From Bugula neritina (taxonomy: Eukaryota > Animalia > Bryozoa), in NCBI GenBank assembly GCA_964035545.1, contig OZ037766.1, positions 20,820,767-20,884,766 on the forward strand: a stretch of DNA of 64,000 nt. The letters are read 5' to 3'. This document shows positions 1 to 64,000 of this stretch, in pieces. A program made the position numbers and the translations under genes. The number at the start of each line of letters is the position of its first letter. Position 1 is the first letter of the stretch. The notes below the pieces were generated by a model. That model was not told the DNA's origin. It saw only the letters and a program-made list of their open reading frames with translations, and ran no database searches.

Positions 1-577
1 GCTTTTACTGTCGCAACGTATTACAGCTTTAAATTCCAGTAGAACCATGCAAGTAGACACATGATATTATGATTGTTGGAGTAGATCTATCTGTTAACAT
101 AAATGGAAAGTCTATCAATATAACGTCTTGCATTATGGTCATAGAGTTATCTTCTTTATCTGATTAAGAAGGTGATGCAAATAATAATAGTTTCTGATGA
201 GGGAGGCAGATCTAATTTTCAAGTTTAAGTCAACTTCTCATAATTTCAGTTTAGTCACAAATAATGCTTCTGCAACATACCTAAACTAAACCAGCACACA
301 ACCATGAAACAAAAGATGACAAAGCACACCAATTATCTGCTAACATATTCAGTTATTATTCAGATAATATATATTCAGTTATTATGGAATTAAATTAGCT
401 GCCAATATTTTATACAAAGCTGCCAGTGAGCCTATTATTGAGACAAATCACAAATCTATAGCAGTTTGCTTTGAATCTGAGCCTGTACGTAGCCATGAGA
501 AATTATATTTTAAACATTTTTCAACATGCAGTGTAATATTAAAGTAACTTTAGTAACAGTATTATGCACAGAAATTG

Positions 578-775
578 GGGAGCAGCTGTAGTTTAGTAGT
601 TAAAGCATTGGCTTAGTAAACGCAAGGTGACTGGCTCGAATCCCAGTAAAGGCCATTCATGTTATGAAAAGCCTCAACGCTCAAAACACCTTTGCCACAA
701 CAGAAAACAGGTCTTTAGCCTGCTTATAAATAAACTGTTCCATCAGGGTTTTTCAGGCGACTTTATATCATGTAC
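578..775 (+). mobile_element. tRNA-derived SINE, degenerate
   Basis: tRNA-like head (gggagcagctgtagtttagtagttaa ... ggctcgaatccc B-box-like) followed by a body resembling the copies at 2059-2267 and 28082-28290. Confidence 0.7.
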
Positions 776-1386
776 ATAAATTATCAAGTCAGAAGTTGAA
801 ATATAAAATGATGTTACGAAGTGATTGCGCTATATTTATTTCAATAATTCTGGTTTGCATAGCTCCTTTAGTGTATAATAGGCAAACACGTGACCATAGT
901 TCATTATACATAAACTGTTACAGTATGCATATTGCCATCTTATTCAAATTATTTTCAAATATTCCCATATTAGGCTCATTACAGCAAAAAACTAAGTCTA
1001 TTATTTTAACCATAAACTATTACACAGCCCTATCATTAAATTTAATATAATACATTAATGTTGTACGTTTGTCAAAATTGCCTTCTTAGTAACATCTCAG
1101 TATAATAATCAGTAAAACTAACTAAATTAGTTTGCATATTACTAAACTATTAGGCAACTGGATATAATCAGGAGGACACAACTTGAAAAGATGTAGCATA
1201 TTAAAACTTCAATTAGTAAATGACACAAAATAAAATTGATAAAATAATAATTCTCAGTATTTATCTAAAATAAATGTATGGAACGAGGAAATATGTATAA
1301 GAGATCCAACTGATTGTATTGCGAGTAGAAAAGCTATAGTACGACTAATACACTAGGTAAGTGAGTGAGTCACCAGCTGAAATGAG

Positions 1387-4300
1387 TCATATCTGTCCAC
1401 AAAGTATTTTAGATTTGTGTTCGTCAAATAGGGATTGCATACTATCTCTGTCGAGATTAGCATCTAGTATCTAAAACGGTACAGTAACATTACTTAAAAA
1501 GTTATAATATAATGCAGTCATAGTTAAATTTATTTAATGTGACTATATATAAGAAAAAATACTCTTTTATTAATCTTTTGGTATATGAATTTGCAATCAC
1601 AGTGATGCCTGCAGTCACATCAATAAAATATTGACAAATATTTTCAGATTTTCTGTTCTGACCATGCTGAGGTATAACAAAGGTTATATTACAACCAACC
1701 TTCTTAGTTGGTTATTATAGCTTATAGCATTTGAGGAATATGAAGACTCACCAGAACAGGGGCAGGGACTGGATATTTCTTTTCTATTAGCCAAGATTCA
1801 TGGAACCTGTGTAAATCCTCTATCAGAGACTAAAACAGAGAAAACAAGTGTTTGGTGACTAAGTAACAAATATATAGTGAAGTATATATGTAATTCAAAC
1901 TCAAGACTACAAATCTATACAAGATATGGGACAGTTAGAATTTGCACCTAAACCTATGTAGATATTGCACATTGGCCACTTGAAGAAAGAGCATGATAAA
2001 TATAGAAAAGAGCTGTAGCATTTCTCATATAGTAGATGATAAAGACATTTGAAAATAAAAAAACTCACGCAAGTTTATAGTCGCTATCCCTGTGAGAAAC
2101 CCCTGATAGAAAGGGTTTTTGTTAAAGCGCGCTAAGGACTTATTTAAATGAGGCACAGGAGCAATTATGACTGTATGCTCTTCCTAACATGACCAATGGC
2201 CTTTGTCAGGGCTCGAACCCATGGCCTTCGTGTTTACTAGGCTAACCCCTAGACCACGGCCGCTCCCTAAAGACATTTGAAAATAAGTGTAATTAATAAA
2301 CTAAGTCAGACTTGGATAATTCCATACTTTCTTAAACTTGAAACTCAAACAAAAGGAACAGTATCTGGAGTGACAAAAAGAAAGATGAGACAACTCACAA
2401 TCGGTACCGACGCCTCCTCACGTCTGTGTCTCTGTCGCAATCTCTCATAACACTTCACAGGCTCAGCTTTTAAATACACTGCAGGAAAAAAAATTTCAAC
2501 TAAAATATCAGTAGCAGACAACTTGACTAAATAGACTTTTTGTGAGAATCCAGTAATTTCGGCACTACTAATCATTTGATATATACAAAATTTGCCAGGT
2601 TCAGCAATACTGTGAGATATACTATTCATGAGGAAGTATAATAAGCTACATTATATACCAGAAAAATTGCATAGAAGAAGATACTCAATAGATTTGCAAA
2701 GATTAGGACAATGCCCATGCGAAAACAATTTAAAAATATTACATTATCTCATATGAAAAATGCTACATATATAGAATGCAGATTATTATGAAACTACAGG
2801 CATAGAGCTTTTAAAACAACCTCCTAACACATTACACTATCCTACCTATCAAGTCAATGGGTAGATGCTCATGCTTGACAAGATAGTTAAACCATCTAGT
2901 TAAAATTTCATACTCCATTTCATGCAAGTCTCCACTTTGGTATGAATTCTCTACAAAGCAGTATCTTGTGCTGTGGAGGGATCGCTCGAGTAAAACCACA
3001 GACTTGTTCTAGAAAAAGGGCATGGAAACACTAACAGCATTAACAGTCAATCAACACTTTTCTTTTATGCTGAGTATATTTTGCAAATATATTTTAGCTT
3101 TCCTACAGTAAGTTAAATCAATAGATACTACAGGATGTAGATGCCAAAGTAAAATATAGAGATGGGGTAACGGGGGCACAACGGTCATAGGGGTACAAAA
3201 AGCCGGCCAAATTGTGAGAGAACTTATTGACTTAGGGTTGTGATTTTTTTTCATAAAAAGGTATTGACATAAATATTCAGCCATTGTAGTTTCAACACTT
3301 GCGGAACATACATGTTGAAAAGGCGAGTGAAAAACTGTTTTTACCTACTTTTTGTAAAAATTTTAAGATGTCGTTAAAACTTTATAACTTTTTACACTCA
3401 AAGGCAACAAGCCTAGATTTTACTGATATTGTTGCCATTGCTTGTCTCTACATTGCTTAACTAGTATAACAGCAAGCTCTAAAATAAATTTTCCTTGAGG
3501 CACAATTATGTTCAATTTGGCCATCCGGGGCACAATGGGCCAAGCTGACCGGGGCACAATGGGCCACCTGATTATTGTACCCTGATCACTGTTATTAGTT
3601 TGTTTGCCCAAAAAGTTAGTTGAAATGTTACTAAAACCTATAGATATAGCCATTTCTGACCTTTTTGTAAAATATCAAAGACATCATGCTGGTAAGACTT
3701 CAAAACTACAAGGTGAAGCTCCCCTAATATATACATCTTGTGAGGTTAAAGCTGTGCTATTTTATACATAATACAAAACACTCTGCTGTTGCTACTAGTA
3801 GATAGTCATGATGCTCATTATACGTTATATCATTCAGGGAATATACATGTATTTGACTAAAATAAATTGTGATTTGCTCATTCCCTCCCCGCCTCTCCTT
3901 TCCGCACTTCAGCCACAAACCGAAGCCATGCACCTTAGCTACAGTTCATAGAAAAAAGTCCACTCAAAATTTTGTAGCACATGTTACTATAAAGTTTTTT
4001 TTCTGATGAAAGTTTTTCTGAAGTGTTAATAAAAAACATTTTTAGTTCTAAACAGTGATGGTAATGGCACCGTAGAACCGAATGATGTGCGTTTGATTTT
4101 GCCTTCCTCTGCTATCCGTGGTGGCACAAACTGTACAGCTAAAACATGAATTTTGCTTTAGATTTGAAAGAATATGTTTATTTATTTGTAATATTAAACA
4201 ACTAAAAATCAGATGCAACAAAATCTGCAAAGTTTCAATATATTTGTTGTGTCCCACCCAGTGGGCCATTGTACCCCGGTACCGGGGCACAATGGGCCGA

Positions 4301-7300
4301 TTTTTTCGTCATGAAAATTTCATTATTCTGAAAGTTGTGAGAGAGATAGAAACAACAAACTGATACCTGTATTAGACAACAGATGCAGCATTAAGACTAG
4401 AGATTATTGAACTAGTAACTTGAAAAACAGATGAATGAGAGCAAAAAATGCAAAATTCGGCCCGTTGTGCCACGTTACCCCTATAGCCATAAAGTCCCTC
4501 TGCCTGCTAATGCTGGACACAATGGAAACCATAAAGTAACAGGACTCACAGTTTTTGTTTCATGCGTTTGACATCTGGTTAGGGAGGCATATTTGTTGAA
4601 TGAAAATGACCAACGACTCGCATCCATATACAAGTTACCCTAAAATACAGCAATATAGGATTCATTACCAGAAATTGTACCAAAACACAAGAGTAGAAGA
4701 AAATACAAACACTTGAGCATAAGAAAACATTTAAAATCGAATATATAATTAATCGACAGTTATTAATCCTCTAAACACCTTTCAGCTTAAATTTTTTTAA
4801 ATTTGATCATGTTAATAGGAGATAACAAAATTTTATTTAAGAGTGCTTTCGGATCCCCTAAACATATACTACTGGACCTAACTGAAACAGACAAGAAAAC
4901 ACAAAAAATAAATTAAAGATATCCTTTCGAATTCTGACAATACTGCTTTGAACAGTTAATGGAAAAGTTGATACGCTACCAATAGGTGTTTTACATAAAC
5001 GCCATAATGTATCTGCTCAAGACCCAGTCACATAACTATAATTAAAAAATTCAATATTAGATATTAGTTATACATTTATAGGATTATTTATTTAATTTTG
5101 TGTCTACTCGTTGCTTTTTAATTTGTGATACAAGGCTGTGCATTTGTTTAAATAAATGACATTACATGACAAAACTAGTTACAGAAAATTTATTGGTAAA
5201 TAAAATTGATCAATGAATAAATTCATAAAAGTCAACAGAATTTTAATTATTAAAGTTTTGCTTAATTTCCCTTTTTTTGTAATTATTTAGCTAATTTAGA
5301 TTTGTGGACCGTCACGGTGTTTTCGTGACAGTTCGCAATTTAAATTAGCTAAATAAATAGAAAAACAGATGGGAAATCAAGCAAAATTTAAAAGAACCTT
5401 GATTATTTAGTTGTATTTATTAATATGCTGTTACTTTTGGGCAAAAACCCATATACATTATCAGCTAAATTATTAAAAATAGCCAAGAACTGGAGATTTG
5501 GAGTGTGTACCAAATTAAGTAAAGTGAACCTTATCGAACTGCCTTAAAGTGACCGATTAATGCTGATAGATGTGGCAGCCTGTAGGTTGGCCAACATGTA
5601 TTTTGGGTGGGTATCACATATTGCTTTTACATTTTCTTTTAAAATTGCTCATTTTTTCATATTGAAGAGGATGCTTTTCAAACACTGCAATATCTATGGT
5701 GCCATCATTAAAAAATTTATATTTGTTCAACTGATGGTCAAGACATCTAGATGATGTGTTGGAAGATTATTCCTGTCTGCAGCAACTATTTCTTTCAGGC
5801 TACTAGAAGCTATGCTTATCGAAATTCCAAATTATTGTATTGTAATTGCATGTTATTATTATCATCAATTATTTGATCTATACGAGTTGTGAAAATCTTT
5901 AACTACTGAGTGCTACTTAAAGCTGCTGTATCTACACAAGTATGGGGAAGCTGCTAAACATTTCTGCTCTCAAGTTAGGACATAAGTATATGGACTGAAG
6001 TTGAATTCATCAATCATAGTTACAACATGGAACGATCTGCAATAGGTGGCGCTAGTGACACGACATTTCGAACATTACAGAGAAACGTGGTAGAAATGAA
6101 ATAATTACTGTTGCTAAAATTCTATTGACGATGACGATTGACAATGACGATGGACGAAAAATCACAATCGGCGATAAGTACCATTTGATTGGTCAATAGG
6201 ATTTTAGCAACAGTAATTATTTCATTTTTACCACATTTCTCTATTTGACAATTTTCTGCTGTTTGTACCTCGTGCAAGACTCATTCACAGACTATTTATT
6301 ATGTGTTTTGTCCGACAGGTGTGTGGCTGGTCAAAACAAGAGGATAACTCACGAAAATCGTCACACGATTTCGTGTGATTCTCACGATCGTGAGGCCAGG
6401 CCTTTAGCCATAGCAAGTGTTCAATTTGTCTTGAAAGTTGAAAATAGTTTTACTTTGGATTAAATTAGTTTTAGTTTGAATTTAGCATTCAGCAGCATAA
6501 TCTTATTGAATTTTAGTTTGATATTGGTATTATATTTTATTATTTATAGAAGAGCGACAGTTGAAAACTGATAATTATTATTAATAATAGTAATAGTAGT
6601 AATATAAATTAAATACATTTTTCTATAATTTTTATATAATAACCACAATCATAATACCGATTTTATTTCTGCAAGAATTGAACTCAAACTTGAAACTGTA
6701 AACTTAAAGCTATAGCATCAAGTATAAATATAAAATAGAATTATGCGCTGAACTTTTCAAAAGTAGGACTAACTTGAAGTTTAAAGCTTATTTGCTAGCT
6801 GCTCTAAAGCCTTTGAAATGCGCTCTATATTTTATTTTCAGCTTTTCTTCTTGGTACTTGGAGAGCCTGCGTCTTGATTTTTTCTCTAGTGTCCATGATT
6901 CTAGTTTTTCACTTGAACAGAATCAATGACCCCCATTGGATTTACATTGCCGTCTTTGTAAAAAGCTTCTTGACATTGAGAAGCATATTGGAAACTGCTC
7001 TGGAAAGATTGTAAAATTAGAGGTATACATATATAAATGTAATCTTGATTTGAGTCAATAAAAATTTGTATTACTTTGAAATTATTGGAATATGTTCTTA
7101 CTGGATTATTGCCTGACTTTTGATTGTGAGTCAAGGCCTGTTTGTACTTTCTCTTGATATAATTGAATCAATTTTTGACAGCAATTGGAGTACATCTAAA
7201 ATCATAATAGTTATAGTTTCAGAGTGAAGCTTTCAAGAATATGTAGAAACATAATAAAATAAGTCATAGGGTTATACTTTTCTTCCAAGTGAGCAGCCAT

Positions 7301-10300
7301 ATTCTTAAAAAAACTTTTGACTTTTCGACATTGTTTTTGGCCGTCATTTGCTGTTTGCCATACTGCTGCCACTACCACAGCAGCTTGTTGGTGTCTCCAA
7401 CAGTAAACTGTAAAAATCACAGTATTTTTTAATTATATTTTGTACATAACTTGTAACTGTAATGGTTGTGATAACAAGTTTGCTTACCTCACTTGTATCT
7501 TCACCTGGCTTTTCTTTAGAACCACTGAAAGAGATACGAAGATGGATAAGAGTGATACATTTCTTAGCTCTTGTTTATAATTTGTGTGATGCAAACAAGG
7601 TAATTTTTATTTCCTACCTCTACCTTGACTTCCAGATGAAGTTCCACATAATCTCCACGACATGTTTACGGAAGCTTCAATGTTCTGTAGTTTTTGGTAA
7701 CTGTAACAAAATTCGAGCAATGCCTGATATTGGTTATGTAGTTATAGGATTATTTATTTAATCTGATTCAATACTGGATGAGACTGGGTATTTTTGCTTA
7801 GAAAAATTAACATCACGTTACATAATTTTCAAGTTTGTTTGAAGCTGCAGATAATTTAATAAAACAAGAATAAAAATGAATGAAATTAAACATCAAAAGT
7901 TTAACTAAATATTAATTGCTAAAAATATAATCACACCTCTTTTTTCAGCAGCATTTGTGAAGTTCAAAGCATAGTAACTTTCCTCGGCCAATGTAGGCTG
8001 AACAGCTTTTATGTCTCCATGCTCAATACAAATGTTATGAAGACAGCAGCAGACAGCTATTATTTTATTTGCCAATCCTATGTTAGTTTTCAGATTAGAA
8101 AGTCTAAGCCAACGACTTTTTAGGTCTCCAAAACTTCTTTATTTCACCATTCTTGCCAAAGAATGTGTTTTGTTGTAGTATTTTTTAACCGGTAAGCCCT
8201 CTGGATTTATGTACAGCACCATCATGCTCTCATTCAGCCCGTATGTAGAATCGCTTATGGCAAGAAACTGCCTTGAAGCTAGCCTGGATCTATGAAAAAT
8301 ATGGCTGTCATGGCATCTTGCCAACTGCCCAACATTCATATATACAAATTTTTTGTTGCGATTACATAATACTGTCAGATTTATTCTAGTATTACATCTT
8401 CTAGTAAAGAAGTCTATTATTTCTCTTTGAGGTATAAGCACTTCAATCATGGTTCCATCTATGGCTCCCACAACATTTGGGAACTTGCATTTGTAAAAGA
8501 TCTGGGTACTTTTTTTAATTCATTTACACCTTCTAGCCTTTTTATGATGTTAGAAAGATTCTTCAGAACTACACCAACTAGAACTTCTAGACTACTGTAA
8601 GCAGTGTTCATTGAAAGGCCAGTGATGTCATCCTATAAATATTGGAGTCCGAGTGTTATTATTATTTGAATTATTGTATTTGAATAAATATTCTAACTTG
8701 TGAGCTATAAGATGTTTAATGTAATAGAATTACCTAAAGCTACTGTCACTGCCTAAGTACCATAGAGCTACAAGGCACTTTTGCTGGCTAGTTAGACCAT
8801 GGCTGTACGGAGCAAGCCTGAATTCGTTCATCATTTCCACATGGTCAAGTGCATCTGCAAAGTTCACCACATTTCAGCATCAACATCTATGCACATCATA
8901 TTTGTTGTTATGCAACTTACATTTAGTGATTACACAATGCTGTTTTGATTATTGTATAGTGTTATTATTGCTAGCATGATTAATATTATCAAGTGAAATA
9001 GTGCGACTGACTGAAATATGAAACACACTAACCTCTTTCCATTCTAAAATGACTGAAGAACTTTTTGTTGTCCATAGCTGTTATAACTTATAAAATCAAA
9101 ATATTGCCTGCTCTTGAGCAGGTGTCTTGGGATAGTTGTCATGTGTTCATCATCATCAGATGAAGAGCTACTACTGCTGCTTTCAAGAGATTCCAATACC
9201 AGTGGAAGTAATTGCTTCAGCTGGTCTGTTGCTTCTTCAGAGTTTAAGCTTGAAAAATGTTGGGACATTTGAATATAGACTTGCTTTCTCTTTATTTCTG
9301 AACACGGACACCGTAGTGCTCATATTACTAGTAGTCTTTGGCCAACACCTATTACAGTATACATTTATTTATTTCATATCTAAAATTTTTTTATGCTATA
9401 TGTAATACGATAACTGGAAAAAATGTCTTTAAAACATTTAATTTGAAAGAAAAAACTGATAACATGAACATGGGTCAATATACTTACGTTGCTTCTTCTC
9501 CATTATCTTAAAAAGTTGAAAGTAACTTAGAAATTTGTGGTATTGCTTCATTAAAAATCAACTTATAAACTAATATAACATATACATAATGAGAATAGTT
9601 GATAATATTCGTGGTTAAATTTATACTATGGTAAGTTATTGCTACTTACAGTTGCTTGAGGCCTCCATAGTTTTGAGTTAGATGAATACGATAGTGACTA
9701 ATTGATGCCTTGCTCGGAGAAAGATGCTGGCGTATTCGTTTGCAGCAGGCGTTGCTAGTGTACACAGAGAAATGCTAAAACATTATTTATTGCGTCGCTA
9801 ATGTAGTTAAAAAATCTTAGTAGATGCTATTGGTTACTAAGGGTAATATTTTAATCGGCGCATTCGGTAACCACGAGTACCCTGGGTACGCGTAGGGGTA
9901 ACTACCTATTGTATCGCTTACACTCGTTTACAAAAATGACGCAATGTCAGAGTAAAATTACTGTAATTGCTTGAATAATTTCGCCCATGCGTGGTGGTTA
10001 CCGAATGGTCATCGAGTAGGGCCTACAGTTACCCCTACGCAAATCCGAAAGCGCCCTTAAATTCTGATTGGCTACTATTCGTTTCTCAAAACTTATAGTT
10101 GTTGATGTGTACGGCAACCATCGTAACTACATAATTACTGTTTCATTCCATTTTAGTAGCGCCTACAGTCAGCCCTACAAGTAGGGAACCCAAAAGCACT
10201 CCGACTGATTATTGATTGCATGTAACAGGTTGACACAAAAAGCTGAAGTGAGTAATACACATACTATATACACATACTATATAATGTACATACCAAAGCA

Positions 10301-13300
10301 TTGTGGCCCTTGAGATTTGTCCATTTATCAATTGGTTCTGGAATAGCCTCCACACAGTCATACCTTTCAAAGTATTGCATGAGTGATGTCTTTCCACTAC
10401 CAATATTGCCTTCCACTGATACCTTTTAACAACATATCAGGTTAAACATATCCTTAACCGAATTAGCTATACTGTTTTGTTCTTGCAAACCTATTTTTAC
10501 AATGTCAAATAAATTTCACCTCTACAAAGAAAACTACTTAAACTAGAAGAAATATATTTTCAATGAAATATTCTGCACTCCAAAATTCAGCTACTTGAGT
10601 GATCCTGTTATTTGAATTAAAAGTCTATAACCCACAAGTTGTTTGTAATAATTGCTTTCTGGAAAGCAAATAGTATATACTGCAATTTTTAATTTCCTTT
10701 TTTATAAGCAGGAGATAGACAGCAACTATCAAGAGGTAGTCATATGAAATTATGTGGAAAAAATGTTACTTTACTATAAAATTACTCACAAATTTTGGTA
10801 TAAATCAATTCAAGTTAACAAGAGTTACTCCAGCTATGCTGCATAGTAATCTCACTTGTTAAATCTAACATAGAAAAATTTTTTGCTTAAAGATCATGAA
10901 ATAGATTTATTAAGCGAAAAAGCACCATCAGCTGTGATACCGAAGACATAAACCACAATTGATATTGCTAGCTGGAAATCTGTAAGACTTACAAAAAAAG
11001 GTCTGTGAGGCGGATTAAGATGTGAGCTGCCAGACGGCGATGCAGCTGAGAATTTCACACCTACAGAAAACACTACATCAATCAAGACTATAATAAAGCT
11101 GTAAAAAAATGCATGATTAAATATTCAAGAATTTAGAAAATATGCATATTTAGAAGAAATAATAGGAAATGTTTCTTATTTATAAAAAGTTTTCACTTTT
11201 CAATTTACCTGAATCTCTAATAATGAAATACTGTGCTGAAAATTGTTTAAGTGAAGCATGCAACATTAAAATAACAAGCACTACAAACTGAATTCATTTA
11301 TAAACTTGATGATCTGAACACCATTTGACCAATTTGAATTATGGAAGAGTCGAAACCCTTAATAAATATCCAATTTAATTGTTTCATATTAGAGAAAAAT
11401 TAACCTAGCTAACCAAATGTTCACTAACTATTGTATATTAGGAATATCATCATTAGCTTTTTTATGTTTATTGCTGCGGTATAAATAGGAAAAATGTTTT
11501 TTTAGATATAGTAACATTTCACCTGGCTCAAGCTACTTGTAATCAGTCAAGGCATATGAAATTAACATCACTATAGACTTTTCATTCTAGCTAGCGTTGG
11601 CAATACCTGAATCTGTGGATATTTGAGAATTGTTACCAATATCCCTTAGGGGAGACAACCAAGGCATCTTTCTCAACTTGAGAGCAGAACACTTGCCAAC
11701 CCAGCTAGAAATTTTAGTAGCGATGGGCCTGTTTAGCCAACCAATTTTGGGAATGTAAAACAGGGAATACCTAGAAACAAGAAACAAAATGGTGTATCTA
11801 GTTAACAGTATCGTTATGCAGAAGCACAACTTGTAATTAAAAAAAAATTGATTCACTCTGATATCTCAACACGCCTTTGAATAATCAAAATCGATTTGAG
11901 CTGAACTGAACACAGCTTACAAAAATGGACAGTGCTTAATGCATATTATGTGAAAATGAATTTACATCTGTCTTGTTCACATTCACTATTCAATGAATGC
12001 ATTTAGTTACACTCTATTTTTAAAAAAATATAGACGATGATGAAGCCGAAACCTAGTTTAGTTAGATTCATGTGGAACTTGAACTATTTAGAATCTAGAT
12101 TTATCAATAAATCAATGCATCATACATTTAATACTATCAACTATACTAATAATCTTTACTATGCATATAACAATAAAGCTACTGTGAACAAGTAGTATAT
12201 TTATAATTTATTTATATTTATGCAACGAATAATAATCTACTGGCAAGCAAATTTTGTTATGTAGCATGCATAAAACAATCATTACTGCTTTGCTAGCAAT
12301 ACATACCAAGCTTCAACATTACAGTTCTTCAACTGGACTACAGTGGACTTTGCTCACCATGTGCTTAAAAACCTAATTGAATTTATACACTTTAAAGTGG
12401 TCTAATTTGAAACCATTTTTCTATTATTCAAATTTATTATGCAATTCTTCTAGTTCTTATAAGTTGGAACTTACAGAGCACAATTTGAATTTTATTTGTA
12501 ATTGATTGTTCAATTGTACTGGCTTCTAACTTTACTCAAGTAAATGATAGAGGACACTTGTACAATTATGCAAACTTAGTTTGCATATTAGTTCCCAATT
12601 TACGCCAAAAGATACACTGAAATATATAACTGAATTGCAATTTTATTGAGGCTATGTTTTTGTCCCATTTAAAACTGCTACGTAAAACTTAGGCTGTGCT
12701 ATTAAATACAATCCTTCTCAATTTAAAAGTTGAGTGATCTGATCAGTATAACCAGAATGAAAATTGTTAGGCCTACGTTTATAAGTAATTACAATTCCAC
12801 TACAGCACGTCTTATTCTTACTCTAAGCCAGGCTTTTTTTTGTTTTTGTTTTTTTTGTTTTTATCATCTAGCTTTGTAATATTTATAATATATTGCATTG
12901 TTATAATTGTATTATTTTGTTATATTTATTACTTATGCAAACTGACACTATTGTCATGTTTTTATAGCTTGGTAAGGTTATCAAATACCTCAACCTTATG
13001 TTGAGTTTATTACAAATATTATAAATACCCTATACTTTGTCACAGGAATAACATATTTTTTATAAAAGCTGACGAAGAATAAAAGAAGTAGTTGGAAGAA
13101 TAAAATATGATGATATAAATAAAATTTTAATTAATAAATTAATTTTAAAATAAAAATATATTTAGATTAAATTTAATGTGAATATTTATAACATAATTAT
13201 TGATAAAATAACTAATGCAAATGGCATTACACTTACAGTTACACTGATAACTCATTAGCCTAAGACATTAGTGTAAAGCTTAGCCATTAGCCTTAGGGCA

Positions 13301-15026
13301 TGGACATTCAAAAGTAAACAATAATAAAATATAAATCAAAATATTATTAGATTACATTTACTGATGTAATGTTTACTATAATAATAGTCATAGACTCATA
13401 GTGATACTGACAGTTATATCCAATCCCAAACTCATATTCATATTGATAGTGATACAGTAACTGTAAGACTAAGACGTCGACTAAGGGTAAGACTAAGAGT
13501 AACTTTAAGAGACAGAGTAACTCAAAGTTAAACTGTAACTGTAAGCGACTACTTACTACGTCTACTAACTTACTCTTAGTCTTAGTGACCATCATCATGT
13601 CTTTGTCCATCAGTATGAGTATTGTAGTGGCTGTGAAAAGTATACCCCCAAACCTCCCCTATATAAGTACATGCAGCAGAGTTTGAGACACTTTATTAAA
13701 TTATCAAAGTGCTTATAAAGTTCCAAAATCTACAACTCCGTTAGCGATGCCGCAACCCCATGCGGCACTGCGCCCCTCCGTACGGTGGTACCGCCAAAAC
13801 TTTCACCAGAAAATCAGAGCCAACCCTTAAGAAATAAACAGCGCCTTTCGGCACCCAGCCTTAGTTGGAGGATAACTGTCATATAGATTAGGATTAGGAT
13901 AATATTGTGTAGCTGTTCTATATGTGTATATTCTTTTACAATTGTTGATAACTTTATTTGTATCTAATTAAAATGTAATTAGACTTTAAAATATAGATCT
14001 TTCATAAACGTTCACTACTTCGGTTTCTGTCGCAACCTCATAGTCATAGTAAATAATGCAGCAGTAATTCGTGTGTACAATAACACTCCACTTTTTTACT
14101 ATTAGTGCACAAAACTACAACAGTATCATAATCATTAGCACAATAAGTATGACTATGAGTTAGAGTATCAGTATGAGTGCAAGTGTAATTGCCACTGTTA
14201 CCGTAAAAAATTACATTGGCATTCAGTTTCACATTGATGATTCATTGATTGATCAGTGATCACATTGACATTCACATTGTCTGAATCATTGTGATTGTGA
14301 TGGAGATTCAGATTGTGGTTCACTGGTTGACATTTAAAATCAATCTAAGCCTATAACTATAACTTATAGTATCAGTATAAGTATAAGTATAACCATGGTC
14401 GTAAAAATGATATTAATAAAATTAAATTAATATTTATATACTCATACTGATAAGTCATTAAGTGATAATCATAATCATAATGATATTCATATTGATACAG
14501 TTTATAGTAATAGTTATAGTTATACAAATAGTAATACTAATAGTAAAAGTAATTTAATAGTATTAGTGACTATTACATTTACTGTAATACTAAGTCTAAT
14601 ACTAATAATAATATAATACTAATACTATTAGTAATAGTAATACTAATAGTAATACCGAGTCTAATATTAATATAAATCTATGACGGCGAGAAAATTTAAT
14701 CTCAGAGAGCATAATGATCATTTATACATAATATATAAAACGTGTAAAATTTAGAAATTGCGTATAAAATTAAATAATTAATCACTAATGGCAATGCTGA
14801 ACACTAGCACTTATAGCAGTAGTTTTAGTTTATACCGCGCAACAGGTTGCAGTTGGCGGTAGAAATATTACGCTATTGGTGATTGGCTTTCACATTGAAC
14901 TGGAAAAGATATTATAATGAGTTCAATGGGATTTCAGCGCCAACATAATTATTATTTTGCTAAGCTCGGTATAAACAGTGTGGTATATATTAGGAGTGTT
15001 GACTTTAGGAAATCTTACGAAATCAT
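1387..15026 (-). CDS. TK2: Deoxynucleoside kinase, TK2/dNK family (~287 aa in the long model; N-terminus uncertain)
   Basis: Phase-consistent GT-AG core exons: 11060-10993; 10422-10294 ([14 protein letters not shown]-loop, EPIDKW); 4639-4550 ([12 protein letters not shown]); 3008-2846 ([20 protein letters not shown]); 2478-2399 ([22 protein letters not shown] lid); 1829-1752 ([14 protein letters not shown]); 1470-1387 (ILDAN...stop). Putative 5' exons 15026-15019 and 11770-11607 join in frame but are less certain. Confidence 0.9.
2059..2267 (-). mobile_element. tRNA-derived SINE with 19-bp target-site duplication
   Basis: Minus strand begins gggagcggccgtggtctagg...ggttcgagccc (A/B-box-like). 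Flanked by direct repeat taaagacatttgaaaataa at 2040-2058 and 2268-2286. Confidence 0.85.
3164..4481. mobile_element. Non-autonomous TIR DNA transposon in a kinase intron
   Basis: TIRs GGGGTAACGGGGGCACAACGG (3164) and CCGTTGTGCCACGTTACCCC (ending 4481). Internal repeats of cggggcacaatgggcc at ~3526, 3550 and 4283. No coding capacity. Confidence 0.8.
5215..5535. mobile_element. Palindromic MITE, left-truncated; same family as 58781-59200
   Basis: Inverted repeat centred near 5320 (ttatttagctaattt...aaattagctaaataa). The right arm matches 59010-59200. Confidence 0.75.
6075..6402. mobile_element. Harbinger-type MITE, partial; same family as 17824-18197
   Basis: High identity to 17935-18197. 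Ends in gaggccaggcc. Confidence 0.8.
6880..7720 (-). pseudogene. Harbinger partner Myb/SANT-like DNA-binding protein remnant
   Basis: [22 protein letters not shown] and [11 protein letters not shown] resemble trihelix Myb/SANT ORFs of Harbingers. Interrupted by stops and introns. Confidence 0.55.
7940..9268 (-). pseudogene. Harbinger (HARBI1-like) DDE nuclease pseudogene
   Basis: GAIDGT, HDSHIF, ISDSTY and [22 protein letters not shown]...CCCLHNICI motifs. The catalytic Glu position is a stop codon, and there are frameshifts upstream. Confidence 0.85.
13210..13620. repeat. Degenerate 3/6-nt periodic low-complexity array
   Basis: Run of non-identical hexamers such as actcat attcat attgat agtgat acagta actgta agacta agagta. 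Confidence 0.7.
13688..13880 (-). ncRNA. Candidate structured non-coding RNA, unidentified
   Basis: GC-rich island with no ORF in AT-rich surroundings. Minus-strand helices GUGCC-GAAA-GGCGC, GUGCCGCA/UGCGGCAU, UUGGCG/CGCUAA and CCAAC/GUUGG, followed by AUUUUGG and a terminal hairpin. Confidence 0.35.
14040..14680. repeat. Degenerate 3/6-nt periodic low-complexity array
   Basis: Hexamer-periodic text such as agtatg actatg agttag agtatc and aatagt aatact aatagt. Confidence 0.7.
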
Positions 15027-15062
15027 ATGGGCGCCATTATGCCGAAATTGGTACCGCGAGTT
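14830..15062. promoter_or_regulatory. Probable promoter/first-exon region of the kinase gene
   Basis: Local CpG enrichment, tandem ATTGG (CCAAT) boxes at ~14875-14887, YY1-like cgccatt at ~15032, and a minus-strand donor gtaaga at 15018. Confidence 0.45.
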
Positions 15063-15418
15063 TATATAAGTTATAAAGAAAAAATTTTGCCACTTTTGTT
15101 ATTTTATTTTTTTTCTATTTTATGTGTACATTTTTTTTAGTTTTGTTTATTGGTAAAGTTTGTAAAAATATTTTTAATGCCTATAAAATTAAAATAAAAA
15201 TTAAAACTCACTCATGCACGTAAATACAAAGCTATAAAGTTTAGGCTTCGCTGTGATTACAATGTGAATATGAATTGAATTATGCTTGTAATAACCATTT
15301 TACACAAAATACGTTACAGTTGCTATAAATGCAAGACTAGAAATTGGATGCAAATAGACACGGTAATACTACTTAAGTTATGCTATTTTTGAAATTTGTA
15401 GTAAATATTTGGCATGTA

Positions 15419-15663
<245 letters not shown>

Positions 15664-17049
15664 GAAATCGTTTCACATTGTTATGAGCATATGAGTGATA
15701 CAGTATTAAGTACAGATGGTGTTTGTTAACTACTAAAAGCCTGTAAGATACTCTACAAACTGCAACATGTCTGACACATTTTATATCTATGACTTAAAAG
15801 TAAAAGAATTATTGTTATTGCTTTCCCATTGATTTTTATTGCTGCATGAACTGTTTCAAATAAATCTATGAATTATAAAATATGACATCTGTACCATTGG
15901 CCGGTGTCATTTTTATATAAATTATAAGAATTTACCGAGTATAAGCATAAAAATAAAATAAATAACTTTACAAAATATATAACCAGAAGTACTACAAAAC
16001 AGCAAGACAATGAGTTATATATTGTTTGTTAGCATCTAAAACGCTAATTTATGCAAAGCTTGGTCAAAACTTGACAAATGAAAAGACAACTCCTCTCCTT
16101 GCAAACACAAGTACAGCATATTAAATAATACAACTGAATATAAGTGTTGGGCATATTGGAATTTTTCCCATTTAGCGCTCTATATATATGGAGTGCCAAA
16201 TGGTCAAAATATCACTTATTATTGCATCTCATATGCTTATAATGAAGTATCTAGCCATTATTCTCTCTCATTTGCTCACAATATATATAGAAGTTAGGAC
16301 ATCCAAGTTACTGTTTTAACAATAACATTTGATCTTTTGACTTGACAATAACAGAAAGGAAAGTAATACCTTTTTCCTGATATAACAGCAGAAAAGACTG
16401 ATTTATGTGTCATTAAAGTCACTAAAGTAACAAAGCAACTATGTGTATTGTATATATCAATTAATTGTACACTATGCTAAATAAATGTAATATTATTTCT
16501 TTCTATTTCCCACACTTGAGTTTATCAATTAAGAGAACATAATCAGCAAATTATGTCTGACATTCTTTACTTTGTGTTACACCTGATACTATACTCTACA
16601 GTCTATCCTTTGTAGGTATACAGTATTAATTTGAAATACTATATAAATGTGTTAGACGAAAATGATGATATATTCTTATAGTATTATTTACTAAGTCACT
16701 GTGAAATGTTCTGACAATAGTCATAGTAATATAATGGCCTATGAAAGCTGAGTACAAAGACCAAATATACAACTTGATCATACTAACTCGATTTATTTGG
16801 ACCAAAACAACTGCAGCAACCATTAATGGTTCACCAATCAAAGTAGCATACACTTTAAGTTATTTGCTAAACTTTATCCCTTTTTAACCAAAAAAGTACT
16901 AAATATTGCACTTGGCTTATGGCTGCGAAACACACAAATCTAACAGCAACTTAGCTCACTGTAATTTTCTATGAGTAGAGAGATCAACTCCCTCTATCTG
17001 ACATCACCATGGGCAGCTATGAAGGTGCAGAATGCTGCATTCTGATTAA

Positions 17050-17700
17050 CATATTTTTCTATTAAAAATCAGTCAGAAATTTAGAAGCAACTTCCAACAG
17101 ACCACCAAGGAACACCAAAAGAAGATATGCATACACCCTGGAAATCTATAAGAGCAAGAAAAAATATATGATGCAGCTCATCATTATTGACAAGTGTAGC
17201 AAATATCTTGGAGAAGCAATTTTATTAATATTAGAACAATAAACATCCAATGACAACAAGCTGTACAAGCTATTTAACAAAAACAATATCAAGCTCAGCT
17301 ACAGCTGCTGTAAAACCCAATTAACCACATTATAACAGTCATAACAAAAGTATCCTCAACCCAGCAAACAGGCCAATTGGAAAATGAAACCAGTAGTCTC
17401 CACTAAATGGAAAGCGTCTTACTAAATACATGTTACACGTCAAGCAGCAGTTTCAACAAAAGATGGCTGCTACAACAAACATACGTAGAGCCATGCAGAG
17501 TTTATAGCAATAAAATAAGAACATAGAATATGATGCAACAAGGAAATGCATACAATACTCCTTCTTTAATAAAGCATGTAAATTATGCAACCTATGCTTG
17601 ATGGAAAAGTGCTATATACTCAACGAAACTAATGAAGCATCCCTCGACAACAGAAATGAAATAATAACTACACATGCATACAAGCATCCTCTGGGAATCA
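17050..17700 (+). mobile_element. Penelope-like retroelement remnant
   Basis: Degenerate KLYKLFNKNNIKLSYSC and HNKSIL motifs, typical of the Penelope RT-to-GIY-YIG linker. Confidence 0.65.
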
Positions 17701-17823
17701 TTACCTAACCAATTTAGCTACAGCAATACCCAACTTATTTATCCATTCACTTGCTTATATCCTAATGATTTTTTTAATCTAACAACTAGGTTTTATAATG
17801 TAGTATTTTAGTACAAGACATAA

Positions 17824-18197
17824 GGCCTGGCCACACACTCGTGAAAATCACACAGAATCATTTATTTGACACAAAACACAATTGTATGAGAAAATTTGAG
17901 GAAATTAAACGAAATCGTTTTCGTTGTGTACACAACGAAGACGATGGATGAAAAATCACAATCAACGATAAGCACCATTTAATTGGTCAAGAGAATTTTA
18001 GCAACAGTAATTATTTCATTTCTACCACGTTTCTCTGCTTGGCTATTTTCTGCTATTTGTATCCCGTGCAAGACTCATTCACAGACTATTTATTATGTGT
18101 TTTGTCCGACGAGTGTGTGGCTGGTCATAACGAGAGGACAACTCACGAAAATCGTCACATGAGTTTCATGTGATTCTCATGAGCGAGAGGCCAGGCC
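17824..18197. mobile_element. Harbinger-type MITE, complete
   Basis: TIRs ggcctggccacacactcgtgaaaatcac and gtgattctcatgagcgagaggccaggcc, with flanks TAA / TAT. Confidence 0.8.
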
Positions 18198-18216
18198 TAT
18201 TGGTTCATATCATTTA

Positions 18217-18450
18217 ACACATACCCACACACACTCACACACACTCACACACACACACACACACGCACACACGCACACACGCACACACGCACACACGCAC
18301 ACACGCACACACGCACACACGCACACACGCACACACGCACACACGCACACAAGCACACAAGCACACACACACACACACAAGCACACAAGCACACAAGCAC
18401 ACAAGCACCCACACACATGCACACACTCGAACACACACACACATACATAT
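18217..18450. repeat. (CA)n/(CACACACG)n compound microsatellite
   Basis: Directly visible. Confidence 0.95.
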
Positions 18451-18519
18451 AAACACAGTATTTGCAGAGGACATAGCACATGCTACATTCAACTTGTGAG
18501 GTTTAACCAAGACAGAACT

Positions 18520-21835
<3,316 letters not shown>

Positions 21836-22262
21836 AGTGATCAACGCAATGTTTGCAAAACTTTCCCCTCCGAATATCTTTATAGCTACTTACAAGTTGA
21901 ATGTTTTATATTGAGATGGTGGAATAGAATAAAACTGAGATTTCACTCAGTCACTCATTTTCTGCAATATCAATAGATATGTTTTTAATTAACTTTTTTT
22001 TAAATGTAAAGCTTTCAATTGAACATTTCCATTGCATTTATGAAACTTCATGTTGCTAACTTTATGTTTTATTGATTTTAATCTTGATATTTAATTACAC
22101 AGCATGAACACCTCAGTTACAGTGAAGCACAAAACAAATTGATAAGTTTTAATCATACGAATCAGATGTCTTCAAAGGCCGAAGATATTTTTGAAACATA
22201 TGTTTATCACCCAACTGACAAAATAATAATTCTAGTATATTTATATAGTGTATGTACACGCG

Positions 22263-22293
<31 letters not shown>

Positions 22294-22296
22294 GTG

Positions 22297-22327
<31 letters not shown>

Positions 22328-22759
22328 AGGTGTACACTATATTGCAATACTAGTGATCAAATAGTGCTCAAAATTTTCTGAGAAAGTTGAGCTAGATACG
22401 ATAATTTTATAGGTTTTAATTGACTAAGATCTTTATTTTAAAATCAATTACTTACAAATTTGTTTCGTAGCATAAAAGCTTCTGCCAATCGTCAGGGTGA
22501 TATATAATATGTGTGCCGATATAGGCAATATGAGAAGGGCTCTGTTACAGATTTATAATTAGTTTATTCAAAAGCACTATAGTGATGGTAACCTGAAAAG
22601 GAAAATATAATTAATGACAAAGTTTATACTGTAATAAAAACCTGAAAAGGAAAATGTAAATAATAATGAGAAAATGTACAGTAAGAAAATTCCAAAGAAA
22701 ATGAATAATAATATATAATAATAAATACTTAGAAATTTTAACACTCAGAGCTGTTTTGG

Positions 22760-23340
22760 TGATGTTACGCCTGGTTGATGATATTGGAGTATAAGCACTT
22801 GCCATTCAGCGGGCAGTCGGATTTCCTTTTGCAGGTTCAGGTTTTATGTTAAGGAATTGTCTTCCTATGTTAGTTGCAACATGTTTGCTGTAGGGTGGAT
22901 TGAATCATATAATGTTACTCCTTCTAGATTTTTGCAGTGTGTTGGTTGCTTCTCTTATTGTAAGGTAAAGTTATACCCACTGTTTTTAAGGCGTTCTGCA
23001 TGGTAGATGTGTGCCTCACCATTAAAGCTTTCTTCATTAGATGAAAGTATGGAGAGTCTTTTGTTGATGGATTTCGGAATGTTTTAATGGTAGATGGAGG
23101 GTGGTTAGGCTACTATGATAAATCTGAGGGATGTTGTTAGAATTTTCTTTATGATCTTTGATGGTTGTAGCTTATAAATGGTTCTCTAGGTGTCATGGTT
23201 TGTACTCTGCCATCTAGATTAAGTGAGCTCGAAATTTTCCAAATGTGTGGCTGTGTGTATTCCATTTGTACCTTTGCAGTCAGTTGAGTTGGTGATGTAA
23301 TAGTTATCGAACTTTCAGGCAGGTTTTGCAAGCAGACTGT
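22760..23340 (-). mobile_element. Penelope-like retroelement remnant
   Basis: Minus-strand fragments HPPS, IPKSINKRLSILSSNEESF, LKNSGY and NII*FNPPYSKHVATNIGRQFL (Penelope RT thumb/linker). Frameshifted. Confidence 0.8.
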
Positions 23341-23539
23341 ACTGGGACACTAATATGCTTTTAACTTGCATATATTATTATATGCAACCTGTTCTATAAC
23401 CCATTAAGAGTATAACATTAATATAATATAAATCTTAAATAAACCATAATCAACAGTTATTACATTTTTAGTTACTTCACACTTCATTTTCTATCGCATT
23501 TATAAACGGAAAGAGAGTTGTCTACTACCTACTAGTGAT

Positions 23540-23620
23540 TGTTCCCTTGCAATTCGGTTTCTATTGGCTGAGGGCACTGAACTCGTTTATTTTAGTGGCC
23601 CAATTCGCCCTCACCAATTT
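23540..23620 (+). promoter_or_regulatory. Probable GRIPAP1 promoter (CCAAT boxes)
   Basis: ctattggctg (~23561) and gcccaatt (~23598) lie ~350-400 bp upstream of the first coding exon. Confidence 0.35.
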
Positions 23621-23951
23621 TGTTCCTGATCATCTCTGTGGTCCGAACTCACAATTATTGTAGTGCTACGAGTTCAAATAAAGCAATATTGTATAAGTGC
23701 AAACATATTTATCACTTGATAAATCTACCTGCAAGCGCGGCACCACATCTAACTTTTCGTGACCTTATGGAAACAGTCAAGGTTGTTTTTATTCTGGATA
23801 CTGAAGACTGGGGCAAATAAATTAAATATGAATATTGTACATCAAATAATTTGATTGAAATTGGCTGCTTAGTCCATAACACTATTCTACCTTTTATATA
23901 GTATTTATTGCTTATTGATAAAGCAATAAAAAATTTTATGTGAATAACAGC

Positions 23952-26900
23952 ATGGGTTCCAATTCAACACTGTCTGAAGAAGAGTTCCATCGTTTGCAGG
24001 TTGGGACTTATCACTTACGTTACTCTTAGAGTTAGAGTTGGTCTTATGACTTACTCTTAGAGACGAGTTAAGTTTGACTTCACTTCCCCTTAGTGATATT
24101 TATACTAATATTCATATTGATACTTATATTTATAGTTTCTGAATTTAATAACAATGTCAAGTACTTTTAGTCTTACATTTAGTTTTACAGTCAATCATGA
24201 TCATAATTATAATCATATTGTAAAAGTTATCTACTTATCTACAACAACTTTAAGGTCCACTCCCAGTGCAACACTTAGCCTTGCAATTGCTCTTATACTT
24301 ACTCTTAGTACAGTTACTGTTAGTGTTATTCTTAGTGATAGTCTTACAGTTTTAGTTGCTGTTAGTGTTGCACTTATTTCGTTTCCTAGACTTGTGCTAT
24401 TAGTTGCAGTAACACTAACAATAATTGTAGCACAACTAGGCATTATTATACAATACGCACGGCAAATTCAAATTGAAATGCTTTGAGTTTGTGGATAGAC
24501 TTTTGTTAGGATTTTATTACCATTACTAACAGTGGTAACCTTAACCAATTGAGATTTTAATGAATTCTAATTTAACCACAATGCGAATGGGAATAACTAA
24601 AATTAAATAGTAAATCTTAAAGTTTATCATTAATTTTAAGTCAAAGCAATCAGCAATCAGAGATTAATTTAAAATTAAAAATATTCATATCCACTGAGTT
24701 GTTGAGTGTGACTCAGTCTAAGACAATTTACTCAATACGATAGTATATTACGAAATGTATCCAAGTGGCAATTCACTAGATTTAGCTGTATAGTTCAATT
24801 TTAGATATAATTGAAAAAATTCATCATGTTAAAATGTGTAACATATAAACTTAAGTTATTATAAGTTTTCTTTTTTTAATCAAAGGTACTAAAAGGTAAC
24901 ACTCATTAGTGTTACATTAATGGTTGAAACAAGTGAGTCTAAGATGGCAGTACTAATAAAATAAAGCTATATTTAAAAATCAATTTTAACTTTTGTCCTT
25001 GTCCTCATAGTGTTTTCAAGCAGTATAGAAAGATTTTTACAAAAAAAAAATCTTTTTAGTCTTAGCATTATAAATATTGGCGATTAAATAAGTGATAAAA
25101 TTTAAATGTGGAGCCCAAATTATTATTTTTCTAAATAAGAAGTAATCATAACACTAAAAAAGTACTTGAAAGCAGTAAAGCTGTCTTTTGTTTCAGTAAC
25201 AATAAGTTTTGAAAGTTTCAACTGTGAAACAGCGAAATAGTAACTTGTAAGTTAATTATTATTTAGTTTCATTATTTGGTTTGCTTTAATTGTGGTATTT
25301 TGCGAATAAATATCTTGTTCTTGGCTCTTAGAAATTTATTCAATGTTTAATGTAATTTATTAGCTGATGATGTTTTATTAAAGTTTTGGGGTTTCAGGTA
25401 GCTGTTAGTTACTGTAACTTTCTAAACTTATTCATATTATGCTGTGTTGCCATAATGAACTAGATTAAATGTTAGTTTTATATTGATGCAGCCAAAGTGG
25501 GTGATTACTGAATAATGGATATGTAGTTGCAGATTTAGATTTAGTTTATGTAGAAAATCAGGAAAATATGTATATCTTTTTCTAAATGTGCACGCCAATG
25601 GGAGTGGTACATAATACTTTTACATAGTTACGTCAAAGATGCAAGGTTTAAAATCTTTGAATATTTTATTTTATTCCCTCCTGGTGTTAAACCTTCCGAA
25701 AATACTGATAATTAGCATTATAAGGCTAATTGTAGTTGTCAAGTGTTTAAAATTCAATTTCAATTACAATATTGTGTTAGGGTATGGTACATCGATAGCT
25801 GTTACATTAAGATTTTCTCATTATAATGGCAGTAATTATAATTTTTAATGAATGTAATATGCCATGGCTTGTGGTATGCCATATAGTCTGGCAAATATAT
25901 TTTTGGTAAAACTTGAAACTTGCAATTGATTATAGCCTGTTTACTAATTTGAACAGTTGTATTTCAAACCTAAACTACAACCAATAGCTATAACTCATGC
26001 TAGGCAACAAGTTATAAATGAGTGAGCGTTATAGGTGTAACATATCGGCTGTATTATATGTGCATTGCCTGTTCAGAGTTTAGTAATAGCTCAATAGTCA
26101 TAGTCATCTAGGTAGTGATAGTAATAAGATATTATTATCAGCATAATTATTAGCCATTACTAGTAAGGTTTGTATTGATATCTGGAATTATCATACTCGT
26201 ATTAATCCTAATAGCTAGTATGCTTAAATTAGTATAATATAATATATAATACTAATTATTATTACATGTCATCTGGATATGTTGTTAATTGATGATTTTA
26301 TTAGATGAAGATTATTATTTGAAGTTAGCTTACTTAGTAAATGTTAAAGTTGAAGTAGTCTAGTCTAGTATTATTAGTATTTTCATAAATTTGCTATCTT
26401 GTTTTATCAATACTATTATCATAGACTGACATATATTCAATCTGATGTTATCATTACTATTTATCAGCAAACATAGTTCAGTAATGAAATATGCTTTTGG
26501 ATATATTGTGTTGCATTAAGTTGTATTCATTACATTTCAGGTTAGATAAGCTTAGTGATAATTTTTTAGGTTAACATATTGGTTTCTATGCAATAATGCA
26601 TATATATTTATGCTATTTTATTTCATAATTTGCTGTTGAAATAGCATTTGCTGAAATTTTTCAGTTTTTGTTGTAGTTACAACTTATCGAACTTAGAACA
26701 GAAAATTATCAGTTAACTGACAAATGCAAAAAGCATGAGAATGAGCTGTCTAGTTTAAATATACAGTATGTGAACTTGGATAAGGAGTTCCAACGAGCAT
26801 CAAAGGTTTGTCTTATAATATTATGTGTAACATAACATTATATGTAATAAAATATTATATGCAGTATAATATTATATGTAATATAATTCTATATTACATA

Positions 26901-29900
26901 TAATAGTATATGTAATATGATATCACATGTAATATAATATTATATTACATATAATATTATATGTAATATAGAATTATATTACATATAATATTATATGTAA
27001 TATAATATCACATGTAATATAATATTGTATGCAATATGATATTATATGTAATATAAGCCAGAACCATGAGTAACTAAATCATTTACCCCTGAATGGGATG
27101 TAATGCTCTCTGGGAAAGTTCAATGAAGGTTAGCCAATACTAAGTGTTGTCCCTAGGGCCTAGGCTAATATAGCATTAAAATCTTGTATCTAACTTTTCT
27201 ATCCATTAGATAAATTGCAATTATGTTGATTAAGTTGGTGTAAAGATACTCTGAATTCTAAATCATTAATTTCTGTAAACAATAGAAGAAAAAAGGGTTT
27301 TAGTCTATGAATACACGTGATTTGCAAGTTTCTGTATTATCACGTTAGTAAATAGGGTATATTCATAGTGGTATAGCCTACTATACTGACTATAATAGCT
27401 TATGTCAAGCTGGTTATATTATGAATGGCATATTTTGGTATTTATTTGATGTTAGTGGAGGTTAACCATTTAATTGTTTTACTGTTTGCATTAGCAGTTT
27501 TTATAATTTTACTATTTTGCCCCTTACTAACATATTTATTTACCCTGCAATCTACTTACTCTTAATGTTTTCGAACTTCCCCTCTGCAATATGGAGGTTA
27601 TTGTCTTATTTTCGCCATGTCCAATGTTGTAGGCAGTAAATAAGAGCAAAAAGGCAAAAGAATTTGAACTTTTAATCCAAGAAAATGAAAGTTTTCAGCG
27701 TAAACTTCAGAGTCAGGAGGAAGATTTTAGAATACAGAATGAAACTTTGATGCAAGAGTTGGGCACAGTGAGTTATCTTTCTGTTGGTGCAACTCTACAG
27801 CAGACTAACTGTAGCCCTGTGGTCGGATGTATGAAGTTATCTCCCCCTTTTTTCTATAAATATACGGCTGAAACGCTTCTGAAAAACTAATCCATTATCT
27901 CTAGACTGATAAATTATGAGTATAATTCAAGAATCCATGAAGTAGGCAATTATTGCTTTTGAACAGCTTTATGCAGAAACAGTTCCACATTCATCCCTAG
28001 TCATAGTTAACCAGATGCCCCAACCCTCCCCCTCCCAAGTATTTCTTAAGAATTTTGTACCATTGATTTATAGTGTAATTAGAGAGCAGTCATGGGCTCG
28101 TAGATAGAATGCTGGGCTAGTGAGTGCTAGGTCATGCGTTCGAATCCCTACACGGCTGTTGGTGATGTCAGAAAGGGTATCCGCTCTTGCTTGTGTGCTG
28201 CCAAGGGAAGTCCTCAAACTATGCTGCCCGCAGTTCCTAGATGCTTGAAACTCTCATCATCGTGGGTTTTCACAGGGGTGGAGAGTTTTATTGCATATCT
28301 ACAATGTAGAAATCCAACTCATTTTCAAGCATTTGTTTAGCTGATTTCAAAGAATGAGGAGTTGGAGAAAGCAGTAATCAACCAGGATGCTGTGGACTCC
28401 CCATCTAAACCAACTCCACTTGAAGAAGATACTTCAGAGTTGAAGGAGGAGGTAAGATAACTCTCACTTGATCATATTACATTACTTTTTATTTACTAAA
28501 GTAAATCTTGTTAACCTGGCAATATTAGGCTTTTGCATCTGCAATAACATTAACTTAATTAACGTTGAATCAACAAAGCAAATTAAGAATTCTATCATTT
28601 ATCTCTTGCTTATATCATTGACAACTTGGTATTTGCTAGGTTATTAAATGGTTTAGGTCATTTTCATTGGTGTTATTTTAGGCAGTTTGTCTTCCTGCAT
28701 TGTAGAGTATATTTCCCAATGTGATAAAGTAATAAATATTGTGTTGACTAGAACCGCCAAGTCTTCACTTTTTACTGATACGAAATTAAATTGTGCTAAA
28801 AGACTTTCAAATGAATGTATGGTTAATTTCAACTCACTTTAATTTAGACCTGTTTATATAAAGCTTTACACAGTGATATCTGCAGTTGGTGATTAATAAA
28901 CAGACTTCTTGGTGTATTGTATATACTCAACATGATGCACAGGTGACAAGGTTACGGGCTGAGAATACAGCACTGCAGACGAATATTGGAGAAATCAAAA
29001 GGAAGTTTGAGAATGAACTAAAACTGCTACGTTCTGCTGTGGAAGGAGTAGACATTACAGAGTCAGATCCCAGGTAAACTCCGGTATTAGATAACAGCTT
29101 TAGTATTGCATCATATAAACAGTGCAGGGATAGTTTTTGTTATGTAGCCACATGGTATAACTTTGTGTATTTGTTAACTGTAGTTGTGGTACTGTAATAT
29201 TGTCATAACTATAATGTTGTGGCTAATTCAGCACTTCATAATCAACAGCTCTTTCATTACTCATCATTTACAGCTCAGGTGATAAATCTGACACAGTTTC
29301 TCTAACCAATCTTATTCAAGAGTCAGAGTTGCTCTCTCAATTTAATGGTACGTGCAGTTAGTAGTTACACGGTAATTTTCTTTACTTTGGTGCATACATT
29401 ATTACATGAGTGTGTACGGGAGTTGTCTTCTCTTGTTTGTTAGTTTTATTTTGAATAACAAATTTGTTGCTAATCTGGTATGAATGCTTCAAACTGGTTT
29501 ACCTTATGCTGACATGTTTTACCTTCATATTGTACTAACTAGCAAATAATAGGCGCCCCTGATTTGAGCTGAAACAAATACTCTTTAGATTTAAAGTTGT
29601 CATTGGATACTGAAAAGGCAGAAAACAAACTTCTCCACGACAGAATATCGGAGCTAAAGAGCTCGAGCAGTGCTGACGCTGCCGACCAGCTCCGTGACAA
29701 GCTGAAGAAGAAACAGGTGGGATGGTGAACTCTTCCCGTCCTTTGCTCCAGAGCTAATAGGCTAAATTATTGTAGATTCATTTGTCTCCTGTGCAATTTA
29801 TTCAGTGCAGATGGCTAGCAAGTGTGTTTGTGGAAAAGAATGATTAATTTTAGTAGATTTTTTCTCAAAATTTCATTGGAATTAGTTTCTATTTCAAGGG

Positions 29901-32900
29901 ACACACGTTTCATATAAACAATAGACCATGTAAAACTCAGCCAATCAGCGAAGTGTACCAGGTCAATGTCTTACCATTGTAACTGATATAAAATTCTGCA
30001 AGTTCAATTGCAAAATGCATGCTTCTAAAAGCTAGTTGTGCAACTTTTTTTTCATGCATTATTTAATTTAAAATCTTAAATTGATGACTCTTGAAATGAT
30101 TTTTTAAAATGTCTAAATTAAGTGTTTATAAAATGCAATTAAAAATTGCATGTCTAGAAAAATGACCTGGTACACTTTTGCAACTTAAGGCCAATTATTA
30201 CATAACTGCCAGCTTAGTAGTTATTTGTTGTTGCAGCTTGAATGGGTTATTGTTTAGCATTGGAAGCTTGCAGTAAACATCTGTGAATTTGGTACATGAC
30301 TTTGATTGGCTGGTTTTTGAATGGCCCTTTAGTATATGCATCTGGATGGCTGGGTAGTGTAGACTCCGCCTACATCTAGCTAATGTACAGTAGCCAATCC
30401 ACAGTAGTATTACAAAATTTCTGTTTAACAAATGAAATATTCTGGTCATTTGTTTTGTACTTTACAATAGTAAATATTCTATTCAACTAGAATTTTATTG
30501 TATGTAAGCCATGGGAACTACTAAGAGGTTAAATCAACCACCCATGCTAGTAATATTGTAGCTCACAGTAATAGCAAGTCCACACCATATAAATATACAC
30601 ATAAGCTATTATGTGCACCTTATGAATGCTGAAATGACCCCATTTCTTACCTTCAATTTGAAAAAAATTGTATTACATATTCTGCCACTTCTGCACCAGG
30701 AACTTGTTTTCCTTTTAAATTTTGAAAATAGTAGTCAGTTTCTGCAGCAGTCAACTGCATCCACAATAAACAACGTAAGCTTTCAAATAAACTATAAATA
30801 TATGAAATATTAGTGTGGAAACAATGTAATTTATTCATTGCTATGATGAAAAATTACAAGAATATTATATAAAAGCTAGATATAGATTTCTAGTAAAATG
30901 GCACAGGTAAAAATAACACATTTTTACTTCAAATTCTAAATTTCATCAGTCATCAATAGTGGCTGTAGATTACAGAGAGCACAGCAAACTATCATAATCT
31001 TGTCTAATAGAGGTGCCAACACCAAGTTCACACCTCCAGGACCATTTAAAATATTGAACTCCTTTATTCTTTTGATTGCTCTTTCGACATGGATTCGAAG
31101 GTTAGCAATCAACTTTGTTTGCAGTAACTGCATTTTAGTCATTTGCAAATGGCCTCTTTTCCCAGGTGGTATGGCCAACTTGGCTCCAGCGCCTATAAGT
31201 TCTTTTTCAATAAGAAAGCCTCTATCTGCCATAACCACATCACCTGGGTTTATGAAGTCTAAGAACCCAGAGTCATTCACTACACACTTGTCTGAGGCTC
31301 TACCCCCCATTCCATGCGAAATAAAGCAGATAGTGCCCCTGGGTGTAATTTCAACCAAATAATTGATGGTGTTGGTCTTTTTATACTCACTCCATGTTAA
31401 AGATTGAGCCAGCTTTGATTGAGGCTTGCAAATGAATATTTCTGTGCAGTCTATAATGCACCCAATGTTAGCATATTGGCTTTGAAAGCTCAGGGGGATG
31501 TTCAGCTTCTCTCTTGTTGGAAAAACTATTAAATTGTTTAGTTCTCTTGCTAAAATATCTAATGTGTCTTTGAAGGTTTTGCCTGCTAGCAATCTAGAGA
31601 TATAAAAAAGGCCAGCAAGCATTTGAAACTGTAAACCTTGACGCAGCTTCATCAAAGCCAATAAAAGTTTATCTTGTCCTGTTAACTTTTTTCTGAGTGA
31701 GAACTTTCATCTTCGGACATATAAATCTAAATATAGTAAACAAAGAATGAAAATTAAATTATGATTCAAATTATAATGTATGTGCTAAATAAATTTTGTG
31801 CTTAGTTTGTATTCATTCAGCAGTTTTTACCCTCTGGTAAGTAGCTTCAGTTATATTTTGCAAGAACTATGAAGTTCAAGAACTGATAGTTGAAGGCTTG
31901 ACCCAATATATCACCATCCAAACAGAATGTAATGTGTGTCAACATGTGTTACGTAATACTGTAACAGTACATAATAAGCTAGCTGTCTGAGTACACGCTT
32001 TGAATGGAGTCACGAGTTTAAACAAATACTGTTGACAAACAATTATTACTTCATTTTATAATTATACTATAACTAATTCAAACCCATATTATTTCTAGAA
32101 TAGCATTTAATAATGTTTGTGACTAAGTGAAACTAGTAACAAGTGTAAACCATTTTAGTTTTAAACACTGAGTTAGTTTCAGCTAAAATTTAGATTAGGA
32201 GGCCACTTTTGATAAGCTTTAAAATAACCAAGGAAAATTTAAGTCAAAACAATTTACTTTTCTTGGAGAAAGTGAGTCAATTTGTCCACAAATAAAAGAT
32301 TGCTGCTTGCTTAATAAAAACCCTAAACTAAATAAGTCAAAACATACAGATGACCACTGTGGTATTTATAAATATCTTACATAAAACAACATCTTTAATA
32401 AAAAATGTATGAATGATGCACTCACACTGCAACAAATTTAATTAAAATGACAGTTTTACTACACATCAAATTTAATCAATGTACAAATTTTAGCATAGTG
32501 AGACTTGCATTGTTTATTTGTAATAAACCATAGTCTATCTTTGCAATAAGAAAATCATAATTTTTACCTTGCTAAAAAATAGTATAGAGAACGTGTAGGT
32601 ATTCCAGTATAGAATTTAGTTCGCTCATCTGTAGTGGTGAAAGTTTTAAAAACTTTTACTTTTTCAATAGTTGCTTTTTGTTTAAACGTGGAACTTTTTG
32701 AGCCTTTTCCTCCAACTTTTGATTTTCGTCTATCAATAGAATGTGCAGATCTTTTTTTCTGAGTAGTTGATGATTCTGGTAACTCAGTTACTTCTGATGA
32801 AGTCTGACTATGAGGATGGCTGTCAGATGAGTTCTGTTGCTCTATATCAGCTGACTCTGTTGAAGACGTTTTCTGTTCGCTTCCTTCACATGTTTCATTA

Positions 32901-34966
32901 AAACCACTGTTTTTTGTGCGTCTTACATTATATGCTTTAGTGCGTTGGTAACCCAAATGAAGGGTTGGAGTTGGATTTTGCTCAGAGGGCTGACCATCCT
33001 TATGATTATAATAGTCTGCTATGCTCTCTGGAATCTACAGCCACCATTGGTGACTGATGAAATTTAGAATTTGAAGTAAAAATGTGTTATTTTTACCTGT
33101 GCCATTTTACTAGAAATCTATATCTAGCTTTTATATAATATTCTTGTAATTTTTCATCATAGCAATGAATAAATTACATTGTTTCCACACTAATATTTCA
33201 TATATTTATAGTTTATTTGAAAGCTTACGTTGTTTATTGTGGATGCAGTTGACTGCTGCAGAAACTGACCACTATTTTCAAAATTTAAAAGGAAAACAAG
33301 TTCCTGGTGCAGAAGTGACAGAATATGTAATACAATTTTTTTCAAATTGAAAGTAAGAAATGGGGTCATTTCAGCATTCATAAGGTGCACATAATAGCTT
33401 ATGTGTATATTTATATGGTGTGGACTTGCTATTACTGCGAGCTACAATATTACCAGCATGGGTGGTTGATTTAACCTCTTAGTAGTTCCCATGGCTCACA
33501 TACAATAAAATTCTAGTTGAATAGAATATTTACTATTCACTGCGTTTCCATTATCGCATTATGCGAATGGATTTTTTCATTCGGCTGATGGAAACAGTTA
33601 CATCGAATGAAACCGCAACTAAAAGTTAATGCAAACCACAAACCACAAATAATCCGTACGGGAATTCATTCGCATTATGCGCAGTCATGGAAACGCAGTG
33701 ATTGAAAAGTACAAAACAAATGACCAGAATATTTCATTTGTTAAACAGAAATTTTGTAATACTACTGTGGATTGGCTACTGTATATTAGCTAGATGTAGG
33801 CGGAGTCTACACTACCCAGCCATCCAGATGCATATACTAAAGGCCATTCAAAAACCAGCCAATCAAAGTCATGTACCAAATTCACAGATGTTTACTGCAA
33901 GCTTCCAATGCTAAACAATAACCCATTCAAGCTGCAACAACAAATAACTACTAAGCTGGCAGTTATGTAATAATTGGCCTTAAGTTGCAAAAGTGTACCA
34001 GGTCATTTTTCTAGACATGCAATTTTTAATTGCATTTTATAAACACTTAATTTAGACATTTTAAAAAATCATTTCAAGAGTCATCAATTTAAGATTTTAA
34101 ATTAAATAATGCATGAAAAAAAAGTTGCACAACTAGCTTTTAGAAGCATGCATTTTGCAATTGAACTTGCAGAATTTTATATCAGTTACAATGGTAAGAC
34201 ATTGACCTGGTACACTTCGCTGATTGGCTGAGTTTTACATGGTCTATTGTAAACTATTGTTATAACTAAATTACTAAAGCTATGCATTTTAAATTAAAAA
34301 CAGTGAATAACTAATGAGGTTTTCCAATAATTTCACTGAAGCAAACCTGCGACTGTTCTTTTATAGTTTTTACCTGTAGTTGCCTGGGTAACGTAGTTTT
34401 CGTCTCATTGGATATATGCATGGGTGTTTTATTGTTATTGCATTGCAGTTCCATATTTTTTTGTTCATAAAAATGCTCATCCTATATTCGTGGCACAGAA
34501 TATTCAATTTTAGCTCAACTAAACTAGAACGTATTTTAGGAAAGTTTTGTTACTTTACAAAATGAAAAAGAAAAGCTGTATTCAGAAACTAGCAGCAAAA
34601 TAACCTTTCTTGAAGAGGCACGTCAAAGAGATATCAAAAGTTTCCACCTACAAATAGAAAAACTCAATGAAGATTTAAAGGCAGCTAAAGAGGTACCAAG
34701 TATTTCAGTAACCTACTCTTATGTGATATATGTTATACACTGAGTACCCCTTACTTACTATCTTGTTCTTTGAGTAGTAATAGCTGTTCTAGAGTGGCCA
34801 TATTGATGATAAATTGACATCAACATTTTTTAAAAATTCAACCAATGAAATTTCTTTGTTACTGCAATTTATTGGAGTGAATTTCTTATGCTGTTACTCT
34901 CTGCCCTATAAATGATTTGCATGTTGGAGTTAGGAGTTTTCTACTCCTGTAATTATGTAGAGAATA

Positions 34967-35004
<38 letters not shown>

Positions 35005-38000
35005 CTTTACTGATAATTTCTGTGTTAAATTTAGAGCAAAGTTGAAAACTGTAATACCTGAATTTGTGTAACTGAAATAAAAGTCTGGTGTATGATGATA
35101 GAAGATTAAGCTTGGTTTTTGGTGGGAGGCTAAGTTGTGCAAGGATGGTTTGCTAGTAAAACCAAATTTTAAGAAAAGTTAAGCCAAGTTTAGCCATAAA
35201 TAAGGTTGATGACAAGGTTTACAGTGTAAAATTTTCTCTAAGTTGGACAATCTTGCATTTCCTCATTATAGGAAACCTCCCTTCTAAGAAGTCAACATGA
35301 GCAAAATGTCCTAGAGTTGGAGTCCAACATAAAAGCTTTGAAATCAAAAGTAAGGATTTTCCTTATTTAATATAAACTTTTTTTTAGTAGCATGTCTTGA
35401 TTTAGTGTAACATATAGACAAGTAACGTCTCGGTAAACTCTGCTGCATTGAAACCATAAGGATAAAAAACTGGAAATAACATAAATATAACTAAATATTA
35501 TTATTGATTTTAAAACACTTTTGTTTAGTTGAACATTAACATGTTTTTCCAAACTAATTATAATACAACAAGCGGAACACGGTTAGAAGTCAGATATATA
35601 TGAAATATGACTTGTGTCTCTCGTAGGTGAGTGAAACAAATTTAAGAAATCTGGAGCAAGCGCAGCAGGATGTGCAGAGACTGACGGAGGAGTCACATGT
35701 CCTCAATCAGAGAGTGTCTGCTCTTCAGACGGAGCTCACTGCGTCAACCAATCAAATAGCAAAGAAAGATACAACACTAGCCAATCAACATCAGCAGATC
35801 AATGACCTTCAAACTCAATTAGATAATACTCAAGTGCAGCTGAAAGAGAGAAGTCAGGTACTGAATCCATCCTGTTTATCAATTTAGTCCATAATCAATA
35901 TTCAATACGCCCAATCGTTCTAATTCCATATGTGATCATTTTGTTTCTACTAACATGCTTCACATAAATTATAGTGTTTGACATTGTATGTTTTTGTTCA
36001 TATTTTAAAATATTATCTTTCTTTAAAGCTATTCATCAATGAAAATATTTCTGTATTTTGTATTAGCATTTATATTTTTTTGTATTAATTAAAATTGTAT
36101 TTGGTGACAAGTTGGATTTGTCCCATGAAAGTGTCAGTAAATATTACAAGGAGACTTGTATGGTTTGATGTACATATTGAACATATCCGAGAATTGAGTG
36201 GAATGTTAGTAGTCTAGGTATACTGGGGTTCTAAGTAATAAGAAATATTCCGGATGGTATTAACTAAATGTATTCTATGGTCTCGTGCAGGCGGCAGAGA
36301 AGAGGAAAAAGCTCCTTGATGAACTTGCCATCAAGTCACAGGAAGATAGCGACGGCTACAAGACTAAGCTGAACCAACTTGATGCCTCATACAAACAAGA
36401 GTTAGATAATCTCAAGTCCAAACATAAATCCGAATATACTGAACTGTCATGTCTTCTTGATAGTGAAAAGGTCGGTTCGACTTTGTTAGCATTTAAAAGT
36501 TTGTAATTTATTCTGAATTTTATCGTGTTGAATACTGTTGGACAGAAGTGATGTAATAGAACATTAACATTTAATTGGCATGAATATTCTACTGTAACCT
36601 TCATAACTGTGTAACTGCAGCCTTTATTTTAAGTTTTAAACTTGGCTTTATAAAGTTTAGAGGTTTGGCTTTTCTACCTTCCTGGGTTTTGCAGTGGAAA
36701 GTTTATGTGAACAGATTTCTTAAAGACGTTCAGTCTTGGTGCCTGTACTTGGCTATGTCTGTCTGAATTCACTGTTGACTTTAGTTCTGATGTGATTCTA
36801 GATTAAAGTATCACAATTAGAGAAGTTGAAGCCTGAACTGGACTCCATGACTGAACGTTTCAAGTCGTTGGAAGAAACAAAGAACTGGCTTCAGAGAACT
36901 CTTCAAGATACTGAGGTATTGTGTAGATCTCAATGTTGACACCCTAAGCTTTACTGTTTTATGTTTTATAATCTTCAAGGTCTTGTTTTTTGTTATCTTA
37001 ATGCATTAAGGTTTTAGTAAACCAAAATGGAACAACAGCTCGCATTTACAAGGATTATTTGATTCATGCAATATGCTTCTACATAAAAATTGCGTTAAAC
37101 ATTGAAAGAACTATTTAGCTCTCATGAGACCTTTATTAATGTTTTCAGTCTGTGAGCTTTTTGAGTGCAGGTTTTAAAATATGAATTTTAGCTTTAAATA
37201 TATTATGGTAGTAAATTAACCTTTCTTCTACTTTCGTCGAAGGATAAAATCTCTCACTGAACTAACGAATCAATCTTAACTTGAGATTATTGTTATTAGA
37301 CAGAACTAGAGAAAACCTCCGAGAGCCTCAAAGCTGAGTTGGAAGAGACTAAAACTGCTCACTCTCAGTCTCTCAGTGATATAGAAGCTAGCCATACTCA
37401 ATCACTTCAGGTAGCTACTTGCTTTCTGTTGCACATGCTTTAAATTCATTATTTTTTATTTTATGTATAATTTCTATAGTATTGTATATTGTCACATATT
37501 CATTATTCTAGTTGATGTCACTATTAACTTGTTTGTAGAATAGCTAATCTTTTTGGCAATCTTACCTTTGGCTGCATGCATAGCAAAGCCATCGGAAATT
37601 CTGTGTTCAACTTCTTTTCGATGTTAAATAATATAGTAAACATAGAATTTATAAACATGCTGTGACGCAATGTGGTTTTAATTACTATAAAACATGTTTT
37701 CATTGTATTATATTTGTATTAATGTCTGTAATGTCACTTTCATTCTAAATTAAATTGCGGTTTTATGTGGTTCGGAAAAAATTGGAATACAACTAATTGT
37801 TGTTTTAAATTTTATAAATTTTTTTTGGTGCTAACTATTTTAAATTTTCACAATATTTTTGGGGTATTGCAGGCGCTAGAAGAACAGCTGTCTCAAAAAA
37901 TAGAAGAGATAGCAAAAGTTAGCTCCGAAAAAGAAGCTCTAAATCAAAAAGTAGCAGACAATGTACAAGATATGAAACTACACGAAAAGAAAGGCGCATC

Positions 38001-41000
38001 TTTGGTAAAGTCTTTTATTTCATGTGAATTACAAAGACTTAGTTGATATGTGTGCTGCTTCTTAACTTTTCTCAAAGAGAGTATATCGTAAAATTATCCA
38101 TAATACACATGCGATACAATCTTGTAGTCAAATGGGAACTAATGGTGCATATTTATGCTGTTTGCACATATTCTGTTTTCATTTTTTCGTGATTTATGCC
38201 ACATCATCTATTCACACAGTCAATTCAGCTGTAGACATACTTGCAGATGAGAGATCTCAAGCGTCAATTAGCTCAGGAGCGGAAAAGAGGTGACAGGCTG
38301 GAGCAGAGAATTCAGGAGCTCTCCTCGTCAGAATCTAAAGTTCGCCAACCTTCTGGTACTTTATTATAAAATCTTTTTGCTATAAAATATATTTTTGCTA
38401 AAAATAAGTTGTTATATTCATAAAGATTTTATTAAATTTTGTGTGCAAGTATTAGATGAGGCTGAGGCACATGTTTTGGCTGATACTTTTTATAAACTTT
38501 CACCTGCTTTCTGAGTTATTGTTGCCGCTCACCTTTGCTTGAGTCTGTTCCACCATCGGTTGTTGGACATAGTCCTTTGAGCCGAACCCTTACTCACGTA
38601 GCGCAGCATATAAGGGCTCATTCTATGGCTAAATTCTTAGAAGTAATTATTACTACATATACAATTTTGTTGATCTATGTTGCTTTACCCGAATGCTCAA
38701 AAGACTATGTAATTATTTCAGCTACAAAGGCTGGTTGTTAAATAATGAGACTTTATTCATAACCTAGTTGTAGGAGATAACTGTGTATTTTAATTAAATA
38801 TGTAAATATATGATGTCCGAGTGAGAAAACTTTAGATGTTTTTTAAATTTAAGATAGCCACCAAGCTATGGCTTGGAGCAGAGATCAGTAACGACATTTT
38901 TAGCTGTTAATTCAGCACTTTGTATTGAATGAAAATTCTTGTCTGCATGCCGAAAATGAATCTCTATAAATCGGTAAAAGCTTTTAAATATGACCGGTCA
39001 AAGCGTAAAAGATGTTGCAACATGTTTTAGTTCAAGTAGTCATAAATACAATCCATTACCTAGATGAGTTGCTGTAGATGACATTGCAAGCAGCTCAAAC
39101 TTGTTTTATAGTACAGTACAAAACATGTGTGCAACATTTTATTTATTTTTTTGTGAAAATCACATATTGCCGGGTGTAGATTATCACAAAGCATTGTGTC
39201 TGCTAAAGTAAAAAATAACAAGAAGGAAGAGGATATTTTTTCTCAAAAAATAGTTATTACTGTTGAAAACTTACCTGCAGTTGAGATTTAGTGCCTTCAG
39301 GTTTTACCTATTCTATTCATTCAAGATGTATTGGAGAAGCAAATGTGTTGAAATGACAATGGAGCTGCACCAGAATGGCTCTAGTCATGGCCAACATAGT
39401 TTAACGCTGCTAGAATAGTTTAATGATGCTAGAGTTTGAACGCCTGTGAACGGAAGTGACATAAGTTTTCAAAAAAATATGTGGAAAAATAAACAAATTC
39501 AAGTGTGTAACTGATTTTTACTAAAGCTATGGGTGAAGTCTCATTGCTTGTATTTAAAAATGATTAGTTTATAGTTACTGCGTGTCTGTTATCAAGGGTT
39601 GCACATTTTACAGTCGAGCCATTCTTCCTTCCGATTGATGCCGAGAGGTCATCTATCCGAGCCGATGATGCTAGCTCAGTGTCGTCTTGGAGTGGAACAA
39701 ATACCTTCAGTAATTTGGGAAACTCAAGTTTCACTCGAGACACCAGTGGAACTTCACTTAGAGAGTCAAGTATTTCATCACATCCTGAGGTAATGGAAAA
39801 CGATGTTTTAGTGGCACTGCATTTGGAATTTCTTGAAAACATGACAGTTTTTTGTTTTATTTAGTCAAATTATACTATCGCATTACATTAGATTTCCATT
39901 GATGAGATATAAGTTGTATATGTTCACAGGTTACAGCCTCTCAAAGTGAACACGATCTGTCAAGTCTACTTATCCTTGTTGAGAGTTTGCAGAAAGAAAA
40001 GTCTATGTTATCAGAACGGGTGAGAATATGTTGTGGGGAGTGAATGGGAATATATATGTTTTTAGCATAGGTGATTAGCTGAAAGTATAGTATGTGTTAC
40101 TGTTGAAATATTTTAGTTTGAGTCATGGTTAACATTGCGAGAAATTTTTCATTCAACTCAAATAAAAATTTGGAGCAAATTTCATGTAAAGCCAAAAACT
40201 ATAGCAGATAAAATGATGTCGTTTGGTGATCAAGGTACTTGAGATAATTTTTACAGAGATCAATTCAAGACTAGCACATTGATAGGTCTCAGTCTTACAA
40301 TTCTTGTGCATTGTGAATATTTGAAAAGGATGGTATGTAGTTTGAGGATGTATTGAGTGTTATCATTCACCTGGTTTTGAAAGTACTGATACAAATTATA
40401 AGCTGGCATTGAGTTATTGAGTTTAACTCAAACAGTTGTTGCCTAGGCAGTTGTTTTACTACCTTCATACCTTATCAAGTTACTAGGAAATTACCACCAA
40501 CTTTAATTAAACTCAAAATTATTAGTTAGGGAAAAATATTCCATGTGTTGATAACACTGTGTATTTCATATCATATCTACTGTGTTGCCTCCACTTACTG
40601 TTTCTGTAGGTGAGCATGTTAGAGCAGGGCAACTCTGCCATGGCTGAAGACTTACTCAAGAAGCAATCTATCATAGAGCATTATTCCATGGAAGGGAAAG
40701 GTGTGTACTACTAACTACTAATGTTGAACGGTATCAAGATGAACATTCTGAAGGGTTTAATCATAATAGACAATATTGATATAAAATATGGATTTTTTAA
40801 AGATGTTTTAGTTTATATGGTGCAGGTGTTGTATTTTCAGTAGTTATAAGTTTTAAACTTGCAATGCAATAGCAGATAGTGGAAAGCCAGAAACAGCATT
40901 ATGAAAGCACATTGTTGAAACAACTTCACAAAATAATATGAAATTTGCTTTACTTGATTTTGCTTTGTTTTTGTTATATTTAGTTTAAAGTGAAGGAAGG

Positions 41001-43610
41001 AAAAACACATACTATAATAGAAATAGAAAAGTATTTTTAACGAGGGTTCATGCAGCTCTTGTAGCCCTTCACATGTTAATTTGTAACTCTACTAAAGATT
41101 GTTGCAACCACCTGCAGCAAGTGTCACTCAATTTAAGATTCGGCTGCTCTACATTTTATTGTTTCATTACTTCATTTGGTCATTGGTTTCAGTTTTTTAT
41201 GTTTTTAATTAGAATATGTCAACTCTCCGAAGAGAACAGAAAAGATGACACTGAAAAGAGTTGTGGATTTTGTTAAAGACAAGGGAGATGAATCAATGAA
41301 TGAAAAATATAGAAAATGTCAAAGAATGTTGGAAGAAACGCTCACAAAAAATATATGCCTACAAAATGTACGTAAATCTGTAATATTTATGTTGTTCTTC
41401 CAGTAAACACACTGTAGCTGACGTCTGGTGACTATAGTAAATCGGAACTAACGATACACCTCACTCTCAGCTTGGAAATATTGTGGCCATCAATAAAATA
41501 TGTCTACAAACCCAAAAGTTTTAAGATGTATACAAAGACGTGGCAGATGCAGTCACAAAATGTTATAATACTTTGAAAAACAGTAATTTCTTGCTCAATA
41601 TAATTAATATACTTGAGTTCCTCATCTGTATGTTTGTGAAACACTTCAGGTCTTGGGTGTTAGTAGAATTTGAGACTGTGACTACACATGTGACTAATTA
41701 TATGGCCAACCATTTGACTACACATGTGACAAACCATGGTTAGTCACATGTGTAGTAACATGTGACTGATCATTCGACTACAGATATGACAAAACATGTG
41801 ACTACACATGTGACTAAACATGTGACTGTGTGACTACTGCAGCTATTCTATTAATTTAATCTTTTTGGAATGGGCCAATATTTAGAATGTGCTCCTTAAC
41901 TGATTATTTTAAAGCAGTAGACTTCAGAAATCTAAATTACTAGACTAGGCTAATATTTTAATAGACCTCTAAACCTCTGCATGCCGATCTTTAAGGATCT
42001 CCAATTTCATTATTCTAGAAAATGAATGCACACATATTCCGTTGTTATTCTCTCTATAGTAGGTGCCAGGTCAACATTTTTTTCTTTCTTTTCTTTCATG
42101 GCTGAGGACAATTGATTAAGTCTCCATAAATTCAAATCATGACACGATAAAGTATGTTGTTTGCATTTGTTTGTTATTTTTGTTGCCAGTTAGTTTTATA
42201 AACCTGAATGCGAACTAACAATAATTAAAATAACACACTTTTGTATAGTAGTATTATGTGAACTTTTTTTCTAAACCTCTCACCCTTTTGCCTAACCTAC
42301 TGTGAAACTCAGTGAGTATGAATTTTTAAAATATCTTCTTTTATAAACCTCCCTACATCTAAATTGTCTGGCATAGTTCTCTTTGGAAAGCACAACTTAA
42401 CTATTTGCCAGACTATGTATCTGTTTCTGTCATAAATTGATACATTTATCCCCATCAAAGTTAATTTGGCAGTAAGATGTATATTTATATAAATTATTTA
42501 GTTGCTGCTTTTTTAAAAGAGTATTATTTTTAGCTCAGCTGTGCAGTACTGCTGAATTTCAGGTTACTGTAGTTAGTATGTACTCATCACAGTAAAGAGG
42601 GCATCAACGAGTGCATCAACTTTCTCAACTAGCTGTACCTCTTGAGCCACTCAATGAAACATCTCTCTCTTGTAATTTTGTCTGAACCCTTGCGAAGCAG
42701 TGGTCTAGTTTTATATGTAAGATTCCGGCTCACTGGCTGTGTAGCATCTGGCATATTTTAAGTAATGAAAATATGTTACATAGAATATTATTTTAGGCCT
42801 CTTAAAAATCTATTTATAATTCCATTCAGGCACGGCACAATACCGAGGGGTTATATTATCAAATATACACCACATGAGTGGGGAATGTATTGTGCACTCA
42901 GCCGTCTTATCTAAATAAAATAGTGTGAAATGGAAACAATACCACTGCAGCAATTTTAAACAAGTCAAGTTTTTTTTATATTTTTATGGTCCCTAAGCAA
43001 TTACTTGGACACAATACATTGCAGCATGTTCTTGTAAGTTACTTAATTCATCTGCAACAATGTTTTGTTTCATAATTCATGTAGAATCTTTTGTATTAAA
43101 AACACACTTGGAGGTAGGATTTTTATTCACTAGCAAAATATATAGAACTCATGAGTTAAATGCATACAAAATCCTTTGATCAGAAACCCATTTGTTCAAA
43201 CTTTGTAATGTTTCTAGCATATAAATATAAAACCTCACTAAGCACAGCGCAACGATATGTAAGCTCCATATTCCGGCCTCTGCTGACCAATCGGTGATGG
43301 TAAAGTTTTGCCATTAACAGTACTATAATGTAAATATTTGGCATGAATCATGAATTTGTATTATTAGTAATGAGCATATTTTAAATCTTGGTGTATTGGA
43401 TTTGATAGTATTTGATAGTTTTAGCTAGGGTGGCTGTAGCATATGTTTTAGTTTGATTCTAGAAAAAAGGCACATAAAATATTCATTTTCTTGAAAACCA
43501 CCAATCAACTGTGTTCAGCTAATTTACTTTTCAGTTTGTTTTGTTTCTAGGATTTAGAGCAGTTGACCAAACAACTGTCACATGTCAAAGTTGAAAGCAG
43601 CAACAGTTAG
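23952..43610 (+). CDS. GRIPAP1: GRIP1-associated protein 1 (GRASP-1), coiled-coil, ~811 aa, 20 coding exons
   Basis: Exons 23952-23999 ([16 protein letters not shown]), 26677-26805 ([12 protein letters not shown]), 27633-27767 ([17 protein letters not shown]), 28341-28451, 28943-29073, 29274-29347, 29589-29716, 34540-34692 (KLKKKQ|ESF), 35272-35349, 35627-35857, 36291-36470, 36802-36915, 37300-37410, 37873-38004, 38247-38355, 39614-39789, 39930-40019, 40610-40700 (AMAEDLLKK), 41213-41367 (MLEETLTKN), 43551-43610. All phases are consistent (2436 nt). Confidence 0.92.
24005..24445. repeat. Degenerate 3/6-nt periodic low-complexity array at the start of the GRIPAP1 intron after exon 23952-23999
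   Basis: cttata cttact cttagt acagtt actgtt agtgtt attctt agtgat... produces stop-free T/L/S/V-rich pseudo-ORFs on both strands. Confidence 0.7.
26820..27055. repeat. AT-rich ~17-bp minisatellite (tataatattatatgtaa-like)
   Basis: About 13 degenerate units. Confidence 0.85.
28082..28290 (+). mobile_element. tRNA-derived SINE with Meta-domain-like core
   Basis: tRNA-like head with gttcgaatccc, then ggtgatgtcagaaagggtatccg, and a tail shared with the other copies. Confidence 0.7.
30936..33000 (-). pseudogene. ISL2EU/Harbinger-like DDE transposase, 5'-truncated
   Basis: IIDCTE, VMADRGF and RIHVERAI triad; HTH region LMKLRQGL. The upstream exon 33000-32568 begins with a THAP C-terminal-like PTPTLHLGY. 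Splicing 32568->31726 leaves a frameshift. Confidence 0.85.
33538..33700. mobile_element. 163-bp MITE nested in the right arm, ATT target-site duplication
   Basis: Perfect 14-bp TIR CACTGCGTTTCCAT/ATGGAAACGCAGTG. ATT at 33535-37 and 33701-03. Absent from the left arm. Confidence 0.92.
41676..41838. repeat. ~12-bp tandem/palindromic repeat (cacatgtgacta)
   Basis: About 7 CATGTG cores, with units in both orientations. Confidence 0.85.
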
Positions 43611-46253
43611 CGAAGTCAGCTGTAAGTTTGTAGAAAGAAGTAACAAACTGAAAGATATTTGCCACCACCAGCGTGAGCTAACTATCTCCAACGCAGACTG
43701 TCTGACTACTAATTGCTACTAGATCCTTTCTAAAAGCACTTCAACTATTCTACTGCATTATTGTACAAGATAGTCTGAGATTCTATATTCCAGTTCTTTT
43801 ACCTACACATCTAGGAGTTGTCATTCCTCTTGTTTATAATATAAATTAATGTGGATTTTATAATTTCAGCTTTTTTGAAATGTTGAAAATTTATTATATA
43901 TCTTTTTAAGAAGGTGCTATTTTTCAAATGCTTCTTCAACATTATGAAATAAAACAATAAATTATTGCTTCACACTTCCATGTAATTAAAAACATTGTAT
44001 TTTGCATTTCAACAGTGACAGTTTGCAGGTTGAGGTAGAGTTATATAAAACTAGCTACAAAGCTTTGTTCTACTTGCAATGTAAATGAATTGAGACTGCT
44101 AGACTAAGAATTAAATAACCAATAATATTTCTTTGTGCATTTATTATGAAAGCTCTCCTAAGATTTGATATTGCTTTGTTCTTGCTTATAAATCTTGTGT
44201 TATTCAATGTAAAACTTCATGAGTATTACAACTACACTGCAGTTATTGGCAATGATAGAGCTTGCATGTCGCACCACTAGGGAATAGAGTGTGCTTCCTA
44301 TAGTTCATGGTAGCTAAAGTATATGCGATTGCAGCTCTAATCATCACAACCCCCACTATACAGCAGCACAATCGCTCCACGTAAGTACAATCTTATAGAA
44401 TTAGAATATTTAATTCTCTTAAGCAGCTGTGTTATTGGAATCTAAATCAGCATTTGAAAATATCCCTGTTACAAGGAGTTATGCTCCTACCCTTGAGCTG
44501 TGTGGCTACAGTCTAGTTCATTAGTTATGCATGTGAGAATTAATTCTAGAAAATAGTTTATAGGAAGTAATGCTTTCTCATCAGGAGTTCAGCATTAAGT
44601 GCTGCACTAAAGTTGTTGCAGCTGAAGATGTTTTATTGACATTCATATATATATTTAAAACAGATCAACAGTGCTAACAACTATACAAGTCTAAAAGCCG
44701 TATTAATAGAACAATCGCTTAATATTGATTACACATATAACATTATCTACACTTTAGTGTATCGTGAATAACCTGCTTACTGTACACTCAGTTAGCTTAA
44801 TAAGTCATCTCACACTGGCCAGTTGGTAATTTGCACTGGCTTCTCTAATATATAGCAGCTAGCATTGATCCGTGTAAGTAGAAATATTAAGAGCCAATCG
44901 CTGAACTGTCAATTTCACACCAAACTGAAAGCTAAGACTATCCTGGCAGACAGCACTTGGAATACAGGCATCAGCCAATCAACTTCATGGCTTCATCTAC
45001 TCAACTAGATCTGCTTGATTCCTCCAATACATATTATTGTCAGGTTCATTAATACTATTTTCATCAAAGCTGGATTGCTATTACTGCTGCTATGATTTCA
45101 TCATTATTTAATATTACATATCAGTTAGTATTGGGAGTTTTTGTGTTTATATATTCTAGCATGAGATATTATTAATATCAAAAGATCAATGAGCATTTAT
45201 TAAGTCTCTTATTTGGTCTGATATACAAACTACAGTTGCAGCTGCTCTATTTTTTAGCTTTCATTCCCTCGCAGTGCTTAGTCGAGGCTGGTGAATAACA
45301 ACTAAATGATATTGTAAATACGTAAAGCAGGAGCAAATACCTCGTGACTCATCCCAACACTACACCGTTACTGCCATCTAAAGTGAAGGATAGAAGCTTT
45401 TAGGCTGGCACTAGTGTAAGTACAGCAATCTAACTTCAGAGTCTCACACATTTACTTTACTCTAGCTCACAATACCTAATATTTTACTCATTGTCACTAA
45501 AAGCAATGAACGTGTTACGTGGTTGATTGTAATTTACTGCTTTTTGATGAAAAAGTTGTGCTGATTGTTTGGTTCAGACAGTTTGATTTCGTTGATTGGT
45601 GAGCAAATGAATAATGATATTTTAGTCTTGCCAAATAAGACGCACACAATCACCATAACTGTACTCCAGCATAGAATTTCAATCTCTAAATTATGTCTAA
45701 GAATTGTGGCTTGAAGCTTAGGTTGAACATCTCCAGAGAACATGACTTCTTTTGCAAGATTTTCATGAACCATTATAATACTTGTTCAAATATCTCCAAT
45801 CCTGCACCATTCTAAAAGTTCACAGTGCTCAAATTAGACTAGTCTTTGTCCACAAGTCTACCTGCAACTTTGTAAGAGTAAATGGGTACAATAAGTTTTG
45901 CTGTTTGCTTAGTGGTGACACATTTAAATTTACCCACCCTTGTAACCCCATCCTGAACGCTCTATTTAACCAATACAACGTAGTAATGAGAAGCCTTGGA
46001 ATAGCTTACAATCACACTGACAAAACTTTGTAGCTAGACTAGTAAAGTTCGAGTCAGCCTGTTATTTAGCTTGAATGGATTTTATGAGCAATTTGCAAAA
46101 AGAGTTCAAGTCACAAGTCTGAGACAAGCTGAGGAACTGTGAATTATAACTTACTATTTTATGTACTTCTGTATTAGAGTTGTTTGCTAAGATCTTGCAG
46201 ATTCTTAGTACTTATAACTTAACACTTGCTGTTACTAATCAGCTGTGAGTCTA

Positions 46254-46431
<178 letters not shown>

Positions 46432-47190
46432 AATTACAATGCTCCTTCCGTATTTCACTAAGCTTCGGGTTCGAAACCTCTATTCCTGTCATAGTAGAAT
46501 ACCAGATTTAACTTATGCATCGCTAAATTTGCCCATTTTGTCCCTATACACACATGCATAAACCACAAAAAGGGCACTGTAAATTTATACTTTAACAGTT
46601 CTATTCAGGAAAAACTTAGTTGGTATTGAGGGCTTTTCCTCCAACCTGGCAACCAGCCCAGCCAATAACAACACAGCATCTGCAGTCTCTAACTTTTTGG
46701 CTGTTGTAACTAGTCTTTTATTTGGTTATGGTTGTTTATTGATCTCTATCTACTATAACTTTTTCACCAAATCATTATTAATTAATATTAAGTTGGCAGT
46801 TTACAAAGTCATATACAAACGTATTAAGAATGTGCAGTAATTCTATAGCAGGGGTAGAAGAAAGACCTAATATTTTCAACTTCTTAAAAGCAAAAACAAA
46901 AAAATATCAGAAATTAAAGATTGAGCTTTTTATTGTATACTTGAACTTTAAGCAAAATTATTGCAAGTTTTAATTTATGGTAACATTAAAAATTACAAAT
47001 TACTACTTGTGTATATATAAAAGTGGTAAAGAATTTATAGTATTTGGTTTTTCAGTAAAATATAGTTTTTTGAAACAACTAATTTGATTTTTTAACTAAT
47101 TGGCTTGTAGATTTGGAGTAACAGTTTATTTGATATTAATGCCAAGGTATGCTATCTTTGGGGGTAGCTTCTTAAAGACATTCGATCAAA

Positions 47191-47266
47191 TGGCTTACCT
47201 GTAACATCATATGGCTCACCTGTAGCACCATAGGGCTCACCTGTAACACCATAGGGCTCACCTGTA
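47191..47266. repeat. 21-bp tandem repeat (ggctcacctgtaacaccatag), ~3.5 copies
   Basis: Directly visible. Confidence 0.85.
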
Positions 47267-50200
47267 ATTATGTAAAGTTATTTCACAGTACGGTTTCCGG
47301 TCAAACATACTGTGTTGCTAATGGAAAAGCTAGGGATTTGAATACACAGAGGCTACAAAGGATTTAGTACGAGAGCTGCTGTAGAAAATGTAAATATTGC
47401 CGTAGCTGTGATGCTTCTTGAGCTACATTACGCATGTGTCACAGAAAAGCCAGTGTGTTACGTAACAATGTGTGTGTGTGTCACAGAACAAACTGCATAT
47501 ACATTAATCACATTTCAAACTGTTCAATAAAGCCAAAGGCCCTGCATCCCTGCAATCATTCCAGTGTCTCTTTATATGATAAGCAGACTCTTGATCTGCA
47601 CAAGTGCATTCTCAGATGTAGCCCTGGGGCTGAACTGTATTTATAGAGTTATGATTGACAAGCTTGACGTAGATCTTGCTTCTCAACTATGCTTGTGGGA
47701 ATTTACTGCTAATGGACATTATCATCATATGCAGTACTGTACATGTAGTAAAGTATCTGTTAGATTGCAGTTGAATTATAGCCATCTGCACATTATATAC
47801 ATAAAGACACATAATTGTATAAAGAAATATAAATTTTATATTTTATATATTCTACAAATGTAAAAAGTTATTATTAGAAGTACAGTATTAGTTATAGTAC
47901 AACTATGAATTTCATTAAAAATACTATATAGAACAAATACATTAAATTACATTATAATTTATTCTAATTATATTATTCGCCTATTGCAATATATTATATT
48001 ATATTACTATACTATATTATATTACATTATACATTTTGTGATGTTGCGAAATGCATAAAATTATATAATTGCTTTTACAAATACATATTTAACCCAACGT
48101 AGCTATTCAATCATGATGTGACTTGGTCGATTTTTTCACTGCTTTGTGAGTCTGCTGTATTATTAGAATATATGAAACCAGTTGCACCATCAGAAGTAGA
48201 GATTAACAGTATTAAACTTGGGGAAACTTGTAAGTTTTGTGATCTAAAGATTGTTCTGTGAAACGTTTCATGTATAGTTTTATTGTACAAAGAGTAATTT
48301 TTGAGAACTGTTTGTCAAAGCCACTGCTTTAAATCACCTCTGGAACTGAGAACATAGTTGCCACATATATTCACATGTAGTATCCCAGCTGCTGCTGTGA
48401 GTGCTAGTTGACATTCATATATTCTTGCCTACTGGTTCAATCACAAATGCGCTAACCTTTTGTCGGTGGAAACTTTACCATCGTAAAGGTTGATGCATAA
48501 TTCATAATCTTCATATCTCCCACGCATAGCAACTTTGGCTGCAAGTATTGCATTAATTATAACGGCATATAAAATCTAGCAGTAAACTTCTGTTAGTATA
48601 GAGTGTTATAACTCAGTACTCTGCAGGGTGCTAGGGTTTGAAAGCTACGTAATGTATTCATCTACTGGTTATGTAGGTGAAAGGATATTATGCAGATAGA
48701 TACATGAATGTGGCCTTTCTAATTACCTCAACACATCTAATTATTAAGCTTTTTACTACGAAATGACTTGCTGGCTTTTAAATTATCTTCCTATATTTAC
48801 AGTTGCCTTGTGTGCCAACTAAGACGTAGGGTTTGAATATAATATATCTTACAAATTTTTTGGCCACAACCCAAAATCGGCATTTTGATACAACCACCTT
48901 GTTTTCTGTACTTTACTTCTTAGGGAGGCCTAGCTCCTTTATTTTCACTATTTACAATGGCATTTTAAAGGACTTAAAAAGAATAGCTTTTTACTACTTG
49001 CTGCAATGAACAATCTGTATCTCAAAACATAATACTTTGGCTCGAGCTTTAAAGTAAAAGTCATAATTTTTATCCTGAACTGATATGAAATGATAAAATA
49101 AAAAGTATATATAAATGAAAATTGGCTTAAAAACTGAATTTTGCAATGCTGGGCAATTTATTTTATTTGATATCGTTTCGCCTAGGGTGCCGTGATAAAA
49201 GAGTCATTGATTTGCATTAACACAGCTTTATTTCTATTTTCACACCCTAGCTTTATATTACTAGCATTGCTAAGTTGGCTCTCACTGCGTGTGTGCACTC
49301 TAATTATTCCAATATTGATCTGCAGTAAATATTTTTTTCAACTCTTGCTGACACTGTTAGCCGCAGCTTAGTAGCTACTGTCACTGCACCTAGCTATTGA
49401 AAAATGGAATAATATTGGCATACCATGAACCATGAACCAAAATAGTAAGCTTAAAGATTAAACAGATTGGTCTTTATTCTACGGTTTCCAAATTATTGCC
49501 ACATATATAAAAAGCTCTTGCACTTACTGACACATACAATTCGACAAAAATTTCATCAACTCAAATGTCTATTATATTATGCAGGCCCAGGTAAACCTTA
49601 TTTGCTGTGATTTTTCTCTATTGCTGGCAGTTATTTGTCAATTGCAAGCAGATAACAGAAAATATTTATAACCATTCTGAACTAAAGCGTCAGTTTCCCT
49701 TAGAGAATTGTGGGAGATCTGCCATTAATATTCAATGAAGGAGTTTTTAGATTATTTTCCCTGACACATCCAGTTGGGATTACACTAGCCTGGATTCTAG
49801 TTATTTATTGAACAGTTTGCTTTGACACCTACACACTTTACATATTATATTATATTATTATACTACAAACTTTACATACTGTTGTGATGTTGTATTATAC
49901 TACACACTTTACATATTATATTATATTATGCTACATATTTCACATACTGTCGTGATGTTATATCATATAAATTAGACAGCTTGAAAAATATGTTGCAGTG
50001 TTTTGCAGACTTGAAGCAGACTAACATGAAACCATGTATTCAAACTTTCCTTATTTTTTTGTCATGGCTTTTGTATAATTGGAAATGATAAATAAGTAAA
50101 CATCATAATTGTAGGTTGAAAGCTTATCTCCAACAGAGTTTTGTTGCATGTACCTAAAATTTTCTAAAAATATTTAAGTATTTACAGAAAAGACCATGTT

Positions 50201-51237
50201 GCCCATAATTAGTCATATAATTTTAATTTCTTATCTCGTGATTAACAAACTATTAATAAATGTTGAATATACATTTTAAATTGTATGGTTCAAAAGTTGC
50301 ATTATACGATCAATTAATTTTTTAATATATAGTTGGCTTATTATTTTAAATTTAAATTGTGCAATCAACTATTAAAAATTAGATAAAATTTCAACAGCAA
50401 AAATTAGTTCATGTAAATATTACTTTCTTCACAATTCAAGTTTACCTCATAGATTTGTAAATGAAATAAAGGCAGTTTAGAAAGTTAATCATATTATTAT
50501 ATATAACTTTCAGTTGCACTTCTTGACCATATGAAGGTATGAAACAACCAAGCATGGCTTATTACCAAGTCAAGCTTCTAAATATCGTAGCAGTCACTTG
50601 TGTTGACCACTCACTTCAATCCCAACAGCTTCTCTTGTTTCAGAACTGTATTCATCATGGGAGAGATTTGGTTTTCAAAGATATGTTTGAATGTCACTGC
50701 TGGATTTTCATCTATTAAATGAAAGTAACATGACAATATATAAGTCATTGGGGAAGGAAAATATGGTGTGTGGGAAATTAATTTGCAAATTTTATCAGCT
50801 GCAAAAGACTCTGTATTGATTTGCCATGAGTCTGTGTCTCTTCACTTGAAATGAAGTAAAACTATCTCTACAACCAAAATGCCAAATGAGTGTAGTTTTT
50901 CATATAACAGAACTCTCACAACCTAATCAACTTATGTAAATTGTATTGGCTTAAATTAACACTTAGCATATCTTTGCAAGTTTAGCTGCAGCTGGGATAT
51001 TTTAATAACTGAATTGAATTATAATAGAGTTGCAACTTCCAGAGTAGGTAGGCCCTGTTGCGATATTGATTTAACATAATTATTCTTATAGTATAATGTA
51101 AAACATTATATTCTTCCATGAAGATTAATTGCTATAGCTATCAATTAGTCCTGTGTAAAATTGTATATTCTACTAGAATATATTGTGTTGCAGTTTGTTG
51201 TACTGTAGTGCATATTTTGCATTCTACAGGAAACAAG

Positions 51238-54200
51238 ATGGCGTCTGTAGCAGCCTGGTTACCAATAGCTCGAGCATCTGCTATAGGATGGGTGCCCATA
51301 GCTCAAAATCCAATGCCAACGTCACCCAACACTGTCAAAAGTCACAGATCCGATGAGAGACTAAAAATTAACGTGAGTGGTAGGGTGTTTGAAGTGTGGC
51401 GAAATACTTTGGAGAAATATCCAGACACATTACTCGGGTCCAATGAAAAAGAATTCTTTCTAGATGGTGAATCAGGTGAATACTTTTTTGATAGAGATCC
51501 CGATGTCTTCAAAAATGTTCTAAATTTCTATCGCACTGGTAAGCTGCACTACCCTAAGAATGAATGCGTATCGTCTTACGACGAGGAGCTAGCGTTCTTT
51601 GGCATCATGCCTGATGTTATTGGAGACTGCTGTTATGAAGAATATCGTGACAGGAAGAGAGAAACACAAGAACGGCTGATTGACGACAAGGATCCAGATA
51701 ATGTAGAAGCCATATCAGAAATGACCTTGAGAGAAAAGATGTGGAAATCATTCGAGGATCCCCAGTCTAGTACAATAGCTCTTGTATTCTATTATGTAAC
51801 TGGGTTCTTTATAGCCGTGTCTGTACTCACTAACGTCACCGAGACCATCCCGTGTGGAGAAATACCAGGTACAGATGTGAACATGCCCTGTGGAGACAGA
51901 TATGAAGATGGCTTCTTTGTTGTAGACACAGCCTGTGTAATGATTTTTACCGTAGAATATCTTCTTAGACTGTATGCAGCACCAAATAGATGCAACTTTA
52001 TGCGAAGCATCATGAGTATTATCGACGTTGTAGCTATATTACCGTATTATATTGGACTCGCTATAACAGAAAATGATGATGTCAGCGGTGCATTCGTTAC
52101 TCTCCGGGTCTTCAGAGTTTTTCGTATTTTCAAATTTAGCAGACACTCCCAAGGGTTGCGAATCTTGGGCTATACCTTACAAAGTTGTGCCAGCGAACTG
52201 GGATTCCTTCTCTTCTCCATCAGCATGGCCATCATCATATTCTCTACAATCATGTTTTATGCTGAGAAAAACCAAGAAAATACAAAGTTTGTGAGCATAC
52301 CAGCTGCATTCTGGTATACCATAGTCACTATGACCACACTGGGGTAAGTATTAAACATTGCTAGCTATATTCATACTATTCCAATGCAACCATATAATCA
52401 CTATTTACTACTTTAATGATATATTATTGTTGTAATTATTTACTGTATTTGAAGCAATTGATTAATGATTGCAATTCAGCATGTTGAATCAACTCAAATT
52501 GAGTATCTTCTATTGAAAGAAGGAATTTCAATGGGATGTGTTGAAAACAGATAATGGACCATTTAGGCATATAGAAAGTTCCGATATGAATATTAGCCCC
52601 ATAAGGTTTACTTGCTGAAATCTACTCTATATTGTACCATATTCCTCTCACTATGCAAAGAAAGTCCAGTATTAAATGAGATAATTATGCGCGTCTAAGA
52701 GTATAATATGTTAAGTATAATAATAAGATATTATGCAAATACAAACAGATTTGTAGAGTATGTAGCAGCAGTTAAACCAGCGTCTAGCTTTCTCTGACAT
52801 TTCCTAGGGCTTCATTATAACCTAGCTATCTTTGCATTGCTGGTTATTGCCCTCACTACAGCTTGCTCAGATAAATTACTGCTTATTTAATAACGCATAA
52901 AAACTTGCCTTATAGTGTATGACTAATTTACTTTCAGTTGCAAGAAGCACCATCTTTATTACTTGCTGTCACTTTGAGCAGTATTTATATTCATTTGGAT
53001 GCTTAAATCTTATAGCAAATCGATGTAAAGATTCATGGATGAAAAACTAGTTAAGTATAGTTATGGTGATTTTGGCTCGAAATAAGTGCTTCGAGCTATG
53101 CATTAGCAGATGCAATTTTCTGCAGGACTGTTATACTGATAGCCTAATGACTTATCAGTGCGTTCAGCACACTTCACTCAGTAAACCTTCTGCCGAACAA
53201 TAGCTTTTGATACATGTATCAATATTTGTGAACTGACCTGCGTGAAAATCAAGTAGCTATTAGCCACTGCAATGTACATTCAACTGTTAAACAATAGAAG
53301 AAACTGATGTAACTGTCTACGAAGGCAACGACCATTGCAATAGAGACAGCTGAAATTTACAATCCAAACTTGTGTTGCATGCAAGTAGTTACTTTAATTT
53401 TAGAACAATATATGTACTTGTTTGTGACTGATGAAAAAGGTATTCAACAGAATCTGTTTTAATCATAAGCGAAGTGCTACAATGTTTTGTATAAAATGGG
53501 CCCTTAAATTATGTAATAGATTATTATAATACACCGTAAGCTAGTTAATTATTAGAATTCTTAGGTGTTTAGTAATCAGGCAAATCGGATAAAAAATTAT
53601 CATTAAGGGGATTAAGAAAATTTGGATAACTTTTAATAAACCCGTGCTAGCTATTTTAAACTAATTAATTTGATTACTTAAGGTTGTATTACTGTATTAC
53701 GATATTACTTTCTCTCCTGGGTGGGATAACCTGTGGTGAAGAATCCGCTTGTGTTTAGTAAATATAAGCGCACACCTGGATGCAGGCTATTTATAACTCT
53801 ACACCTACACTGGTGATGACTCTAATTCCAAGACAGTTTACTATATAGCATATCGAAGGCAGAGTCTTGCATGCCTTACTTTCACAAGTTTTCAACTGAT
53901 AACTGTTATTGCATATAATATTTGCATATTATAACTTCTGCAAGCCTATGCTGTACTAAAAGCCTTGGTAATTAAATTGCTAAATGCTACTACAATCTTC
54001 AGCACTGCCTAATATTTGGGCTTATATGCTGTAAGATAGCCTTTACTGATTTTCATGCCTACAGTGGAAAAATAAAGGCAGAGTATACTATGTAGTAGTG
54101 GTGCTAAAATAAGGCAGCTTGACAATATAAGCAGTATAATGAAGTGCAAACTGTTGCAGCTGCGCTCTTAGTCCTGACTATTCTGTTAATCTCGTTAGCT

Positions 54201-57200
54201 GCATGGGACTATATATTAATATTTTCATAAACACAGCTTGACAACTGCAGGAAGAATATAGAATGTTTCTTATCTGGGTCCATAATATTAATTTGTCTCC
54301 AAGTTCTGTACTGGAATGGGAAGAAAATTCCAAATTCATATTAATCTAAAGGCTATGTAAAATTCCTAACGTGTCTAAGCTCTGCTAGATCATCAATTAG
54401 AAAATTAACCTGTTGCGTCAGCATAATTATCATTGAGTGTTAAGGCAGCATGATGCACATTAGTTAGTCTTACTTAGATAGTTATAAATAGATTTTCACT
54501 AAGCTATCAGTTTATTAACAACAGTGCCTCAGGGCATACAGCTCAGGCTTTCACTAATCGTTTACTTTAAAATGCAGTCAGTCTTACTGATTCAACAAGA
54601 AATTGGTGATTGTACATTGAAGTGGAATTTAAAAAGTACCTCAGGCTTAAAAAGTAATAATATTTACTAAAACTTTGTCCTTGAACTTATTTTAAAGACA
54701 CAACCCTGTATACACCAAGCGGGCTAGTTGTCTTGGAACATAAGCTATACATTGTGAGCAGCTTTATTATTGGAAAGATAATATCAATATTATGTTTAAT
54801 AATTGCTAGACAATGAAGTGTCCCCAGCCAATAGTAGTTGGTTCAATAATGACTTTGAGATATAAAAAAGATTTGATTGATCCCAAAGAAAGCCGTGGAA
54901 AAGATGTATAAGGATTAGTAGCTGACTTAGGTTTGATTAAGGTTCAATCTACCTAGCAGCATTAACAGCGGCCATCCATGCTTTCGTGTTGCATAGCATG
55001 CTATTATAATTGCATTAATATAATTCGCACAGCATTTTATTATTAACCATAATCTATATAATTACAGTAAGTCTGTAGGTTAAAGCATACTAATAGTACT
55101 TTCATTCTGCACAGGAGCTGATAGAAATTGCGTAGTTTTGTATTCCAATCTGGTAATTGGGCACTAGCTGGCCATGAAACTCAAATTTTGGATTTATGCC
55201 CGACTGCCATTTGATAAAGCACGCACCACTTCTTTCGGTCTATAAAACAATTATACACTCTTTTTAAACATCCTAAACAGTACTGTAGAGCAGTTTTAGC
55301 AGCTTTTTGTGACATTTAAAAAGTTAAGAAGAGAGAGTGCAATAAAACTAGCAATGTTATTCAGAATCTGCAAATGTCGTTTTTAAATAAATCGGCTATG
55401 AAATAGAACTTGTATTGTAGTTTCATAAAATTCTTGTAAAACTCTACAAAGTTAGCAACTTGACCCTCAGTATAAGTTATTCTGTAGACCACTCCAAAAA
55501 TGTCTGAAATACCAAAACAGACTCCGCTGCCTGCGGCAGATGAACTTGTTCATCTAACTAACTATTGTAACAAACAGGCTAGATGGCTGATACAAACACA
55601 AGTGATAGGAAAGTGAAAGTGACTACAGCATATTTAGTAACTAACTCATCATATAGCACTGCTTAGAACATAAACTTATTTACAGCTGTATTAGGGTATG
55701 GAAATTATCGTTCTTTAAATTTTCAATTGCTTCAAGATTTACCTGAACATTTAGTGTCTAAAAGTAAGGGTCAATAAGGAATATAAGTGTAATGTACACA
55801 GTACAGTAAGTAGGCTATGGCGAATTATATACAGTGCAGTAAGTATAGTATATATAACAACATAGTAGAGTATGGTATAGTATAATATACAGTACAGTAA
55901 GTATATAAATATGCAAGTCATATAACCTGCATATTACTCTCTCTCTATATTCTACAAAAGAAGCTAATATTATTATACTATTAGGTAGGAACAGAATAAA
56001 TATATCCCAAGATAACTAATCTATACTAATGCTATTACAATGTCACATGACAATTAGGTATGACGTACACTACACTATGTACATAACACTTAGCCTATTA
56101 TTCATTTACTCTACTCATTGTGACCAAATTGTCTTATAGAAGGCAAGTTGGTGTGATTTGTTAGGCTAACTAATTTATTGGGTGATATTATTTCGTTAAA
56201 CTTTCAACAACTATTCAAAACACTTAAATTTCAGCATTTAAGCAGTATTTGTAAAAATTTGAAAAAGCTTGATGAATATTTATATTAAATGATCAGAGTG
56301 CAAACTTATAAATCTTGCATATGCTTTCTTATAAACGAACAGTAAGTCTCCAAGACTAGATGCTATTCTACACACCTACTTTATATATTTATTGGCTTTT
56401 TAGTTTTATTATTGAATGAGTATTCCATAATGTAGCCTCATATGGTGGCTTATTTGTTTTGTTTTATGAGAAAATTAATATGGAAGATAGCTCTAGATTT
56501 GTGTAGCTGAAGGAGACATTACTAAAAGTTGTAAAGTGTTTGCTTATAGTTGTTATACACAACAAACATAATAATGTATGCACGAGAATCAATTTTTTTT
56601 ATCAAGTGGCTCAAGAACATCTTTCATCATGACAACATATACTGACTGCTGGACTACGATAGCGGCAGCAGTATATTATGTGATCAATACTTGTACTCTA
56701 CTAGTTTGTATAATATTGTTTTCATGCTTCTCTGTGATATATTATGTGTAACAAATCTGAGAAAGCTTGACTGAGTTTGCCAAAACTTCAAATTTTAAGT
56801 CATTACTAAAATTTTGCATAATTTTTAATTTATGACTATGAAACTAATAGCTGTTGAAAGCTGGGATTTCACATATAAAAGTCTCGCAGTTAATTTCTAT
56901 CTTCATTTCCCTGGAGACAAACTGAGTAGCATTGTAGAGCAGGATTTAGTTCATTCAACTTTTACCTTATTTATTTAATTTAGTTTGCATGCACTGAAGC
57001 ACACTTCAGTTACACATAATAATGCTAATATATCAAGCATCAAAATATAGCAGCTATATATTAGCTCTAAATTATATCACCGGTTCTTGGCACATAGTTA
57101 GTAATATCTCAAATACTTCTATAGTACATATTATGTATACAGCATTTAAACATACATATCTGAGATATTTTAATAAACTTTAGAATCCCATGTGCAAAGG

Positions 57201-60200
57201 TTGTCTCCCCTGAGTGGCTTTACTAAAATAGCAATATCAATATTATATATACTTCAGGCAGAGGCAGCTCAGAAATTTCTATCTGCTGATTTAGTTTTCA
57301 CTATTCTGTAATATATTATGTTAGGTTTTCGTTCCCACTGCTTTCTATCTGTTTGTAATGTGAGCAATGTTACTTTTCAGTTATGGAGACATGGTTCCTA
57401 GTAGCATTATAGGCAAGTTAGTCGGAGGGATATGCTCTCTAAGTGGGGTGCTTGTCATAGCACTTCCTGTTCCTGTTATTGTTTCTAACTTCTCACGAAT
57501 TTATAGCCAGAGTCAGCGAGCAGACAAACGTAAAGCTCAAAAGGTATTGTCAAGTTGATGCATGGAGAAAGTCCCGGTTAATAAACAGCTGCGCATTTCC
57601 TAGAAGTGTCAAATGCCAGTGTTTGGTCAACAGGGGCTTTCTACATCAATATATTTTACTATCTCTTATCCTAAAGTGTATTATGTATTTCAGCTATGGG
57701 GACATGACTCCAAACACTATTATGGGCAAGCTGTTCGGCAGTATTTGCTCATTATGTGGTGTTTTGGTCATTGCACTGCCAGTGCCTGTTATTGTCTCAA
57801 ACTTCAGTAGAATTCTTGGTCAGAATCAGCGGCAAGATAAAATGAAAGCCCAGAAGGTATTTTTAGAGAGTGGGGTTTGAAGTTTTTACACTCTCACAAA
57901 ACGCTTTTGTGGCTGGCACTACAACTCACAGAACTGCCTAATGTTTTGTTTATTTTCTTTTTCATAAACTTACTTTAACAGCTATTTTAACCAAAGTGTG
58001 TTCATTTCTGCACATAATATAAAACTAAAACTTGTTTGCTTCTGCCCATTTTGTACCCTCAACATATCCTAAACTCTAATGCGACTTTTACCTGGTAACA
58101 TAAAGTATGCTTTTTTTCCAGCTGCACAGTTTTCTTTTGTTTTTAAAATTACCAAATCTGTTATTAAAGAAGTTTTTAAATGTCTATACAAAGTTTTAAA
58201 ATTATTTGAATGAAATATGATTGTAAAATCCATAAGTACTTTTTGAAATTCTTATTTCATGTCTCGAAATCACTCTTTGCCTTCAAACCATAACTCGCCA
58301 TCAAATTAATTGGGTCAGCTTGATATAAAATTCTAAGCTGTCTACTTAAAAAGTCAATGTAAATATTTCAGAAAGCAAGACAGCATAGAATCAAGATGGC
58401 CAAACAGGCGAGTAACCAAGCCTATGTCAGGGCCAAGCAGGAAATTTTGGAACAAGAACTTAAACATCAAAATGGAGAATCAGAGCTGGATACTTCTGAG
58501 AAAGATGTATTTGAGGCTCAACACCATCATCTATTAAATTGTCTTGAAAAAACCACGGTAGGTTGAAGAATTGTAATGTATGTGCGCTTCTACAATTAGA
58601 TAAGATAACTCCTAAATTACATTGTTCAAGTAGCATAAAAGTTAGTATTTGAATTTTCAAATTAGGTTCATCTGTTGAGTGAAAAAGCTGCTGTAAAAAT
58701 GAGTTCCATAGAGTCTATAATACTTTATAATATTTATATAAGTAATATAATACATATTTTCCATATTCAACGGATAATGCTATAAGGGTAATTTTATTTA
58801 ATTTAGTACACACCGAAAATTTCCAGTTTTTAGCTATTTTTCACAATTTAGCTGCTAATGAACATGGGTCTTTGCCCAAAACTAGTAAAATATTAATAAA
58901 TACACCTAACTAATCAAGGTTTTCTTAATTTTGCTTGATTGCCTATGTCTTTTCCTATTTATTTAGCTAATTTGGATTTTGGAACGTTATGAAAAAACCG
59001 AAATCAAAAGTAGCTAAATAATTAAGAAAAACAGGGGATTAAGGCAAGCAAAATTAAAAAGAACTTTAATTATTTAGGTGTATTTATTGATATTTTACTA
59101 GTTTTGGGCAAAAACCCATGTTCATTAGCAGTTAGATTGTGAAAAATAGCTAAAAACTGGAAATTTCCAATGTATACTAAATTAAGTAAAATGACCGATA
59201 ATTATGAGAGCAACACAATTGCATCACATGAGGGGGGAGTATAGTGACACTTACATGGTTGTTTAACTCACAGATTCTTTAATATGTAAAATATTTGAAT
59301 TGTTTACTAAACCTAAATGCCACAACCAAGTTTCATAGCCACACCCAATGACACTTAGTCCCACACCGATTTGATAAACTTTTGGTATGCCTTGACGAAT
59401 TAACTTGATGGCCAAATAAATTTATCTGACTAAAATAAGCTACTACTCAATCTATTATTTTTGCCACTTTGTATTTGATTTCACTAAGAGACTATGTATG
59501 CTTTAGTTAAACAATTATCTTACAACTGGTCTAAAAGCATATAGTTTAAGGAAAATTACTCCACTTCTATATTATATAACAATATAGGATATAATACATT
59601 ATTTTTCTTACAATAACTATCACTATATAAAATATTACATTATATGGTTACAATTTATTATAATACTTGTACTGCTATATTTAACTTATTGAATTAAATA
59701 TAATTAAAGTATTTATATGATTGTTATATTATATTTGTAAGTATGATATTATTTTAAAAATGAAAAAATAATAATGTATTGAACTAGAATAAAAATTATG
59801 TATATAATAATGTATTAATAATAGAAAATAGTAATTTTCTCTTGAAATACGTAAAGCTACAAGATGTCTTGAAGTACATATTGCTCGAGTACAATGTCAG
59901 CTAAGAATGCATTATAAACAAACTTTGTTATAACACAAACTGTCGAAAATATAAACAAATTGGAAATTTATAAAATGTATTGTTATTTATTACCTTTGAA
60001 TAACACTGCTTGTTAGCAAATTCTACAAAAAATAATCTTTTACGCAGAATGTGGATTTTACCGACGAAAAACCACCTCTTCTTGAAGATGAATTCCACAA
60101 AGTATCTCATACACCACCATTAGTTCACTTCTCTAACACCTCGCTTGACTCAAAGAGTTGCTGTGGAAAACGACGGAAAAAACCTATCGAAGTAAGTTAC

Positions 60201-60602
60201 CATGCACATACAAATTGCATGGTTATTATCAGTAATCAAAATTGGCTCACTATCAGACTGGGTTACCTTCTGTAAAATAAATATTCATCCCAGGTACATT
60301 AAAATTTAAAACTAAAACTCCTAAACACAATGGTATTTGAAAACTACTAATTACTTCAATTTTTTTGTATTTACTTGGCACAGTGGCTATCAGAAGGTTT
60401 AGCTGCGATATTTTTGCAGATGACTGGCACCAATGACGTCGGTGGAGAATTATCTGATGTTAAAATAAATCTTGATGCACATTTGGATGATTCAACCGAT
60501 AATGGCCACCATTACCCTCAAATACATGTCAATAACAATCGCCGGTTTGGTCATTCTAGCAAAAACACTGATAACACAGAATTGCACATGTCAATGCTGT
60601 GA
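51238..60602 (+). CDS. Shal: Voltage-gated K+ channel Kv4/Shal (~593 aa)
   Basis: Exon 51238-52343: [20 protein letters not shown] (KChIP-binding N-terminus), T1, S1-S5, S4 [21 protein letters not shown]. Then pore/S6 exon 57381-57543 or 57694-57856; 58372-58557 ([16 protein letters not shown]); 60048-60191; 60420-60602. Confidence 0.97.
57381..57543 (+). CDS. Shal: Kv4 pore/S6 exon variant A (canonical-like)
   Basis: ttttcag|T TAT GGA GAC...AAG|gtatt; 163 nt; [54 protein letters not shown]. Confidence 0.93.
57694..57856 (+). CDS. Shal: Kv4 pore/S6 exon variant B (divergent)
   Basis: atttcag|C TAT GGG GAC...AAG|gtatt; 163 nt; [54 protein letters not shown]. Confidence 0.9.
58781..59200. mobile_element. 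Palindromic (foldback) MITE, ~420 bp
   Basis: Arms such as ttccagtttttagctatttttcacaat and attgtgaaaaatagctaaaaactggaa are reverse complements over ~190 bp. Confidence 0.85.
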
Positions 60603-62192
60603 CAGGGAAAGTGTTGTACAACTGAGCTGTGAAGAGGTGTGAAGCTAAACCACTGGTTGCATGTATTGCTTCAACACAACATTCAGTACGATGAGAACTA
60701 CGCTATGCAGGTTTATGGATTCCTAACTGTAGAATTTTCTTTAGCATGTCTTAGGCTTATTCAGCTTAAAGAAAATGGTTTAGTTTTTTGTAACCAGTTA
60801 CCCTTTTTAACTAGCATGAATTTATACTATTTATCTAATATCATATACCTGTACATTCATATAACTAATGCAGACTGTGGTAGCACGATTGTTCCCATGG
60901 GTAGGTGAATAATTTCCTTGTACATTCATGAGATGTTGAAATATATAAGATGAAAACACTAGTTTCTAATGTTTATGTAGTTACTGCTGAGAGAATGCCC
61001 ACTCGTGTATAAATTAGATAGTTGCATTTGTCATATGTAGCACAAGCTGTAACTGTTCTTTATTTACTTATACTGTAGAAGATAGAATTTATGCAATACT
61101 AATTGTGTCACTTTCATATTATGTACAACTTTGATATTAACAACTAATTACCGAATTAAAATGGCATTACCACTTATTGTTTGAAAACACTTTTGAAAGT
61201 TAGTTCTGATTGGTTGACTTTGGTGCTGGAAGACACATTGCACATGGGATTGACTATTCTATTAGATATTAAATAAACTGAGTATATTCATCTACTAAAT
61301 CTAACAGGAGCTTTCTTCTGAATCTACAGACAGCAAATCCTGCAGCCCTATAAATTTGAAACATACACTATTTTCATGAACTACCATTTACAGGCTTAAG
61401 AGTTTCAATGCACTAAACCATTACCATTTTTTTTATCATTATCATACTAAGGATTGTAACTTGAAAAGCTTTTGCCTAATGAATTTTATTTTAAAATTCA
61501 AATTATAGACAACATAAACTTAAAGCAGTAGAGAAAATATAAAATATAGTCCGATTTCCGTTGCCAATTTTTTTTTTCAAGTATAGGCCAGTTTAATTTA
61601 TTTGATGATGTAATGTGAAATGTGTGTAGAACAAAATAAAAAAGTTTCAATAGGTGATCATTAAAAAATTAGCTGGTGAACTTACCGCAATCTACAAGAA
61701 GAACACGGAGAAAGGCATTCCAATGAACAACATAGTAAAATTTGATAAAATAATACGATAAATAGCTTGAAAATTAAACGAATATAAAATTAAGTTTTTG
61801 TATATAAGAGTGAAAGGAAGATAAATAGCCCCAAAATGTTCAGGATGACATATCAAGTTGTAGCAATTATAAAGAGCACCTAAATGATTAGGAAGTGTCA
61901 CCAAAATGAGCCAACAAAGCATTGCATTTTCAAAATAATCTGTATAAATCACACCATCAGCAAATAGCATAAAATGTAAAGCTTTCAGAGTTCTGTACTT
62001 CTTGTTCCCGACTGCACAGACTACAACTATAACATAATATTATATAAGACACATTATTCTTGGTATTGGAGTAAAGAGTTTCCGAGTTTTTGCTTTAGCT
62101 TATTAAGTTGGGTCATACCTAGCATAGGGCAGTCTAATAAAGCTGTATAAAGATTTGCAAGTACATAGTTTTGTGGAACGGCCTGTAATCCA

Positions 62193-62229
62193 ATCTCAAC
62201 CAGCGATCACATCTCAACCAGCGATCACA
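62193..62229. repeat. 18-bp tandem duplication (atctcaaccagcgatcac)
   Basis: Directly visible. Confidence 0.85.
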
Positions 62230-62428
62230 TACCGCCAGTTGTCAACTATAACTTCCTCATAGTATGTCAACTTTGTACTAAAACTCTGGTATGGCAAATA
62301 GAAAGGAAATCTAACCATCTTGCTTCTGCCAACTTCACAGTAGCTTAATATTACTAAGTAGTAGAAAAAAGGCAGCTTCTAAGAGATTAAATGAAACAAT
62401 TATTATATACGACATACTTGATATAAGG

Positions 62429-63733
62429 TTACAATAAAGTACTGAGTTTTATATGCCCCAGCATGTCAGCAGTCAGGCAGGTGTCTGTTTCTCCATAAGC
62501 CCAGTCGACTGATACGACAGGTGCCCTGTGTACACCTAGAACCATGTTAGCTTTGGCTTCACCATCTATAATCTGTAAGAATAAAAGTCACATAATCAGC
62601 AAACTCCTTACAATGCAGCAGCTCTAATTAGAAACAGACTACACATCTAATATATAAAGCAAAATTACAAAAAATCAGCCCAATTAAAATACTACAGTGC
62701 AATTAATGGTACTTATGCAAACCCATAAAGGCTATTTCTAAACTCTAAAGCATCAATACTTTTAAATCACAGCTAGTAAAATCAAACATAGTAGTAACTC
62801 ACCTTGTATATTATAGCGCTGTTTTTATGGCAGGTAAGGAAATGTGTGTTTGTAGGGTTGAGTGAAAATATTTTATCTTTGGGTGTCTGTATTTGCCTAT
62901 GATTAGGTGTTGATGAGAAGACGTAAGGCCCTGCAGCTCCGTCGTGAACAGGAAATGATTGTACCAGTCTACCACTCACCAAACCCCACTGTGACACCTG
63001 CATAAGATATACATATGCAGGTGATGGCAAGTGTTATTTATTAGTTGACAAGTGGCCACAAGTACTCAACGAGTTAACAAATGCAAAAATTAAGACTAGA
63101 CAATGAGTTGGAGCAAGAAAGACAGAGCAGGATAATTAAGGAAAAGTATTAAACAAATTGCAAGATTTGAATCCAAACAATCTTCCCAATAAAAACTTAA
63201 TAAACACATACTATATTGTCACTATCCATTGTATAGCAGGATTGGTAATCATGGGAAAGTTGCATACAATATATCTTTCCAGAGTGGGCCTTCCAAACTT
63301 TGGTTATCTTTCCTTCTCGTAGATCTACAACATATTTTATCTTAAATGAAAGAAGACAAGACATGTAGATATATTTATATACCACACTTATAATAAATTA
63401 TAGATGATTATATTATAAGATGAAATTCCATCACGCTGGCAATAGTGCTTGAAGCTTATGACTCTAAATAGCCCAACCTTAACAACGAATCTAACCTTAC
63501 CTTACTTTGACCTTACGAATCATACTGTTTTGTCAGTGTTCAACTTTTTTAAAAACATATACCGTAAACAAATAACTAACTAATAGGGGATCACACTGGA
63601 GTGAGAGATGCTAGAGATTTGAGAAGATCTCAGTACCTAATATTTTAAGAGTTCCATTCACACACCCTAGAAGCAAGCGATTCCCATTGTCAAAGTACTG
63701 AACTGACTGTATAGCCTCGTCTTCATGTGCAAA
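62429..63733 (-). CDS. WDR91: WD-repeat protein 91, last four exons; the gene continues beyond the window
   Basis: Exons 63733-63637 (NGNRLLLGCVNGTLKIL), 63324-63212 (WKAHSGKIYCMQLSHD), 62997-62803 (AGPYVFS...QIQTPKDKIF...LTC) and 62572-62429 (LGVHRAPVVSVDW...TCLTADMLGHIKLSTLL*) match the WDR91 C-terminus. Confidence 0.88.
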
Positions 63734-64000
63734 CTGAAAAGAGATATAATATCACTACAGCAAATGCCACTTGATGATTGCAACATTATCAGCTGTGGCT
63801 GCCTAGAACTTCAGACTTTGGACATGGTGTGTTTAATATATATTCTGATAATGACTAGCAAATGCAAAAATAAAGGAAAAATTGAGCTACCAAAAGAAGC
63901 AGGAGGTCATAACAAATTTCAGACTACAAGTTGTTCACAACTAGTGATTATTTTTTGTTATGTATGCTTTGAACTTGCTGTGTATGCATATCAAACAATT

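What the first reader, a model, noticed from the sequence alone, without database searches (positions are those of the whole stretch)
57381..57856. Kv4/Shal channel with tandem, apparently mutually exclusive swappable pore/S6 exons
Seen: two intact 163-nt exons, 150 nt apart, with identical phases (2 to 0) and good splice sites. Both encode YGD-outer pore-S6-PVP-post-S6. Third codon positions differ widely while the [17 protein letters not shown] core is unchanged, which suggests an old duplication under purifying selection. Because 163 is not a multiple of 3, including both exons or neither frameshifts the protein, so only one-or-the-other gives a channel. Exon A is canonical Kv4 (GYGDMVP, CSLSG, RIY, RADKR). 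Exon B has GYGDMTP, CSLCG, RIL, RQDKM. Known: the residue after GYGDM is Shaker 449, which controls C-type inactivation and external TEA block, and the S6 tail couples to the S4-S5 linker in gating and Kv4 closed-state inactivation. Inference: one gene makes two A-type channels with different pore and gating properties, and possibly mixed tetramers. I know of no description of such pore exons in Kv4, but could not search.
Basis: partly seen in the sequence, partly recalled or inferred. Interest (0 to 1): 0.9.

Follow-up and report, generated by a model that had tools for sequence, protein, structure and literature searches.

The report
Swappable pore exons in bryozoan Kv4
A moss animal's gene for an A-type potassium channel carries two old copies of the exon for the pore mouth and gate and puts one or the other into each messenger RNA, so one gene makes a standard channel and a second version altered at normally fixed gate positions; the trick is known from other ion channels, but I found no paper describing it for this family.

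Summary
Confirmed. The window is Bugula neritina chromosome 2 (assembly size identical to tzBugNeri2.1). Its Kv4/Shal gene has two 163-nt pore/S6 exons. RNA contigs show E1-A-E4 in three runs and E1-B-E4 in one, never A+B, so both exons are used, B probably as the minor form. B is under purifying selection (dN/dS about 0.04-0.09). The pair recurs in this genome's second Kv4 gene (also noted by the scan, s1-478700), in Watersipora (RefSeq X1/X2) and in four unnamed, probably bryozoan loci. All B exons form one clade (100/95), so the duplication predates the paralog split. Lingula has a milder pair of uncertain homology; Lottia and Lineus have one exon. The conserved B signature is not the Shaker-449 residue, which varies both ways, but changes at Kv4.2 S393, Y413, A419 and R422, near-invariant in 160 other Kv4 sequences. 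That points to closed-state inactivation and KChIP coupling rather than C-type inactivation or TEA block. A GCATG (Rbfox-type) motif lies between the exons in 7 of 8 loci. A functional difference is inferred, not shown. This is a new variant of a known kind (Shaker A/B, Cav1.2 8/8a); automated annotations already hold both isoforms in two species.

The parts
51238..52343 (+). Kv4 coding exon E1: Shal N-terminus, T1 domain, S1-S5, pore helix, ending in the TTLG of the filter (phase 2)
   Evidence: PF11601, PF02214, PF00520; its 3' end is the loose 5' end of both A and B contigs
57381..57543 (+). Exon A, canonical pore/S6 exon (Kv4.2 Y373-K426 equivalent)
   Evidence: spliced to E4 in X1, X9, X3 and to E1 in X9, X3
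57544..57693 (+). 150-nt intron between A and B
   Evidence: no contig joins A to B and none lies in it
57559..57564 (+). TGCATG, candidate Rbfox-type splicing element downstream of A and upstream of B
   Evidence: GCATG in the inter-exon intron in 7 of 8 loci, 11 seen against about 1.2 expected; binding not tested
57694..57856 (+). Exon B, divergent pore/S6 exon with F14, C21, L41, Q47, M50
   Evidence: one oligo-dT RNA contig runs E1 end - B - E4 (X11); orthologs
58372..58557 (+). Common exon E4 (post-S6 helix, start of DUF3399)
60048..60191 (+). Common exon E5
   Evidence: its first bases are the loose end behind E4 in X1, X9, X11; frame
60384..60602 (+). Probable last coding exon with stop codon; acceptor position not confirmed
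   Evidence: 60414-60599 matches the end of Bugula KAF6019327.1

Best explanation
A tandem duplication of the Kv4 pore/S6 exon, older than the split of the two bryozoan Kv4 genes, is spliced mutually exclusively. SHOWN: both exons are spliced between E1 and E4; no A+B join was seen; both-or-neither products carry premature stops; B is conserved under purifying selection. INFERRED (about 0.65): A gives an ordinary A-type channel and is the major form; B gives a conducting channel with the same filter and gate core but shifted inactivation and recovery, because it changes upper S6 (Kv4.2 S393, Kv4.3 S390) and the cytoplasmic S6 helix (Y413, H414, A419, R422) that packs on the T1-S1 linker and leads to KChIP. 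INFERRED (about 0.55): an Rbfox-family protein bound to GCAUG between the exons favours A and represses B in the cells that express it (typically neurons and muscle), B appears where it is low, and nonsense-mediated decay removes both/neither products.
For: Junction contigs. Pair in the paralog, Watersipora and loci L022, L025-L031. B-B dN/dS 0.044-0.090; window/Watersipora B pN 0.04, pS 0.65. B clade 100/95 and A+B as sisters rejected, p-AU 0.0056; 7 columns group exons by type against 1 by gene. Y41 160/160, S21 159/160, R50 158/160, A47 154/160 among other Kv4 sequences. Kv4.2 S6 bends at A419 without KChIP1 (PMC8566240); S390N shifts Kv4.3 inactivation (PMC4531139). GCATG enrichment, P about 9e-8, absent in the flanks, and found again in Watersipora, fetched after the motif was noticed.
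Against: B was seen in one contig of depth 3.7 in one of four runs. Contigs drop rare forms, so absence of A+B is weak. Kv4.2 Y413A has only a mild effect (inactivation midpoint -62.6 against -66.9 mV; PMC2638201), and all S6 residues with large effects in that scan are identical in A and B of this gene. The paralog's 77-nt intron has no GCATG. An Rbfox gene was not confirmed in this genome (uninformative). The 160 comparison sequences include many isoforms and close relatives and were found by similarity.
Confidence: 0.7

Rival explanations
1. Both isoforms are real, but B is a modifier subunit: poorly conducting or badly trafficked alone, acting in A/B or cross-paralog heterotetramers, like regulatory Kv subunits with altered S6.
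For: B changes otherwise invariant S6 positions; in L022 the second exon has lost the PVP motif and the whole S6 tail; B appears rare; S390 substitution impairs Kv4.3 trafficking (PMC4531139).
Against: In the window, the paralog, Watersipora and L025-L031, B keeps GYGD, the glycine hinge and the full PVPVIVSNF gate.
Confidence: 0.15
2. The two isoforms are functionally near-equivalent; B persists because it is spliced in some cells and must stay functional, not because it gates differently.
For: Y413A is mild; Lingula's two exons differ at only 7 residues, mostly at tolerant positions.
Against: B-specific residues are shared by both paralogs and all B exons while synonymous sites are near saturation; relaxed equivalence would not fix the same departures.
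Confidence: 0.12
3. B is a pseudoexon, leaky splice product or assembly duplication.
For: Single low-depth contig from a biofilm metatranscriptome; an identical-copy artefact of this exon exists in a fish gene model, P0415.
Against: A and B are only 71% identical; B is intact with good splice sites in at least six other genes, has dN/dS below 0.1 and is a RefSeq isoform in Watersipora.
Confidence: 0.03

Closest known systems
Drosophila Shaker (Kv1) ShA/ShB splice variants
   Same: One Kv gene makes variants that differ in S6; residue 463 changes C-type inactivation about 100-fold (PMC2223370). From my own knowledge, the variants come from duplicated pore/S6-containing 3' exons.
   Different: Different subfamily. 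From my own knowledge the Shaker switch also replaces the C-terminus; here it is an internal 163-nt cassette with a shared C-terminus. The 463 equivalent is S in both exons of this gene (A in the paralog's B).
Cav1.2 exons 8/8a and other duplicated channel exons
   Same: Mutually exclusive exons encoding alternative S6 segments under splicing-factor control (PMC3060452 abstract).
   Different: Four-domain calcium channel, one S6 of four, PTB-regulated; in a tetrameric Kv4 the switch can affect all four subunits or give mixtures.
Kv4/Shal channels (KCND1-3, fly Shal, lobster shal)
   Same: Shal N-terminus, T1, six-helix core, DUF3399; exon A is canonical.
   Different: Known Kv4 splicing, from my own knowledge, affects the C-terminus (Kv4.3 L/S, lobster shal). 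Isoform clusters of molluscs, Lineus, amphioxus and a hemichordate show one pore exon type; Lottia and Lineus loci hold one copy.
RefSeq Shal isoforms X1/X2 of Watersipora subatra (XP_067938089.1, XP_067938090.1) and Lingula anatina (XP_013382119.1, XP_013382127.1)
   Same: Equal-length isoform pairs that differ only inside this exon, from tandem 163-nt copies.
   Different: Automated models with no description found. Watersipora is the orthologous A/B pair; Lingula's copies lack the B signature and may be an independent duplication.

Membership tests
Kv4/Shal | Shal-type N-terminus, T1 domain, Ion_trans core, DUF3399 | tested here: met
   all above Pfam cut-offs
Kv4/Shal | Closest relatives are Kv4 proteins | tested here: met
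   cluster contains Bugula neritina KCND3 KAF6019327.1
Kv4/Shal | A-type current with closed-state inactivation, KChIP modulation | not testable with these tools
   needs expression
Mutually exclusive exons from tandem duplication | Adjacent homologous exons of equal length and phase with intact splice sites | tested here: met
Mutually exclusive exons from tandem duplication | Each exon spliced alone between the same flanking exons | tested here: met
   E1-A-E4 and E1-B-E4 contigs
Mutually exclusive exons from tandem duplication | Both-included and both-skipped forms absent or unproductive | tested here: inconclusive
   none seen, both frameshift, but contigs cannot show absence
Mutually exclusive exons from tandem duplication | Both exons under purifying selection | tested here: met
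   dN/dS 0.03-0.09 where measurable
Rbfox-regulated exons | Conserved (U)GCAUG in the flanking intron | tested here: met
   7 of 8 loci; motif identity from PMC5697891
Rbfox-regulated exons | Rbfox binding and dependence of splicing on it | not testable with these tools
   family search uninformative
Docking-site/selector (RNA pairing) mutually exclusive exons | Conserved complementary intronic elements | tested here: inconclusive
   no outstanding inverted repeat and no alignable intron conservation

The most novel reading that the evidence does not exclude
The Kv4 pore-exon pair is a single ancient duplication shared by bryozoans and brachiopods but absent from molluscs and nemerteans, kept under a conserved Rbfox switch; in bryozoans copy B became a distinct gate module that retunes closed-state inactivation and KChIP coupling by cell type. 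It would be both a natural experiment on the Kv4 cytoplasmic S6 helix and a rare genomic character for the disputed Lophophorata grouping.
Probability: 0.25. Interest if true: 0.7.

Novelty: new variant of a known kind. Interest (0 to 1): 0.5.

Why it matters
Kv4's pore and S6 are nearly invariant across bilaterians, and native A-current diversity is usually credited to KChIP and DPP subunits. A conserved natural isoform pair on an identical background, differing at S393, Y413, A419 and R422, gives a direct test of the cryo-EM proposal that the cytoplasmic S6 helix transmits KChIP modulation. If phoronids and other brachiopods share the pair and annelids lack it, it bears on bryozoan relationships, which remain debated (PMC13326412). 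Interest is limited because swappable pore exons are a known device, are apparently common in this genome, and no functional difference is shown.

Tried and rejected
Third exon copy in the window: none. Other multiple hits in the genome (C4, C2:0.49 Mb, C7) lie kilobases apart and each has its own upstream T1/core match, so I read them as separate Kv genes. Shaker-449 V/T as the defining switch: rejected. Steric exclusion as the general mechanism: intron lengths are 46-190 nt in bryozoan loci and 433 in Lingula, so it can apply at most to the shortest. RNA pairing elements: nothing beyond chance in AT-rich DNA. Homology of the Lingula pair: AU tests reject none of three alternatives (p 0.21-0.39), and grouping all gene-1 exons together was not rejected either (p 0.18). 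Fish model P0415 with two copies: identical in protein, taken as artefact. Owenia locus too long to fetch; L034 did not reach the exon; L036 shows one copy but ends 2.4 kb downstream. No phoronid sequence was identified. Ten literature queries (nine topics, one syntax error not counted) found no description of Kv4 pore exons; subscription journals are not covered. No structure prediction was run, as it would not separate the rivals.

Full report
Observation. Exons A (57381-57543) and B (57694-57856) are 163 nt each, bounded by AG and GT, in phase 2 to 0, 150 nt apart. They share 42 of 54 residues; pS is 0.72 and pN 0.16. The gene is a Kv4/Shal channel by Pfam domains and nearest relatives. Including both exons, or neither, gives a premature stop with exon junctions downstream.

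Source. The window lies on chromosome 2. The Bugula protein KAF6019327.1 matches this gene and uses exon A.

Both exons are used. Contigs of four runs from four studies were laid on 57200-58700. A is joined to E4 through GT..AG in X1, X9 and X3, with the end of E1 as loose 5' end in X9 and X3. In X11, an oligo-dT biofilm metatranscriptome, one contig runs from the last 29 nt of E1 through B into E4, with one mismatch in B and the same E1 variant as the other runs, so it comes from the same species or strain. No A-to-B joint appeared. B is in one run of four at low depth, which suggests a minor or restricted isoform; contigs cannot give levels or prove absence. X9 and X3 are RNA only by guess, but their joints are spliced.

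Age and selection. The second Kv4 gene of this genome (chromosome 1, 77% identical) has the same pair with a 77-nt intron. Seven columns group exons by type and one by gene. Pairs also occur in Watersipora subatra, where RefSeq X1 (B) and X2 (A) differ only in this exon, and in unnamed loci L028-L030, L031, L025-L027 and L022. I take these as bryozoan by inference: the first exons of L022 and L025 fall in the 15-row clade with both Bugula genes, one record is named BRYA16-1, and L028-L031 are placed only by exon similarity. All nine B exons form a clade at 100/95, and A and B of the window as sisters are rejected at p 0.0056; a looser by-gene grouping was not rejected. B-to-B dN/dS is 0.044-0.090.

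Outside bryozoans. Lingula anatina has two tandem 163-nt copies, annotated as RefSeq X1 and X2. They differ at 7 residues and lack the B signature; 54 columns cannot decide whether they share an origin with the bryozoan pair. Gap-free loci of Lottia and Lineus have one copy. Isoform sets of bivalves, gastropods, amphioxus and a hemichordate show one exon type. Annelids and phoronids could not be tested.

What differs. Exon position 1 is Kv4.2 Y373, Kv4.3 Y370 and Shaker Y445. The stable B signature is F/M14, C/A21, L41, a changed residue at 47 in most and at 50 in all. Among 160 other Kv4 sequences these positions are V 153, S 159, Y 160, A 154 and R 158 (the set is redundant). Position 21 is Kv4.3 S390, where S390N speeds inactivation and shifts it negative (PMC4531139). 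[quoted passage not shown] Against a large effect, Y413A is mild and the strongly acting gate residues are unchanged (PMC2638201). The best inference is a conducting channel with moderately retuned inactivation, recovery or KChIP response. This step is not shown.

How the choice is probably made. GCATG occurs in the intron between the exons in 7 of 8 loci, 11 times in 1,242 nt against about 1.2 expected (P about 9e-8, 9e-5 after correcting for all 5-mers), against 2 in 1,738 nt of other introns of the same genes; it is absent from the 150 nt after B in all loci. I noticed the motif in the data, then found it again in Watersipora. The loci are related, but their introns do not align. GCAUG is the FOX-1/ASD-1 (Rbfox) motif (PMC5697891). 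By the positional rule known for Rbfox (own knowledge: downstream activates, upstream represses) it would favour A and repress B, which fits A being the major form. The paralog lacks it in that intron and has one just upstream of A. Steric hindrance and RNA pairing found no general support.

Comparison with what is known. It works like Drosophila Shaker A/B, whose S6 difference changes inactivation 100-fold (PMC2223370), and like Cav1.2 exons 8/8a. It is a member of the Kv4 family and of tandem-duplicate mutually exclusive exons. Paper searches found no description for Kv4 or for bryozoan potassium channels, within an open-access library only. The scan has noted the paralog's pair and many other such exon pairs in this genome, so the device is common here.

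Method notes. Joined pieces were only translated locally to check frame.

Verdict. Real, expressed and conserved mutually exclusive pore/S6 exons (about 0.95); functionally distinct isoforms likely (about 0.65); Rbfox control plausible (about 0.55); common origin with Lingula open (about 0.4). New variant of a known kind, interest 0.5.

Noticed in passing
L002:1500-1662 and 1740-1902 (G000:C1, near 7.218 Mb): Second Kv4 gene with the same A/B exon pair; exon plus intron is 240 nt and open, so intron retention would read through both copies in frame. Its RNA use was not tested.
   Followed up: partly
L037 minus strand (G000:C2, about 10.757 Mb): Two tandem exons for the BK (slo) pore helix, filter and S6, with AG/GT ends; matches the scan's note s1-472076.
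   Followed up: partly
L022:12541-12703: In a third Kv4 lineage the second exon is strongly diverged, has lost the PVP motif and S6 tail but keeps length and splice sites, only 46 nt after the first; could encode a non-conducting or regulatory subunit.
   Followed up: partly
P0299, P0300: Kv3-like proteins with two different pore/S6 stretches; merged tandem genes or another exon pair.
   Followed up: no
P0415 (Pimephales promelas): Kv4 model with two identical copies of this exon; probably an assembly or annotation artefact.
   Followed up: partly
P0462 (Owenia) and P0071 (Gigantopelta): Annotated Kv4 exons carry the RQDK motif seen in exon B; the Owenia locus was too long to check for a second exon.
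   Followed up: partly
window 30939-31706 and 8142-8519, minus strand: DDE_Tnp_4 (PIF/Harbinger-type) transposase reading frames.
   Followed up: partly
G000:C4 17.22-17.24 Mb, C2 0.495-0.501 Mb, C7 12.405-12.414 Mb: Small clusters of divergent Kv-like genes with altered PVP motifs.
   Followed up: no
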